A stretch of 64,000 nt of DNA from an uncultured delta proteobacterium (GCA_963848135.1 CAWKCK010000002.1:248001-312000); one strand, 5' to 3'; counted from the stretch's first letter, positions 1 through 64,000 are shown. The notes: generated by a model not told the origin, from the sequence alone. Translations and numbers: made by a program.

Positions 1-1864
1 TAGGTCCAGGATCGAAGAACCCCTCTTGCTGCAGCCTTGTTTTATCCAATAGCGCTTCGGCCCAATCGCGCAGGGGCCCCCGCAGCCAATCATCGATCGG
101 TACGCCGAAACCCATCTTCGGACGATCGATAAGTTGACGCGGCACATATTGATACAGCACCTGACGCAGCAGCCACTTGCCCTCGCCGTTGCGAATCTTG
201 AGGTTCATAGGTAACCGCCAGGCGAACTCCACCACGCGATGATCGATCAGCGGCACACGGGCCTCCAGGCTCACCCCCATACTGGCGCGGTCCACTTTGG
301 TGAGAATATCGTCCGGCATATAGCTCACCAGGTCCGTGTACATCATACGCTCGGTGTAGTCGGCCTGAGTGGCACGGCGGGTCGGATCCGTCAGCGCCGT
401 TGGGGGTTCAAATGCATCCAACACAACATCCGCAGGGTTGGGCCAATGCGAAACAATCTGCCGATAAAGCTCATCCGGCGAAGGCATGCAAAGCACTTCC
501 GCCAAACGCTGCACCTTGTAGCCCGGCATCCGCACCCGAAAGCGGGTCGGCAATATCGGCATCAACATTTCCAATACCCTGTCCCAGAATTCTGACGGCG
601 CCATGCGCAGCCCGTTTGCCACTCTTGCGCGCAGCTGGACGGGTATCCAGCCCAGGCTATCCCATAACCTCCGCCCCCAGAAATAGCGGTTGTATCCGGA
701 GAACAACTCGTCACCACCATCGCCGGACAAACTCACCGTCACATGTTTTCGGGCAAGCTTTGAAACGAGAAAAGTGGGAATTTGGGATGAGTCCGCGAAA
801 GGCTCATCGTACAGACACGGCAATTCGGGTATGACGTTAAGCGTCTGCTGCGGTGTTACGTAAAGCTCGACATGATCCGTGCCCAAGTGTCTCGCCACGG
901 CTTTGGCATACTTTCCTTCATCGTATTTTGATTCGTTAAAGCCGATGGAAAAAGTCTTTACAGGCCGATCGGACTGTGCCTGCATGAGAGCGACCACTGT
1001 GGAGGAATCGACACCGCCGGAGAGAAAAGCGCCCAACGGGACGTCTGCCACCATGCGCATACCGATAGCGCTGCGGAGTAATGCATCAAGCTGCCGAACG
1101 GCATCGGCCTCACTACCGTCGTAACGGTGGTCCGCAGCCTGTTCCGTAATTTCACGCGCAGACCAGTAAGTCACGGTGCGCCGGTCCAAATCCTCCAGCG
1201 ACCTCTGTACAAATGCCGTATCCGCATCGAGCTGCAATATCACTCCAGGCATTAACTTATAAATGCCCTCATAAATCGAATACGGTGCGGGTATATAGTT
1301 ATGCCGTAACAGCAAGGCCAGGGCGTTTCTGTTCACGGGATTGTCGAAGCCGGGGTATTCACGCAGTGCCTTGAGTTCAGAACCGAACACCAGCGCACCG
1401 GACACCCAACCATAGAAGAGCGGTTTAATACCCAGTCGGTCCCGCACCAACGAGAGTAAGCGCGTTTCGCGGTCCCACAAGGCAAAGGCAAACATGCCGA
1501 TAAACCGCTTGACAGACGCTTTCAGTCCCCAGGCCTCAATCGCGGCAAGCATCACTTCGGTGTCGGAATACCCCCGAAAACGAAAGCCGGCCGATTCCAG
1601 GTCGCGGCGCAGTTCGGAAAAATTATAAACTTCACCGTTGAACACGATCACATACCGGCCGGAGACCGAGGCCATCGGTTGATGACCTTCGGGCGAGAGA
1701 TCGAGGATGGAAAGCCGACGGTGCCCGAGAGCAAGCCCGGCATCGGGATCGTGCCAGAATCCGGCATCATCGGGACCGCGGTGAGTGACGGCATTCGTCA
1801 TAGAGGACAGAATTTCTTCCCCATATACACCATGTTTACACCAGTAACCTGCAATTCCACACAT
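1..1864 (-). CDS. asnB: Asparagine synthase (glutamine-hydrolysing) family amidotransferase, 3' end outside the window; missing from the ORF track
   Basis: Manual translation from ATG at 1864 gives MCGIAG...HRGPDD (Ntn Cys2), [25 protein letters not shown]...EARVP and RPKMGF. The frame is open to the window edge. Confidence 0.93.
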   Translation of the reverse strand, partial: MCGIAGYWCKHGVYGEEILSSMTNAVTHRGPDDAGFWHDPDAGLALGHRRLSILDLSPEGHQPMASVSGRYVIVFNGEVYNFSELRRDLESAGFRFRGYSDTEVMLAAIEAWGLKASVKRFIGMFAFALWDRETRLLSLVRDRLGIKPLFYGWVSGALVFGSELKALREYPGFDNPVNRNALALLLRHNYIPAPYSIYEGIYKLMPGVILQLDADTAFVQRSLEDLDRRTVTYWSAREITEQAADHRYDGSEADAVRQLDALLRSAIGMRMVADVPLGAFLSGGVDSSTVVALMQAQSDRPVKTFSIGFNESKYDEGKYAKAVARHLGTDHVELYVTPQQTLNVIPELPCLYDEPFADSSQIPTFLVSKLARKHVTVSLSGDGGDELFSGYNRYFWGRRLWDSLGWIPVQLRARVANGLRMAPSEFWDRVLEMLMPILPTRFRVRMPGYKVQRLAEVLCMPSPDELYRQIVSHWPNPADVVLDAFEPPTALTDPTRRATQADYTERMMYTDLVSYMPDDILTKVDRASMGVSLEARVPLIDHRVVEFAWRLPMNLKIRNGEGKWLLRQVLYQYVPRQLIDRPKMGFGVPIDDWLRGPLRDWAEALLDKTRLQQEGFFDPGP

Positions 1865-2045
1865 GATTGGATTTGTCAGTTCTCAGAATTAGGTACAAGA
1901 AGGATCGGCGGGGTCGAAACAAAGTAATGGAAACGAGGGCATACAGGGATCGTCCGTCGATGGCACTTGCTCATAGACACAAGTGTCAAGGCCAAATTCT
2001 TCAACGCCACTACTATATCGATGCCATACGGTGAGGAGCAAAAAT

Positions 2046-2888
2046 TCAACCTGCACCCTCACGGCGATAAACGTGTTCGTCACAGCCAGACCCAAAAATA
2101 CCGGAATATCTCCCCAAAAGCCGACTGCGACTGACAAGCGAACGTACCTCGGAAAAATCCAATCCGTTCATAAGCAGCTTAACCCTATCAGGCGAGATTG
2201 ATTCATAAGGCCATCCCCCCATCCAGTCATGTACGTCGTGATAAAAATCCATGCCGCGTTTGCCGTGATACATCTGTACGTAATGTTTGAAATTTCGACC
2301 GGTCAGTAAAAAGCCTATCCTGAAAGCGAACACGTATGCAGAGCGTGCACGAGATTGAGCCTTTGGCGAGGTGTGAGCATACCAGTGCTTTTCAATCTTC
2401 CATAATCCGCACATCCATGTTTGTCTATAAAGTGCAAAAATTATGATTCCAAAAGGGGCCACCAAGGATGCGGCGTTGCGGACGGCGCGATACATATCGC
2501 CCGTATGATGCAATACCCCCCAGGAATAAACCACATCAAATTTCCCGAATTCTGTTGACCCCAGGTCGAATACGCTGCGTTGTATCACTTTGAAATTCCC
2601 GTCCGGAAAATGGCGATCGAGAACCGAACGGGTTGTCGCTACCGAATCAGGGTCGATATCCAGGGCAACGACCTCCGCAGCACCCAGTATCAATGCGGCG
2701 AGGCTATGCACCCCCGACCCACAACCAATATCGAGAAATCGCCTTCCATCCAGGCGCTCTTCCCCCAACAGGCGTGATAGCCCCTCCAAGGCCTCCTTGA
2801 TCTCAGTCTCACCAATCTTTTGGGCATATTCCGCCCAGTTCTTTCCGAAAGCGAAGTGGGACTCTTGCGTTGTCAAATCGGCGTTCAT
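2046..2888 (-). CDS. Class I SAM-dependent methyltransferase (polysaccharide-cluster type)
   Basis: FLDIGCGSG motif I and FDVVYSWGVLHH; GAGGAG RBS before ATG 2888. Confidence 0.85.
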   Translation of the reverse strand: MNADLTTQESHFAFGKNWAEYAQKIGETEIKEALEGLSRLLGEERLDGRRFLDIGCGSGVHSLAALILGAAEVVALDIDPDSVATTRSVLDRHFPDGNFKVIQRSVFDLGSTEFGKFDVVYSWGVLHHTGDMYRAVRNAASLVAPFGIIIFALYRQTWMCGLWKIEKHWYAHTSPKAQSRARSAYVFAFRIGFLLTGRNFKHYVQMYHGKRGMDFYHDVHDWMGGWPYESISPDRVKLLMNGLDFSEVRSLVSRSRLLGRYSGIFGSGCDEHVYRREGAG

Positions 2889-3009
2889 TTCGCTCCTCTC
2901 GACAAAAAGCCGCAAACGGCATTAACAGTCGGATTTTGCCTTGTTCTGCCTGCGCTCATGACGTTTTTCAACACCCTTTAAACCCTGACCAAAGCCAGAC
3001 ATAAAACTT

Positions 3010-4182
3010 TCATCCCTTCTTATTAATCAGCTTTTCGTACAAGGTGGCGTATCGGTCTGCAATCTTTGGCAAGGAAAATCTATCCTTGACATGTTGGCGG
3101 CCAGCGGCGCCGAGTTCAACCCGTCTTTGCGGATCGAGATGCAGCAGCTCACTCACAGCCGCTGCCAGAGTGGCCGAATCGCGGGGTGGCACGACCCGCC
3201 CATGCCCGCCCAGCAATTGTGCCGAGTCTCCCACATCCGTCGCCACGCAAAGCACGCCGCAGGCCATACCCTCTCCCAACACATTGGGGAAAGATTCTGC
3301 CCTGGAGGCTGACACCAAAACGTCCAAGGCCGCCATTACGGCGGGAACATCGAACACCTCGCCAAGCAGGTGAACACAAGCTGACAATCCCAGGGAGCTG
3401 ACCATGTCCAGCAGCTCGGCATTTTCCCCATCGACGCCTCTTCCGGCCAACACAAAATGCGCATCACTGCATCGCTCCAGCACTGCGGCTGCCCCACGCA
3501 GGAAATTGGCGTGATCCTTTATTGGGTGCCAGCGGGCAACCATCCCGATCAATGGCACATCCGCATCCACCCCCAGCGCCTTTCTGAAAACCAGGCGATT
3601 TTCAGGGGATGATCTGAAGCGGTCGATGTCGAAACCATTGGGAATGACACGGGCATGACGACAGTCATATCCTACGGCTTCATGCTGGGGGCGGCTGGTG
3701 TTCGAGTTGTAAACAATCGCCGGCACCCTCGACGACAAAGCAGCGCCCAGGCGGATCACACAGCGAGTCAGGCGCTTCTCGCAGTGGATGTCATATAGAG
3801 ATTGCCGGATATTCCATACCACTGGTGCTCCGTGCGTCCAACGTTGCGCTATCCAGGCCGCCAAATTGCCGTGGTACATCCATCCCTGAATAACATCTGG
3901 CTTGAACGCCCCCACCAACCGGCGCATCGACAGAATTGCGGGCAGAGGCGGAATGCCGGAATGAATTTTCAAACTATAAACCGGAATCCCAAGCGTGGAG
4001 ATACGCTCACCGACCGGACCCGGCGGCATCAGCGATAAAACGGAAGAATCGAACCGGCTGCCACACATTGCGTCCAGGAGCTTGTAAAGCATCATTTCGC
4101 TGCCGCCCGTTTGCAGGCCGGTAATGATATGAAGGAGCCTCAATACTCTTTCCCAAAATACAGGCGCTGCCGGGTAGCCCAT
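3010..4182 (-). CDS. GT4 family glycosyltransferase
   Basis: HIITGLQTGGSE N-terminus and ESFPNVLGEGMACG (ExxxxxxxE motif). The start may be about 13 codons downstream. Confidence 0.9.
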   Translation of the reverse strand: MGYPAAPVFWERVLRLLHIITGLQTGGSEMMLYKLLDAMCGSRFDSSVLSLMPPGPVGERISTLGIPVYSLKIHSGIPPLPAILSMRRLVGAFKPDVIQGWMYHGNLAAWIAQRWTHGAPVVWNIRQSLYDIHCEKRLTRCVIRLGAALSSRVPAIVYNSNTSRPQHEAVGYDCRHARVIPNGFDIDRFRSSPENRLVFRKALGVDADVPLIGMVARWHPIKDHANFLRGAAAVLERCSDAHFVLAGRGVDGENAELLDMVSSLGLSACVHLLGEVFDVPAVMAALDVLVSASRAESFPNVLGEGMACGVLCVATDVGDSAQLLGGHGRVVPPRDSATLAAAVSELLHLDPQRRVELGAAGRQHVKDRFSLPKIADRYATLYEKLINKKG

Positions 4183-4459
4183 TCGTTGACGTGATAGTGC
4201 GTATCCCTCAGGCGTACAAAATTAATAAGCGGCCTCGCTTTTGAATACCCCAGCGCGATTCGCGGGAGGGGATGGATCAGCATTTATCTCAGACCGATTC
4301 CCGCTGTGCCAGGTCACGATGACCGACAGGACCCATCCGCGCTTGTTCAGAATAAATCCAGTCCAGCAGACTTTACTGTCGCCATCGCGAAACGGATGCA
4401 TGATCGTGAAAAGGCGGTATAAAAGGGCGAATCAGGCTCCGGACAAAAGCGGCAAGGCG

Positions 4460-5557
4460 TCATTTTGTGACGCCCAGTATTGACAAATACGACTCAACTG
4501 CCCGATCGGTATTGAATTCGCTCGCACGGTCGGTGACCTGCGCCTGGTTTGGATCGTCGAGTGTTGCCTCAACCGCTTGCGCCAGCGCATCGGTGTCTCC
4601 GACCGGCACCAAACGTCCCCAACGGCCGTTTTCTAAAATTTCTGCAGGGCCTGAAGGGCAGTCGGTGCTGACTACCGGCGTTCCGCAGGCCATTGCCTCG
4701 ATCAATACGTTAGGCAATCCTTCCCACCGCGAAGAAAGAACGAACAGTGCGGCGTTACGCATCCAGGGAAAGGGATTTTCAACAAACCCCGGCATTAGTA
4801 CGTCATCAGCAATTCCAAGCGCCTGCGCCAGTTTTTCCAACTCATTCCGAAATTCACCCTCGCCGAGTATGACCAGACGCACTAGCCTCCTATCGCGCAC
4901 TTTCGCAAAGGCCTGCAACAAAAAGGCGAAACCCTTTTCCTCGATAAGCCGGCCAACGCCCAAAACTACCGGTGGTTCGCCCGGTTTGAACCACGAATGC
5001 TCCAATGCCGTGTGCGACTTCTCGATCAATTCATCGGAAACGACTGGATTGTATACGACGCTCATTTTTTCAGGTGGTAAACCAATCTCTTCAGCCAGAT
5101 CGTTCGCGACCCCTTGGGATACGCAGAGCACCTTGTCGGCTCTGGGATAGAACCAGCGCATCAACCAAGTCATGAGGCGACCACGAAAAAGTGATGGTTT
5201 AGATAGCGACAACGTGCTGCGTTCACTGACCACCAGCCTAAATCGGACCCGTGATAGCGAACGGGCCATTATGGCAATCACGTTGGCGTAGTTGAGCGCC
5301 GATAGCATCGCTTGCTGCCGCTCACGTCTCAAGTAACGCACAAGTCCGGGCAAACTTGTTGCCACTCTGGTACTGCGCAGATCCACGACACGAACCGCTG
5401 GCGACACATTCTGAAATAACGCTCCCTGCGCACTCGCAAGCACCAAGTCCACGGCAAGCCCTCTTGAGGCAAAAGCATTTGCCAGCGTCACCATCATCCG
5501 CTCGGCACCGCCACAATGCAGGCTGGGAATATAAATGGCTATCCGCTGTAATTTCAT
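4460..5557 (-). CDS. GT4 family glycosyltransferase
   Basis: GGAER, VGRL...KG and EGLPNVLIEAMACG motifs. Confidence 0.92.
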   Translation of the reverse strand: MKLQRIAIYIPSLHCGGAERMMVTLANAFASRGLAVDLVLASAQGALFQNVSPAVRVVDLRSTRVATSLPGLVRYLRRERQQAMLSALNYANVIAIMARSLSRVRFRLVVSERSTLSLSKPSLFRGRLMTWLMRWFYPRADKVLCVSQGVANDLAEEIGLPPEKMSVVYNPVVSDELIEKSHTALEHSWFKPGEPPVVLGVGRLIEEKGFAFLLQAFAKVRDRRLVRLVILGEGEFRNELEKLAQALGIADDVLMPGFVENPFPWMRNAALFVLSSRWEGLPNVLIEAMACGTPVVSTDCPSGPAEILENGRWGRLVPVGDTDALAQAVEATLDDPNQAQVTDRASEFNTDRAVESYLSILGVTK

Positions 5558-5560
5558 CGT

Positions 5561-6259
5561 TCAGGGCTTTGGAGATTTGTGGGCAATGAAGACCAAATGC
5601 GGATCAGAAATGCCTTCGCCCAAGCGCGCTAACACGAGGCGAAAGATCGACTTGAAGAGGTTTTTAATTCCTCTTCGCTGCCAGTCAACAAAGGATGTCA
5701 CAATGATCTTGTCAACTTTGAATTCACTGCGTTCAAGCACGAAACGCATTCGATCCTTGTCAAAGGATTGGACATGCCCAAATTTGTGAAAAACTTTGCC
5801 GCAATCTGGACAAACCACAATATTTGAATTCAAATCTTCTCGATAGGGTGTGGAAATTAAGAGAGACCCTTGAGGCTTGAGGACTCGCAGGACATTGTCA
5901 AGTGCACCCGCTAAAGACTCATCGTCTAAATGCTCGAGAACTTCTGACATCACAACGACATCGAAGCGTTCTTTCTCAATCTCGGTCGGCATTGACTCAG
6001 CAAAGCCGACTTGTGCTCGCCCTGCCAACCCCAATGATTCACGTAGACGTTCGATTGCATTGCGATTGGGGTCCAGACTATACATATTGACGCCTTTGGC
6101 GACACCCAATCTCTCCAGGGCGCCGCTTCCAACGCCGATATTCAAAACGTCCTGAGATGGTTTCAGGTAACGCAACATGAAGCGCTGGCGTGCCTCAGAA
6201 AACGTGTCAGGATTCAATCCATCATTTTGAAAATATTCCCAGATTTTCTGTTGTTCCAT
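5561..6259 (-). CDS. Class I SAM-dependent methyltransferase with a CxxC motif
   Basis: VLNIGVGSG, FDVVVMSEVLEH and CPDCG. Confidence 0.85.
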   Translation of the reverse strand: MEQQKIWEYFQNDGLNPDTFSEARQRFMLRYLKPSQDVLNIGVGSGALERLGVAKGVNMYSLDPNRNAIERLRESLGLAGRAQVGFAESMPTEIEKERFDVVVMSEVLEHLDDESLAGALDNVLRVLKPQGSLLISTPYREDLNSNIVVCPDCGKVFHKFGHVQSFDKDRMRFVLERSEFKVDKIIVTSFVDWQRRGIKNLFKSIFRLVLARLGEGISDPHLVFIAHKSPKP

Positions 6260-6305
6260 TTAAAACGCTCTCAACATTTCCGCCGAGCTCCACTATTCAT
6301 TGTAT

Positions 6306-7730
6306 TCAGGATAGCCAGTGCTTGGCGACCGCCTTGCGCAGTCCTCCCAGGTCGACGGCAAAGGCAATGAACGAAGCCATGAGGAGACCAAGCAGCAACC
6401 CGGTCCCCAGCTTGATCCAAACCACCTCGCTGAGATCCGCACCCAACAGGGTCGCTGCGCCGACAAGCAAAGCAATGAACCCGGCCTTTGCCAAAATGGG
6501 CATCATTGAGGGCATATGAAATAATCTAAACCCCAGCCATGCGCTGGTGGCTACAGCAACGAGGTATGCAGAGAGTGTCGCCCAGGCAGCCCCAAGAATA
6601 CCAAAAGTCGGAATGAGAAGAAGGTTAAAAACCACGTTGATTGTAGCGGAAATTCCTCCCGTGAGAACCAGCCAGTGACTGGTCTTTTCCATGTGAAATG
6701 CGATGTCAAAATGAAAGGCTTTGATACCTGAGATAGCTGCGGCAAGTGCCACCCAGGGGAAAACCAGCAAGGCACCCGTTCGATATTTTTCACCAATAAT
6801 TAGTTCAATAATTTGCGGTCCTAATGCAATTAGCATCGTTACACCGACGAGGGCGGAGGTAATCAGCAACTCGCCATTTTTACGCAATTGCTCACGGGCC
6901 CGTTCTACGCCATTTTTCTCCAGGGCCCTTATTACCAAGGGGTAACCTGCTGTATTGAGGATCGTTAGCACCAACGTCAAGCTCTGAAATGCCAGATCGT
7001 ATCCGGCGGCATAGACGCCGACAGTATGCTCATCTATCAACCAGCCAAGTAGCAGTTTGTCGGACCCGGACATCACCCAGCCTAAGGCAAAGGTCACCGT
7101 AAGCGGTAAGCCATAGCTCAACTGAGTACGTAAAGACGCCGTATCAGGCCAATAAGGCGAAATACCGCGCCAGGCCGAACTGGCAAAAATCAAAAAGGCG
7201 GCCAGGTAGGCGACGATCAAGCCCGTAATTGGTGCATTCGATCCCAGCCCCACCCAAGCCAGAATACCGCCGAGTCCCAAGGCCACTATCGCCTTGCTGA
7301 TGAGCAACTTGCCGTACCATGCCGGCTTGATCTGTACTTGCGCCAACACGAGATTGAGTTCAAACCAGGCTTGCGCGAATAACAAAACCAGCGCCAAAAG
7401 GAGCAGTTGTTTCCATGTTTGGTCAACCCAAAACAAAATGACGAGACAGCCGATGCCAGCAATCGCAACGGTGAGAACCAAAAACAACGCCAATATGCCG
7501 CCAAGGAATCTCTCGGGTTGATTCTCATTAACGGCCCAAAAACGGCCCAGCACCAGATTCAACCACTGAAAAAACATGACATTAGCAAGACCTACACCCG
7601 CCAGCGCCAATGCATAGCGCCCAAACTCATCAGGTGCCAGCAGGCGCGAATAAACCGCGAGGGCGGCGAAATTGATCAATCCGGGTCCGCCTCGCGCCAG
7701 CAAATAATAGAGGCTATGTCTAATGAGCAT
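6306..7730 (-). CDS. wzx: Oligosaccharide flippase (Wzx/RfbX, MOP superfamily)
   Basis: Many hydrophobic segments, RLLAPDEFGRY, D-K-L-L-L-G...VGVY and FGILGAAWAT; polysaccharide gene context. Confidence 0.85.
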   Translation of the reverse strand: MLIRHSLYYLLARGGPGLINFAALAVYSRLLAPDEFGRYALALAGVGLANVMFFQWLNLVLGRFWAVNENQPERFLGGILALFLVLTVAIAGIGCLVILFWVDQTWKQLLLLALVLLFAQAWFELNLVLAQVQIKPAWYGKLLISKAIVALGLGGILAWVGLGSNAPITGLIVAYLAAFLIFASSAWRGISPYWPDTASLRTQLSYGLPLTVTFALGWVMSGSDKLLLGWLIDEHTVGVYAAGYDLAFQSLTLVLTILNTAGYPLVIRALEKNGVERAREQLRKNGELLITSALVGVTMLIALGPQIIELIIGEKYRTGALLVFPWVALAAAISGIKAFHFDIAFHMEKTSHWLVLTGGISATINVVFNLLLIPTFGILGAAWATLSAYLVAVATSAWLGFRLFHMPSMMPILAKAGFIALLVGAATLLGADLSEVVWIKLGTGLLLGLLMASFIAFAVDLGGLRKAVAKHWLS

Positions 7731-7820
7731 TATAAAAAATTTGCGCCATTGTTTTACCGGTTTGAGAGCGCTTTTTATCTGTCATACCGATGTGGCAATC
7801 ACATTGTCATGCAGTACGTA

Positions 7821-8402
7821 TTATCGAATCATCACAATGCGTTCGGGACCCATTTTTAGGTACCGGAGTCTTTCCGTCAAATTCTCCAAAGATTCGGTCG
7901 CTGTTATTAGTATTCGGTCGAAATCGATTGTGCTGAGCGCCTCGGTTGCCTGAATCGTATGGTTCAAAAATTCTTTACCGACGCGACGATCGTCCAATAC
8001 GGCGACCAATTCGATGTCAGATTCATGCAAGGTCAGGAATGCGATTTCGGCCAGATCGGTCGCGCCGATAAATACCAGTTTCTCTACCCCCTGTGCTCTT
8101 AAATTTCGAAACAATTTCTGGAGTTTTTTACGGGCATCTCTATAGAATCCATAGGAGTATTTGATGTATTCGTACGTCAGGCGGGTTTTCTCTGATGCAC
8201 CTTTAGATGTGAGCAAGTATCTCACCCTATTCTTGGGGATATGGGTAATTTTGAAATACCCTTTACTTGCCAGGCGTTTGACAAATGAATTGATCAATCC
8301 GACGGATACGTTCAGATTAATGGCAAGTTGCCGTTGACTCGGGGAATTGTTTCTTTCAATTTCCTCGAGGAGATGCAATGTTCGGAGGTCTTGGGGATTC
8401 AT
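7821..8402 (-). CDS. Winged-helix (MarR-like, EPS-associated) transcriptional regulator with a C-terminal Rossmann-like domain
   Basis: SQRQLA...VSVGLIN...RVRYLLTSKG wHTH, followed by VFIGATDLAE; first gene of the polysaccharide cluster. Confidence 0.8.
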   Translation of the reverse strand: MNPQDLRTLHLLEEIERNNSPSQRQLAINLNVSVGLINSFVKRLASKGYFKITHIPKNRVRYLLTSKGASEKTRLTYEYIKYSYGFYRDARKKLQKLFRNLRAQGVEKLVFIGATDLAEIAFLTLHESDIELVAVLDDRRVGKEFLNHTIQATEALSTIDFDRILITATESLENLTERLRYLKMGPERIVMIR

Positions 8403-8668
8403 CAGGGAGTGATACTCAGCCTGGGGTGAATTGCTGCGAAAATACTGCCTAAGCGGCTTCAAATGTTAAATATAATATTTGAAACGCTCACTTTAGATAT
8501 TAAATTGATGGGCGATATCTAATACTAAACCTGCAGGATAATTAGATAGGTCTCAATTCATTTTTTGTATGTGGACCGATATACAAATAAAGCTCCGCCG
8601 GGTGGATTACACACATATCCCTATGTAACTGATTGAAATAATATATATGTGTAGTCGGATGAGAGAGC

Positions 8669-8719
8669 GTTCAAAGTGTAAACGTTCAGCATTTGAACAT
8701 CTACAGAGAGAACTGTCAA
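8669..8719 (-). promoter_or_regulatory. Candidate promoter and tandem operator upstream of the EPS regulator
   Basis: TTGACA (minus strand, 8719-8714). Two abutting GTTCA-N5-T(G/A)AAC dyads at 8669-8683 and 8684-8698. Confidence 0.4.
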
Positions 8720-8830
8720 GCAGATTCTATTCAATCCTGAAGGGTTAACCGATGTGTGGTTGGTCAATACTGCGGTATGGATAGGATGAAAGTGGAAAAA
8801 GATCATTTATCGATGGACAATGGACGAAGG

Positions 8831-9466
8831 CTAATGCCAAGAGGTATCGAGCACTTCCTTGATTTTTTCCGCGGTTACCGGGCCGATTCCCTCGACTGTA
8901 TTCAACTTCTCAACGGATGCCGTCAAGGCACTGGAAACGGAGCCGAACCGTTTTAAAAGGCGCTTTGCGAGTTGCGGCCCTATTCCAGGTAGCCCTTGCA
9001 GGATATAAAGTTGCCGAGATGCCAGTTTGCGCGGGCGATAACCACCGCGCAAGGGCATATCATCTGCATTTTTCTCTATCTGTCGGGCAATGTTCTGCAT
9101 CATCTGCACGGAATCATTGCTTGACCTTGAATAAACGATGGGCAGATAAAATATAGTTTGAATTGTCAACATCGCCCCTCTGACTGAGGATCGATTGATG
9201 TCGATATCTGTTCGGAATGGATTCCCTTCGATGAGCAGCAGTGGAAGTTTGGTGTTGGTTTTCAAGCCGGCAGCCTGTTTGAATAATCTTCCGTCAATAA
9301 TCGATGCCACAAAATCCGAAGCCGTTTTCCGTTCGATGGTAATTCGGTTATTGATGATGTAATCGCCGTATGAGATTTTTTGAACAGCGACATCTATTCC
9401 CGCTCTGATCAAAAGCTCGATAATCCCTGAAGGCCTCTCACGATAATCGGCTGTGATTTTCATCAT
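8831..9466 (-). CDS. ERCC4/XPF-type structure-specific nuclease with C-terminal tandem HhH motifs
   Basis: ADYRE, GDY...IERKTASDF (GDxnERKx3D motif), IIDGRLFKQ and LLIEG; HhH motifs LPGIGP and VEGIGP. Confidence 0.85.
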   Translation of the reverse strand: MMKITADYRERPSGIIELLIRAGIDVAVQKISYGDYIINNRITIERKTASDFVASIIDGRLFKQAAGLKTNTKLPLLLIEGNPFRTDIDINRSSVRGAMLTIQTIFYLPIVYSRSSNDSVQMMQNIARQIEKNADDMPLRGGYRPRKLASRQLYILQGLPGIGPQLAKRLLKRFGSVSSALTASVEKLNTVEGIGPVTAEKIKEVLDTSWH

Positions 9467-9491
9467 TCTTTTAGTCTATTGTCTCAACCGA

Positions 9492-9526
9492 ACAGCCACC
9501 CGGCGGATCCTGCACCGGGTGGCTGT
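9492..9526. terminator. GC-rich 12-bp hairpin between comEA and the ERCC4 gene (terminator or processing stem)
   Basis: ACAGCCACCCGG / CCGGGTGGCTGT perfect inverted repeat; weak U-tract. Confidence 0.45.
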
Positions 9527-9563
9527 ATCGTCGGTCTACCTCAACCGAAGAAGTCTTTCTCCG

Positions 9564-9863
9564 TTATTGTTTCTTGACCCTGTTTTCGACGATAATTCGG
9601 TCTTTGTTAGATTCAAAGGTCTTTGCTCCGATCCCCGGGACCTTTACGAGATCTTCGGGTTTTTCAAAAGGACCATTGGATTCACGGTAGGTAACAATTT
9701 TGTCCGCATAGGCTGGACCGACACCTTTCAACTCGGACAATTCCTGCGAAGACGCGGTATTGATATTGATTTGGGGCAATTCGGCGGCCCAGACAGTGTT
9801 GAAAAGGACAATAGCGGTCAGGACGGCGGTGAGGACGGCAAAAGTTTTTGTGATCGTGTTCAT
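9564..9863 (-). CDS. comEA: ComEA family HhH DNA-binding protein with signal peptide
   Basis: Signal peptide ending VWA, then ININTAS..EL..LKGVG..A..IV.YRE.NGPF...EDL.KVPGIG; AAAGGAG RBS. Confidence 0.9.
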   Translation of the reverse strand: MNTITKTFAVLTAVLTAIVLFNTVWAAELPQININTASSQELSELKGVGPAYADKIVTYRESNGPFEKPEDLVKVPGIGAKTFESNKDRIIVENRVKKQ

Positions 9864-10002
9864 GAGACATTCTCCTTTCCTGTGGTTTGGTTGTTTGTGG
9901 TTGCGGCGCCGTTTGATTTGATTCATTGTTTATACTCCCGCTTCGAACCTGACAATCCCAAAAAAATGCGTATATTTCCCGTAATTTGATACTCCGGTTA
10001 CT

Positions 10003-10153
10003 TAGGTAGTTCCGTCCACCTGTGGCCCTTTTCTGGAATTTCGGCGTCTATATGCGAAATCGTTTGTGCGGCGTATATGAGTAAGCCTCCACGCAATTAA
10101 TCGATATTATTGGACTTTAAAAAAATTGTTCATTTCTGAATCGGAAACTGACC
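10003..10153. repeat. Intergenic imperfect-palindromic MITE-like element
   Basis: Imperfect terminal inverted repeats (GGTAGTTCC... / ...GGAAACTGACC) and a central hairpin. Single copy in the window. Confidence 0.35.
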
Positions 10154-10260
10154 AGTGCCCTTAATAAAAACCGTGGATGGGCATTATGTCATGTCCATAA
10201 CTATTAATTGCTGGCAGAAAATAGCCGACCAAGGTGGACGAAAAGGAAGGAATTTGGGAT

Positions 10261-10491
10261 ATGACCACCACTATCGACACCATTGAAGTGCACGCCAATG
10301 TCATCATGACGACCGAATCGTTGAAGGCCATTGTGGAAAACACCAAAAGACTCGCCCGGAAGAATGAAAAAGGTCATTACACAGTGGATACAGCAGATGC
10401 GGTAAGTGGCATGGTTTCGCGTTTTCTGCTTGAAATGGATTTCGAATCGTTTACTAAAGATGAAAAAAATTATGCGCCCAGCGCGGGTTGA
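10261..10491 (+). CDS. Small hypothetical protein
   Basis: Purine-rich RBS and natural composition; fills the gap convergent with tyrA. Confidence 0.7.
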   Translation: MTTTIDTIEVHANVIMTTESLKAIVENTKRLARKNEKGHYTVDTADAVSGMVSRFLLEMDFESFTKDEKNYAPSAG

Positions 10492-10512
10492 TTGCCCCAT
10501 AGAGGGCAACCA

Positions 10513-11238
10513 TCAAGTCTCCAATTCAGTTTCAATATTCTGAATCGCCCGGATAAAGGTCTGCCGAACTTTTTTGGCATAGGGGTTGTACCTGTGCATG
10601 TCGACAAACAACTGCCAGGTATCATGTTCCACAACGTCCAGAATGTGTAAAAGCCGCTTGTAGCCTTCCGTGTCGATTTCCAATTGGCCGGCCTCAACAG
10701 CAGAAAGCGATCGGCCGATGAAATGGGTCAACGCCAGACTGACTGCGATCTGTTTGTCGTGGTCTTCGGGCGTCGTTTCAACAACTTTTAACCCGGCTCG
10801 CGTGAGGTATTCGACCGTTTTGGAGTAAAGCGAATCGCTCATGCGTACGCGACAGAGCGCAATTTTCATACCGGCAACCCCGCTGGCGGCACTGTCCGGG
10901 CCGAACATGGGGTGCGTACCCAATATGTCAACACCACCCGGCAACTCGGTCTTCATCCATTGGACCGGGTAGACTTTGACAGAACAGACATCGATAACCA
11001 AAGCACCCGGCCTGATCAATGGTGATATCGCTTTCAGCATTGCTTTAAATGATGATATCGGTACGCACGGGATAACAATCCGTTGATGACAAACCTCTTC
11101 CAGGGAACCAGCGCGAACGTTCACAGGCAGGTCGTCACTGTCGATATTCCTTCTACCGCAAACGATAACAGTGTATTCTTTCGCAAGATAGCGTGCCGCC
11201 AGTTGGCCGAAACGGCCGTATCCGATAATTCCGATCAT
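10513..11238 (-). CDS. tyrA: Prephenate/arogenate dehydrogenase
   Basis: GIIGYGRFG, DVCSVK, THPMFGP and EDHDK; last gene of the aro operon. Confidence 0.9.
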   Translation of the reverse strand: MIGIIGYGRFGQLAARYLAKEYTVIVCGRRNIDSDDLPVNVRAGSLEEVCHQRIVIPCVPISSFKAMLKAISPLIRPGALVIDVCSVKVYPVQWMKTELPGGVDILGTHPMFGPDSAASGVAGMKIALCRVRMSDSLYSKTVEYLTRAGLKVVETTPEDHDKQIAVSLALTHFIGRSLSAVEAGQLEIDTEGYKRLLHILDVVEHDTWQLFVDMHRYNPYAKKVRQTFIRAIQNIETELET

Positions 11239-11263
11239 AATTGATTCTTCCTGCTTCTATAAC

Positions 11264-12355
11264 CTATAAGCGCGATTGGCCTCGGGCCTTCTGACGCAGG
11301 GCAAAATCCGCCAGAACCAGTGCCGACATCGTTTCGACGATTGGTACTGCCCGCGGGACCACGCAGGGATCGTGTCTTCCTTTGGCTTCCAGAACGACGT
11401 CTTCACCATCAAAATCGGTGGTTTGTTGGATTTTTCCGATCGTTGCCGCTGGTTTGAAGCCCACTCGAAAAACGATCGGTTCGCCGTTGGAAATTCCGCC
11501 CTGTATACCACCAGAATAATTAGTGAGTGTCCCCAATCGACGGCCTTTCATAACAAACGGGTCGTTATGTTCCGACCCGCGCATGCGGGTACCCGAAAAA
11601 CCGGACCCGACCTCAAAACCTTTGGTGGCGGGAATGGAAAGCATGGCCTGGGCCAGTTTGGCTTCCAGTTTTTCGAATACGGGCTCTCCCCAACCCGCCG
11701 GGACCCCCCTGCAGACACAGGTAACAACGCCACCGATCGAGTCTTTATCGGCTTTCGCCGTCTCGATTGCGGCCTGCATTTGGGCTGCAGCGGATGGGTG
11801 GGGGCACCGAACCATGTGTTGATCCACTTCTGCACGGGTTATCTTATCGATGTCAATATCGGGGGCCTGGACATTCCCGACAGAACTGATCCAGGCGACG
11901 ATCTCAACCCTGTATGATTCTAAGAGAAATTTTTCCGCCATCGCCCCCGCAGCGACCCGCCCAATGGTTTCTCGGGCACTCGATCGACCGCCGCCGCTGG
12001 AAGCCCGGATACCGTACTTTGCCTGATAGGTATAATCCGCATGGGAGGGACGCGGAACGGATTGCATTTTTTTGTAATCACCGGGTATCTGGTCTTTATT
12101 GGCGACAAATACGGCAATCGGCGTACCGAGGGTCATTCCGTTTTCGACACCCGAGAGAATCGATACCCTGTCGGCTTCGGAGCGATCTGTGGTCAGACGG
12201 CTCTGCCCCGGGCGCCGTCGATCAAGCTGGGGCTGAATGTCGGCTTCAGACAGATGAATCTGCGAAGGGTAACCGTCCACTATTGCGCCAACCCCCTTGC
12301 CATGGGATTCTCCATAGGTCGTAACCCTGTAAAGTGTTCCAAAAGTACTGGACAT
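11264..12355 (-). CDS. aroC: Chorismate synthase
   Basis: [25 protein letters not shown] and GRHDPC signatures. Confidence 0.98.
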
Positions 12356-12416
12356 AAGATGCCTCCAGACGGTTGAGTCCGTTAGGTCCTTTGACCGGTT
12401 GGGCCGGTTTGTCTGC

Positions 12417-12947
12417 TCATCGAGTTTCGAATTTGTTGGCAGTCAATTCTATAATCTTGCCGACGACCTGCTTAATGTTCAATTCATCGGTGTCTATGAA
12501 ATGCTGAGCCGCACGTGTGTAGAGAGGATTCCTTTCGATAAGGATCTCGCCGATCTCCGTAAGGATTCCCTGCCCTGTCAACGAGGGACGGTTGGTGGCG
12601 GTATCGCGATCGGCCTGCATGCGTCTTCGGATCGTTTCCTGCGAAGCCTTCAGCCAGATGACCGTGCCACTGGAACGCATGGACGACAGGTTTTCGGGAA
12701 CAGTGACAACGCCGCCACCCGTCGCAATGACCTGCCCGTCAAATCGGGACAGCTGTAAAATCACTTCCTTTTCTTTCTTCCTAAACAGTTTCCACCCCCG
12801 ACGGGCGACAAATTCGGCGATATCCATGCCAGTATCAGCGGATATCATCTGGTCAGTATCCACAAATTGCAAGCCCAGTTTGGTGGCCAATATCTTACCA
12901 ACGGTTGTCTTGCCCGTGCAGCGGTATCCGACAAGAAAGATGTTCAT
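12417..12947 (-). CDS. aroK: Shikimate kinase
   Basis: [10 protein letters not shown]-loop, DTD, FRKKE, ATGGG and RPSL. Confidence 0.93.
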
Positions 12948-13010
12948 AACGGATTGAATTCCTGCCCAACCAAGTGCTGTCATCCAATGACTTACAGCAA
13001 AGATGGGGCT

Positions 13011-14285
13011 TTACCGATGACTATTACCAACATACAGACTGTTAAAAACCGCCCAGAAATTTGGGAAAGATTTTCGGACGCAAGTTTCGTCTTTTATTTT
13101 TACACCGGAGACTTTGAGTCCGGCGACAGCAAAACTCATGGCGATGCGGTGGTCGTCATACGTATCAATCGTCGCGCCATTCGGACGACCACCCTCGATC
13201 CGTAATTCATCCAAGCGACAGTCGACGGCAACGCCCATCTTTGACAACTCCGTTGCTACGGCGCTCAAGCGGTCGCTTTCTTTTGCCCTGAGGTGAGCGA
13301 CATTTTTAATGACGGTTTTCCCTCGCGCGAAGGCAGCCACTACGGCCAATGTGGGGACCATATCGGGCATATCGGCCATGTCGACGGTTATAGCCTTCAA
13401 GTCGCCTCCGACCACCCTGACGCCGTCACTGTCCTGGCGCACGCGGCAACCCATTTTCTTCAGGCACCCGGTTAGGCGAACATCGCCCTGACGTGACATC
13501 AGCGAGGTGCCGGTGACTTTTATATCGGCACCGGTTATTGCGGCAGCCGCCCAAAAATACCCTGCCTGGGAACAGTCCGACTCCACCCGATAGGTACCGC
13601 TCCTGTATTGCTGCCCATTGGGAACAGTAAACTGTTCATAACCCCGTCGGTCAACAACGAGACCGTATTGGTCCATAACATCAAGGGTCATATCCACATA
13701 GGGTTTTGAAACCAGGCCATTGGCGACGACAATTGTAACTGTTTGGGTGGCATATGGGGCGATCAAGAGCAAAGCGGACAGAAATTGACTGCTGATGCGA
13801 CAATCAAGGGCGACTTTTCCTCCCTTGAGATTGCCACCGATGACTTCGACCGGCGGACACCCATCGTCGTTTAGCGACCGGGCCGTCACGCCCATTTGAT
13901 TCAAGCCGTCAAGAAGATTTTGAATCGGTCTTTCCCGCATGCGTCGGGTGCCGGTCAAGGTAACGCCCCCCCTGCCAAGCGCCGCCACCGCGGTCAGTAA
14001 TCGCATTGAGGTGCCCGAGTTACCAAGGTCAAGCGGAATTTCAGATCCCTTCAGTCGACCGCCGCTCCCGTGAACCAATAGCCCGTTGTGTATCTTGCTG
14101 ATGGTGATGCCCATATGGGTGAGGCACTTTCGGGTAATTATCGTATCTTCACTGATCAGCGGATTGTCGACGGTGCAGCGGCCGTTCGAAAGGGCGGCCG
14201 CAATAAGCATCCGATGGGTGTAACTCTTAGATCCAGGCACGGAAACAGTTGTCTTTTTAACGATTCCCGGTTTGATGGCAATCAT
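13011..14285 (-). CDS. aroA: 3-phosphoshikimate 1-carboxyvinyltransferase
   Basis: PGSKS, GNSGTSMR, SSQF, KESDR, DDHRIAM and KSFP. Confidence 0.98.
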   Translation of the reverse strand: MIAIKPGIVKKTTVSVPGSKSYTHRMLIAAALSNGRCTVDNPLISEDTIITRKCLTHMGITISKIHNGLLVHGSGGRLKGSEIPLDLGNSGTSMRLLTAVAALGRGGVTLTGTRRMRERPIQNLLDGLNQMGVTARSLNDDGCPPVEVIGGNLKGGKVALDCRISSQFLSALLLIAPYATQTVTIVVANGLVSKPYVDMTLDVMDQYGLVVDRRGYEQFTVPNGQQYRSGTYRVESDCSQAGYFWAAAAITGADIKVTGTSLMSRQGDVRLTGCLKKMGCRVRQDSDGVRVVGGDLKAITVDMADMPDMVPTLAVVAAFARGKTVIKNVAHLRAKESDRLSAVATELSKMGVAVDCRLDELRIEGGRPNGATIDTYDDHRIAMSFAVAGLKVSGVKIKDETCVRKSFPNFWAVFNSLYVGNSHR

Positions 14286-14447
14286 ATGAAAATATTTCCG
14301 ATAGAGTTTAACAGGTTCGGTATAACGTCGTTGTACCCGGCACGGGTATAGCTCATACTAAGCAAAACGCAAACCAATCAACGTACGGTTATTGAATCTA
14401 AAGAAAATTACCTTTTACATTACATGCGAAAATCGAAGGTAACCTCA

Positions 14448-15566
14448 CTACACTCTTTTCAACGACTTCTCCACGGCTGTCGTCATCACATCCAGCGGCG
14501 CTTTTTCCCCGGTCCAAAGTTTGAATTGAAAAGCGCCCTGCTTAACAAACATCGACAGACCACCAATGGTCTTGCAACCGGACTTTTCGGCTTCCCGCAC
14601 CAAACGGGTTTTCAAAGGGTTGTAGATGATATCCATAACCGTCAACTCGGGTGTTAACAGCTCGGCATCCAGCGGCATTTGCTCGGCATGGGGAAACATG
14701 CCGACCGGCGTCGTGTTGATGAGAATCTGTCCCTCAATCCTGCGGCACGCGGACAGCGGCTCGAATTCTGCCCCGAGGTCATCCGCCAAGGCTTTACCTT
14801 TATCGGCGGATCGGTTCAATATGACGACCTTTCCCCCAGCCTGGTGGATACCGAAACCAATCGCCCGGGCAGCGCCGCCGGCACCGATAATCACAACCGT
14901 TCGGCCCTGCACAGCGGTTTCTTCGGTCAGCGCCCTCACAGCACCGAGACAATCTGAATTGTAGCCGATCAGTCGACCGTTACGGTTGACGATCGTGTTG
15001 ACAGCACCAATTCTCCCGGCCTCGGCGTCCACTTCGTCTAAATGGGCCATTACCGATACCTTGTGCGGAATGGTTACGCTTACCCCTTTGATGTCGAGTG
15101 CCCTTATACCTGTCACTGCGTCACGAATGTTTGTCACGCGAAAGGGGACATAGACACCGTTGTGACCAATATGCGTGAAGGCCCGATTGTGCATGACGGG
15201 GCTCAGGCTGTGAGATACGGGATCGCCGATGACAGCGTAGACGGCGGTCGATCCAGGCCCGAGGAATTCATTCAATTGCGGGTCCTGGATTTCGCGCGAC
15301 ACGGTAATGATTTCCCTGAATATGTGGTACAAATTTTCTTTACTCAGCGGTCCCCTGTTTAGCGCATTCAAGCGCTGGATCAGACTGATCTCTCGCTCCG
15401 GATCGACGACCTGTGCCCCTTTTTGTGATTTGACCTGTCCGATTTGCCTTGCGATAAACAAACGCCGATTGATCAATCCGAGTATCTGGTTATCGATTGA
15501 ATCAATCGAATCTCGCAATTCCAATATTTTACTGTCTGCTACGCGGTTCGGCATCGGTATCACCAT
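14448..15566 (-). CDS. aroE: Chorismate mutase (AroQ) fused to shikimate dehydrogenase
   Basis: N-terminal LRDSIDSID..I..LIN.R...A..IG..K...V.DPERE (AroQ), then GDPVSHSLSP, SVTIPHK, GAVNT, GYNSD and GAGGAA (AroE). Confidence 0.92.
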   Translation of the reverse strand: MVIPMPNRVADSKILELRDSIDSIDNQILGLINRRLFIARQIGQVKSQKGAQVVDPEREISLIQRLNALNRGPLSKENLYHIFREIITVSREIQDPQLNEFLGPGSTAVYAVIGDPVSHSLSPVMHNRAFTHIGHNGVYVPFRVTNIRDAVTGIRALDIKGVSVTIPHKVSVMAHLDEVDAEAGRIGAVNTIVNRNGRLIGYNSDCLGAVRALTEETAVQGRTVVIIGAGGAARAIGFGIHQAGGKVVILNRSADKGKALADDLGAEFEPLSACRRIEGQILINTTPVGMFPHAEQMPLDAELLTPELTVMDIIYNPLKTRLVREAEKSGCKTIGGLSMFVKQGAFQFKLWTGEKAPLDVMTTAVEKSLKRV

Positions 15567-15593
15567 TTAAAATTTGAAACGCTCACTTTAGGT
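15563..15593. repeat. Short dispersed repeat ATTTAAAATTTGAAACGCTCACTTTAG (also at 8470-8496, 19557-19583 and, reversed, 20973-20999)
   Basis: Three identical 27-bp copies and one with 2 mismatches, compared directly. Confidence 0.9.
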
Positions 15594-15599
15594 ATGAAT

Positions 15600-15636
15600 A
15601 AAAAAAGCCGTGGGATCATGATGTCTACCCACGGCT
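15600..15636 (-). terminator. Rho-independent attenuator terminator upstream of the aro operon
   Basis: Minus strand: AGCCGTGGG-loop-CCCACGGCT running into a 7-T tract, ending about 35 nt before the first start codon. Confidence 0.85.
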
Positions 15637-15660
15637 CATAGCGCTTCCTATATGCAATAT

Positions 15661-15744
15661 TTACAGTCGTCGCGCCTCGGGCAGATCGGCATCAACCATA
15701 TGCCAATAATAAAAGTAATCGCCGCCCGAGGTGTGTTGTACCAT
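15661..15744 (-). CDS. Aromatic amino-acid attenuation leader peptide MVQHTSGGDYFYYWHMVDADLPEARRL (27 aa)
   Basis: AAGGA RBS, consecutive TAC TTT TAT TAT TGG codons, mutually exclusive hairpins and a downstream terminator; TTGACA at 15809-15804. Confidence 0.82.
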   Translation of the reverse strand: MVQHTSGGDYFYYWHMVDADLPEARRL

Positions 15745-15816
15745 GTCCTTCACGATTAGTAAGGTATTAAAATTGCTCGGATCTAATCTCATTTTGGCGG
15801 CTCTGTCAAGAAGTTT

Positions 15817-16827
15817 TTAGCAGATTTTACCCCGGTAGCGCCTGTAGCGGCGCACGTGCGGTCGATTCCTGCGCGCCGTTTGCGATGGATTGTAATGTGG
15901 GGTCTGTTCGCCCGTGATAGGGAGGTCCAGCCTTGCCAACACGGCACGAATATCATTCCTGTAAGGCAGATATTTGCGGTCTTCGAACAGGTAGCGCAGC
16001 GCTCCTTTGGTCAGGACGAAGAGCAAGAAGAAAAAAACAATAGGAAAGACGATGCTGTCAAAGAGATACCCGGCAATCAGTTGTAGCGTCCAGATAGCGA
16101 TATTGCGTGATTTATCCTTGAAGAACTCTGCCTGATCTCTGAGGTATTCTTTGATTTCGGAAATTTTCCCTTTGAGAATCAGGCCGGCGATCCGGCTGTC
16201 TTCTTTCCCCGTCTCATTTGGAAACAGTCGCCGGTTGATGTTCTCAACCGCAAACTCTTCTTTGATGCTTTCAAAACTTCTTTGAGACTCCTCGATCAAA
16301 GGACCGGTGATCCGCACTGAAATAAAGGCAGCGCCGGCGATAGATAGCGGAAACACAATATATAGAACCACTGTACAGACGGTTAGAAAAAAAGTCGCAT
16401 CTTTTGTTAAGCGCTTCAAGCGCCTGGCACGTGGAAAAATCCATCTGACGACAACGACCGCTAACCCGCAGCCGAAAGCCAAAGCCAAGCTCCAGTGGTC
16501 GATGAGGTCTACGGTCTGCAATAGCAGACGTGTGACCAAGATAACGGTTCCACCGGCCAGTGCTGTTTTCCAGGCAATATCGACATAATCATATACGGAT
16601 TGGACGATATCACCAATCTCGAGGTTGAACCCGATACCGACCTCCGAGCCTTCGATGACGGCCAGGCCGGTTTTAATTCCCGACAACAGCAGAAAACCGT
16701 TAATGGCCTTGTCCATGGACTGATCGAGGTAGTTCCGATTGACATTCGCAACTCGATCCATTCCGAGCCACTGTATCGCTCTATCGGCGTCACCACCGGC
16801 AGCGGCGACAATTGCCAGGATCAACAC
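15817..16827 (-). CDS. Hypothetical membrane protein
   Basis: Long ORF with several transmembrane segments; no recognisable motif. Start uncertain. Confidence 0.7.
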   Translation of the reverse strand: MLILAIVAAAGGDADRAIQWLGMDRVANVNRNYLDQSMDKAINGFLLLSGIKTGLAVIEGSEVGIGFNLEIGDIVQSVYDYVDIAWKTALAGGTVILVTRLLLQTVDLIDHWSLALAFGCGLAVVVVRWIFPRARRLKRLTKDATFFLTVCTVVLYIVFPLSIAGAAFISVRITGPLIEESQRSFESIKEEFAVENINRRLFPNETGKEDSRIAGLILKGKISEIKEYLRDQAEFFKDKSRNIAIWTLQLIAGYLFDSIVFPIVFFFLLFVLTKGALRYLFEDRKYLPYRNDIRAVLARLDLPITGEQTPHYNPSQTARRNRPHVRRYRRYRGKIC

Positions 16828-16933
16828 GATAGATTATTGCGGCGTTGAGGGTGTGCCGCATATTACTCGAAGCCTCTTAGTGAGAAGTAAATCTCTGCTG
16901 TGGTATTTTTCAAATATTGCTGATGTGGTCGGT

Positions 16934-17554
16934 TCATATGGGGGCTCGACCCTGCGGAACATCGGTTGCCTCATCTTCTTCTCCAACCATCAGCACGACC
17001 CCGTCTCCAGGATACATTCTACGCTTGTCCGTGGGGGTGGGCCGTTGTACCGTTGGCCAGAACGCCGAGCGGGGTTCTGGTCCCTCCTGAGCGGCCGGGG
17101 GTGCGGATCTGTCCAGCATGCGCGGATTTTTGCGCAGATCAATGCCAGGCACCGGAGCACTGAACTCGATGGCAATGTTATTGGGATCAAAGGTATAGAG
17201 AGAATGGATGAAACCGTGGTTGACGACTTCCGACACCCAGATTCCAGCAACCTCAAGCTTGTCCTTTAACTCCCAGAGGTCATCATCGCTTTCAACCTCG
17301 AAGGAGACGTGATCAAAAACCGCCGCGCCTTTGATTGGGGCCCCATGATCCTTCTCTGGGCCTTTTCGAACATCCGGCCATTCAAAGAAGGCAATCATGT
17401 CATTAGCGGTGATCTCGAAAAAGTAATGTCGATAACCGGTTCTTCCCAATCCGGCAACCAGTCGCATGCCGAGTAGATCCCGCCAAAAGCGAATAGTTGC
17501 CTCCATATCACCGGTTACCATTGCCAGGTGGTTGACCCCCGAATATGTCGCCAT
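16934..17554 (-). CDS. VOC/glyoxalase family protein
   Basis: NHLA...FWRDLLG, DHVSF and SLYTFDPNNIAIEF metal-ligand pattern. Confidence 0.88.
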   Translation of the reverse strand: MATYSGVNHLAMVTGDMEATIRFWRDLLGMRLVAGLGRTGYRHYFFEITANDMIAFFEWPDVRKGPEKDHGAPIKGAAVFDHVSFEVESDDDLWELKDKLEVAGIWVSEVVNHGFIHSLYTFDPNNIAIEFSAPVPGIDLRKNPRMLDRSAPPAAQEGPEPRSAFWPTVQRPTPTDKRRMYPGDGVVLMVGEEDEATDVPQGRAPI

Positions 17555-17601
17555 ATCACTATCGTCCCGATTCCGTGTTATCCGTTCTGGATTGTCACCA
17601 A

Positions 17602-17937
17602 CTATTGGCTTCGAATCATGATAAGCAGCATTTTAAATTGTTCGGAAGCTTGCAGGGCATGCGGCACGTTGGCCGGCATGATCACCATCTGACCGGCACT
17701 TGCGGTTCTTGGCTCACCGCCAATGGTGATCTCCGCTTGTCCGTCCAAAATGTGGACCACTGCATCGAAAGGCGCTGTGTGCTCGCTGAGGCCTTGACCT
17801 TTATCGAATGAAAAGAGGGTAATATTGCCACTATCTTTTTTAAGTAGTGTTTTGCTGACCACCGATCCGATGCCGTAGGTAACTTCATCAGCAAGATTGA
17901 AAGGTTCACCCTTCCCTATTTTAGTCGTATTTTCCAA
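17602..17937 (-). CDS. Cupin domain protein
   Basis: LSEHTAP...ILDG and MPANVPHAL. Confidence 0.88.
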   Translation of the reverse strand: MENTTKIGKGEPFNLADEVTYGIGSVVSKTLLKKDSGNITLFSFDKGQGLSEHTAPFDAVVHILDGQAEITIGGEPRTASAGQMVIMPANVPHALQASEQFKMLLIMIRSQ

Positions 17938-17966
17938 TTTTCCTCCTTGATTGTATTGTCTCTCGG

Positions 17967-19172
17967 TTAAATTGGTACGGCCGCTTTATATACGGTGGCG
18001 TCTCCGGTTATTCGGTATGCGTTAACCACCGCTGGAACGAGAACAGCGACACCTTTATCCAGAGCGGTGACTTCACCCGTATCAAGATCGGAGATCGTTC
18101 CGGCACCAGTCGTGCAAAGAAGAATTTCCACGCTACGATTTTCAGGGCTTAAATAACTTTTTTGCTGATTGACATGTATGACCGATAATTTGAATTCTCT
18201 GGCAGGACATTCATAAACCGATTCCCCGTTGGCGTCTCGCCTTAGCGCCAATACCTGCGGTGTGCGCTCCTCAAAATTAAGGACCGAAAGAAGTGCGTTT
18301 ACGTCGATATGCTTGGGAGTCAGGCCGCAACGGAGTACGTTGTCCGAGTTGGCCATCAGTTCGATCCCGACGCCATCCAGGTACGCATGCAGTTCAGCCG
18401 CCGGCAGATATAGCGCCTGTCCGGGTTGTAAAAGTACCAGATTTAGAAAAAGGGGCGAGAGGACCCCAATATCTTCCGGGTAAAATTTTGATAGGGCATC
18501 AATCCAACGATAGACATTTTTCTCTTTAGAGATTTCCCGGGCAACATTTGCCGCCTGTTTCGTTAAACGTCTTTTTTGGGCCGGAGGTAATGTCATCAGG
18601 GTTCGGAAAAAGGATTTCAACCCCTCTTTTCCCGGACGATCCCGTAAAATTTTTAACAAGGATTCCATCGCTTCGAGCCGCAAGCGACCGGCAAGCGTGA
18701 TAATTTCCGGGATACTTCGGAATCCATGGAGGGCCCAGAAAGGGGTCAGGGCACAGATACACTCGGGTTTGTGATTGGCATCTCTGTAATTTCGTTCAGG
18801 GGAATCCAGCGAGAGACCCAATTTGTCCTCGCGTTCGTAGCCATCCCGGGCCTGTGTTGCACTCGGATGGGCCTGGAGGGAGAGTGGTTTGGCCGCTGCC
18901 AACACTTTGAACAGGTAGGGAAGCTCATTTTGGAACCTTGCGGCCACTTTTTGTCCGAGAATGTCTATGGGATGCTTGTCGATCAACAGTTTTAAAGATT
19001 CCAAACGACCGTCCACCGACACCCGTGATGGGGCCTTCGGATGCGCCCCCATCCACAGTTCTGCTTGGGGTGTTACGGAATCTGATTGGGTGCCGAGCAA
19101 CTCTGGTATTGCCGTGTAAGATCCCCAAGCGTAAGGTTGAATCGTATTTTTCAATGTGCAGATTCGCAGCAT
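17967..19172 (-). CDS. manA: Mannose-6-phosphate isomerase, class I
   Basis: YAWGS, AELWMGAHP, PLSLQAHP, NHKPE, HAYL and MANSDNVLR. Confidence 0.96.
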   Translation of the reverse strand: MLRICTLKNTIQPYAWGSYTAIPELLGTQSDSVTPQAELWMGAHPKAPSRVSVDGRLESLKLLIDKHPIDILGQKVAARFQNELPYLFKVLAAAKPLSLQAHPSATQARDGYEREDKLGLSLDSPERNYRDANHKPECICALTPFWALHGFRSIPEIITLAGRLRLEAMESLLKILRDRPGKEGLKSFFRTLMTLPPAQKRRLTKQAANVAREISKEKNVYRWIDALSKFYPEDIGVLSPLFLNLVLLQPGQALYLPAAELHAYLDGVGIELMANSDNVLRCGLTPKHIDVNALLSVLNFEERTPQVLALRRDANGESVYECPAREFKLSVIHVNQQKSYLSPENRSVEILLCTTGAGTISDLDTGEVTALDKGVAVLVPAVVNAYRITGDATVYKAAVPI

Positions 19173-19214
19173 CGCATCGTCCTGTTGTCTGTCCCAACCA
19201 AGCTCATGATTAGA

Positions 19215-19417
19215 AGGCATCTCAAAAAAGTCTTTTCGCCCGATCTGCCAGAGGCGGATAAATCCCGGCGATGAGCCCTTGTCTCAAGTCCTCGACATCC
19301 TTGAGTATGCCTGCGGGTTAGACCCCCATACTGTTTTGGATCGGATGGGAAATCCCGCGCAGCGGGGATTCTCGGTCTCGCCTTGATCTCGACCGAAATT
19401 CCTAATTTTGAAATAAC
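19215..19417. repeat. Intergenic palindromic MITE-like element, about 200 bp
   Basis: Imperfect terminal inverted repeats (CATCTCAAAAA...TTTCG / CGAAATT...TTTTGAAAT) and internal hairpins such as AATCCCGCGCAGCGGGGATT. Confidence 0.45.
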
Positions 19418-19558
19418 TTGTACCTAATTTGAGCGATTATCGAGATTGCCGCAGGCACAAGGAAGATGTCATTCCGCTATAGTCAGCTATGTGGGATGGC
19501 ATATGACGCCGTAGATGCGGCAAGATCGGCAATCTCGAGGCGGTTTCAAATTTTAAAT
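19418..19558 (-). repeat. Palindromic dispersed repeat of about 140 bp, copy 1
   Basis: Shares GCCGCATCTACGGCGTCA...CTGCGGCAA...AATCGCTCAAATTAGG with copies at 19842-19981 and 21043-21192. Confidence 0.88.
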
Positions 19559-19734
19559 TTAAAATTTGAAACGCTCACTTTAGTTTCTAATAACCACCCT
19601 TAGCCGGATGTGCAATACGAAAATAAGATTGTATATGATAATCATTGGGTTTGGGTCATTCGATATTGTTTCAAGTTTCGAATTCAATGCCTCGAATTCT
19701 TGAGATTTAAGCCGTACCCTCTTACGGGGCGATT

Positions 19735-19769
19735 CCGGAAAGCCCCAACCTTTGGACGGGGCTTATTTA
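19735..19769 (+). mobile_element. Remnant resembling an IS200/IS605- or IS607-type right-end hairpin
   Basis: GGAAAGCCCC-AACCTTTGGAC-GGGGCTT-ATTTAC hairpin; no adjacent tnpB. Confidence 0.4.
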
Positions 19770-19841
19770 CACCCAAGTTGAGGGTTTCATATTTTCGAAA
19801 TATGAAAATCAACAATAAAATAAGGAATTCTACCCATCGGA

Positions 19842-19981
19842 ATTTCGAAAATATAAAACCCTCCAGGATTTCCAATTTCACCGCATCTACGGCGTCAAAT
19901 GACGTCCCGCATAGTACACTATAGCGGAACGACATTTTCCTTGTACCTGCGGCAAATTTGAAAATCGCTCAATTTGGGTTA
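19842..19981 (+). repeat. Palindromic dispersed repeat of about 140 bp, copy 2 (diverged)
   Basis: CCGCATCTACGGCGTCAAATGACGTCCCGCATAG...CTATAGCGGAACGACAT...CTGCGGCAA. Confidence 0.85.
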
Positions 19982-20165
19982 CACTTTGGTGACTTGAAGC
20001 CACTCCTTTCGTGCAAATTATTGTAAGGTGCTGAAAGTCTTGACTTTGTTTGACCACCGATGTATAATTGAACGGTTTAACCATCGAACAAATATCATTG
20101 AAAATTAAAGCCCTCCTACCGACGACCTGCTTTGTCGGTCGGCAATAGAAAATCGTAATCCGACT

Positions 20166-20981
20166 ATGAACACGATTGAATCAGCTGGTCTCAGTGACAC
20201 CGGTAAAATAAGAAAAGACAATGAGGACTCGTTGCTTGTTGACGATGCTTTAGGGCTATATGTCCTCGCCGATGGAATGGGGGGACATCGCGCCGGTGAA
20301 GTGGCCAGTCAGCTGGTTGTCGAATCGATTCATGATTACGTTAGTGCTAACCATGAAAAGAAGGCAGAGGTTCTCTCCGGGTTCACCGATCAAACCCTTT
20401 CTCCTGCAGCCAACCTGATCTCCGAGGGGATTACGCTGTCCAATGAAGTTGTGCACGAAGCGGCGAATAAAAATGATGACTACCACGGAATGGGATCAAC
20501 AGTCTCGGTTCTCTATATCAATGCGGGTACGTTGGTTGCGGCCAATGTTGGAGACAGCCCCATCTATCTCATTCACAAAGGCCAGATTGAGACATTGTCA
20601 GTGATGCACACCGTCGTGGCAGAGCACAAGGCCGCCAACCCGGAGGGCGCCAATCAGATCGGCACAGAATATAATCATGTGCTCACCCGCGCCATGGGTA
20701 CTGAATCGACAGTCGAAGCCAACATCTGCGAGGTTCCGTACTTTATAGACGACAGATTGGTGATCGGCTCCGACGGATTGACCGACCTTGTTTCGCCGGA
20801 TGAAATTCTGGCGAACGTAACCCGTTACCCCCCGAAAATAGCCTGTCAAACCCTGGTAAATATGGCAAATGAGCGTGGTGGAACCGATAACATTACCGTC
20901 ATTGTTCTGCAAGTTGTTGACCTCGGCAAACGCAAAGCTAAAATTAGGACCCTGATTTCAAGACTGATTAACCTAAAGTGA
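20166..20981 (+). CDS. PP2C/Stp1-type Ser/Thr protein phosphatase
   Basis: R..NED, ADGMGGH, GST, NVGDS, SDGL and GGTDNIT. Confidence 0.93.
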   Translation: MNTIESAGLSDTGKIRKDNEDSLLVDDALGLYVLADGMGGHRAGEVASQLVVESIHDYVSANHEKKAEVLSGFTDQTLSPAANLISEGITLSNEVVHEAANKNDDYHGMGSTVSVLYINAGTLVAANVGDSPIYLIHKGQIETLSVMHTVVAEHKAANPEGANQIGTEYNHVLTRAMGTESTVEANICEVPYFIDDRLVIGSDGLTDLVSPDEILANVTRYPPKIACQTLVNMANERGGTDNITVIVLQVVDLGKRKAKIRTLISRLINLK

Positions 20982-21042
20982 GCGTTTCAAATTTTAAATG
21001 GAGGGGGAACTGCTTTATTCACAAGGAATTCTATCATCGTTT

Positions 21043-21192
21043 GATTTTAATATTTGAAACCTTTTGGGATTGCTGATCTTGCCGCATCTACGGCGTCATA
21101 TGCCGTCCCGCATAGCCGATACCGCCAGCGGCGGGACGGAACGACATCTTCCTTTTAGCTGCGGCAACCTCGACAATCGCTCAAATTAGGTT
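21043..21192 (+). repeat. Palindromic dispersed repeat of about 140 bp, copy 3
   Basis: Closely matches the reverse complement of copy 1 except in the central loop. Confidence 0.88.
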
Positions 21193-21252
21193 TAAGAGTT
21201 TACACAATCATTGGCGCTAATAAAGATACTGGAAAACTGAGAGGGTTTTAGG

Positions 21253-21963
21253 ATGCCAATTCTCACGCTTAAGTTCAAAAAGAATAAGATTGCGGATTTC
21301 CCGATGCAAAAAGGTCGTTCAATTACCATCGGTCGCCGCAGCAACAACGATATCGTTATCGAAAACCTCGCTGTTTCTGGTCATCATGCCAAAATCGATG
21401 CGATTGGTGACGGATTCGTTCTCACTGATCTTCAAAGCAAGAACGGTTGCTTTGTCAATGAACAGCTTGTCACCTCACACTGGCTCAAGCATGGCGATGT
21501 GGTCAATATCGGCAAACACACTCTCGTCTTCGCTTACAAAGGCGGAGAGTCCCGTCCCGATGATGCCGGAGGTCAGGCTGATCAAACAATTGTCATGGAC
21601 ACCAACCTCTACCGGGATATGGTAAACAAGACCCCTGCGACGGCGTCTACTCCGCCGGCAAATAAAAGTCAAATCATCGGTGTCCTCTCCTATCTTGCCG
21701 GCGGTGAAGGCGAAGTGTCTCTGACAAAGAAGCTCACAAAGATCGGTAAAGATGCTGCATCGGATATCGTTGTCAGTGGAATCGGGGTCGGACAAACGGC
21801 TGCAACCATCAGCATTCGACCGAATGGGTTTTATTTGAGCCATGTAGGGGGATTTTTTAAGGCCAAAGTAAACAGTGAAGCCATAAAAGATTCAATCCTG
21901 TTGAAAGAATTCGATGTTATAGAACTCGGTTCGACAAAATTGCAGTTCTTCACCAAGGACTGA
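21253..21963 (+). CDS. FHA domain protein (canonical N-terminal FHA plus a degenerate C-terminal FHA)
   Basis: IGR...VSGHHA...DLQSKNG..VN; the second copy IGK...VN...D.IELG lacks the pThr-binding residues. Confidence 0.9.
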   Translation: MPILTLKFKKNKIADFPMQKGRSITIGRRSNNDIVIENLAVSGHHAKIDAIGDGFVLTDLQSKNGCFVNEQLVTSHWLKHGDVVNIGKHTLVFAYKGGESRPDDAGGQADQTIVMDTNLYRDMVNKTPATASTPPANKSQIIGVLSYLAGGEGEVSLTKKLTKIGKDAASDIVVSGIGVGQTAATISIRPNGFYLSHVGGFFKAKVNSEAIKDSILLKEFDVIELGSTKLQFFTKD

Positions 21964-22791
21964 ATGTTCAATCGCTCTATAAACCCACTGCTTATTTACC
22001 CATTAGAACGCCACCGATTATGTCACTGGCTGAAAAAATTTCATGATATTTTCAGGTTGAGAACACTCTTGATATTTATGCTTGCCTGTTTAATGCCGCT
22101 AAATTTGCCCTCCCCCCTGAATGCAGAATCCGTTCTGCAAATCGGCCAATTTTCTGCCGCGGAGGAAGGCCCGCAGATGCCACCAGGCTGGGACTTGCGA
22201 ACATTCAAAGCCATCCCCAAAACCACGACCTATTCACTCGTTAAAGAAGCCGGTACCGTGGTGCTCCGTGCTGAAAGCCATTCATCCTATGCCGCCCTCG
22301 TAAAAAACGTATATATCGATCCACGAGAGTTTCCAATTATCAAATGGCGCTGGAAAACAAATGGTATTTACGTGAAGGGGGATGAAAGCCGGAAGGAAGG
22401 CGATGATTATACGCTCCGGCTCTATGTCATCTTCGAATACCAGCCGGAGAAACTCAGCCTATGGGAAAGCCTGCAATATCAGGCAGCCCGTTTAATTTAC
22501 GGAGAATACCCACCGACGGCCGCTATCAACTATATCTGGGCCAATCGTTCTCCCGTTGGATCGGTGATTCCCAATGCGTACACTCAGCGGACGATGATGT
22601 TCGTGCTGCAAAGCGGTACTCAGCGACTCAATACCTGGATCGAGGAACAGCGAAACGTCTATGAAGACTATCTGCAAGTGTTTCGGAGTGAACCGCCGCA
22701 CATCACCGCCATTGCAATCGCCAACGACGCTGACAACACCGGTGAATCGTCCGTTTCCTATTTCGGCGATATCGAATTACGACAAAAATGA
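21964..22791 (+). CDS. DUF3047-like exported protein
   Basis: WRWK, GDDY..R.YV.F, INYIWA, W..E.RNVYEDY...F and DADNT; signal-like segment. The true start is probably downstream. Confidence 0.75.
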   Translation: MFNRSINPLLIYPLERHRLCHWLKKFHDIFRLRTLLIFMLACLMPLNLPSPLNAESVLQIGQFSAAEEGPQMPPGWDLRTFKAIPKTTTYSLVKEAGTVVLRAESHSSYAALVKNVYIDPREFPIIKWRWKTNGIYVKGDESRKEGDDYTLRLYVIFEYQPEKLSLWESLQYQAARLIYGEYPPTAAINYIWANRSPVGSVIPNAYTQRTMMFVLQSGTQRLNTWIEEQRNVYEDYLQVFRSEPPHITAIAIANDADNTGESSVSYFGDIELRQK

Positions 22792-22915
22792 TCTATATAG
22801 ACTGAATAGACTGAAAAAAGTTTAATGGTGAGCGCTTCTGAAAAGCAAACCACCGCCACCATGGCCGCTGCTCTGCGTTTCCGCACACCCCGTCAGTGAA
22901 CCGTTAATTCAAAAA

Positions 22916-23479
22916 TCATTTTTTCACCCGCTCGACATAATTACCGGTACGTGTGTCGATCTTGACGGTCTCACCCTCGTCGACAAATGGCGGAACCTGA
23001 ATTTCGTACCCCGTTTCAAGGGTGGCCGGTTTGCTGTCTCCCGATGCGGTGTCTCCCTTTGCCCAGGGATCTGCCTTAACAATCTTCAATTCAACGAAAA
23101 ACGGTAGAGAAATGCCGATGGCTTTCCGGTCGAAAAGCAGAACGCTGCAGACTGTATTCTCTTTGAGAAGATTCTTGGCCTCACCCACCTGATCCGCACT
23201 CAACATGTCTTGTTCGTATGTCGAGGTGTTCATGAAACAGTAGTGCTCCCCGTCGTAATACAGGTACTCCATTTCAACTTCTTCCAGGTTGGCTTCGTTG
23301 AATTTTTCTCCCGACCGATAGGTGCGGTCAAATTGAGCGCCGGTGATCATATTCTTCAACCGGCATTTGTACAGGGCCTGTCCTTTACCGGGTTTGACAA
23401 AATCGAACTGAACAATGATGTAAGGTTCACCATCGATTTCGAGTTTAAGGCCTTTTCTGAGGCTTGAACTATCCAACAT
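22916..23479 (-). CDS. efp: Translation elongation factor P (PGKG loop)
   Basis: VKPGKGQA, KGDTA, KPATLETG, VPPF and IDTRTG.Y..R. Confidence 0.98.
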   Translation of the reverse strand: MLDSSSLRKGLKLEIDGEPYIIVQFDFVKPGKGQALYKCRLKNMITGAQFDRTYRSGEKFNEANLEEVEMEYLYYDGEHYCFMNTSTYEQDMLSADQVGEAKNLLKENTVCSVLLFDRKAIGISLPFFVELKIVKADPWAKGDTASGDSKPATLETGYEIQVPPFVDEGETVKIDTRTGNYVERVKK

Positions 23480-23566
23480 AGACGCCGTTCTCCTTTATTC
23501 ATGATTATTCATTTCATATTGTTCCACGCAAACAGGGTCCTTTTCAGGGCGACGAACGCGATCTCA

Positions 23567-24334
23567 TCATTGAGACCGGCGGACGGCGTCAACCAGGCAC
23601 TTTACTTTTTCAGGATCTTTTTTAAACCGGATCAAATGGCCGCGGTCGTCAATAGCATTGGTGCCGGTACAGCTGTCGACGCCGGCCGGCAGGACCGCCG
23701 ATAGTCCCACCGCGACGTTTTCCGGAGATATTCCGCCTGCCAGAATGACCGGTATGCGGGCATTCTCCACCAATTTGCGGGCCACCCCCCAGTCGCAGGT
23801 TCGGCCGGTAATGCCAATGAAGCCCTCAACAGGTTGTTCGGTTGTTGATACCTCAAGAGGCACATCGTTTTCAACGATCAATGTGTCGGTGAGGAAATAA
23901 TCGCTCACGGTCTCGAACAGGAGAGCCAATTCGAAAGTCGGCACCCGGTGGGAAAAACCAGACAGTGCAATCGGAACCGACCGCATGATGGCGATTTCGG
24001 GAAATTCCTTTTTGACGATTTTCTGAAGAGCAACCATCTTTCGGCAAGCATCACGAATCCTCGTATCGTCCGACAGGGAATCACAAAAGTGCACAATATC
24101 CGGTTGGTAATACTGCAGTATCCGCAAAATGGACTCAGGTTTGTCGAAGGTATTGAAAAGCGGTATCAGACTGCTCCGGCAACCAGCGGACTGTGTCAAC
24201 CGCACAGTATCGTAAAGGTCCGGGTTTTTCCATTCGTTCGCCGATAAAATGACACTTCCGATGTGGTCAACGCCCAACCCAATAATGATTTCGGCTTCGC
24301 TCGGCGTCTGTATTTCATAGATTTGTACAATCAA
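23567..24334 (-). CDS. Phosphoribosylanthranilate isomerase-like (TrpF family) TIM barrel
   Basis: G..CDW, PVILAGGISPENV and PAGVDS; divergent N-terminus (VQIYEI). Start uncertain. Confidence 0.7.
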   Translation of the reverse strand: MIVQIYEIQTPSEAEIIIGLGVDHIGSVILSANEWKNPDLYDTVRLTQSAGCRSSLIPLFNTFDKPESILRILQYYQPDIVHFCDSLSDDTRIRDACRKMVALQKIVKKEFPEIAIMRSVPIALSGFSHRVPTFELALLFETVSDYFLTDTLIVENDVPLEVSTTEQPVEGFIGITGRTCDWGVARKLVENARIPVILAGGISPENVAVGLSAVLPAGVDSCTGTNAIDDRGHLIRFKKDPEKVKCLVDAVRRSQ

Positions 24335-24548
24335 ACAATGTGTCCCGGATGCAAATGATGTCCCCACTGCCGCCACGCAACGTAGCACAATTCGGTTGAC
24401 ATTTGGTGCGCTGTCTACCATATTCACCCTGTTTTCGCAAACCGTTTCAAGCGGTTTCCGCCGGTTTATATACACTATTTGCGGACAACTCAACGGTTCT
24501 ACCACATCGTAAAATATAAAATCTCAAACCAGTATCAAGAGGTTTCCG

Positions 24549-26078
24549 ATGATCCTCATCATTGATTTTGGTGCGCAATACAACCAACTGATTGCCCGTC
24601 GGGTCAGGGAAAATCGCGTATACTGCCAGATTGAACCGCCGAATATTTCCATCGAATCCATCGCTTCGCTTAAGCCGGAAGGAATAATCCTCTCTGGGGG
24701 CCCCTCGAGTATCTACGAGAAAAACAGTCCGAAGATCGATACTGCAATTTTTGGCCTTGGAATCCCGGTCTTGGGAATCTGTTACGGGATGCAGTACATG
24801 GTGGATGCTCTCGGAGGAACGGTCCGGCAGGCAAAAAAACGGGAGTATGGATTTGCCGAATTGAACATTCGCGGTCAGAACGGTCTTTTTGCCGATATCA
24901 ACCCAAAGACCCAGTGCTGGATGAGCCATGGAGATTCCATCGAAAGCCTGCCGACAGGGTTTACTGTTACGGCCGCGACTGACAATACTCCGATTGCAGC
25001 GACGGCCCATACCAAAAAGAAACTCTATGGGCTCCAATTCCACCCTGAAGTGGAGCATACGCCCCTTGGGCGGAAAATGATTAAGAACTTTGTATTTTCC
25101 GTTTGTCGCTGCCGGCGAACGTGGACCATGAAATCATTTGCACGCGAATCGATCAAACGAATTCAGGAACAGGTCAACGACAAAGGCGTCATTCTGGGTC
25201 TGAGCGGCGGGGTCGACTCGTCGGTAACGGCAATGCTGATTCACAAGGCCATCGGCAAGAAACTGATCTGTATTTTCGTTGACAACGGCCTGCTGCGTAA
25301 AAACGAAGCCAAAAAACTAAAAGTAACACTCAATAAACATCTGGATATTAACATTCGTTTTGTCAATGCGCAGACGAAATTCCTTAAATCCCTTAAGGGC
25401 GTCACAGACCCGGAGAAAAAACGTAAAATCATCGGCAAGATCTTCATGGACGTGTTTGAGTCCGAGGCCGCCAAAATCAAAGATGCAGAATTTCTGGCCC
25501 AGGGAACCCTATACCCGGATGTGATCGAATCGGTTTCCGCCTTCGGCGGTCCGAGTTCCGTAATTAAATCCCATCACAACGTCGGCGGATTGCCGGCCAA
25601 AATGAAATTAAACCTGGTGGAACCGCTGCGATACCTGTTTAAGGACGAAGCCCGCAAACTGGGTAAAACACTGGGGTTACCCGATGAACTCATCTGGCGA
25701 CAGCCGTTTCCCGGTCCTGGTTTGGCCATACGAGTTATCGGGGAGATTACTGCCCGCCGTTTGAACGTTCTCAGGGAAGTCGATGACTTGCTGCTTGATG
25801 AAATCAAAAAAGCTGGTTATTATAGAAAGTTGTGGCAATCATTTTCCGTTTTGTTGCCGATTAAAAGCGTTGGTGTAATGGGCGACGCCCGCACATACGA
25901 AAACATTGTGGCACTTCGTGCAGTGACCAGCAAGGACGCCATGACAGCCGACTGGGCAAAATTACCCCACAGTTTCCTGGCGCGGGTATCCAACCGGATT
26001 ATTAACGAAGTAAAAGGCGTCAATCGGGTGGTTTATGATATCAGCTCGAAACCGCCCAGCACGATCGAATGGGAATAA
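24549..26078 (+). CDS. guaA: GMP synthase (glutamine-hydrolysing)
   Basis: [36 protein letters not shown] and KPPSTIEWE. Confidence 0.99.
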
Positions 26079-26084
26079 CCAATC

Positions 26085-26948
26085 ATGAGCAATCACAATT
26101 CAGATGATTTCAAGTTCGGACTCGACCAGGAAAACCCTGAAGATGTTCTGCAAGTCTCCACCGAGGATAATCGCATTGCCAAGTTAAGCCGAAGGATCAC
26201 CGTCTTGGCCATCATCTTTCCCTGCTTGATAGGCGTTGCGTTGTTTTTCCTCTATCTTGATCTCAAAGGCCGGGTCATACAAAATCAGACCAGCGGTAAT
26301 CAGTCGTTTGAGGTTCTCTCGCAGGATTTTAGCGTTCAAATTCAGGATTTATCGTCAAAATTCACGCAACTGGAATCCGGAATTTCTGAAAAATTAACCT
26401 CATCAGAAAAGAGCATTGAGGATTTGAAAAATCAGATTGGTAAACTGGAAAGCAGTCAGAAGAAAACTAACAGCAATCTGAAAAAAATCGATACTGCCAA
26501 AGCTGATAAAAAAGAACAGGAGAGCCTGGCAGACAAATTGACAGACCTCTCGACTCAATTAGGCGCCCGCAATACCGAGTGGGACGATAAAATGACGAAG
26601 TTATCGACCGATTCCGATAAATTGAACGCCGAATTTGGAAAGTTTCGGCAAGATATCGGCCAATTTCGTCAAGAAATCGACGACTTCAGCACATTGGTCG
26701 AAACGAAAATAGACCGTAGAACGCTGCTGTTGGAAATTGACCGGCAACAGCAGAAAATGACGGTTCTCTCAGGCGACATAGAAAAGAAACTCATTACCAT
26801 CCGATCCGAACTCCGCCGATTGGATAAAGACCTCCAACAAGCCCGGCAGTCATTGCGCCCATCAGCGGGGGCAGCCACGCCGTCACCAGCCTCCGCGGGA
26901 CAGAGACAGCCCGATACCGGCAAGATCATCGAACAGAACCTGGAATAA
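26085..26948 (+). CDS. Hypothetical single-pass membrane coiled-coil protein
   Basis: One TM segment followed by a long heptad-rich region; lies between guaA and larB with short gaps. Confidence 0.8.
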   Translation: MSNHNSDDFKFGLDQENPEDVLQVSTEDNRIAKLSRRITVLAIIFPCLIGVALFFLYLDLKGRVIQNQTSGNQSFEVLSQDFSVQIQDLSSKFTQLESGISEKLTSSEKSIEDLKNQIGKLESSQKKTNSNLKKIDTAKADKKEQESLADKLTDLSTQLGARNTEWDDKMTKLSTDSDKLNAEFGKFRQDIGQFRQEIDDFSTLVETKIDRRTLLLEIDRQQQKMTVLSGDIEKKLITIRSELRRLDKDLQQARQSLRPSAGAATPSPASAGQRQPDTGKIIEQNLE

Positions 26949-26953
26949 CACCG

Positions 26954-27703
26954 ATGAATATCGATGCATTACAGGGGTTGCTCGACGCCGTTGCGGCCGG
27001 GACCACCCCCGTGGCCGAAGCCATTAACAAACTGAAACACCTCGCTTTCGAAAATCTCAATTACGCCCATATCGATCATCACCGATCGTTGCGCAAAGGG
27101 TTTCCTGAAGTCATATTCGGAGAAGGCAAGTCGTCGGATCAGATTTGCGGGATCATGCAAAAAATGACTACCCAGGAATACGTTGTCCTTGTCACGCGCG
27201 TTGACTCCCAGAAAGCCGCTGACGTCCTGACCCGTTTCCCAAAAGCGGTTTATCACAAAGATGCCCGCATGATAATCCATCAGAAACTCGCCCCCCCCCA
27301 AGTGGGCCGAGGGACGATTCTTGTCATAACAGCCGGCACCTCCGACATTCCGGTGGCGCAAGAGGCCTCCCTCACCGCATCCGCCATGGGAAACAAGGTG
27401 GAATCGATTTTCGATGTCGGTGTCGCCGGACTTCACCGATTATTTAACTATCGCGGCCTGATTGAAAAGGCGACGGTGATTATCGTTGTCGCTGGAATGG
27501 AAGGCGCTTTGCCGAGCGTCGTTGCCGGCCTGGTCGATCGACCAGTCATCGCCGTACCGACCAGTGTGGGCTATGGTGTCAGCCTGGGGGGATTGACCGC
27601 TCTGTTCGGCATGTTAAACAGTTGTAGTTCAAATGTTGCCGTGGTAAACATAGACAATGGGTTCGGTGCGGGCTACATGTCGGCAATCATCAATCGAAGA
27701 TAA
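26954..27703 (+). CDS. larB: Nickel-pincer cofactor biosynthesis carboxylase LarB (PurE-related)
   Basis: DHHR..RKGFPEVIFGEGK, AGTSD.PVA.EA, DVGVAGLHR, AGMEGALPS, PTSVGYG and VNIDNGFGA. Confidence 0.93.
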   Translation: MNIDALQGLLDAVAAGTTPVAEAINKLKHLAFENLNYAHIDHHRSLRKGFPEVIFGEGKSSDQICGIMQKMTTQEYVVLVTRVDSQKAADVLTRFPKAVYHKDARMIIHQKLAPPQVGRGTILVITAGTSDIPVAQEASLTASAMGNKVESIFDVGVAGLHRLFNYRGLIEKATVIIVVAGMEGALPSVVAGLVDRPVIAVPTSVGYGVSLGGLTALFGMLNSCSSNVAVVNIDNGFGAGYMSAIINRR

Positions 27704-27794
27704 ATGTTTCCCTGATGTAAAGCGCATCGGGGAGGGTAATCAACTTAGAATATTCTATTCCCATCGCAAACCAACGGCTGCGCTTCCAGTGTGA

Positions 27795-28205
27795 CTATTT
27801 CCGTAAAAAACACTCGTTGGCTTTGGCCAAACTGATCGAGGCAAAACCAACCGTAAATGACAGTGTGGTTTCTAAATCCACACGCCGGTTCTCATCCGGG
27901 GCCTCTTCCATCAACTTCCAGGCTTTCTGACTGATCTCGTACGATGAATAACACCTGCTGGCGGCGTTAACAAAACAGCTGTTGCCTTTATCCGCTTTTT
28001 TGAGCTTTTCGATAGTGCCTGCGGCAGCGGTCAGCAGAATGCCAAATTCATCGACGGTAATCCGTTTGGTGTAACCCTGCTGGAGGCTTTTCAATGAATC
28101 CAAAACGGCTTCTTCTTCGGGGGTCGGCTTGGGGGGAGCGAAGCATGCAACAAAGGTGGAAACGGTGAAAAGCAGCAGAAGGGAAAATGCAAAACGTCTT
28201 TTCAT
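27795..28205 (-). CDS. Hypothetical lipoprotein
   Basis: MKRR plus a hydrophobic stretch and FVAC lipobox-like site. Confidence 0.7.
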   Translation of the reverse strand: MKRRFAFSLLLLFTVSTFVACFAPPKPTPEEEAVLDSLKSLQQGYTKRITVDEFGILLTAAAGTIEKLKKADKGNSCFVNAASRCYSSYEISQKAWKLMEEAPDENRRVDLETTLSFTVGFASISLAKANECFLRK

Positions 28206-28436
28206 AGAGTTTCACCTTTACGTTCAGGAAATTTAGGTGCGCCCACACAAATTATGACTGTATTATACGCTAACTGTAAGGGATATTCAAGCCAAAATAC
28301 TGAAAATCAAGACAATTCCTCTCTTTGATCTAAATCCGAATCCATGTGCGGGACAAAATTTATGTGATGGTGCTTTTAGAACACTTTAGATTTTTCTGAG
28401 TCAGCCGATAATGATACCAGCGGTGTCCGTCCATTT

Positions 28437-28670
28437 TTGGACTTTGCAGAGCATCTTAACACAATCATTAATGGTATCATGCGAACCAAAATCCTCTTCT
28501 ACAGTGCAATCGGATTTTTCTACCTGGGGTGTAACAGTCAGGATTCCCTGTTGTATTTCTTTTTCGCGATTTATCTCTTCAGTCTGTCTGTCTGTTTCTA
28601 TTGTTATGCCCGTGAGAACCGCAGGCAAAAACCGGATACTGACCTCATTGCGGAAACAGACGGCGAGTAA
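28437..28670 (+). CDS. Possible small membrane protein
   Basis: Two hydrophobic stretches; weak support. Confidence 0.35.
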   Translation: MDFAEHLNTIINGIMRTKILFYSAIGFFYLGCNSQDSLLYFFFAIYLFSLSVCFYCYARENRRQKPDTDLIAETDGE

Positions 28671-28711
28671 CGGCGGCTATCACAAAATCTCAATGATATA
28701 GGGAACAGGAT

Positions 28712-29308
28712 TCAAAGCTTACCTGCCAAAATATCCTCCCATATGCGTTCACAAGACCGGGTCGCGATCTTATCCGATTCGATTAAATCCAAATTGATTT
28801 CAACCTGATATTCGGTGATTACCTGTTCGATAACCGCAAGAAGCTCGGCTGTATCATAACTCTCCAGCGCTTTGACCATCTTCAACTCGTCCCCTGCCCT
28901 GCTGATAAGATATTTCAATTGGACAAGGCCATCCTGATATGTACCGATTTTCTCGTCAAGTGCGTTGCAATATCCTGCTATCAGCTGTAAAAGTTGCAGG
29001 TTATGACGGATACGATGATCAGCGATCGCGTCGCTATAGGCCGTGTCCTTCAATTTCTGACGAAACGTCTTTATTTCATGGGTAAACTCTCTATCCTTTG
29101 CCATGAGATCCGTTCGGATCGAATGAGCAATGTTGATTCGCTCAGCCATTTTAGCATGCAGGTGGACAAGGGCATCGATTCCTTGTTCGATCGCCTGCAC
29201 GTCGGACTGATCTCCCCATGTCACCCTGGGCGCTGAAAATTCCCCCATAATTAGAGAACAGAATAATATTCCCATAAAAAATCTGCATCGTCCGATCTTC
29301 TGCTTCAT
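28712..29308 (-). CDS. Hypothetical exported helical protein, paralogous to the central domain of 29375-31237
   Basis: Signal-like N-terminus, RBS and similarity to the neighbour seen by manual alignment. Confidence 0.75.
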   Translation of the reverse strand: MKQKIGRCRFFMGILFCSLIMGEFSAPRVTWGDQSDVQAIEQGIDALVHLHAKMAERINIAHSIRTDLMAKDREFTHEIKTFRQKLKDTAYSDAIADHRIRHNLQLLQLIAGYCNALDEKIGTYQDGLVQLKYLISRAGDELKMVKALESYDTAELLAVIEQVITEYQVEINLDLIESDKIATRSCERIWEDILAGKL

Positions 29309-29374
29309 GCGAATATCCCTTGGCGTTACCCTTCTGAGGCGATGAGCTGGCGAATCTCATCGGTGACAAACAAA

Positions 29375-31237
29375 TTATTCCCCTTCTTCTGCCACGCGGA
29401 TAGATGTTTGAGTCGCGAGTGGGTCACGAGCCATCAATGCCGATGACAGTCCCATCATTTCAAGTGTTTTGCCTTTCCACTTCACCAGGTGCGCAGTTGC
29501 CTCGGCGTCTAAAAACATCACACCGTTAAGGGAAACCCAGTCCCCTTCCCAGGTAAACAGATAACTGGCCGAGTCAGGGGGCAGTTCTACCAACCCATTA
29601 AGCCCCAGCCATTTGCCTTTCCATTTGCGTAAATTTCGGGCAGCACCAGGAGTTAGGCGACGGACGCGGTTGATAAAAAGATCAGGTTCACTCCAGCCAA
29701 CCAGACAGCTGGCAGCCTGATCTGATAAAGCGGTAAGATCGCATTTACGGTCGAATTGGCCGGTGCAGACCTCACTCCAGATCGCTTGATTTTTCGCCAG
29801 TTGATCGTACCCGGAATGTCCGCCGGAATGGTTTTTTTGAACGGGCCCCGCGTGCGAAACTGTCATTGTTTCTTTCTTTTGCAAAATATTCTGCCAGATC
29901 TGAGGAAGTGATAGATATCGGTCGGATTCCAGATCGACTTTCAGCTGGGCTTGTAGGACACTGGTGGCATATCGCCGCATGGAAACATCGTTCTCGACGA
30001 TAAGGCGCTCAGCGGTAATATCCCGGCAAACCGGCATCACCATCGATTCGACCTCGTATTTACGTTGCAAAAACAGAAGCTCTTCGCTGCCCTTTTTCAA
30101 CCAGCGAACCGGCTTTTCAAGGTGATCAATATAGGCTTGTCGCCTTTGTATCGTGTAAAGTTGGAACTCAATCTTTTTTTCGTTGAGGGCCTGTTGCAGA
30201 GATGGAATATCTCTTTGCCGGATTTCAGCTATCATCTCCTCTTCAATCCGATGAATGCCGGTTCGATACTGATCCTGAAGATCGATCAATATCTCCGCTC
30301 TGTTCACCATTTCATTTCGGGCTTTCTGCAGTTGATCGGGAATATCCAGCAGACGGTTCTGGGGTGTCTCGTTAGGTATACTATCGTCCGGCGGTGGGGC
30401 AGAAAGGTGCTTTATTTCTTCCGGCGATGCTTCAGCTTGCGAAACTGCAGCATTCCCATTTAAATTCGACAGAGGTGCCGCACGCTCATAGCGGTAAAAA
30501 AGGAATCCGCAAATAGCCACCAGAACGAGGCAACCGACCAACACGGCACCGAGGGTTTTTATAGGGCTGGAATGAAATTTACCATCCAGGCTGTCGGATT
30601 CACCGGTTTCGCTATATTCGCTATATGCTTCTTTTAAGCCCTTTTCACCATCTATTCCGTCGGTATTACCATTGCTGACGGTTTCAGGGGAATCGAGATC
30701 ATGATCACCGGTCACAACGATGTCGGCGTTCGGTTCTATTGAATCCGCTGGTTCATTGGACGGTTCCTCCTCCGAACGGTCCATACTGTTGTCCGGCTTG
30801 ATCCGTGTGCCCATGTCCCCCCCTGCGGTCACGGATTCGATTGTGGATGAATCGTCTTTACCATTTAATTCTGTTGTTGGATTATTACCTTCGGTAGCCG
30901 CGCGTCGCTGTGCTGAAGGAGCAGAATCTCCTTCAACCGGGTGTTTCGACAATGAATCAATTTCACCGGTCACTTCATCCTGGGATTGTTTCTGTTCGAA
31001 AGCCTCGTTCTTTGCCAGGCCTTCTTGCCCGGTGGTATTTTCGTCAATAGGCGCCGGAGAAATAAGTGCCGAAACCTCCTCAGGACTCAATTCCCTGATG
31101 TCGTTGTCATCTACTTCCCCCCCGGGCCCTGATACGGGTAGTCCGGAGTTCTCATCCGATAGTGTTTGTCCTTCAGAGGCATTTTCTTTTTGGGTTGCAG
31201 CCGCACTTTTTTCCGGTTTACCGTCCATCCGTTTCAT
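29375..31237 (-). CDS. Hypothetical membrane protein (acidic disordered N-terminus, TM, helical domain, C-terminal W-x-G-x-x-L-x-L-N-G repeats); probable frameshift near the 3' end
   Basis: Repeats WSEPDLFINRV / WKGKWLGLNGL / WEGDWVSLNGV / WKGKTLEMMGL. An alternative frame continues to 29326. Confidence 0.78.
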   Translation of the reverse strand: MKRMDGKPEKSAAATQKENASEGQTLSDENSGLPVSGPGGEVDDNDIRELSPEEVSALISPAPIDENTTGQEGLAKNEAFEQKQSQDEVTGEIDSLSKHPVEGDSAPSAQRRAATEGNNPTTELNGKDDSSTIESVTAGGDMGTRIKPDNSMDRSEEEPSNEPADSIEPNADIVVTGDHDLDSPETVSNGNTDGIDGEKGLKEAYSEYSETGESDSLDGKFHSSPIKTLGAVLVGCLVLVAICGFLFYRYERAAPLSNLNGNAAVSQAEASPEEIKHLSAPPPDDSIPNETPQNRLLDIPDQLQKARNEMVNRAEILIDLQDQYRTGIHRIEEEMIAEIRQRDIPSLQQALNEKKIEFQLYTIQRRQAYIDHLEKPVRWLKKGSEELLFLQRKYEVESMVMPVCRDITAERLIVENDVSMRRYATSVLQAQLKVDLESDRYLSLPQIWQNILQKKETMTVSHAGPVQKNHSGGHSGYDQLAKNQAIWSEVCTGQFDRKCDLTALSDQAASCLVGWSEPDLFINRVRRLTPGAARNLRKWKGKWLGLNGLVELPPDSASYLFTWEGDWVSLNGVMFLDAEATAHLVKWKGKTLEMMGLSSALMARDPLATQTSIRVAEEGE

Positions 31238-31302
31238 CTCCGGGGCCTATTGGGGCCGATGGGTATTATACCTATTTTATCTTAAATGGTTATCGGCATC
31301 CG

Positions 31303-31749
31303 TTATGATCTCTTGAGCGTCTCATCCCCTCCAGGGTTTTCGAACGACGGCAATTCAATCTCCCCGATTTTCAATTTCTCAACGAAAGGGATATCAGCTG
31401 GTGCGAAATCGTATTCGTCCAATCGGGAAATAGAAACCCACTTGATGCAATCGTGGGCCTTGGCACGGAGGACGCCGGCTTTCCATAACACATGATAGGC
31501 CAGCAGCTTTATCGACACGTGACTGTAATGATGCACGCTGGCCCCTAGAAATCTTTCGACCTGAACATGTATATCCAGCTCTTCTTTTAACTCTCTCTTC
31601 AGGCATTCTCGAGGGGATTCTCCCGCCTCAACCTTGCCACCGGGGAATTCCCATTTTCCCGCCATGTGATCGTCGGGTTTCCTTTTGGCAATCATGATTT
31701 TACCCTCTTTTTCCATAATGGCTGCCGTCACTTCAGTTAAATCGGGCAT
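31303..31749 (-). CDS. NUDIX hydrolase, MutT/NudG-like
   Basis: WEFPGGKVEAGESPRECLKRELKEEL NUDIX box and PAD.P. Confidence 0.9.
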   Translation of the reverse strand: MPDLTEVTAAIMEKEGKIMIAKRKPDDHMAGKWEFPGGKVEAGESPRECLKRELKEELDIHVQVERFLGASVHHYSHVSIKLLAYHVLWKAGVLRAKAHDCIKWVSISRLDEYDFAPADIPFVEKLKIGEIELPSFENPGGDETLKRS

Positions 31750-31804
31750 GGTGTAAATTTCCTTTTCTTGGGCAGTGGTTGGTGCTACAAAAAATGGATA
31801 AATC

Positions 31805-32077
31805 GTGGTTGTCAAAAAAACGTTGTGGGTAAAGAAGGCAGGCAAAGTCAAAGTGCAGGTTTTTAAAGGGCTGCTATCATTAACAGATATGGGAGGCCGG
31901 CGGAAATTATTGGATCGCAGGCAAGCGCCCGTGTCACCCCACATTCCGGAAAGGCGTCAATTAGACCGTCGAAGTGGGTTCGATCGCCGGGGTATTGTAA
32001 ATTGTTCAATCAGAAAAGAACGCGAACGCAGGGTGGCGTTTACGGGGCTGTCGAAAATTGTTTCTCCTTCTGCCTGA
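31805..32077 (+). CDS. Small Arg-rich protein with D/E-R-R repeats
   Basis: GGRRKLLDRRQ...HIPERRQLDRRSGFDRR...ERERR. Start uncertain. Confidence 0.6.
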   Translation: MVVKKTLWVKKAGKVKVQVFKGLLSLTDMGGRRKLLDRRQAPVSPHIPERRQLDRRSGFDRRGIVNCSIRKERERRVAFTGLSKIVSPSA

Positions 32078-32149
32078 ATCGGTACCCGGCAAGTGAGAAC
32101 CTTCCGACAAATCAGTCTGACAAAGGGCGTCTATTCATTGCCTGAATTT

Positions 32150-32294
32150 AATGGGGTGATGAAAAACGTCATGAGCACCGGCAAGACCAGGCAAAATCCG
32201 ACGAAAAGGCGGAGTTTAAGTGTGATAAATGAATGTTTTGAGAAGGATTTTAACGCCGTATTGTCAAGCGCAATCGTTTTTCAATAGCCTGCTA
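32150..32294. repeat. MITE-like element
   Basis: Terminal inverted repeats TGAAAAACG / CGTTTTTCA(ATAGCCTGCTA) around an internal palindrome. Confidence 0.5.
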
Positions 32295-32311
32295 ATCCAT
32301 GGCGTTAAGGC

Positions 32312-32656
32312 TCATTCGACGAATGAGACCCCGACCATAACATGTCCTCCAAAATGGCCTGGTTTACCCTTTGTGACGTGGCGAATTTTGGTTTTCAGCT
32401 GTTTGGTTATATTGGCCCTGGATTCGTCTAAAGCGTAGTATTTTAGGTCTAACTCCTGCCCGACTTTAAAATGCTCTAAAATAGGAGAATCCTCTTTCAC
32501 CAGGATACAGACGCCGTTTTCGGATATATCCCTGAGATTGAATTGATAAATGGGTAGCGGTGCAGCGAGTTTGATTTCAACACTATGGAAACGCTCAACG
32601 TCCATTCGGGGCTCTGATCTTCTTTCCTCAGAAGAACTATTCGCCTCTTTTTCCAT
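32312..32656 (-). CDS. PilZ domain protein
   Basis: ERRSEPR (RxxxR) and DISENG (DxSxxG). Confidence 0.85.
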   Translation of the reverse strand: MEKEANSSSEERRSEPRMDVERFHSVEIKLAAPLPIYQFNLRDISENGVCILVKEDSPILEHFKVGQELDLKYYALDESRANITKQLKTKIRHVTKGKPGHFGGHVMVGVSFVE

Positions 32657-33122
32657 TTCTGCCCCTCTCTCTGAATGGATGCCCAATATAAATGCTCGAA
32701 GCCACTGAAAAGGCTCACCCTATCCACGAGGCTAAAATTATAACATCATCCGTTGAATAAAAAAAGAGACAAACTGTAACTGGTCGATTCGAATCAATCG
32801 CGTACCAGTTAACCACTTCGAAAACCTACGGAAACGGAGGAGGTGTTTCGGTATTCTTGTGTGAAATAAATTACCCAAAAATGCGAAAAATATTCCTGTA
32901 CTGATATAGGACTTGAAGATTTTTTTTCTTATTTTCCGTTAAATTTAAACATCTTAAATATTTTTTTCCATTAGCACGTATTTTGCATATTGACCAGATA
33001 GACTCTTCACGGAAGATTCAATCCGCTCTATTCCCCCCAGAATAACGTCGCACATCGTAAAGAGTGCGTAAAGTTAAGACCTCATAATTGCAATATCTCT
33101 GCGGTGTTAGAGGAGGCACGGT

Positions 33123-33497
33123 TTGACGAAAAATAGGGATCGCAGACACATGAAAAGGAATTCCTGGGAGTCGTGGGTGATCGTGAAGGATACTGATACG
33201 GGCCGAATTCATACCGGCATGCTGTACAATTTCAATTCTGAGGGATTTTATTTCGAATGCGATGCTTCCTTTAACAGGGGTTGCGAACTCAGAGTTGTGG
33301 TAGAAAACCTACCCGAGACCATGAACGCCGAGGTTTTTCGAGCCGAGGTGAAGTGGGCCGAAGAAATCGTCGCCCCTGTCGTCATGCACAACTACGGTGT
33401 GGGTGCTTGTTATACCAATATGCCCGGTCGGCCAGATTCAAGATCGGGTGGTCTAAAGGTAATCCCGGGCGGTAATGAAACGGCTCAAGAGGATTAG
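33123..33497 (+). CDS. PilZ domain protein
   Basis: DRRHMKR and NFNSEG; AEVKW...YGVG; GAGGAGG RBS before TTG. Confidence 0.75.
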   Translation: MTKNRDRRHMKRNSWESWVIVKDTDTGRIHTGMLYNFNSEGFYFECDASFNRGCELRVVVENLPETMNAEVFRAEVKWAEEIVAPVVMHNYGVGACYTNMPGRPDSRSGGLKVIPGGNETAQED

Positions 33498-33669
33498 GCC
33501 ACTGCAAAGATTGTTTTTTGTTAAACCTGCCATTTTCAGTGTTCTCGGGGCCTGAATCAGGGTGTGCAGAGGCCACCATGCGCAACGCCATCGAGGTCGA
33601 TTCAAAAAAATCTGAATATTCCCCAAAAATTCATTGCCAGACTTACCCATCTGGGTTTAAGAAACAGTC

Positions 33670-33912
33670 ATGAAAATTGTGAAAGATAGCCCATATGGCT
33701 GGGCCGCCGGAAAACCGGGGTGGGTATTGCTGCACGGTGACGAAGACCGCATTCTTCAGGTGATGATGAAGTCCATGAAGGCAATTGAACTGAAGGAGGT
33801 GGTAACAGAACTCGTCGAGGGCGGTGAAAAGCAGCAGTTCTATCAACTGCATGTCGACAACCTGCGATTGGCCTATGAATTTCTTTTTATGGCCAGGGCC
33901 ACGGGCTGGTAG
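33670..33912 (+). CDS. Small hypothetical protein
   Basis: 80-aa ORF with natural composition and codon usage. Confidence 0.6.
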   Translation: MKIVKDSPYGWAAGKPGWVLLHGDEDRILQVMMKSMKAIELKEVVTELVEGGEKQQFYQLHVDNLRLAYEFLFMARATGW

Positions 33913-33986
33913 ACGCCTGTTGCCATTCGATGATCGTTGTCGGAGGCAATCGGTGCCGTACTCAACTTTGCCGGTCCGAAAACTGC

Positions 33987-34181
33987 TCACTCGGTAATGA
34001 TATAAGCACCACTTCTGTTGACCTGAGAGTGCTCCCTTTTTCGTAATCGTGCGTTCAACATCCGGCTGGGCGGTATGTGTTTCAAGCGCGAGCGAATAAA
34101 GGCCAGTCCCAGGACAACCGTCGCTAAACAAATCGATGGAATAAAAATATAATAGGCCATAACGCTTACTTTCCATTCCAT
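33987..34181 (-). CDS. Possible small single-TM protein
   Basis: Hydrophobic helix followed by a basic tail. Confidence 0.35.
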   Translation of the reverse strand: MEWKVSVMAYYIFIPSICLATVVLGLAFIRSRLKHIPPSRMLNARLRKREHSQVNRSGAYIITE

Positions 34182-34730
34182 ATTGACTTATAGTTCACAT
34201 CCAAACAGAGTCAATCCATGCGGTATTTTTTCCCGAAACAAACGGCAACCGATGTTTAGAAATCATGATCCCCTTCTAAAGCAAAGTTTGTGCCGTTAAA
34301 CCAAAATAATATAAACATTTATAAATACAAGCAATATTAGTAATACCGTACGAATACAATTTGACCTGCGGATTGCGTTGTGGGGGATATACCCCAACAA
34401 AGTGGGTAAAAAGACGTATCGTGGAAACCGAAGCACCTGTCCGAAATTCCACTGGTTTGATGCCCAACTCCGCTTTTCAAGCCGCCGGCTCTTGCGGTCT
34501 CATACCCGGCATTAATTTTGGCGTACTATGCTAAGAGTATGGCGTTAAGGGCCAAGCAATTTTCGATTACTGTTTTATATTTATTAACAATGGTGTCCCA
34601 ACGTTTAACGTTTACAACGATACAACCAGTTAAAATTAAACAGAATAATTGTGATTTATACCTGTTAGCGACTTGAAATCAGCAAATGAGTCCATTATGA
34701 CCCTCCTTAGACCAATTGGGAGGGCACAAT

Positions 34731-35582
34731 ATGTATCTTGGCAGACTTGTTTTCGCTCAGGTAATGGATCATTTGCCAATGCACACATTCCGCCGGTGTG
34801 TGCAGCGATACTGTGGAAATTACAAGGTCAAGCATTTCAAATGTCTCGATCAGTTTCTGTGTATGGCATTCGCCCAGTTGACTTATCGAGAAAGTTTAAG
34901 AGATACGATAGTATGTCTTCGGTCACAGCAAAACAAGTTGTATCATATGGGTATTCGCAGCAAAGTTGCACGCAATACCTTGTCAAATGCCAACCGGGTA
35001 AGAGATTGGCGAATATATGCTGACTTTGCAAATGCCCTTATTAACATTGCGCGCCGGTTATATGCTGACGAAGATTTTGGAGTAGAACTCCGAGAGACAG
35101 TTTATGCTCTGGATGCAACAACAATTGATCTGAGTTTATCGGTCTTTCCATGGGCCAAATTTCGTCAGAAAAAAGCGGCTATAAAACTGCATACCTTGTT
35201 GGATTTGCGTGGTAATATTCCAACATTCATCCATATCAGCGACGGCAAATTACATGATGTAAATGTTCTTGATATTTTGATACCCGAACCTGGATCTTAT
35301 TACATCATGGACCGTGGTTACCTTGATTTTGAAAGACTTTACACGGTAAATCAATATACTGCTTTCTTTGTCATTAGGGCAAAAAAGAATTTTAAATTTC
35401 GGCGTCTATATTCAAATCCAGTTGATAAAAACAAAGGTTTAAAATGTGATCAAATAGTAGTACTGACTGGCCCAAAAAGTTCCAAGTACTACCCTGATAA
35501 GCTTCGCCGTATAAAGTATTATGATGCCGATACAGACAAACTATTGGTATTTTTAACGAACAACTTTTCAGCCTCCTTTTAG
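34731..35582 (+). pseudogene. IS4 family (DUF4372-type) transposase, 3'-truncated
   Basis: Homologous to the 40524-41693 transposase but ends after FLTNNF, lacking the YxxRWxxE segment; left-end-like CAATGGTGTCCC near 34588. Confidence 0.88.
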
Positions 35583-35795
35583 GGCATATGAAAAGCCGTT
35601 TGGTGAATGTTTCTCTTACTTGCATTGCTGTAGTTTATGGTTTATCTTAATTGACAGAATGCGAATTTGGATTTAATGAACCGTACAGCTGTTAAAGATT
35701 TACATATTATTGCCATAACAATGTGTGGCTGAAATTAATTCGTTTGAAGTTGAGACACCAATATTTATTAATTAAAAACGATTTGGTTAACAGAT

Positions 35796-36023
35796 ATGAA
35801 AAAGATAAAAAGTGTCACTAAATTAGGTAGTAAATTCGTCACTGTTGAAGGCGGTTCAGTGTACGTGAGATTTGATTTTGGCGGGTTTTATGAATGGTAT
35901 AAACGCATGGGAGATACCTTCTCGCTGATAGATGTTGAAGTTTCCCAGGAATTAGAAGAATCTCTTGGCACTTTTGTTTCCTCAAAAAAGCCAAATATTA
36001 TACGTTTAGATGAAATTCGTTAA
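35796..36023 (+). CDS. Hypothetical 75-aa protein (intact paralog of the IS-split gene at 39712-42017)
   Basis: Shares VY.R.DFGGF.EWY and SQ.LEES...F.SSKK with the second copy. Confidence 0.75.
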   Translation: MKKIKSVTKLGSKFVTVEGGSVYVRFDFGGFYEWYKRMGDTFSLIDVEVSQELEESLGTFVSSKKPNIIRLDEIR

Positions 36024-36266
36024 TAAACCAAAGGGCTGAATCTAACAGATGGAATGATCGATGGGAAAGTATAAATTCTGGAAATCATGTAAACCGCATA
36101 AGCAAGCCTGAAAAAAATCCTCACCATGTCTAAGACCTTTCGATCAGTAGCTGAAGAGAAGCAGATCACCGACTTTAAAGCCAAGGCGTGCACAATTTGG
36201 GGAACAAACACCGCTTGGAGCACCCAAGGAGAAAGGGCCACATCCTTGTGAACCCCCCTATTTTTC

Positions 36267-36348
36267 TGGTGCCTGGGGCCGGAATTGAACCGGCACGGCA
36301 CTATGTACCGAGGGATTTTAAGTCCCTTGCGTCTACCTGTTCCGCCAC
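36267..36348 (-). repeat. 5'-truncated tRNA-Leu(TAA) copy (att-site duplication)
   Basis: 82 nt matching tRNA positions 7 to CCA; the acceptor 5' strand GCCCGG is replaced by ATATGA. Confidence 0.9.
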
Positions 36349-36909
36349 TCATATCATTTAGCAGTCCCAATTTGCTCTTCATGCCGGAGTGCGTAAATGG
36401 GATGCTGTAAGACGCATTCAAAAGTCTCTTGGAAATGGCCGTCATTCAGCGCAGGCGTTAACGGGGACTATCATCTAATGAATTTGCACGAAGATTTTTA
36501 CTCGTAATTTTGCTGGCAGGATCGCGAGGGACATAATCAACCAGTCAGGACATTTGAATATCGGACAGCGCTTGCCAAGTTGTTCAGAATCGGGAAAGTT
36601 GGTTCCATACAGAAAGCCACTGAAGGCTTTACGAATTTAACGAATCCATTGGGTTGAAATTTTGTTCGCTTTTTTGGTAATGAATAATCTCCTTTACCGT
36701 TGAGACCATTGAGATTATTCGTCACAATTTTAGTTGGTTGTATCTTTTACAACATACCACTTAATATTAAGGCGTCTAAAGAGTCCTACTGGCCAGAACA
36801 AACTCCACTCCCCTCATATAAACATAGGTTCGGTTATCAATCGATTTAGCAGCAATACTGGAGACCTTGCGGGTTAACCGTAATCGATACCCTGCGTATC
36901 GTGATTGTA

Positions 36910-38964
36910 TCAATCATCAAGCAACAGCAACGGTATCCAAGGCATAGCCAATCCTTGGTGGGATTTAAAGACATAGGCCGAGCCAGAGTCAATGCCGTTG
37001 TCATCGTCATCAGAAGCCCCCACAACCAGCGTGTCGTCGCTGATGGAGACGGACCACCCAAAATAGTCACCTACCGCGCCGTCGCTGGCGGTGTTCTTTT
37101 CCTCCTGGCCCCAGTTGTCGACACCGCCCTGATCGCGTGTAAAGATATAGGCAGCACCGTTGTCATCGTTATCGGTAGCCCCAACCACCACCGTGTTGTT
37201 GCTGATGGAGACGGACCACCCAAAATAATCACCTGCAGCGCCGTCGCTGGCAGTGATTTTTTTCACCTGTCCCCATTGGTTCCCACCGCCCTGATTGCGT
37301 GTAAAGATATAGGCAGCACCGGCGGCACTGCGGTTGCTATCTTCAGACCCGACCACCACCGTGTCGTTGCTGATAGAGACGGATTGACCAAAATAGTCAT
37401 CCGCAGCGCCGTCGCTGGCGGTGATTTTTGTCACCTGCCCCCATTGGTTTGTACCGCCCTGATCGCGTGTAAAGATATAGGCAGCACCGGCGGCACTGCG
37501 GTTGCTATCGTCAGACCCGACCACCACCGTGTCGCCGCTGATAGAGACGGAATCACCAAAATAGTCATCCGCAGCGCTGTCGCTGGCGGTGATTTTTGTC
37601 ACCTGCCCCCATTGATTCGCACCGCCCTGATCGCGTTTAAAGATATAGGCAGCACCAGTTTGGAAACCACCAATGCCATTGTCACCGGAAGCCCCGACCA
37701 CCACCGTGTCGCCGCTGATAGAGACGGATTCACCAAACCAGTCACCTAATGCGCCGTCGCTGGCGGTGATTTTTGTCACCTGCCCCCATTGATTCGCACC
37801 ACCCTGATCGCGTTTGAAAATATAAGCTGAACCGGAGTTGGTGCCTTTGTCATCGTCATAGAAAGCTCCGACCACCACCGTAGCGCCATTGATGGAGACG
37901 GAGATACCAAAATAATCAAATGCTGCGCCGTCGCTGGCGGTGATTTTTGTCACCAGGCCCCAGTTGTTGGCACCGCCCTGATTGCGTGCAAAGATATAGG
38001 CAGCCCCGGCACCACTGCCGTTGCTTTCGTCAGATCCGACCACCAGCGTGTCGTCGCTGATGGAGACCGATTCGCCAAAATAATCGTATGCTGCGCCGTC
38101 ATCTGCGAGGAGTTTTTTTGCCTGGGTGAACACGGGGTCGATCAATATTGGATAGGACGCGCCAGTGGCGTCTACGACATAGGAAATCCGGGATTGCAAA
38201 TCTTCCGGGCCAGCGCTTTGCACAGCAAGCCTCGCTGAAAGTGATTGTCCATTAGCGTCCCAGGCCTTAAGGCCGCTGTAGTGCAAAATAGTTTGGCCGC
38301 CGGTGTTACAAAAGGCAATTTCTGTGCCTTTTTGTTCCAGACAGGGCTTTAGAGAGCCGGATACGGTCCACTCCACCAACAGCGGTCCCGTTCCTATATT
38401 GGCAGGCGGTTGGCTGAGCGTGACGCCCTGCTCAAGACCCTGCTTGTCATTCACATACCACTCGGTGAGTGAACCCCGTCGGTACTCGATTCGATGGCCA
38501 GAGGCCATAATTGCACCGGGCTGAACCGATTGAACTGGCGCCATAGCGCCATCATAGCCGTAGCCAGAAAGGGTCATCTCCAAATGCCAGGTAGGCGCCT
38601 CTTTGCCGTTCTGGAGTATGTGAACCCCTTTATCGGTAAAATAGGCGTTCATGTTCTGATTGCGGTTGAAAGCTCGGTAATTGCTGATCTCGCCTGATGG
38701 CAGGGTTCTTTCATACCGACTCACCTCGTACTCGGCTTTTTGAAGGTGTTGCGAAATCCTTTCTCGACCCAATACCGGCAAGTAAGCCAAGCGGGCGACA
38801 CTTTGTTTTTTCGATAAATCGGATGAGGCATGCTCGTTTTTGAGAACAAGAGCCTTATTGGTCTCACCAGGGAAAATGTTATTGGCTGCACTCAAGATTG
38901 GTGCACACAATATGTAAACCGAAAAAGCAATGACGAAGAAGAAATTTTTGTCTCTTGTTTTCAT
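36910..38964 (-). CDS. Secreted FG-GAP repeat (beta-propeller) protein
   Basis: Signal peptide, an N-terminal domain and about 6-7 repeats of D.FG.SVSIS.DT.VVGA...GAAYIF.R; ends MPWIPLLLLDD. Confidence 0.9.
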   Translation of the reverse strand: MKTRDKNFFFVIAFSVYILCAPILSAANNIFPGETNKALVLKNEHASSDLSKKQSVARLAYLPVLGRERISQHLQKAEYEVSRYERTLPSGEISNYRAFNRNQNMNAYFTDKGVHILQNGKEAPTWHLEMTLSGYGYDGAMAPVQSVQPGAIMASGHRIEYRRGSLTEWYVNDKQGLEQGVTLSQPPANIGTGPLLVEWTVSGSLKPCLEQKGTEIAFCNTGGQTILHYSGLKAWDANGQSLSARLAVQSAGPEDLQSRISYVVDATGASYPILIDPVFTQAKKLLADDGAAYDYFGESVSISDDTLVVGSDESNGSGAGAAYIFARNQGGANNWGLVTKITASDGAAFDYFGISVSINGATVVVGAFYDDDKGTNSGSAYIFKRDQGGANQWGQVTKITASDGALGDWFGESVSISGDTVVVGASGDNGIGGFQTGAAYIFKRDQGGANQWGQVTKITASDSAADDYFGDSVSISGDTVVVGSDDSNRSAAGAAYIFTRDQGGTNQWGQVTKITASDGAADDYFGQSVSISNDTVVVGSEDSNRSAAGAAYIFTRNQGGGNQWGQVKKITASDGAAGDYFGWSVSISNNTVVVGATDNDDNGAAYIFTRDQGGVDNWGQEEKNTASDGAVGDYFGWSVSISDDTLVVGASDDDDNGIDSGSAYVFKSHQGLAMPWIPLLLLDD

Positions 38965-39335
38965 TTTAGGCCCTCCCACGAATGAGTTGAAAAAGAGAAA
39001 CGCAAATCGCTATGAATCTATTAGGGCACGGGTAAAGACAATCATAGGTCAGGCAATTTAGAATTTTTGCCTTCGTATGAACTGGACGTTCTAATTTGAA
39101 CGTGCTGAATTGATAGGAGAAATTACTTTTGATATTATATCTAAAGGGAAAAAATTATTGGTAACAGTGGATAATCATTGATTGGTCTGAAAGCAAGCCA
39201 ATGATTGAACCATTTATTGAAAAACTTGAAATGAACTTATCCCAGAGCAGAGGGCCTATAACATCATCGACGACATTTTCACCATCAGTATCCACCGCGG
39301 TCATGTATGAGGATTGATCTTTGTCAGTGCTGTGA

Positions 39336-39668
39336 CGTTCTGTTTATTCAGACGGAGAACTTTGGGATTACGGCAAGTTTTCGTTAACCAGATCGGTTAA
39401 CATCATCACGGCAATCGCCGGGGCAGGAGGAATCATTAGTCCCTCCGGAGCTGTTTCAGTTAATGCCGGCTCAAACCAAACCTTTCGATTTATTCCGAAC
39501 TTAGGCTACAGGGTGAAAGATGTTACAGTTGATGGCTCATCTGTTGGAAGTAATACCAGCTACACTTTTTCCAACGTGTCATCCAATCACACGATAGCGG
39601 TAACATTTACGCTCTCCCCTCAGGGGACGGCTATGCTCTGGATACCGTTGCCGCTTCTCGATGATTAA
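39336..39668 (+). pseudogene. 3' fragment of a surface protein (InlB B-repeat/Flg_new-like domain plus C-terminal tag)
   Basis: Start-less frame: IITAIAGAGGIISPSGAVSVNAGSNQTFRFIPNLGYRVKDVTVDGSSVG...HTIAVTF...AMLWIPLPLLDD*. Confidence 0.75.
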
Positions 39669-39847
39669 TTTTGATGATGCTGGCTATTAATATCTGCTGA
39701 GGACAGTGATTATGACGGAAATAAAAAATTTGACCAATTTCGACGGTATATTTGCGGTTTCTGACGACGGCGCAGTGTACATGCGAATTGATTTTGGTGG
39801 GTTTTTCGAATGGTATGAAAAATTAGACAATAAATTTAGGGACTCGA

Positions 39848-40513
39848 CTAGAACAGAGGCCTATTTCTAAACATTTTAAGCAATAATAAGTAAATATTTT
39901 TGTTACGGTTATTGAATCTAAATTCGCATTCTTTCAGATGTAGGTAGAAAGTCGATTCAGCAATGCCATGGAACTTCATCAAACGGTGTTTGGCATATGC
40001 CCAGAAGGATTCAATACCATTGATGTGACTGTGCCCCTTGGCAAATTGGTTGGTACCATGGCTGACGCGGTAATGCTTTTTGTAACCCAGGTCAACCAGT
40101 CCGTTGTAACCGCGCCAGCGATCTGAATGGATAACGCTATCGGGGTCGACGCGTCCCCTGATAATGCCTTGCAAAGTGGCTTTAGCGCAATCTGGAACGA
40201 TTTCAGTGTAGACTTTGCCGCCACGTTTGAAAATACCAAACACAGGGGTTTTCTTAAAAGCACCGCGGCCGCGTTTGCCCTTGATGCGTTTACCACCGAA
40301 GTATGATTCATCGACTTCGATTTCGCCTTTAAACGGCGATTGGGTTTCACATACCTCGGCTATGCGGTTGCGAATGAGCCGCAGGTAACGGTTAACGGTA
40401 TTACGATTAAGGTTTGTTAAAGAGGCAATCGTTTGTGCATCCAGGTCATGTGCGAATAACTTAACTAATTGCCTGAATTTGGCTTCTGTAATCTTTGAAC
40501 GCTTTATTCTCAT
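39848..40513 (-). CDS. IS1595 family transposase (original first codons displaced to 41842-41862)
   Basis: EIEVDESYFGG, IHSDRWRGY, HINGIESFW and LKECEFRFN. Confidence 0.9.
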   Translation of the reverse strand: MRIKRSKITEAKFRQLVKLFAHDLDAQTIASLTNLNRNTVNRYLRLIRNRIAEVCETQSPFKGEIEVDESYFGGKRIKGKRGRGAFKKTPVFGIFKRGGKVYTEIVPDCAKATLQGIIRGRVDPDSVIHSDRWRGYNGLVDLGYKKHYRVSHGTNQFAKGHSHINGIESFWAYAKHRLMKFHGIAESTFYLHLKECEFRFNNRNKNIYLLLLKMFRNRPLF

Positions 40514-40523
40514 TAGTGTCCGG

Positions 40524-41693
40524 TTAACTATCGAATAATTTCAATTGGATACAGTTGCTAGTCATTTTGTTTTTGTAATTGGTCTCTGTGAGCGTTTGTA
40601 AAATGGGGATTTTCTCGAAAAGAGTGATGCTAAAAATCTGTAACATTGTGTAGAGGCTCAGGTCGATTTTCATCTTTTTTTTCATAATGGCAACCAGCAC
40701 ATAGACACTGATGGCAATCCAGATTTGGGTTTTTACGGCATTTTCAGACGTACCATAGAACTTTTTAATTCGCAGATGCTGTTTGATCCACTTGAAGAAC
40801 AATTCCACTTGCCATCGGCACTTGTAAAGATCGGCAATCGTTATCGCCGGAAGGCGAAAGTGATTGGTCAAAAAAGTCAACCGGTTGTCGGTAAGCGCAT
40901 CGTGGTATTTGATTCGCCTGATCTGCTCCGGATAATCTTTTTTGGCGTAGTAATTGGCCAACACAATGATTTGGTCACAGCGCAGACCGCAGCTTTTATC
41001 GATCGGCCGCGAGTAAATGCGACGGAAGGCCAGGTTCGATTTTGAACGAATGATGAAGAAGGCCGGCACCTGATGGAGCGTATAGAGCCTTTTAAAATCC
41101 AGATAGCCGCGATCCATGATATAAATCGAACCGATTTCAGCCTCCAGCCGGTCAAGGATGTTTACCTCATGCACCTTGCCATCGGTAATGGCAATCATAG
41201 AGGGAATATTGCCGCGCAAGTCAAGCAGGGTATGTAACTTGATTGCCGCTTTTGTTTTCCGAAATTGCGCCCATGGGAATACGGAAAGACATAGATCTAT
41301 GATGGTCGCATCCAAAGCATAGATGGTCTCTTGCAATTGCAGACCAAAATCTTCACCGGCATAGAGTCTGCGGGCTTCATCGATCAGAATTTTGGCAAAG
41401 TCTCTGTAAATGCGCCAGTCACGTTTTTCATTCGCATCTGCTAATGTGCTTTTTGAGACTTTGCTGCGAATGCCCATGTGATAAAGCTTGTCCTGCAGGG
41501 CTCGCAGACAGCATTGGATATCGCGAAGACTTTCGCGGTATGTCAACTGAGCGAAGGCCATGCACAAAAACTGATCGTAACATGAGAAAGAACGCGTTCG
41601 ATAATTACCGTTATAGCGTTTGACACACTGCCGGAATTTGTACTTGGGCATAAAATCGATGATCTGTGAAAAGACAGTTTGTCCTTCGTACAT
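40524..41693 (-). CDS. IS4 family (DUF4372-type) transposase, apparently full length
   Basis: LDATII, KLHT, MDRGY and YKCRWQVELFFKWIKQ (YREK motif). Confidence 0.95.
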   Translation of the reverse strand: MYEGQTVFSQIIDFMPKYKFRQCVKRYNGNYRTRSFSCYDQFLCMAFAQLTYRESLRDIQCCLRALQDKLYHMGIRSKVSKSTLADANEKRDWRIYRDFAKILIDEARRLYAGEDFGLQLQETIYALDATIIDLCLSVFPWAQFRKTKAAIKLHTLLDLRGNIPSMIAITDGKVHEVNILDRLEAEIGSIYIMDRGYLDFKRLYTLHQVPAFFIIRSKSNLAFRRIYSRPIDKSCGLRCDQIIVLANYYAKKDYPEQIRRIKYHDALTDNRLTFLTNHFRLPAITIADLYKCRWQVELFFKWIKQHLRIKKFYGTSENAVKTQIWIAISVYVLVAIMKKKMKIDLSLYTMLQIFSITLFEKIPILQTLTETNYKNKMTSNCIQLKLFDS

Positions 41694-42022
41694 GGGCTCG
41701 ACCCTCCTTTCAGATACTCGGAGGGTACGTATCAACCCGGCTAACTCGAATTCAAGTCGATAACACCGATTTTAGCCATTATTTAACGTTATTTCATATG
41801 GTTAAATGCTATACAAAAAATCTTAACCGGGAACGCTTTATATACTTGTTTTTTATTGCCATGACTGGGATTGAGCGTATTTTGGTTACGCTGTCCTAGT
41901 CAAGACCCTAAATTTATATTGCTGGAAGTCTCGGCTTCCCAAAAGTTAGAAGAGTCTATTGATAGTTTTAAATCATCAAAAAAGCATAAAGTTATATTCA
42001 TTGGCGATAAACGCTAATAATG

Positions 42023-42097
42023 TGTAGTAATTCAGACTTGATCTGACAGACACCGCCTCAAAATCGGTAACTGTCAGATCAAGTCTGAATTACTACA
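42023..42097. repeat. 75-bp miniature inverted-repeat element
   Basis: Perfect 27-bp inverted repeat TGTAGTAATTCAGACTTGATCTGACAG with a 21-nt spacer. Confidence 0.9.
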
Positions 42098-42098
42098 T

Positions 42099-42308
42099 TT
42101 GAAAATCGAATTGATACACCACTGTCGCTACACTTCAAGACAACAGGCCATACAAGAGATTACGGAATACATTGAAATTTTCTACAACCGTCAAAGACGA
42201 CAGGAAAGGCTTGGTTACCTTTCACCGGCTGCTTTTCGAGCAAAATTACTACAAAGAACTAAGAGTTGCATGATCAGTTTTGGTGTCCACTATTGACGAC
42301 CGACCCCA
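42099..42308 (+). pseudogene. IS3 family transposase C-terminal fragment with right end
   Basis: LK.E...YIEIFYNRQR...LGYLSP, followed by GTGTCCACTATTGACGACCGACCCCA (5'-TG...CA type end). Confidence 0.85.
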
Positions 42309-42386
42309 TGCGATTTGGCCTCGATCATTAGGTATACATGTCGATCTGTCCTCTCGAAAGCGAACTTTAGCAAATTTATAATTTCA

Positions 42387-42992
42387 TTACTCCAAGAGCA
42401 AGTGTAACAACGATGAAGGATTAATTTTTGCTCCTTGCTTAGAGTCGTCATATTTAAAACTCATAAGTTCATGTGTTATACCATCCGAAGTGACAGATTT
42501 TATTATGCCTACATCCGGAATAGCCCAATCTGTTGTTGTCGTTGTTTTATAGAGATATTCATTGCCAATGGTACCTTGAATGGTTACTGACTCTTTCGAC
42601 TTTAATGCGGTAAATGTCCCAAAAGGCACTGTAACATTCTCATACCCATCAATTTGATAACCATGCATATATTCTAAATTAGCCGTGCCAATACCCTCGT
42701 AAGTACCTAAAACATCACCGAAGAAGTAAACAATTGTTCCTGATATATACCTATTTTCTACGACTAAGGGTGGAATGTAAGTATGCGTGTATTTAACTAT
42801 TCCGTGATTAGGTATAAACAAATCCTGGCTATAAACCCGATGTTTATGAATCCCTCTTGTGTCTGCGTTTAAATATATTTTTGTACCTGATAATTCTCCA
42901 CCAAGGATTTCCAGCACTTTTGTTGGTTTTCCGTTAACATTATATGTACCGCGAATGACTTTTTTGGTCACTATATCTGTTCCATTTTCCAA
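42387..42992 (-). CDS. Hypothetical beta-rich exported protein, probably 5'-truncated
   Basis: E.VTVPFGTF and W....VGIIK motifs. The frame extends upstream (SKAEIYDTQPYY...GNEWVY) to a stop with no ATG. Ends NPSSLLHLLLE. Confidence 0.6.
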   Translation of the reverse strand: MENGTDIVTKKVIRGTYNVNGKPTKVLEILGGELSGTKIYLNADTRGIHKHRVYSQDLFIPNHGIVKYTHTYIPPLVVENRYISGTIVYFFGDVLGTYEGIGTANLEYMHGYQIDGYENVTVPFGTFTALKSKESVTIQGTIGNEYLYKTTTTTDWAIPDVGIIKSVTSDGITHELMSFKYDDSKQGAKINPSSLLHLLLE

Positions 42993-43258
42993 ATAAACCC
43001 ATTCGTTACCCTCAATGACTCGATTGTCATAATATGGTTGAGTATCATAAATTTCCGCTTTACTCTCTGAGAGTGAAATTCACTGACTATAGTCACGATA
43101 CGTTCTGGCTATTTCAAACGATTCGGCCAGATTATAGCTCAAAGATCATGGCAGGTACATTTACTCTGAATCGACAACGGTTTCTTTGGTGTTATCTTTT
43201 ATTCCTTTATAGTATGATAGAGCAATTGTTATCCTTAAAGACCCATTAGCAAGTTAGG

Positions 43259-44629
43259 TTAGTTATCCAACAGCAGTAGTGGAATGCTTGGCATAGTCCC
43301 CGAAGGCGATGGGACCGTATTTGTTAATATATCAAACAAATACGCTGATCCGGCGGTATTTCTATCGTGTCTGGCTCCTATAATCGCATACCTGCCGCTT
43401 ATCGAAACCGCGCTGCCGAATCCCCATGGCGTATCAGAAGCGATAAGCTTCACAAATTGTTGCCAATCATCATTGCCTATGCTTTTGTGGAATACATATG
43501 CAGTACCAGTCCCATTAATATACTTAAGTGATCCGATGAGGGCGTAGGCGTCGCTAATTGAAACGGCAAAACCAAATTCATCTGAAGCCGCTGCGTCTGA
43601 TGGCTTGAGCCAGTGGTGGGGTTCTGTAAACCAAATGTTAGTGTCACCCAATTCTTCAAATATTCTAGCAGAACCAGAGTTAGCCAGGTCTTCCCCATCA
43701 TCATATAAATGGGCTCCTGCCAAAGCAAAGTGGCCATCTATCGACACCGACCAACCGAACTCATCACCGGCGTCTCCTGCAATAGGAGGCTCAATCAACG
43801 GCCCCCACACACTCCAGGTATCTTCTGATCGCTTAAAGATGTACATAGAGCCTATGTCGTCACCGCTATCATTATCCCTACGAGGTGCTCCGACCACCGC
43901 ATAATTACCGGCAATCGCGACGCTATAGCCAAAAAGATCGCCGGTAGCAGCGTCAGGAGCGACTATTTTTGCGACTTGGCTCCACCCGCTCTCGAGACGT
44001 TGGTAAATATAAGCTGTCCCGGAATCGCTACCATTATCATCATCATTTGGCGCTCCGACGATGGCATAGTCGCCGCTAATAGCAACGGATGTACCGAAAA
44101 AATCATTCGTCCCTCCGTCGGAAGCTCCCCCTTCCGTTTTAGCAACCAGCTTTGCGACCTGGCTCCAGATAATAGTGCCGGGGAGGGGTTCGGTCCGATG
44201 GAAAATGTATGCGGACCCGTAATTGCTTCCCGTGTGATCATCGAAGGGTTTCCCAACGATGGCGTAGTCGCCACTTATTGATACAGAGAAACCGAATACG
44301 TCGTTGCCTGATCTATCCGGGGCAAGCAATTTCGCTTTTTCACTCCAAATGCCTTTCGTACGCTCAAAAATATAAGCGCAGCCTGAATTTTTTATGACTC
44401 CTTCATCATCATTCGGTGCTCCCACAATAGCGTAATCCCCGCTGATTGAAACCGAGCTTCCAAAGAGGTCTGCATATTCTCCATCTCCGGGAATCAATTT
44501 TTTGATTTCTGTAATATCCGCACGAGAAGTGTCTATCCAAAGTGTTACGACCGCAACTACTGCCAGAGCAAATATAATGTATACTCGCCGTAAAGAATTA
44601 ACTGCTTTCAATAAAGCACAAAGAGCCAT
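43259..44629 (-). CDS. Secreted FG-GAP repeat (beta-propeller) protein
   Basis: Signal peptide and 7 repeats of FG.SVSISGDYAIVGA...G.AYIF; ends MPSIPLLLLDN. Confidence 0.9.
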   Translation of the reverse strand: MALCALLKAVNSLRRVYIIFALAVVAVVTLWIDTSRADITEIKKLIPGDGEYADLFGSSVSISGDYAIVGAPNDDEGVIKNSGCAYIFERTKGIWSEKAKLLAPDRSGNDVFGFSVSISGDYAIVGKPFDDHTGSNYGSAYIFHRTEPLPGTIIWSQVAKLVAKTEGGASDGGTNDFFGTSVAISGDYAIVGAPNDDDNGSDSGTAYIYQRLESGWSQVAKIVAPDAATGDLFGYSVAIAGNYAVVGAPRRDNDSGDDIGSMYIFKRSEDTWSVWGPLIEPPIAGDAGDEFGWSVSIDGHFALAGAHLYDDGEDLANSGSARIFEELGDTNIWFTEPHHWLKPSDAAASDEFGFAVSISDAYALIGSLKYINGTGTAYVFHKSIGNDDWQQFVKLIASDTPWGFGSAVSISGRYAIIGARHDRNTAGSAYLFDILTNTVPSPSGTMPSIPLLLLDN

Positions 44630-45105
44630 GATAGTGTCCCCCACATGTTGAGTAATATTATTTACATAGAAGGCTTAGTCACTATACTTAACTTTTCAGG
44701 AAATGAAGTCCTATGGCGATTTCGTTTTTTTATATGGGCAATACCAACATTCACAAATAATGTTTACAAATGGCTGCATGCCTATAGTCGATTTAGATGC
44801 TTAGGGTTTTGAAGTGAGATAGAGTGGGTAGTTTGTGAATAGGTAGCGGTAAATGAATGATATTGCGATTCAGGACAAGAGAATGTGTGTTACTCCAAAT
44901 ATTTAGTAGTGTCGGAATCGATACCTATTGAAATTCCCCTATTATGCATACTCTCATGATAACGAAAATGTCAATACTACGGAGTGGCACATCGTTAAAT
45001 ATACCTTGATAATCATCTAAAAGGCACCTCCCAATAGCAAATGACACTGCGATTCGTTATAAAGAGTTAACCCAATTCATAACCCTATAACGCAGGAGGT
45101 GCCTT

Positions 45106-45250
45106 ATGGAGCTGTATGCCGGTCTGGATCTTCATTCAAGAAATACTTACATCGGAATAATGGACGATGCCTTTAACCGTGTCTTCAAAAAACGCGTATC
45201 CAAATGATCTTGACCAGATCCTTCAAATTTTAAAGCCCTTCAAAAAACGA
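45106..45250 (+). pseudogene. IS110 family transposase N-terminal fragment (frameshifted and truncated)
   Basis: GGAGG RBS; MELYAGLDLHSRNTYIGIMD matches the IS110 DEDD N-terminus; TGA at 45205. Confidence 0.7.
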
Positions 45251-45346
45251 ATGAACACTCCCCGCAGCAAGCTGCGGAGTATCTTACAGTAGGAATTTCA
45301 TCAATTTTATCGAAGCAAGCTTCGGGGAATTTGACCCGAAGAGATT
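45250..45346. mobile_element. Non-autonomous palindrome-ended element (IS200/IS605-derived style)
   Basis: Twin hairpins CCGCAGCAAGCTGCGG and CGAAGCAAGCTTCG sharing a CAAG loop. Confidence 0.55.
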
Positions 45347-45830
45347 AAACGCGATCTCGTCTAAGGCTGGAAGCCGGTGAGATGAAAAACAATGAAGGCC
45401 GAACCGTGTACCTTGATGATGAGTTGAAAGAAGTCTTCAAGAGGCAGTGGGGAAACCGTAAAAAGACAGGCACATTGTGACCGTATGTATTCCCAAACAG
45501 AGAGGGAGCTGGGCCGATAATCGAATTCCGTGGCGCGCGGAATAACGCTTGTCGCAATGCCGGTCTCGGGTATGGCTTATAGAAAGACCACCAAATACGT
45601 CAAGAAATGGTAGGACAGGCTTCCTGCTGGGCCTGTACTGCACGACTTTGAGCGCACGGCAGTTTTAGGAACATGGTTAGGGCTGGTATTCCAGAGAGGG
45701 TCGCCATGATGGTTTCGGGTCATAAGACCCGCTCGGTTTTCGAGCGGTATAACATCGTTAATGACATCGACCTCAAGCTGGCTGCACAGAAGCAAGCCAC
45801 TTACCTCGAAGCTCAAGCGGGCACAATTTT
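45347..45830 (+). pseudogene. Tyrosine integrase C-terminal remnant
   Basis: KNNEGRTVYL, LHDF.RTAV (HxxR) and [26 protein letters not shown] (catalytic H and Y), with in-frame stops and frameshifts. Confidence 0.85.
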
Positions 45831-45895
45831 GGAACAACCGCCGATAGGAGCACCAAAAGAGAAAGGGCCACATCCCTGTGAACCCTCTATTTTAC

Positions 45896-45983
45896 TGGTG
45901 CCCGGGGCGAGAATTGAACTCGCACGGCACTTAGTACCGAGGGATTTTAAGTCCCTTGCGTCTACCTGTTCCGCCACCCGGGC
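45896..45983 (-). tRNA. tRNA-Leu(TAA)
   Basis: GCCCGGG/CCCGGGC acceptor stem, AGGGA-CT-TAA-AA-TCCCT anticodon arm, long variable arm, GTTCAATTC T-loop and encoded CCA. Confidence 0.97.
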
Positions 45984-46241
45984 AATTGTCGTAGAGCGGC
46001 CGCCTTGTGAACCAGCGGCATGAAGGGATTAACCCAAAACACGCCGCAATGCAAGTGAAAAGGCCTTCCGCTGTGCCTGGCAACACATTCGTATCGGGTT
46101 GTTTATAAATTTCGTAACCGTCCCAGGGTCGATCTGCCGGAATGGCATCGCAAGCTATCGTGTTTGGTCGTTTACCAGCCGAAGTGAGTCATTTTTTTCA
46201 GAATCTTGTCAAATATTGGCACATCTGTTATGTGGTGCCCT

Positions 46242-46880
46242 ATGCCGTCTCTCCAATCCGATCCGTTGATTATTCTGGCTTCAAAATCCCCGCGTCGCCG
46301 TTACCTGCTAGAGCAAGCCGGCCTGACGTTTTCGGTGGTGCCGAGCCATTTCGATGAAAGCACTATCCCAGAGGCTGAACCATCGACATTCGTTAAACAA
46401 CTGGCCGCGGGCAAAGCCGTTGACGTCGCATTGAAATATCCGAAAAGTTGGGTCATCGGGGCCGACACGATCGTATCGATCGACCAATCCATTTTAGGAA
46501 AACCGGGCTCGGTTGATGACGCCCGGAATATGCTTCGACACTTGAGCGGGCGCACGCACCAGGTCTATACAGGCTATTGCGTCCTCTGCCGCTCCCAAGA
46601 TCGTCAATTCTTGGATGTGGTTAAAACGGATGTTCAGTTTAAAAATTTGACCACTGACGAAATTAACTGGTATATCCACACCCGCGAGCCGTTCGACAAG
46701 GCCGGTGCCTATGCCATTCAAGGACTGGGCACCTTTCTGGTTAAACGCATCAACGGGTCCTACACCAATGTGGTCGGACTGCCGGTCTGCGAGGTCATCG
46801 AGATTTTAATCCGGGAGAACGTCGTCGGATTTAAACTTGATATTGACAACAATAGAAAACTTTCAGGTGGCCACCCGTGA
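46242..46880 (+). CDS. maf: Maf family nucleotide pyrophosphatase
   Basis: ILASKSPRR, IGADT, LGKP, DKAGAYAIQG and NVVGLP. Confidence 0.95.
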   Translation: MPSLQSDPLIILASKSPRRRYLLEQAGLTFSVVPSHFDESTIPEAEPSTFVKQLAAGKAVDVALKYPKSWVIGADTIVSIDQSILGKPGSVDDARNMLRHLSGRTHQVYTGYCVLCRSQDRQFLDVVKTDVQFKNLTTDEINWYIHTREPFDKAGAYAIQGLGTFLVKRINGSYTNVVGLPVCEVIEILIRENVVGFKLDIDNNRKLSGGHP

Positions 46881-47563
46881 TTCAAGACAATCTCACTCAA
46901 ATCCAAGAACGAATTCGCTCGGCGGCTATCCGTTGCCATCGCGACCCGGCAACCGTCAAACTTGTCGCAGTCAGTAAAACCGTATCAGCCAGCGGGGTCA
47001 GAGAAGCCATCGATGCCGGTGTGACGCTTTTTGGTGAGAACTATATTCAGGAAGCCTTGGAGAAAACGGCAACCCTTGCTTCCTATCCGGTATCCTGGCA
47101 CTATATCGGCCATCTCCAATCCAACAAAGCCAAGTATGCCGTGAGGCTCTTCGATCTTATCCACTCGGTTGATTCCTTCAAACTGGCCAGAGAGTTGGAT
47201 AAACAGGCGCGCAAACACAACAAGGTTCAGCCGGTGTTGATTCAAGTCAATGTCGCTCAGGAGGCAAGCAAATCGGGGACCAGTGCAGAAGAGGCACCTG
47301 AACTGGTCCGAAAAATCAGCCAATTCTCCAACCTGTCTATTCGCGGTCTCATGACCATGCCACCGTTCTTTAACGCCCCCGATAAAGTTAGACCCTATTT
47401 CAGATCATTACACCAGCTGCGCGACCGGATAGACGCCATGCAATTGGCTAATGTGTCAATGTCAGAACTGTCCATGGGCATGACCGGCGATTTCGAGGCA
47501 GCCATCGAAGAAGGCGCCACACTCGTGCGGATCGGAACCGCCATCTTTGGAGAAAGACAGTGA
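46877..47563 (+). CDS. yggS: YggS family PLP homeostasis protein
   Basis: VAVSKT, FGENY.QE, WHYIGHLQSNK, LSMGM and RIGTAIFG. Confidence 0.96.
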   Translation: MIQDNLTQIQERIRSAAIRCHRDPATVKLVAVSKTVSASGVREAIDAGVTLFGENYIQEALEKTATLASYPVSWHYIGHLQSNKAKYAVRLFDLIHSVDSFKLARELDKQARKHNKVQPVLIQVNVAQEASKSGTSAEEAPELVRKISQFSNLSIRGLMTMPPFFNAPDKVRPYFRSLHQLRDRIDAMQLANVSMSELSMGMTGDFEAAIEEGATLVRIGTAIFGERQ

Positions 47564-48114
47564 AATTGATGCTTCACATCTGCTGTGGACCGTGTGCCAT
47601 ATACCCGGTTCAGGTTCTACGGCGGGATGCCGTCGATGTCATGGGTTTTTTCTATCGGCACAACATTCACCCATACACCGAGTGCCTCAGGCGTCAAGAA
47701 ACTCTTAAAAACTATGCCGATAGAATCAGTCTCAATGTGATTTACCAGAAGGAATATGCATTGGAAGAATTTCTGCGTAATGTGACTCACCGGGAGTCCA
47801 ATCGCTGCGCCTATTGTTACCATGAGCGCCTGCATTCTACGGCGCTGGTAGCCAAACGCAGTCGATCCGACGGTTTCACCACGACACTGCTCTATAGCAA
47901 ATTTCAGAACCATGATCTTATCCGGTCGATTGGCGAGGCTGTTGGTGAATCCGTCGGCATCCCTTTTTACTACCACGATTTTCGATCGGGCTGGAAAGCG
48001 GGTGTGGATGAATCCAGGCGGTTGGATATGTACCGCCAACCCTATTGCGGCTGCATCTACAGTGAAAAAGAAAGATTTTTCAAGCCGCACGTCGCGAACC
48101 CGGACAAGAAATGA
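47560..48114 (+). CDS. queH: Epoxyqueuosine reductase QueH (DUF208)
   Basis: LHICCGPC, NIHP..E, RC..C...RL, FTTTL and YRQPYCGC. Confidence 0.9.
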   Translation: MKLMLHICCGPCAIYPVQVLRRDAVDVMGFFYRHNIHPYTECLRRQETLKNYADRISLNVIYQKEYALEEFLRNVTHRESNRCAYCYHERLHSTALVAKRSRSDGFTTTLLYSKFQNHDLIRSIGEAVGESVGIPFYYHDFRSGWKAGVDESRRLDMYRQPYCGCIYSEKERFFKPHVANPDKK

Positions 48115-48206
48115 AAACGGCTCTCAGGTACATCCGCACCCGGTAATTACCGCCGGGTTTTTCTGCGATTGAACCGATTCTTGAACCCGTCCTTTCAGCT
48201 GACATC

Positions 48207-50039
48207 ATGTTTGCAAATTTTATCTACTTTATCATCGTTCTACTCATATATTCCACCTATCAACCTGTGGCGGAGGCCAATTTTTCACCGCTCAATACGG
48301 CCTTTTACTTTATCGGTGTGCATTTCCTGTTTGCTTACTTGTGTTGGGCCCTGTTCAGGCGTTTGGTTCGCCGTACCAGCAGAGAAAATTTTGTCAACCT
48401 CGGCCATGGATTTGACACCCTTCTCACCCGGCTGTCGATTTTGGCGATCATACTCTTTGCCATCGATATCTACGGATTGAATTTACCTTCATTTTTAGCC
48501 CCACTACCGGTTTTTTCCAAATGGCCAACCTTTATGGCTTTACTGTTTCTGGCCCTGTTCATTTCCTCTCTGGCCATCGTTTGGTCCTGCGCTTACGACA
48601 CCTACCGGCATTTCTATGCCTCGGACATATCGCGCGCGTCCTACGTGTGGTCACAAATCTCTTTCTCGATACCTGTATTGCTTCCGTGGCTTGTCCTTTC
48701 GGGCATCACCGACCTCATCAATGCCCTGCCCTTGATTCGGCTGCAAAAACTGTTGGCCACGACGGAGGGCTCCGTTGTGTACTTTTTATTTTTTTTGGTC
48801 ATTGTTGCCGTTATCGGGCCGACGATGATTCAGAAGTTCTGGCGCTGCCGGCCAATGGAGAACGGCATAAACCGAAAACGTATCGAATCCCTCTGCCACA
48901 GGGCTGAACTTGAGTATAACAATATCCTTTACTGGCCGATCTTCGGTGGACGAATGATAACCGCCGGAGTCATGGGCCTTGTGAAGTATTTTCGCTACAT
49001 CCTTGTAACCCATGCCCTTTTGCGTCAATTGGAACCGGATGAAATCGATGCGGTCATCGCACACGAAATCGGCCACATCAAACGCCACCATCTCGTTTTT
49101 TATCTGATCTTTTTTGCCGGTTTTATGATCATCACATACGCTACCTACGACTTGATCGTCTATGCCGTGATCTATGCCGAACCGATGTTTGAATTCTTCA
49201 CCCGATTCGGGTTTAACCCAGTGACCATGACATCAATTTTTCTGAGCGTCAGCATGGTATTCATTTTCTTAATCTATTTTCGTTTCTTATTCGGATACTT
49301 CATGCGTAACTTCGAGCGCCAGGCAGACGGCTACGTATATGCTTTGTTTGACACGGCACGACCGCTCATAACGACGCTGGAAAAAATCGCCTTTACAAGC
49401 GGACAACCTCCGGACCGTCCCAACTGGCATCATTTCAGTATCTCAGAGCGCATCAGATATCTGAACAATTGCGAAGCCGATCGCGCCACTGTCAACCGCC
49501 ACGATCGTAAAGTCAAAAAAAGCATTTCCATGTTTGTTGCCGGTCTTGTTCTCGTGGGAGCAGTGGGGTATTCGCTCAATTTTGGTGAAACCGGAAAGCA
49601 GTTGAGCACGCATTTCTTTGAAAAGCTCATTCTCAGGGAAATCGAAAAACATCCTCTCAACCCGAACCTGCACAAAACACTCGGCGACCTCTATTACGAA
49701 ACAGGCAACTTTGACGGTGTAAGGCAGGCTTACGAAACCTCACTGAAAATCAACCCCAATAACCCCCACGTCCTCAACAACCTGGCCTGGCTGTATGCCA
49801 CTGCGGAGAACCCCCGTTTCCGCAATCCGCAAAGGGCTTTGACTTTGGCAATGGCGGCCGCCGCCATCATTGAGGAACCTCACATCCTGGACACATTGGC
49901 CGAAGCCTATTACATCAACGGTATTTATCCCAAAGCTCTCGAAGCGGCGCTGCGCGCCCAGCGGTTGGCGCGGGACAACCACGCCTACTATCAGGAACAA
50001 GTTGACAAGTTCAGAAGAGCGGCGGGTCCGGCGGTCTGA
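48207..50039 (+). CDS. M48 family membrane zinc metalloprotease with C-terminal TPRs
   Basis: AHEIGH, RNFERQAD and multiple TMs; LNNLAW and LDTLAEAY TPR motifs. Confidence 0.9.
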   Translation: MFANFIYFIIVLLIYSTYQPVAEANFSPLNTAFYFIGVHFLFAYLCWALFRRLVRRTSRENFVNLGHGFDTLLTRLSILAIILFAIDIYGLNLPSFLAPLPVFSKWPTFMALLFLALFISSLAIVWSCAYDTYRHFYASDISRASYVWSQISFSIPVLLPWLVLSGITDLINALPLIRLQKLLATTEGSVVYFLFFLVIVAVIGPTMIQKFWRCRPMENGINRKRIESLCHRAELEYNNILYWPIFGGRMITAGVMGLVKYFRYILVTHALLRQLEPDEIDAVIAHEIGHIKRHHLVFYLIFFAGFMIITYATYDLIVYAVIYAEPMFEFFTRFGFNPVTMTSIFLSVSMVFIFLIYFRFLFGYFMRNFERQADGYVYALFDTARPLITTLEKIAFTSGQPPDRPNWHHFSISERIRYLNNCEADRATVNRHDRKVKKSISMFVAGLVLVGAVGYSLNFGETGKQLSTHFFEKLILREIEKHPLNPNLHKTLGDLYYETGNFDGVRQAYETSLKINPNNPHVLNNLAWLYATAENPRFRNPQRALTLAMAAAAIIEEPHILDTLAEAYYINGIYPKALEAALRAQRLARDNHAYYQEQVDKFRRAAGPAV

Positions 50040-50050
50040 CGCCATGATAT

Positions 50051-50755
50051 TCAGACAGGAAGAATGACGCGGTGAAAGGCTTCGGCCAATTCGAAGGGCT
50101 CGTCCTTGGCCATTTCACGACAACGCTGCCGAAGCCATGATTCTAAATCGGCAATGCCGAGTTCTATGACCTGGCTGGCATGGCATCGCAGCGCGGCCAG
50201 TTTGATATCAAAGGTATCCGTGATATCGGACCGGTAGTTCACGTCTTCTGCTGCCCAGAAAAGCAACTCTCGAACTTTATGGGGTTCCAAACCTTCAGCC
50301 AACATGTCCGGGTAAGCCAGATGATCCCTGGCGTATGGAAATACAGCGTCCATAACGACCTGTCCGGTAATTCGGTGGTCACGATGCCAGATGTAGCGGC
50401 GGTAGGGATCTGTGGTCGTCACCGTCCGGGGACGGTATTTTCGGATAATTCGGACGATTTCTTTGCGAAATTTCGTCGTGTCTTCCAACGCCTGATCGGG
50501 AAATCCAAGGAATTCCAGTCGTTCAACTCCTAATAGAGCGGCAGCGGCTTTTTGTTCTTGTTTCCGAATTTCAGTCAGATCTTGAGAAGACAAACTGCGA
50601 TCAGTGGTTCCTTTGTCTCCCGTCGTGCAAACAACATACACCACGCGTCTGCCGGTCCTGGTCCAGTTTGCAACCGTTCCAGCCGCCCCGAATTCGGCAT
50701 CATCCGGATGGGGCGAAATGACCACAGCATCGATTTCATCCATTCCCTCTCTCAT
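50051..50755 (-). CDS. PIG-L/LmbE family N-acetyl deacetylase (MshB/BshB/Mca-like)
   Basis: PHPDD, TTGD.G, R..E...A, HRDH and K..AL..H.SQ; ATGA overlap with the upstream GT. Confidence 0.92.
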   Translation of the reverse strand: MREGMDEIDAVVISPHPDDAEFGAAGTVANWTRTGRRVVYVVCTTGDKGTTDRSLSSQDLTEIRKQEQKAAAALLGVERLEFLGFPDQALEDTTKFRKEIVRIIRKYRPRTVTTTDPYRRYIWHRDHRITGQVVMDAVFPYARDHLAYPDMLAEGLEPHKVRELLFWAAEDVNYRSDITDTFDIKLAALRCHASQVIELGIADLESWLRQRCREMAKDEPFELAEAFHRVILPV

Positions 50756-52017
50756 GTCATACCTCCTGAGTTGCAAATGCGAGTGTATTCTTCTGATAGC
50801 GCCGCGGCAACAGCCGGCCATCCATACTGGTGGACTGTAGCGCGGATCTCGTTGCGGGCCCCAGGTGTCTGTCCGGTTTCGGGAGTAAAAAGGAGCCTTC
50901 CAATACCCGCCGCCAGGGACTCTGAACCGGCAGCATTCACAATGTATCCGTTGCGATCATTTGTGAGAAGACTATCGGCAGCACCTACCGGTGTGGAAAC
51001 TACCGGCGTTCCACAGGCGAGGGCTTCGAGCACAACCAAACCGAAACTTTCATATCGGGAGGGGACAACCAGTAGGTCTGCAGCGCTGTAATAGATCGGC
51101 AGATGTTCCCGTTCGACCCGTCCTGCGAATTTGACATATTCCTGCAGTTCTAAAGCACGGACGACCTTTCGCAGGCGTCTTTCTTCAGCAGTTCGGGGCC
51201 CGTCTCCGCCGACAATGATTACCTGGACGTTTTGCCGTCGCATTAAAATGGCCACGGCCTCTAACAGGCGGTCAATCCCCTTGAGCGGTTCGAAACGACC
51301 GACATAGAGCAAAATCGAATCCCCGCGCGCATAACCGAGTGCCTGCCGGGCCGCAAACGTATCCCTCGGCCGAAACACTTCCAAATCGACGCCGCAGGGG
51401 ACAATCGCCACCTTTTCCGGTGCGGCATCATAGAAGCGCTTGAGTTGTTCTTTCTCCCTTTCTGTTGCGGAAATAATCCGATGGCATTCGTGAACCAGTT
51501 GTCTCTCCGTTGCGAGACGAATAACCGGTTCCGGCTTGCCGATGCCGATACTGTTCTTCATAGCGGCCAAGGTGTGAAAGGTAATCACATGCGGTTTTTC
51601 CCAGTGCTCCTGCGCCATCTTGCCGAGACATCCGGACAACCAGTAATGGCTATGAATCACATCGTAACCGATCGAGTGCCGGTTCCGAAAAGTTTCCATT
51701 TCCTTGAAAAAAATCGGCACTTGTCGATAAAATGCTGCTGGGGTTTTACGTCCGCCGCCGCTGCTTAATCGAATTAGATTGACATTTTTCCCCAGCGATA
51801 TGATCGCTTCCTCAGCCCCCCCTGTCCGGCCGGTATAGATATCTACCGAGTGTCCCAATCGCCCCAGTTCCAGCGCAACATCCCGGATATATACACTCAT
51901 GCCGCCCGTATCCCGTGTGCCCAATTTTCCGATCGGACTCGAGTGAAGGCTGAGCATGGCAATGCTGAGGGAATTTTTCGGTGATGAATGGTTTTTTTTC
52001 GGTATTCGTCCGGCCAT
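50752..52017 (-). CDS. GT4 glycosyltransferase, MshA-like
   Basis: AMLSLHSSP...DTGGMSVY, YDVIHSHYWLSG, TFHTL and YESFGLVVLEALACG. Confidence 0.85.
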   Translation of the reverse strand: MAGRIPKKNHSSPKNSLSIAMLSLHSSPIGKLGTRDTGGMSVYIRDVALELGRLGHSVDIYTGRTGGAEEAIISLGKNVNLIRLSSGGGRKTPAAFYRQVPIFFKEMETFRNRHSIGYDVIHSHYWLSGCLGKMAQEHWEKPHVITFHTLAAMKNSIGIGKPEPVIRLATERQLVHECHRIISATEREKEQLKRFYDAAPEKVAIVPCGVDLEVFRPRDTFAARQALGYARGDSILLYVGRFEPLKGIDRLLEAVAILMRRQNVQVIIVGGDGPRTAEERRLRKVVRALELQEYVKFAGRVEREHLPIYYSAADLLVVPSRYESFGLVVLEALACGTPVVSTPVGAADSLLTNDRNGYIVNAAGSESLAAGIGRLLFTPETGQTPGARNEIRATVHQYGWPAVAAALSEEYTRICNSGGMT

Positions 52018-52024
52018 GGCGCAT

Positions 52025-53077
52025 TCAGTCCAGATCGACCCGGCAATTATACAGCTGAAGCGGTCTGCCTCCCAATCTCTTCTTGTAGATTTCACCGCCT
52101 TTCAGAAAATCATACGCCTTCAACCCGGACTGAATCCCGTCTTTGAGACTGAGGACCTTACTCAAAAACCCGACGCTCAAACGACTGAATTGTTGATCAT
52201 AGGCGTTATTGTAGAGATATCGCGTTGATCGGAAGTCAATACACATCACCACAGCAGCAGGAACCGCATCGATCTTGAGCGTGAAAAGTTTGAGCATGCC
52301 ATTTTCTGCCAACCCCTTCGCCAAAGCACGAAAAAATCCGGTCATCTGATGGGTCATGAATGCGGCCTTGTGCGGGTGATTTTGTCGGAAAAGTTTTAGA
52401 AAGATATCCATTACCCTGCCGGTATCCACAGGTTTATCAGCCAAGACATATGAAACGATGCCGGCTTCGTAAAGTCGTCTGAGTTTTCGCCGGATTTCGT
52501 GCCTTTGCTTTGCCGGCAACTGCAGGAGATATTTATCCCAAGTATCTGGAAGCTTAAGAGCCAAGCTCACATCTTGAGCCTGGGATGAGATCTGGCATCC
52601 CAGGTTTACAGCCATGTCCTTAAAAACCGTCAGGATGGACGAGTCGGACCGGACGTGTTCCAACCGCAAATATTGGACGCTTTGGCGGCGAAGATCCCTT
52701 ACCAGGCATGCAAAAAAATCTGTTTCCCTTCCGGGTGCAATCACAAAATCCAGATAATCACAAACCGATGTGTCCCCCGCAAATGAGGCGCAATGGCAAT
52801 TGTGATCGATCATCAGCGCCGCAACGCCGACAACGTCATCCGCGACCCTTACAGCTCTCAAATAAGGGATTGCCGTGCCGTTGAAGCGGTCTATCCACGC
52901 CTTCAGCCACGGCGGAGACACAAACAAGCAATGCCAAGGGAGACGATTGTCATGATCGGCCCAGAGTCTCGTAAGGCTGTCGAGAGTTTCTTCCGTGATG
53001 TGATCTGGGCCGCTGGTTAACCGGCCTATTTCAGGAATTTTCTTCAATGTGACATAGGTATGTGTGCTATGCGGCAT
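52025..53077 (-). CDS. GNAT family protein (CelD/BcsL, Acetyltransf_6 type)
   Basis: F.SP.W..AW, DYLD, LP..W..YL..L..K.R..IRRK.RRL, LSVG and DFLKGGE.YK. Confidence 0.88.
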   Translation of the reverse strand: MPHSTHTYVTLKKIPEIGRLTSGPDHITEETLDSLTRLWADHDNRLPWHCLFVSPPWLKAWIDRFNGTAIPYLRAVRVADDVVGVAALMIDHNCHCASFAGDTSVCDYLDFVIAPGRETDFFACLVRDLRRQSVQYLRLEHVRSDSSILTVFKDMAVNLGCQISSQAQDVSLALKLPDTWDKYLLQLPAKQRHEIRRKLRRLYEAGIVSYVLADKPVDTGRVMDIFLKLFRQNHPHKAAFMTHQMTGFFRALAKGLAENGMLKLFTLKIDAVPAAVVMCIDFRSTRYLYNNAYDQQFSRLSVGFLSKVLSLKDGIQSGLKAYDFLKGGEIYKKRLGGRPLQLYNCRVDLD

Positions 53078-53118
53078 TCTTTTTGATTCTTGCTGGTGAA
53101 TTCAGAACCGAAATGGGG

Positions 53119-54150
53119 TCACTCGCATTCGTCGGTCCGACGCAGCGCAGCGGTTTTCCCGCTCCTTGCCGCTTCTGCCAGCGCGTCCAGTACTCGCATG
53201 TTGGCCATACTGTCAGTGACCGGATATGCCGGTTCAATCCTTTCTCTGATGACATCCGCAAAATGTTCGACCATCAGCTGGTATTCGTCAACACCGGCAA
53301 CGACAATTTCCTCTCCGTACTCCTCGGCTGGTCCTCGCAACCAGTAAAGCGCATCCTTTTCCCAGGGAATAAAAGCATTGTGAGGCAGCTCAATGGCACC
53401 ATCACGCCCAATAACGCTGTAAGTCTGCTGAAGTGCCGAATCGAAACTGACTTCCAGACATCCCATGGCACTATTGGGAAAAACCAAGTTCCCTACCAGG
53501 TGTATGTCCACTCCGGCAGAGTTAAATACCGCCTGGGCCTGTACATGGGTGGGTTCGCCTTCGAAAAGCCACCGGGCCAGGCTGACACCGTAGCAACCGA
53601 CATCCAGAAGGGCTCCTCCACCGGTTTCCGGTTTGAGACGAAAATTGGTGCCCTCTGCTATCACTTTACTGTCCATACGATAACAGAACGCTGTTCGTAC
53701 CAGACGAGGATCACCGATGCTGCCGGCGCTGATCAGCTGCTTGATTCGCCGACTGCGGGGATGAAAACGATACATCAACGCCTCCATGAGCAACAGATTT
53801 GATGCGGCAGCGCTACGTATCATTTCTTCGGCTTCCAGAGCATTGCAGGCTAACGGTTTTTCGCACAATACCGGCTTACCCGCTTTTAAACAATTGAGTG
53901 TCCAAGGAAGGTGCAGATGGTTCGGTAGGGGAAGGTAAACAGCATCGACATTTCGATCCGCCAGCAGAGCTTTGTAACCTTCGTAAAAGTACGGTATCCC
54001 ATACTTACGGGCGACATCCCGAGCAGTCGCCGGTGACCGCGACGCCAGTGCGTGAACAACACCGTTGCGAGATTTCTGAATCGCTGGAATAACGCACACA
54101 CGGGCGATCGTGGCATTACCCATGACACCCCAGCGGATGGGTTCAGTCAT
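53119..54150 (-). CDS. Gfo/Idh/MocA family oxidoreductase
   Basis: WGVMG.A.IA, AVY..LPN..H, VLCEKP and GGGALLDVGCY; 8-nt overlap with the upstream gene. Confidence 0.92.
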   Translation of the reverse strand: MTEPIRWGVMGNATIARVCVIPAIQKSRNGVVHALASRSPATARDVARKYGIPYFYEGYKALLADRNVDAVYLPLPNHLHLPWTLNCLKAGKPVLCEKPLACNALEAEEMIRSAAASNLLLMEALMYRFHPRSRRIKQLISAGSIGDPRLVRTAFCYRMDSKVIAEGTNFRLKPETGGGALLDVGCYGVSLARWLFEGEPTHVQAQAVFNSAGVDIHLVGNLVFPNSAMGCLEVSFDSALQQTYSVIGRDGAIELPHNAFIPWEKDALYWLRGPAEEYGEEIVVAGVDEYQLMVEHFADVIRERIEPAYPVTDSMANMRVLDALAEAARSGKTAALRRTDECE

Positions 54151-55795
54151 CGACCCCCTCCATCCGGCCTCCAGCGGCGGCCGATTTGACCGCAGCCTCC
54201 AAAATCGCCACCACACGAACAGAGTCCGTTAAAGGCGCAGCAACGGGTTCTCCCAAAAGGATGTGATCGGCAAGGTTGCAATGAAACTGATAGTGTTGCC
54301 GTTCAGGCTGAGCCATGTTCTGGCGAACAATTTGGCCCGTCGAATGGCGGCGGTAGAGTCGCAATTCCGGTGTCATCTCGGTAGGCGGTATGCTGTCCTT
54401 CTGGTAGTAGTGCAGCGGATCGGTGCTATATGAATCCACATCGCGCCAATTTCCAATGATGGCCCCTTTTGTCCCTAAAAGGTACCACTTAGGCTTGCGC
54501 ACGGCCGCAATGTCTGAATGCATGAATTCGGCCTCTTTCCCGCTGGTAAAGCGGATGACAATCCGTTCCTGATCAGCATTGGTGACATCGTGCCAGACGC
54601 GTTTGTGACGGGATGCGCTGACCGATGCCACCGGTTCCGGAATCAGACTGACCACCCAGTCAAGATAATGTGCTCCCCAGTCGTAAGTTGTGCCGCCAGA
54701 TATCGGGGCATGCGAGTGCCAATATCCACAAGGATGTGAGAATCCACCGATAAATGTTTCCATGTAAAAAAGTTCACCGATCAAATCCTTTTTCAATGCG
54801 TCTTTTATGGTTAGGTAGTCAACGTCCCAACGCCGGTTCTGATGGCATCCGAGGTAGAGCTTTCCGTTATCGGCCGTTTGTGACATTGCATCCGTTTCTT
54901 TCCGGCTGAGGGCCAGCGGTTTTTCACATACGACATGCTTGCCCGAGGCCATCATTTTAATGGATAGATCTGCGTGGGTGTTAGGCGGCGTGGCCACGAT
55001 GACCAGGTCCACTTCGGGATCGCTCCCAAAGGCTTCGGCGTTATCGTAAACGTTGAGTCCTGCAAAATCGATTTGCGCTTGAGCCCGCCGATGGGGATTT
55101 AGATCGCAGACCGCTTTCAAATCCAAACCGGCCGTCTTCTCCGCACCTAGCCCGTGAAGTTGTCCAACTGATGGCGCATACCCGAGAATGCCGATTCCCA
55201 GAGTTCTCTTCGTTTCAAAAGCGCCTGCCAGTTCACGTATCAATCGATAGAGGATGCGTTGAAATGTTGGATGCTCGTAAGCGGTCATGGTGGTTACCGC
55301 CACGGTGCCGTCGCCAGACCGCCGCCGCACCAACACCGGATTGTGACTGTAGTTCCAATCGGCATAGAGCAGCACTTCCGCATCGTTTTTCAGGCATTTC
55401 ACAGGACGGTGGGTGCCCATGAGGTATACCGCATCCGGCAGACGCGCCGCCATCTGGTGCTCCGGGTCGCTGAAAAGCACCCGCAATTCCGTATGAGGAC
55501 CCGGTGGACCGATATGCACTCCAAAAATGTCTGGAAGGGATATTTTACCATCCGGGTTCAAAACCAGCCAACCACCGCCAGTCCGAACGTAATCCCGTAG
55601 TGTTTCTTGTTCGGCCTGGTTTAACGTCATTCCGACGCTTATCACAGCGTTGGCGTCGTTCAGTCCCTTGGGCAAGTCCGCCCGGACAGACACGCGTATA
55701 TGCACCATGTTTTGCAAGTACGTTTTTAATGGCGCCCATGCGGCACCATCGTCTTCAGCAACGATCAACACGTCAAATGATGGATGATTGAGCAT
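54143..55795 (-). CDS. Class I GATase-like/ThuA-like domain fused to a Gfo/Idh/MocA oxidoreductase
   Basis: N-terminal L..YV..GGG...L and G.G.V pattern; C-terminal IGILGY, ATPP..H, HVVCEKP, QNRRWD and DWGAH. Confidence 0.85.
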   Translation of the reverse strand: MLNHPSFDVLIVAEDDGAAWAPLKTYLQNMVHIRVSVRADLPKGLNDANAVISVGMTLNQAEQETLRDYVRTGGGWLVLNPDGKISLPDIFGVHIGPPGPHTELRVLFSDPEHQMAARLPDAVYLMGTHRPVKCLKNDAEVLLYADWNYSHNPVLVRRRSGDGTVAVTTMTAYEHPTFQRILYRLIRELAGAFETKRTLGIGILGYAPSVGQLHGLGAEKTAGLDLKAVCDLNPHRRAQAQIDFAGLNVYDNAEAFGSDPEVDLVIVATPPNTHADLSIKMMASGKHVVCEKPLALSRKETDAMSQTADNGKLYLGCHQNRRWDVDYLTIKDALKKDLIGELFYMETFIGGFSHPCGYWHSHAPISGGTTYDWGAHYLDWVVSLIPEPVASVSASRHKRVWHDVTNADQERIVIRFTSGKEAEFMHSDIAAVRKPKWYLLGTKGAIIGNWRDVDSYSTDPLHYYQKDSIPPTEMTPELRLYRRHSTGQIVRQNMAQPERQHYQFHCNLADHILLGEPVAAPLTDSVRVVAILEAAVKSAAAGGRMEGVDD

Positions 55796-55808
55796 ATTCT
55801 GAACACCT

Positions 55809-57083
55809 TTACGGGCGGTGGGGTTCCGCGTCTGCTGATCGCCAGCGGGCCCCGTCTGGTGTATCTTCGATAACCAGCCCGATTCGCTCCAGACCGGTGC
55901 GGACGGCATCCGCCGCCGCCCATTGCCTGTTTTGCCGGAAAGAGTTCCGCAAGGCGATCAGTTCATTAATCATCGGAATCAATACGGCGACCGGGTCTGA
56001 GGGCGCTGGTTGTAATTTCGGCCCGAGCAGAACGATTAAATCCCGCAGTGTTTCCCGGCCCTGGGAAATGAATTCCTCGCTTTCCAAATCCTCCTGGGCC
56101 TGCCAAAGGATTCGATCCAATTCCAGCAGGGCGTTGACGATTCTTTTGGGGTCATCCTGCTCGATACCGGTAAGAAAAGTTTCCCGGAGTGAATGTATGG
56201 TATCCCAGAATCGAGACTCCGAATATTTGGTTTCCGTCGGTCGTGTCTTTTGATTTTTCGGTGATGCTTTCGTTCGCTCGCCGGAAATTAACGGATCTTT
56301 GATGAAATCTAAAGGAAATCGATCTCCCTTCTCGAAGACCATTTCACGGTCACCTTGGCGGAGTAAAACCTTTCCGAGTCCCTGGACCCTGGCTTCAAAT
56401 GGTTCAAGGTCTAAAGTGCAAGATGTGTGTTCATCGATGCCGATAATCGTCACGTCTTCGGGTAGCATTGCGGCCAGACTATTGAAGCGTAATTCACCCA
56501 TAAAGCAAAACCGGGTATCATGGGTTCCTCCTTCGGCATTGTTCCAATGCGGCACAACAACCAGGTTAAAGCCCAAGGCACCAAGGATGTCCGTTCCGTC
56601 CACCCAGTGAAGGTCCTGGCCGACTTTGTAGATTTCATAGACCGGCAAGGTCAAGCGGCCCATAGTGAGAGCGGCCGCACTGGCCGCCACCAGGCAACCG
56701 CCACTGCGAACCCTGTTCGCCAGGATTCCAGGAATTGGCGACGCTTGAAGCTGGCGAATAGTGTACGTCGGGCTACCGGGGCCAATCAAAATATAATCGG
56801 CCTCGCGCAACTGATGATACGCTGTTTCGGCATCAAAACCAGTTATATCTTTCGCTGATCTGAAAGAAGCGATCGTCAGGGGATAACCAAGATGATTTTC
56901 GAAATAATCCGTTGCTCTGCGGCAGATCTGTGCCACATTGAGTTGAAAACCGGCCGGCGTATCCAGAAAAACCGCTTTCGGCGATGTCCCGATCCTTTTC
57001 AGTTGCTCCTTGTGAACTTCAACCATTGTGGCCGTAAGTTCCCCGGAGCCCATGAGAATGACGGCGCCTTGTCGAGAGTTCAT
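55809..57083 (-). CDS. Peptidase S51/cyanophycinase-like domain fused to a CysRS DALR/anticodon-binding C-terminal domain
   Basis: LMGSGE, GPGSP, AASAAA (nucleophile Ser), VPHW and GIDEHT; tail LIALRNSFRQNRQWAAADAVRTGLERIGLVIEDTPDGARWR. Confidence 0.8.
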   Translation of the reverse strand: MNSRQGAVILMGSGELTATMVEVHKEQLKRIGTSPKAVFLDTPAGFQLNVAQICRRATDYFENHLGYPLTIASFRSAKDITGFDAETAYHQLREADYILIGPGSPTYTIRQLQASPIPGILANRVRSGGCLVAASAAALTMGRLTLPVYEIYKVGQDLHWVDGTDILGALGFNLVVVPHWNNAEGGTHDTRFCFMGELRFNSLAAMLPEDVTIIGIDEHTSCTLDLEPFEARVQGLGKVLLRQGDREMVFEKGDRFPLDFIKDPLISGERTKASPKNQKTRPTETKYSESRFWDTIHSLRETFLTGIEQDDPKRIVNALLELDRILWQAQEDLESEEFISQGRETLRDLIVLLGPKLQPAPSDPVAVLIPMINELIALRNSFRQNRQWAAADAVRTGLERIGLVIEDTPDGARWRSADAEPHRP

Positions 57084-57349
57084 GACCTTTCCTTTGACCT
57101 TTTATGGCCGTAAAAGGATTGCTTTGCTGTCCTGATTGCCGGGTGATCAGGAACGATGGTTTCGACGCGTACGCTTAACGAAAGCGTCTTTAAAGGGATT
57201 TATCAGATTGTCCCACTGCCGGAGATATCAACCGGGTCAAAGGAATGCACCGAAACCATTAGCGCCCTGTTGCCCGGGTGTACTTGAGAATGATGCACTT
57301 GAAACGCTGAACAAACCTCTACCGTCCAAGCCACGTCTACCCCTTGCAG

Positions 57350-57634
57350 TTATGATCGGTCGTCCGGATTTTCTTTGGACAGGATTTTAAAATGAGTATA
57401 AATTTTTTTCCCACCGCCTGCTATCAGGATCACAGCCATCATGTAAAAACAAAAATAGACAAATCCGGAGGCAGCGGCAAACTGATCGATTTGGGTAATC
57501 TTCGGCATCACCTGCGGAATCCGGTAGATGACACCGATACCCGCCAGCACCAGTGCAACTCCCCATGCGACCTGCAACCGTGCCTTATTTTGAGACTCCT
57601 GTTTCACATTGACCTGCTTTTCGGCTGATAGCAT
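57350..57634 (-). CDS. Small two-TM hypothetical protein
   Basis: Two hydrophobic helices. Confidence 0.7.
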   Translation of the reverse strand: MLSAEKQVNVKQESQNKARLQVAWGVALVLAGIGVIYRIPQVMPKITQIDQFAAASGFVYFCFYMMAVILIAGGGKKIYTHFKILSKENPDDRS

Positions 57635-57710
57635 TATCCGCTGGGATGCATTGGGGTTTCATGACATGATGCCACCGGGCAAAATAAGCCGATCATCTCA
57701 TTTATGAAAT

Positions 57711-58499
57711 TCACTTCAACGGCCCTTTAAACTGCGGCGGCCTCTTTTCAAGGAACGCCCGGGTTCCTTCTCGGGCATCTTCGCTGGCCATGCACAAAGC
57801 GAAGGCATCGATTTCGATGCGACAACCGGTGACAAGGTCGCTATCAACCCCGGCATTTATGGCCTCCTTCGCCGCACGCAGAGACACCTTCCCTTTGTCG
57901 GTGATGGTTCGAGCTGTTTTCAGTACCTCATTCAACAAGGTTTCAGGCGCACAGACCCGGTTAACTAAACCAATTTTCTCAGCTTCTTCCGCGCTGATCA
58001 TCTTGCCTGTGAATATCATCTCTTTGGCGCGGTTCCTGCCGATCAGTCTCGGTAAACGTTGAGTACCGCCGAAACCAGGTATAAGACCCAGACTGATCTC
58101 TGGCAAACCGAACATCGCATTGGTAGACGCATAGATGAAGTCACAGGCCAACGCCACTTCTGATCCGCCACCTAGTGCATAACCGTTAACTGCGGCGATG
58201 ACAGGGATCGGAATTTCCTGCAGGCGGTTGATAACCTCATGGCCTGCTTGAGAAAATATTTTGGCCTGTAGCGTATTGAATGTTGCCAATTCACCGATAT
58301 CGGCCCCGGCAATAAATGCTTTCTCGCCGGCCCCGGTCAAGATTAACGCCCGGATGGATTCATCCAGGGCGATCTCATCAAGTGCCTGGCCAAACTCCTT
58401 GAGCAGCGCGAGATTCAACGCGTTCATCGCCTTGGGTCGTTTGAAAGTGACGGTTGCAATTCCGGAATCGATCACCAGAATAATGTTGCTGAATTCCAT
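57711..58499 (-). CDS. crt: Enoyl-CoA hydratase/crotonase
   Basis: AFIAGADI, AAVNGYALGGG.E, FGLPE..LG.IPGFGGTQRL and AFLEKR.P.F. Confidence 0.85.
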   Translation of the reverse strand: MEFSNIILVIDSGIATVTFKRPKAMNALNLALLKEFGQALDEIALDESIRALILTGAGEKAFIAGADIGELATFNTLQAKIFSQAGHEVINRLQEIPIPVIAAVNGYALGGGSEVALACDFIYASTNAMFGLPEISLGLIPGFGGTQRLPRLIGRNRAKEMIFTGKMISAEEAEKIGLVNRVCAPETLLNEVLKTARTITDKGKVSLRAAKEAINAGVDSDLVTGCRIEIDAFALCMASEDAREGTRAFLEKRPPQFKGPLK

Positions 58500-58634
58500 G
58501 GATGCCTCCAGTTAAATTATGATGATTGGCCTGTTTCTCGATTTTCGGGACAAGTGCGCGTTCATTAAATAAAAATGGATAATGAAATGTAGTGGTTTTG
58601 TCAAATCGAAAGCCTACTGGAGCACACTGTGGCA

Positions 58635-59540
58635 TCATTCGGACTGTTTTTCACTCGCCGATGTAATGTAGATTGCCAGTAGAATCAGTCCCCCGCCGAA
58701 CAGCTTCAAAACAGTCAAACCCTCGTTAAAGAGAACGTAAGCGAGGAGTGTGCCTATAATGGGTTCTCCAAGCAGGCTTACCGCGATCAAACTCGCACTG
58801 AACCACTTCAAAGCCCAGTTGTAGCTGGAATGTCCGATCAACTGGCTGACCAGTGCCATAGCGATAAACCAGGTGTAGGTTTGGCTGGAAAAACCGCTGA
58901 TCGGCAATCCCAGGCCTAGAACCAAGGTCCACAGAAAAATAGCGGCACCGGTATAGCAAAGACCAATGTATGCCAATACGGATAATCTGCGCCGCAGGCT
59001 GCGCCCTAACAGTAAATATCCGGCCGCACAGAGGCTTCCGGCCAGTGCCAGAGCATCCCCCCACAAGGCCTTTCCGCCGCTGGCAAAATCACCGGCACCG
59101 ATGATAACTCCCCCACTGACACTGAGAAGTATGCCGACAATGACACCGGTTTTCATGCGCTCTTTCGTTATCAGCGGCGTCAGCAATCCGACCCACAGAG
59201 GATTGGTATTGACCAGTACGACACTGTTGGCGACGGAAGTATACTTCAAAGAGTAAATCCAAGTCCCGAAGTGAAGCGCAAGAAACAGCCCTGACAATAA
59301 CGCAAGACCCAGATCGCGTCTCGAGAGTGAAAGCATTTCCCGCCGCACCTTCAGCCAAGCCAACGGAGCGATAATGAGACTGGCTATCCCAACACGGTAA
59401 GCAGCAATGACCAATGCCGGGGCTTCGCTTGCCAGTCGGGCAAAAATGGCACCGGTTGACACAGCAAAAACACCCAATAGCAGTGCAAAGTGCGGGTCAA
59501 AGGCCGGCGCGGCCGGAACGGTGAGGCGTGGTTCCGTCAT
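58635..59540 (-). CDS. DMT/EamA family transporter
   Basis: About 10 TMs; LALHF..W..SL.YTSVA and LLGEPI. Confidence 0.88.
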   Translation of the reverse strand: MTEPRLTVPAAPAFDPHFALLLGVFAVSTGAIFARLASEAPALVIAAYRVGIASLIIAPLAWLKVRREMLSLSRRDLGLALLSGLFLALHFGTWIYSLKYTSVANSVVLVNTNPLWVGLLTPLITKERMKTGVIVGILLSVSGGVIIGAGDFASGGKALWGDALALAGSLCAAGYLLLGRSLRRRLSVLAYIGLCYTGAAIFLWTLVLGLGLPISGFSSQTYTWFIAMALVSQLIGHSSYNWALKWFSASLIAVSLLGEPIIGTLLAYVLFNEGLTVLKLFGGGLILLAIYITSASEKQSE

Positions 59541-59654
59541 GGACGATATGGCATGATTAATTGCCGGATGGGGTATCGATAGTTTCAGCAACCGATTCTG
59601 AGGGATACGACCGGAATCCCACCGTCCCAGCGATGCGTTGGCTGTCCGACGTCG

Positions 59655-61661
59655 TCAACTTTTGGTACCCCCATTCGGTCGTTCTTCGATAAAGGCCGTG
59701 GGATTGGTATCTTTAATATATTTCATGATGCCCTGTAAGATACCTTCACAGATACGATCCTGGTATTTCGAATTCATCAGTCGCTTACACTCGCGGGGAT
59801 TACTGATAAAGGATGTTTCGACAAGAATTGACGGCATCTGGGCACCCAACAGAACATAGAAGGGAGCCTGCTTAACACCCTTGCTTTTGATCCGAGAATA
59901 CCCTTTCCGCTGCAGATGACCGGTCATGGTATCCTGAACGGTCGTCGCAAGACGGCTTGATTCATTTATTTTGGAATAGTGCATGAGTGAAAAAAGAATC
60001 TTCTCAAGGTCGCTGATGTTGTTTGTTGATGTGGCATTTTCCATGGCCGCGACCCGCTTGGCCTCATCGTCATCGGCAAGGTTTAAAAAATAGGTCGAGA
60101 TACCGTAAGCCCGTTGATCCCTGCTGGCGTTGGTATGGATCGATATGAACAGGTCGGCATCCTTGGTATTGGCAAAAGCAGTCCGTTCTTCCAGGGTCAG
60201 ATACTGGTCCTTGGTGCGGGTCAGAATCACTTCGCACTTGAGTGCCCTTTTCAGTTTTGCGGCGAGCCGTTTTGCGATCTGCAGGGTAATGTGCTTTTCA
60301 TGGACCCCTTTGATGCAACCCGGTGCGCCATAATCTTTTCCGCCGTGCCCCGGATCGATCACAATGCGCCGGACACCAAGCGAAAGCTGTTTGGCAATGT
60401 CGCTGGTTGACCGTTTCGGATCGATTTTTATTTTGCCCTTTCCCGTTTTAGATCCGGTGGAGGTTTCGAATGTGCCATCTCCGCCTTTGATGTCCATCAC
60501 AATCCGGAACGGTTCCCTGAGTGAAAATACCTCGTAGCTCGCAAGGGACTTGATATCGACCACGACACGCACCATTTCCGGCGTGTATTGACCGGCCCGG
60601 GCGTGCCTGAGCAAATCGTCGTTTATGGGGATGATTTTATCCAGCCCTGAGCTCAGGCGGCTGTTATGTAAATCCACGTAAAGTCGTTGCGGTTTATCGG
60701 CCGACGGGTCCTTGTTGAGAAGGTGGTATTCAAATTTCGTTTCCTGATCGGCGTCGATCACAAGCCGCGTATAATTCGGATTTGACCAGAAACGCATCCC
60801 TGTAATGACAGCGGCACTCCCCGGTTGTGAATTCTTCATCTTTGAGTTCGTGTTTTTGGGTTCGACACCCACCATAACCGTGCCGTCACCGCTTATTTCC
60901 CGGATAGTCGATAGGGCCTTTGCGCTGTATTCATCCTCTGGATACTGTGTAACCACACGCTGCAAACGTTCCAATGCCTTCTGTCGATCGTCACTGTTAA
61001 ATGATCGTTGGTAGAGTTCGTAATAGATAGTGCCGGTCATATATAAACTGGCGGCGGCCCTGTCTCCGGCAGGATCTTTGAGGTACGTATTGTCAAACTT
61101 TTCGATACAGAGGAGCCAAGCGTCCCTGTACTTTTGACGCCTGGGCGTGTCGCGTAGGTTATCATAGCACGCCATGGCGCGATCAAACCCCTTTTTAATG
61201 TCGCCATCCGATTTGGTCCGTGACTTCTTTACGAGGCCGCCGGCAGAAGCGCCCTTATTCTCAACTTGAATGGCGGAAATGGCTTCCTGAGCACGGCCAG
61301 TATACTTGCTCTGGGGGAAACGCCGCAATATTTGTTCAAAGTTATTGATCGCTTCCTGGTGGTCGGTTGAACGCCCCGACTGTTTGTACAGTTTATGATA
61401 GAGTTTACCGGTCATGTAGAGTCCGGCTGCCGCCCACGGACCTTCAGGATCTTGGCGATAAACCTCTTGGAATTTACCGATGCAGTTCATCCAGTAAGAG
61501 CGGAATTTCTGTTTGGACGGATCATGGCGCAGTTTTTTGTAGCAGGCTTCGGCGCTGATATACTTTTCTCGAGGACTGCTCGTCGCACCTTGCGACAGAA
61601 GTGGCGGGTACAGTACCAACAACCCTATGATGCATAATATCGTAAGACTGTTTTTCTTCAT
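59655..61661 (-). CDS. N-acetylmuramoyl-L-alanine amidase (TPR-like repeats, AMIN and Amidase_3 domains)
   Basis: IDPGHGG.D.GA, EK, FISIH.N and LVET.FISN; duplicated N-terminal helical module; AMIN-like TRLVID. Confidence 0.92.
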   Translation of the reverse strand: MKKNSLTILCIIGLLVLYPPLLSQGATSSPREKYISAEACYKKLRHDPSKQKFRSYWMNCIGKFQEVYRQDPEGPWAAAGLYMTGKLYHKLYKQSGRSTDHQEAINNFEQILRRFPQSKYTGRAQEAISAIQVENKGASAGGLVKKSRTKSDGDIKKGFDRAMACYDNLRDTPRRQKYRDAWLLCIEKFDNTYLKDPAGDRAAASLYMTGTIYYELYQRSFNSDDRQKALERLQRVVTQYPEDEYSAKALSTIREISGDGTVMVGVEPKNTNSKMKNSQPGSAAVITGMRFWSNPNYTRLVIDADQETKFEYHLLNKDPSADKPQRLYVDLHNSRLSSGLDKIIPINDDLLRHARAGQYTPEMVRVVVDIKSLASYEVFSLREPFRIVMDIKGGDGTFETSTGSKTGKGKIKIDPKRSTSDIAKQLSLGVRRIVIDPGHGGKDYGAPGCIKGVHEKHITLQIAKRLAAKLKRALKCEVILTRTKDQYLTLEERTAFANTKDADLFISIHTNASRDQRAYGISTYFLNLADDDEAKRVAAMENATSTNNISDLEKILFSLMHYSKINESSRLATTVQDTMTGHLQRKGYSRIKSKGVKQAPFYVLLGAQMPSILVETSFISNPRECKRLMNSKYQDRICEGILQGIMKYIKDTNPTAFIEERPNGGTKS

Positions 61662-61676
61662 TCGTGCGACACTCGG

Positions 61677-64000
61677 CTATCGGGGTCCTTCTTTGGCAAG
61701 TTCACAGAGTCTGTCGAGACAGTTCAATGCGTCAACCGGGGTCATCCGCGTTATATCGATACGGTTCAACATTGCTAAAACACCACTTGCGGGGCCACGG
61801 AACAATCCCAGTTGCACCGCTTCATTCTTGGAATTCAACCGGCCGACCGGAAGCCCTGGGGACGGGGCTATAGATGAATTGCCGCTTTCAATCCCGGCCA
61901 GGACTTTTTTGGCTTTTTTCACAACCGTATTGGGGACGCCGGCAAGGCGCGCGACTTGGATGCCGTAGCTCCGGTTTGTTCCGCCTTCGACCAGTTTGCG
62001 TAAAAAAATAATCTCATCATTCCATTCCTTGACGGCAATATTGAAATTTTTGACGCGTGGTAAAAACTGCGCCAGGTCTGTCAATTCGTGATAATGGGTC
62101 GCGAAAAGGGTTTTGACACCCCTGCCTCCTCCCAAATCGTGCAAATGCTCCGCGACGGCCCAGGCAATGCTGAGCCCGTCAAAGGTGCTTGTCCCTCGGC
62201 CGATCTCATCCATTATCACAAGGCTCATACCCGTGGCGTTGTTAAGAATGTTCGCTGTTTCCTGCATTTCAACCATGAAAGTGCTCTGGCCCTGGGACAG
62301 GTTGTCGAGAGCGCCGACGCGGGTGAAAATCCTGTCTGTCAAACAAATCGAGGCTTTGCTGGCCGGCACGAAACTGCCCATATGAGCCATTAAAACAAGC
62401 AGCGCCACTTGCCGCAGCACGGTCGACTTTCCGGCCATGTTAGGGCCGGTAATTATCATCACCTGATTCTCAAAGTTGTCGAGCTGTATGCTATTGGGAA
62501 CAAATCTTTCCCCGGTGATCATTTTTTCGATGACGGGGTGACGCCCATCGGTAATGTCTATTCCGCCGTCGACATTGATAGCCGGACGGCAGTAGCCATT
62601 CTGGTCGGCAATTTCGGCCAGGTTCAATAGGCAATCCAACCGGGCAATAAAGCCGGCCGTTTTCTGTATACTGGCATTGAGGTGGATGACCTCTGTCCGC
62701 ATCTCCTGAAAAATCTCGTATTCAAGAGCCGCCCGTTGATCCTCGGCATTCAAGACCTTCGTTTCAAATTTTTTAAGCTCATCCGTAATGTATCTCTCTG
62801 CATTGACAAGGGTCTGTTTGCGGACATAATTGGGGGGGACGTTTTCAATACGTGATTTGGGCACTTCGATGAAATATCCGAACACCTTGTTGTAGCGGAC
62901 CTTTAGCGCGGAAATCCCCGTCGCTTCCCTCTCCTGTACCTCCAGTCGTGTCAACCAGCCTTTACCGTCACGGCTGATGCGCACCAGTTCATCCAGCTCG
63001 GCATGATAGCCGGTCTTGATCATCCCGCCTTCATTGACGGTCAATGGTGCATCGTCACGAATCGCAGCTTCGATTCTCTCCGCCAGATGAATATGGGGAC
63101 CCCAGTCTTGCCCCGATTCAAAAAGTGTTGCCTCGAGCTGACCGGCAAGTGACTCGATTTCCGGTAACGTTTGCAGTGAACGCTTCAGGGCCAAAAAATC
63201 TCTGGCATTACAATGTCCCATGGTGATCTTGCTGCACAGCCGCTCCATATCGGCGACTGACTTTAGAACGTTCTGTAGTTTTTTGCGAATGCCCTGAGCT
63301 TTTTTCCCCTCCGCAACGGCATCCAAACGCGTATTGATTTCAACGGCATCGATGGAGGGGTAGCGCAACCATTTTTTCAACAACCGTCCGCCCATGGCGG
63401 TCAGCGTCCGATCGAGCACGTTGAGCAAGGTACCCCGTTGCGATCCGGACCGTATGTTGCTTATCAGTTCGAGATTTCTGCAGCTCAAATCATCGATCCA
63501 CAGGTATTGATCAAGAAAATAGGTTTCAATACCACCGATATGCTGCACTGATTGTTTCTGTGTCTCCTGCACGTAAGCCAGAAGAGCACCGGCCGCCCGG
63601 ACGCCAGACCGTAAATTTTCGCATCCAAATCCTTCCAGCGATACGGTACCGAATTGCTGCAACAACCCTTCCCGGCAAGATCGATAGCCAAAGTTGGTGT
63701 CGGGCATAAAAGATAGGGACCGTTCTCCCATCGTTTCCATGAAAACGGTGAAACTTCTGTCCGTCTTCAAAGATTCGGGCAACACGATTTCACTGGGCGA
63801 TATTCTGAGGCTCTCGGCGATCACCAGGTCAAATTTTCCGGATTCAGTGAGCCGGAAAGTACCGGTTGACAGATCCAGGCTGGCCAACCCAAGAACCTCG
63901 GAATCTCGGGCTACGGCCAGAATAAAATTATGCGTCTTTTCATCCAAAAACTCGTTTTCGACAAGCATGCCCGGCGTGATCACCCGAACGACTTCCCTCT
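61677..64000 (-). CDS. mutS: DNA mismatch repair protein MutS, 5' part outside the window
   Basis: EVVRVITPG, GRHPVIE, TGPNMAGKST, STFMVEM, DEIGRGT, FATHYHE and SYGIQVARLAG. Confidence 0.98.
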   Translation of the reverse strand, partial: REVVRVITPGMLVENEFLDEKTHNFILAVARDSEVLGLASLDLSTGTFRLTESGKFDLVIAESLRISPSEIVLPESLKTDRSFTVFMETMGERSLSFMPDTNFGYRSCREGLLQQFGTVSLEGFGCENLRSGVRAAGALLAYVQETQKQSVQHIGGIETYFLDQYLWIDDLSCRNLELISNIRSGSQRGTLLNVLDRTLTAMGGRLLKKWLRYPSIDAVEINTRLDAVAEGKKAQGIRKKLQNVLKSVADMERLCSKITMGHCNARDFLALKRSLQTLPEIESLAGQLEATLFESGQDWGPHIHLAERIEAAIRDDAPLTVNEGGMIKTGYHAELDELVRISRDGKGWLTRLEVQEREATGISALKVRYNKVFGYFIEVPKSRIENVPPNYVRKQTLVNAERYITDELKKFETKVLNAEDQRAALEYEIFQEMRTEVIHLNASIQKTAGFIARLDCLLNLAEIADQNGYCRPAINVDGGIDITDGRHPVIEKMITGERFVPNSIQLDNFENQVMIITGPNMAGKSTVLRQVALLVLMAHMGSFVPASKASICLTDRIFTRVGALDNLSQGQSTFMVEMQETANILNNATGMSLVIMDEIGRGTSTFDGLSIAWAVAEHLHDLGGGRGVKTLFATHYHELTDLAQFLPRVKNFNIAVKEWNDEIIFLRKLVEGGTNRSYGIQVARLAGVPNTVVKKAKKVLAGIESGNSSIAPSPGLPVGRLNSKNEAVQLGLFRGPASGVLAMLNRIDITRMTPVDALNCLDRLCELAKEGPR

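Follow-up and report, generated by a model that had tools for sequence, protein, structure and literature searches.

A conserved gene cassette that looks like a new mycothiol-like thiol route in sediment anaerobes, with cysteine apparently from charged tRNA

Mycothiol is made in Actinomycetota by Ino1, MshA, the MshA2 phosphatase, MshB, MshC and MshD, while bacillithiol biosynthesis relies on BshA, BshB and BshC. A six-gene operon in a 64,000-nt stretch of DNA (the window) from an uncultured delta proteobacterium raises the question of whether a comparable compound can be made with different enzymes for the late steps. The preliminary description of this DNA had suggested a pathway of the mycothiol type, leading to an aminoacyl sugar, in which proteins not orthologous to MshC and MshD fill those two positions. 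No published description of the cassette or of the pathway was found in the literature searched.

A coupled operon and its conserved core

Six co-directional ORFs occupy positions 50051-57083 on the minus strand of the window (Table 1), with spacings of 13, -8, 41, 7 and -4 nt from g1 to g6, the overlaps being those of g2/g3 (8 nt) and g5/g6 (4 nt). With the internal starts implied in the preliminary description, the coordinates and all five spacings of its coupled layout were reproduced exactly. A consensus promoter scan of the region upstream of g1 gave no match above shuffled expectation. The downstream neighbour of the operon is a convergent M48/TPR gene, and the operon is set among housekeeping genes in its own genome.

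Table 1. Features of the operon region, in positions of the whole window.
Feature	Description	Coordinates	Strand	Length
g1	Fusion of S51 domain and CysRS C-terminal part	55809-57083	-	424 aa
g2	Fusion of N-terminal domain (weakly ThuA-like) and Gfo/Idh/MocA dehydrogenase	54143-55795	-	550 aa
g3	Gfo/Idh/MocA dehydrogenase	53119-54150	-	343 aa
g4	FemX-fold double-GNAT protein	52025-53077	-	350 aa
g5	MshA-like GT4 glycosyltransferase	50752-52017	-	421 aa
g6	PIG-L family de-N-acetylase	50051-50755	-	234 aa
Promoter region	Presumed from sequence reading; intergenic, upstream of g1	57084-57349	-	266 nt

More than 7995 protein clusters make up the g1 family, whose occurrence extends over several phyla and at least 590 species genomes. 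The analysis of gene neighbourhoods was based on 53 informative g1 loci, those with at least 5 kb of downstream sequence. At least one of g4, g5 and g6 accompanies g1 in 45 of them, g4 and g5 together in 38, and all three in 32, confirming that these genes co-occur elsewhere and across phyla. The MAGs carrying the cassette are labelled Desulfobacterota, Nitrospirota, Nitrospinota, Deferrisomatales and Hyphomicrobiales. In genomes with an unlinked g1, g4 lies elsewhere (5/5 genomes), with g5 adjacent in four. Furthermore, g4 is present in 47 of the 51 g1-bearing genomes of a 401-genome sample of the phylum. In 34 sampled genomes, a g4 homologue occurs but no g1 matches at E 1e-30 or better, which counts against the tRNA(Cys)-dependent thiol route proposed below; at least one lineage of this kind has a shorter g1 variant. 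The conserved core of the cassette is g1, g4, g5 and g6.

The two dehydrogenase genes, always paired, occur in 22 of the 53 informative loci and are an optional insert outside this core; the preliminary description had counted them in the operon and suggested that they may make or modify the aglycone. The g2 protein matches Pfam GFO_IDH_MocA (78 bits), and the ThuA-like label given to its N-terminal domain is weak, with a sub-threshold score (20.8 bits, cut-off 33.4). Its profile, compared with the PDB, retrieved 3e18, DgpA glycoside 3-dehydrogenases, YvaA and inositol dehydrogenases, covering only residues ~190-545. The g3 protein also matches GFO_IDH_MocA, and its best NCBIfam scores, for Gfo6 xylose dehydrogenase (145.9 bits) and IolG (97.5), are both below cut-off. 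The pair probably modifies a cyclitol or sugar, for instance by conversion of myo- to scyllo-inositol or by C3 oxidation. For the aglycone, the most likely candidate is inositol phosphate supplied by an Ino1 encoded elsewhere in the genome.

Two proteins with features of tRNA-dependent enzymes

The g1 protein is composed of an S51 serine-hydrolase domain (residues ~1-262), a disordered linker (267-287) and the C-terminal helical and anticodon-binding region of CysRS (~293-417). The fusion previously described at this position thus stands: the C-terminal part scores 26.4 bits on Pfam CysS_C (PF23493; cut-off 23), and the S51 fold of the N-terminal domain, despite a Peptidase_S51 score of 17.4 bits, below the 23.9 cut-off, was confirmed by VIA structural comparison of the AF2 model (pLDDT 81.5). 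In that model, residues 1-261 match the S51 structure 6nqc with Z 26.4, and the domain matches cyanophycinase (Z 23.2-23.3) and PepE (Z 20.1).

S135, H179 and E218 are invariant in the g1 family (n = 65 sequences), as are the same columns in stand-alone paralogues, and an S51 peptidase has its Ser, His and Glu at the aligned positions. One report gives the PepE triad as Ser120-His157-Glu192 and describes the cleavage of an aspartyl-nucleotide conjugate by MccG, an S51 enzyme, which shows processing of aminoacyl-nucleotide conjugates to be within the reach of the family (PMC9239234). Unlike these S51 peptidases, g1 carries a CysRS module and conserved insertions of its own, LPVYEIYKVG, which follows the nucleophile, and HWNNAEGGTHDTRFC, which follows the His.

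The CysRS-derived part (293-417) superposes on residues 332-461 of E. coli CysRS in its tRNA complex (1u0b_B; Z 8.6, 117 residues aligned, 25% identity), and the cysS NCBIfam model covers g1 352-415 only, equivalent to model positions 401-464. The overall rmsd of the superposition is large (15.4), which counts against the proposed tRNA(Cys)-dependent route; it is read as a hinge difference. Across the 65 sequences, D392 and R395 never vary, and the conservation of R383 and W388 is at least 90%. By alignment, R383, W388, D392 and R395 correspond to R427, W432, D436 and R439 of E. coli CysRS, mutagenised as anticodon contacts (PMC13449415). These kept contacts point specifically to tRNA(Cys). 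The class I catalytic Rossmann domain of CysRS is absent, with the S51 domain in its place, and therefore g1 cannot charge tRNA. It has been proposed here as a tRNA(Cys)-specific component, acting as a cysteinyl transferase, carrier or hydrolase.

The GNAT protein g4 (Pfam Acetyltransf_6, 96.1 bits) was earlier taken as a candidate for the MshD position. That position does appear to be filled by a non-MshD protein, but one with a FemX/Sbb17 fold, not an MshD-type acetyltransferase. The AF2 model (pLDDT 93.3) predicts a double-GNAT fold of the Fem/MprF group over residues 25-350. With the exception of one protein of unknown function, all of its best 23 structural matches (Z 17.2-22.6, rmsd 3.1-4.0) belong to the aminoacyl-tRNA-dependent transferases. 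Among these are FemX 6snr (Z 22.6, rmsd 3.7), FemA (Z 22.2), Sbb17/Sba18 with the bound amino sugar streptothrisamine (Z 21.1-21.3, rmsd 3.3) and the MprF, A-PGS and L-PGS catalytic domains (Z 17.2-19.5); FemX(Wv) is also among the matches. Acyl-CoA tandem GNATs, including MshD, reach at most Z 15.1 with rmsd 5-7. The MshD structures themselves score Z 14.5 and 13.1 (rmsd 5.0-5.7), short of FemX, and on this basis an assignment of g4 as an MshD-type tandem acetyl-CoA GNAT was rejected.

FemABX-type transferases have a conserved catalytic lysine near the C-terminus (Lys305 in FemX(Wv), Lys329 in DhpH-C). The invariant K332 of g4 (n = 51 sequences) lies roughly at the Lys305 position, as judged by the aligned ranges only (model 27-350, chain 1-325). 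The closest precedents for the proposed chemistry, transfer of an aminoacyl group from tRNA to an amino-sugar amine, are Orf11, Sba18 and Sbb17, FemABX-like GNATs that carry out Gly-tRNA-dependent aminoacylation of streptothrisamine (PMC12945691). They share the double-GNAT fold with g4, although with only 12-13% identity; the pathway and the acceptor are different, and g4 has as its partner a separate protein with a tRNA(Cys) anticodon-binding module. The model suggests that g4 is an aminoacyl-tRNA-dependent aminoacyltransferase whose acceptor would be a sugar amine or a cysteine amine. That one cassette has two candidates for the catalyst of acyl transfer, g1 and g4, also counts against the proposed route.

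A proposed sugar-inositol scaffold and its thiol-related context

By profile score, MshA (TIGR03449) is by far the closest NCBIfam model to g5, with 299.7 bits, under the 462.5 equivalog cut-off; the next family scores 134 bits, BshA 101.3 (cut-off 273.7) and SPS 76.6. The MshA-type motifs noticed earlier (HSSP...GGMSVY and IHSHYWLSG) are present and align with C. glutamicum MshA. A role as UDP-GlcNAc:inositol-phosphate GlcNAc transferase is proposed for g5. Among PDB sequences, it scores 230.8 bits with C. glutamicum MshA, 213.7 with T. elongatus SPS, 67.5 with PimA and 66.5 with BshA. In this single-sequence comparison, g5 is nearly as close to SPS as to MshA, which counts against the proposed route.

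The g6 protein contains an HPDD motif and belongs to the PIG-L family (PF02585, 122.6 bits, cut-off 28.2). Its NCBIfam scores are all below cut-off: BshB1 106.4 (182.5), BshB2 93.4, Mca 70.6 and MshB (TIGR03445) 46.9 (224.35). It is proposed to deacetylate GlcNAc-inositol to GlcN-inositol.

Profiling links the cassette to inositol. In the 401-genome sample, cross-tabulated by eye, Ino1 is found in 49 of 51 g1-bearing genomes and in 189 of 350 without g1, an enrichment that is overstated since the sampled genomes are related. The gene adjoins the cassette in 12 of 80 loci, and the own genome has two PF01658 matches, one scoring 440.5 bits on TIGR03450, below the 638 cut-off. Ino1 is common in the phylum regardless (54% of g1-negative genomes), and none of g5, g6 and Ino1 reaches its NCBIfam equivalog cut-off; both points count against the proposed route.

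Other genes adjoin the cassette repeatedly, namely a mycoredoxin-like-TrxR fusion (6/80 loci), a GloB-like (glyoxalase-II-like) MBL hydrolase (13/80), a histidine phosphatase (10/80) and a HAD gene (11/80). The thiol-related neighbours are found in a minority of loci (6-13/80), with scores below family cut-offs, and this too counts against the proposed route.

The own genome, 98.65% complete, has no match to BshC, and neither GshA (PF04262) nor GCS2 (PF04107) was found in it. It does encode a GshB-like ATP-grasp protein scoring above the NF009110 subfamily cut-off (461 vs 408), so that this organism may still make a gamma-glutamyl thiol. A search with the cysS model recovered the canonical CysRS and one CysK/M-CysRS fusion. 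The latter was rejected as MshC (166.5 bits vs the 485.1 cut-off of TIGR03447) and shows no association with the cassette. The MshC position would be held by a different protein, as previously suggested: the genome has no MshC, and g1 retains only the C-terminal part of CysRS.

A candidate pathway and its alternatives

For the operon, we infer, in every step and in the product, a tRNA(Cys)-dependent route to a mycothiol-like cysteinyl-glucosaminyl-inositol thiol, the best of the readings considered and about as likely as not. Inositol phosphate would be supplied by Ino1 and would receive GlcNAc from UDP-GlcNAc through g5. The phosphate would then be removed by a phosphatase, possibly of the histidine-phosphatase or HAD type adjoining the cassette in other genomes, and the acetyl group would be taken off by g6 to leave a free 2-amine. 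The cysteine donor would be Cys-tRNA(Cys), with no ATP-dependent MshC or BshC ligase: the CysRS module of g1 would recognise the GCA anticodon, the cysteinyl ester would be presented or processed at the S51 Ser-His-Glu site, and g4 would make an amide bond using aminoacyl-tRNA. The Cys-GlcN bond may be formed by g1 or by g4, the other protein capping the cysteine amine, taking a second aminoacyl-tRNA or proofreading.

This route would share with mycothiol biosynthesis its homologous early enzymes (the MshA-like GT4 and the PIG-L deacetylase), its dependence on inositol-phosphate synthase, a phosphatase often near the cassette, and mycoredoxin-like and glyoxalase-II-like genes in the neighbourhood. 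It differs in the absence of MshC and of an MshD-type GNAT, replaced by the FemX-like g4, in the sub-cut-off scores of g5, g6 and Ino1, and in a donor that would be Cys-tRNA instead of Cys plus ATP. Bacillithiol biosynthesis also combines a GT4 enzyme, a PIG-L deacetylase and a cysteine-adding step, and g6 has its top scores on BshB1 and BshB2; however, g5 is weak on BshA, BshC is missing from the own genome, and the cassette is linked to inositol where bacillithiol is linked to malate. The pathway first proposed for this DNA is partly supported: the cross-phylum cassette, the Ino1 link, the thiol-redox neighbours and the kept anticodon contacts, all of them new evidence, strengthen it, but the core role of the dehydrogenases, the ThuA label and the view of g4 need correction.

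A more specific version seems rather improbable. In it, the S51 domain of g1 would form a covalent acyl-enzyme with cysteine from Cys-tRNA(Cys), with the CysRS anticodon-binding module, now devoid of the synthetase core, as its guide, and g4 would use a second aminoacyl-tRNA to add or cap a residue. The product would be a new inositol-glucosamine thiol, serving many anaerobic Desulfobacterota, Nitrospirota and Nitrospinota as their main redox buffer, and g1 would open a new class of enzymes that depend on aminoacyl-tRNA.

The same sugar-cyclitol scaffold could serve a compatible solute or storage glycoside, such as a soluble and perhaps non-cysteine aminoacyl-glucosaminyl-inositol, with the tRNA module of g1 playing a regulatory part, for example in sensing uncharged tRNA(Cys). 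A GT4 enzyme, Ino1 and a phosphatase also follow the logic of solute pathways derived from inositol or sugar phosphates, in agreement with the near-equal similarity of g5 to sucrose-phosphate synthase and with the origin of the organism in sediment metagenomes. Moreover, FemX-type enzymes use many different aminoacyl-tRNAs (PMC12945691), and the typical S51 enzyme is a hydrolase (PMC9239234). We nevertheless consider this alternative unlikely: the conserved anticodon contacts indicate tRNA(Cys) specifically, the recurring mycoredoxin-like-TrxR and GloB-like neighbours suit a thiol better, and the translationally coupled PIG-L protein implies the need for a free sugar amine, the site of acylation in mycothiol and bacillithiol.

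A membrane lipid is less probable still. Here, g5 and g6 would make glucosaminyl-phosphatidylinositol, in a GPI-like manner (PIG-A/PIG-L), and g4 would aminoacylate the head group as MprF does on phosphatidylglycerol. The GPI GlcNAc-PI deacetylase belongs to the PIG-L family, MprF-type catalytic domains are among the structural matches of g4, and a widespread Ino1 is expected if inositol lipids are made. However, g5 is much nearer to MshA, a soluble enzyme of inositol phosphate, than to PimA, which mannosylates phosphatidylinositol, and for g4, FemX and Sbb17, whose substrates are soluble, rank above the MprF domains. Pfam and NCBIfam family scans found no membrane-protein domain in any of the six proteins, and the nearby phosphatases and soluble redox enzymes suit a soluble product.

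Finally, an aminoacylated pseudo-disaccharide or aminocyclitol antibiotic, combining glycyl-tRNA chemistry of the streptothricin type with MshA/MshB-like aminoglycoside steps and an inosose-derived cyclitol from g2 and g3, is very improbable: the closest FemX-fold precedent comes from the BD-12 pathway and inositol dehydrogenases of the Gfo/Idh/MocA family are a usual part of cyclitol tailoring, but the genes are few, with the same core content across the species genomes and phyla given above, the recurrent neighbours include no aminotransferase, dedicated exporter or gene for resistance, most loci do without g2 and g3, and the surrounding genes are housekeeping ones.

The main low-molecular-weight thiol is poorly known in many strict anaerobes, including sulfate reducers, syntrophs, Nitrospirota and Nitrospinota, for which the cassette provides a widespread candidate pathway, one that thiol profiling and a four-protein reconstitution could test directly. 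If the tRNA(Cys)-dependent route is true, it would constitute a third solution to the ligation of cysteine to a sugar thiol precursor, after MshC and the still unresolved BshC, and one that depends on components of translation. By joining a tRNA-binding module of CysRS to an S51 hydrolase, g1 would widen the known range of tRNA-dependent enzymes outside translation.

The g1-g4-g5-g6 core and its distribution

The cassette is a compact unit of six co-directional genes, with spacings of 13, -8, 41, 7 and -4 nt that agree exactly with those of the preliminary description. Upstream of g1, a 266-nt gap is followed by a small ORF and then by enoyl-CoA hydratase, EamA transporter, AmiC-type amidase and MutS genes, while a convergent M48/TPR gene lies downstream of the operon; these flanks bound the unit as six genes. 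Scanning 49800-57700 for consensus promoters and terminators returned sites no more numerous than in shuffled sequences. The small ORF encodes 94 amino acids with hydrophobic stretches and is without a Pfam match. The EamA-family transporter is encoded three ORFs upstream of g1, and an unrelated locus has another member of this family adjoining g1. The arrangement may be coincidental, or these proteins could export the product or cysteine.

Coordinates of the cassette genes and of related features (window positions, unless a compared locus L, genome G or contig C is named; G000 is the genome of the window)
Feature	Location	Strand	Remark
g1, S51-CysRS fusion	55809-57083	minus	
g2, Gfo/Idh/MocA	54143-55795	minus	
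g3, Gfo/Idh/MocA	53119-54150	minus	
g4, FemX-like fold	52025-53077	minus	
g5, GT4	50752-52017	minus	
g6, PIG-L	50051-50755	minus	
94-aa ORF	57350-57634	minus	between upstream gap and enoyl-CoA hydratase gene
EamA-family transporter	58635-59591	minus	
EamA-family transporter	L036:11391-12350		adjoins g1
Stand-alone S51 paralogue	L018:9277-9975, L057:9299-9982		~230 aa, Ser-His-Glu columns intact
S51 paralogue, own genome	G000:C3:1031802-1032488 (L093:4800-5534)		unlinked to g1
Grx-TrxR fusion and neighbours, own genome	G000:C3:374794-376029 (L094:4792-7346)		adjoins LysE exporter and DinB_2 protein
GshB-like ATP-grasp protein	G000:C7:66862-67392 (L091:1387-2433)		adjoins QEGLA-motif protein
CysK/M-CysRS fusion	G000:C18:219391-221670 (L084:1495-3780)	minus	
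Distant variant	L103 (G068:C9:392000-408000), L104 (G197:C10), L106:5058-6167		Ino1 adjoins GT4 and g4 homologue
g4-like and GT4 genes, another lineage	L105:5268-9715 (G101:C4)		ECF sigma and zf-HC2 anti-sigma factor genes directly before

The large protein family of g1 includes no characterised member. At least 7995 of the 8000 candidates scored were matches; the 120 listed are 54-94% identical, their only annotations being 'peptidase E', 'cyanophycinase-like' or 'CysS/YqeB C-terminal domain'. In a species-genome collection, at least 590 stretches carrying g1 were confirmed. Synteny was analysed in the best 80 of these by tblastn with the six window proteins, and counts were restricted to the 53 loci whose sequence extends 5 kb or more beyond g1 on the downstream side. 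In 45 of the 53 loci, g1 is accompanied by one or more of g4, g5 and g6, in 38 by both g4 and g5, and in 32 by all three; the core genes do co-occur elsewhere. The g2-g3 combination is found in 22 loci and the full set of six genes in 11. Where present, g2 and g3 form a pair that in most loci directly follows g1 and precedes g4. These counts and this placing define a core of g1-g4-g5-g6 with the two dehydrogenases as an optional insert; the six-gene pathway described initially thus holds for its core, but not for the dehydrogenases as regular members.

The loci come from metagenome-assembled genomes labelled Desulfobacterales, Syntrophobacteria, Nitrospirota, Thermodesulfovibrionia, Nitrospinaceae, Deferrisomatales and a Hyphomicrobiales bin, among others. 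Five of the 53 loci have none of g2-g6, and the neighbours of g1 show no common pattern there. The genomes concerned (Syntrophomonadaceae, Acidobacteriota, Aminicenantaceae and two of Desulfobacterota type) all encode a g4 homologue elsewhere, with g5 adjoining it in four, and three have g6 fragments at the locus edge.

In a sample of 401 genomes drawn evenly from the phylum and cross-tabulated by eye, g1 is present in 51 and absent from all 13 other genomes of the same order. Homologues of g4 at E 1e-40 or better occur in 47 of the 51. A further 34 genomes have a lower-scoring g4 homologue and no g1 at E 1e-30 or better; this threshold probably undercounts g1, since one such lineage encodes a shorter S51-CysS_C protein of 370 amino acids. 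In this distant variant, the 370-aa protein is encoded away from GT4 and g4 homologues (26-29% and 32-33% identical to g5 and g4, respectively) that lie within ~1.5 kb of the gene for inositol-phosphate synthase (Ino1); no PIG-L was detected within the stretches examined. In another lineage, g4-like and GT4 genes come immediately after those for an ECF sigma factor and a zf-HC2 anti-sigma factor, an arrangement presumably reminiscent of thiol-stress sigma/anti-sigma pairs.

The S51-CysRS fusion and the FemX-like putative transferase

Sequence profiles identify the CysRS C-terminal domain in g1 (PF23493, 26.4 bits), together with a sub-threshold S51 match. The AF2 model, built from a 65-sequence alignment (pLDDT 81.5), begins with an N-terminal domain (1-262), from which a disordered linker (267-287) leads to a C-terminal part that is helical with a small alpha/beta element. 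Structure comparison matches the N-terminal domain to S51 peptidases (6nqc, Z 26.4; cyanophycinase, Z 23.2-23.3; PepE, Z 20.1), and residues 293-417 to E. coli CysRS 332-461 from the tRNA complex 1u0b (Z 8.6, 25% identity, 117 residues aligned). We take the large rmsd of the whole fit (15.4) to reflect a difference in hinging between sub-domains. By profile comparison, g1 346-412 also aligns with residues 395-459 of the organism's own CysRS. On these two matches, g1 looks like a CysRS in which an S51 hydrolase domain has taken the place of the catalytic Rossmann domain.

Key residues of both halves are conserved. S135, H179 and E218 of g1, the aligned counterparts of Ser, His and Glu in an S51 peptidase, are invariant in the 65-sequence alignment, and these columns are also invariant in stand-alone S51 paralogues. 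Strongly conserved, family-specific insertions lie beside the nucleophile and the histidine. In PMC9239234, the triad of PepE is given as Ser120-His157-Glu192, and the S51 enzyme MccG is reported to cut the aspartate-nucleotide bond of processed microcin C; by analogy, this MccG activity is a precedent for aminoacyl-nucleotide handling at an S51 site. The anticodon-interaction sites of E. coli CysRS, taken from 1U0B in a 2026 engineering paper (PMC13449415), are Arg427, Trp432, Asp436 and Arg439. In a phmmer alignment, their counterparts in g1 are R383, W388, D392 and R395; across the 65 sequences, the last two are invariant and the first two at least 90% conserved.

The g4 protein matches Acetyltransf_6 and, weakly, FemAB_like. 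A sequence-profile search against the PDB gave only chance-level matches (E 0.2 or worse), so a fold search was needed. With a confident AF2 model (pLDDT 93.3), the best 23 structural rows (VIA; Z 17.2-22.6, rmsd 3.1-4.0) are aminoacyl-tRNA-dependent transferases and 2hqy, a protein of unknown function. They include S. aureus FemX (Z 22.6), FemA (22.2), Sbb17/Sba18 with bound streptothrisamine (21.1-21.3), W. viridescens FemX (20.7-20.9) and MprF-type lipid aminoacyl transferases (17.2-19.5). Acyl-CoA tandem GNATs rank lower (VIA; Z at most 15.1, rmsd 5-7), among them a clavulanate tandem GNAT, glucosamine N-acetyltransferase, VipF and MshD (14.5 and 13.1).

According to a 2026 review (PMC12945691), Orf11 uses Gly-tRNA to acylate streptothrisamine, an amino sugar, and the key residue is Lys305 in FemX(Wv) and Lys329 in DhpH-C. 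K332 of g4 is invariant within an invariant E-x-Y-K motif near the C-terminus and, judging from aligned ranges of the model, would be the equivalent of Lys305. By the structural ranking, g4 fits an aminoacyl-tRNA-dependent transferase better than a counterpart of MshD, and the GNAT label of the preliminary description is refined accordingly.

Besides a canonical CysRS, the organism encodes a 761-aa protein in which cysteine synthase (CysK/M, 355.7 bits) is joined to a complete CysRS (313.6 bits). Of the 401 sampled genomes, 158 have a full-length match, among them 11 of the 13 same-order genomes without g1 (by-eye cross-tabulation). The idea that this fusion serves the cassette as its own source of Cys-tRNA was rejected, since only 10 of the 51 g1-bearing genomes have it.

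Putative glycosyl-inositol enzymes and a possible thiol context

Among NCBIfam models, g5 scores best on MshA (299.7 bits, cut-off 462.5), ahead of the next family (134), BshA (101) and the sucrose-phosphate synthase (SPS) N-domain (76.6). Against solved structures, C. glutamicum MshA leads (230.8 bits), closely followed by a cyanobacterial sucrose-phosphate synthase (213.7), with BshA far lower (66.5), and the MshA-type motifs pointed out earlier do align to the C. glutamicum enzyme. The placing of g5 among MshA, BshA and SPS is by these HMM and PDB scores. The g6 protein is a PIG-L deacetylase (122.6 bits) whose closest models, BshB1 and BshB2, are both below cut-off. Both g2 and g3 are Gfo/Idh/MocA proteins; the ThuA-like fusion proposed for g2 stands in its dehydrogenase part, its N-terminus being weakly ThuA-like (20.8 bits, under the 33.4 cut-off). 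Since the former part resembles glycoside 3-dehydrogenases (DgpA), YvaA and inositol dehydrogenases, the optional pair probably alters a cyclitol or sugar.

All ORFs of the best 80 g1 loci were clustered, recurrent families annotated and then counted by tblastn. The stand-alone S51 paralogue, which may act as a partner, as an amidase or in turnover, recurs in 24 loci, directly upstream of g1 in 23. Less frequent are a metallo-beta-lactamase hydrolase (13; best model glyoxalase II GloB, 84.8 bits, below cut-off), Ino1 (12), a HAD phosphatase (11), a histidine phosphatase (10) and a glutaredoxin-thioredoxin-reductase (Grx-TrxR) fusion (6), whose N-domain scores best on a mycoredoxin model (82.8 vs 89.5). 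The genome of the window encodes the S51 paralogue, the Grx-TrxR fusion (72% identical), the histidine phosphatase and Ino1 away from the cassette. The DinB_2 protein beside this Grx-TrxR fusion has a bacillithiol transferase and a mycothiol-dependent isomerase domain as weak best matches.

Profiling against ino1, as initially suggested, placed Ino1 in 49 of 51 g1-bearing genomes of the phylum sample versus 189 of 350 g1-negative ones, an association overstated by the relatedness of the genomes; the two g1-bearing genomes lacking Ino1 are 85% and 90% complete. In the organism's own genome (98.65% complete), neither BshC nor a gamma-glutamylcysteine ligase of either Pfam type was detected. This genome does encode a GshB-like ATP-grasp protein above the subfamily cut-off (NF009110, 461 bits), so a gamma-glutamyl thiol may be made instead.

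Candidate pathway and its alternatives

Fold, key-residue conservation, synteny and co-occurrence are the evidence for the cassette, and from them we infer every substrate and product. Most likely, Ino1 would provide inositol phosphate, g5 would add GlcNAc, a phosphatase and g6 would yield GlcN-inositol, and g1 and g4 would attach cysteine from Cys-tRNA(Cys). The resulting Cys-GlcN-inositol would correspond to des-acetyl-mycothiol (C15H28N2O11S, calculated mass ~444 Da), perhaps carrying one further acyl or aminoacyl group. The cysteine-adding step may proceed in several ways. g4 could form the Cys-GlcN amide, with tRNA(Cys) selected or delivered by g1. Alternatively, g1 could pass on cysteine via a Ser135 acyl-enzyme, and g4 could cap the cysteine amine with a second residue, the job done by acetylation in mycothiol. 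Finally, g1 could be a hydrolase that responds to tRNA(Cys) and thereby adjusts the pool.

The first steps would be like those of the mycothiol and bacillithiol pathways. The cassette nevertheless belongs to neither, since no equivalog assignment to MshA, MshB, MshC, MshD, BshA, BshB or BshC was obtained. As to the product, a non-thiol aminoacyl glycoside or a compatible solute is unlikely, though it is the strongest of the other candidates, and an aminoacylated GlcN-phosphatidylinositol lipid is less probable still. A secondary metabolite can be given very little credence.

The full-text literature covered (main texts, few subscription journals) yielded no account of the cassette, an S51-CysRS fusion or a sugar thiol whose synthesis depends on tRNA. 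Within that literature, the g1 architecture is without a described counterpart, and the cassette is built around it. In the ESM Atlas, clusters matched by features as g1-like comprise proteins of 410-440 amino acids, with CysS_C on 59-77% of members and Actinomycetota or Chloroflexota as the commonest phylum. Their occurrence raises the question of whether MshC has been replaced in some lineages.
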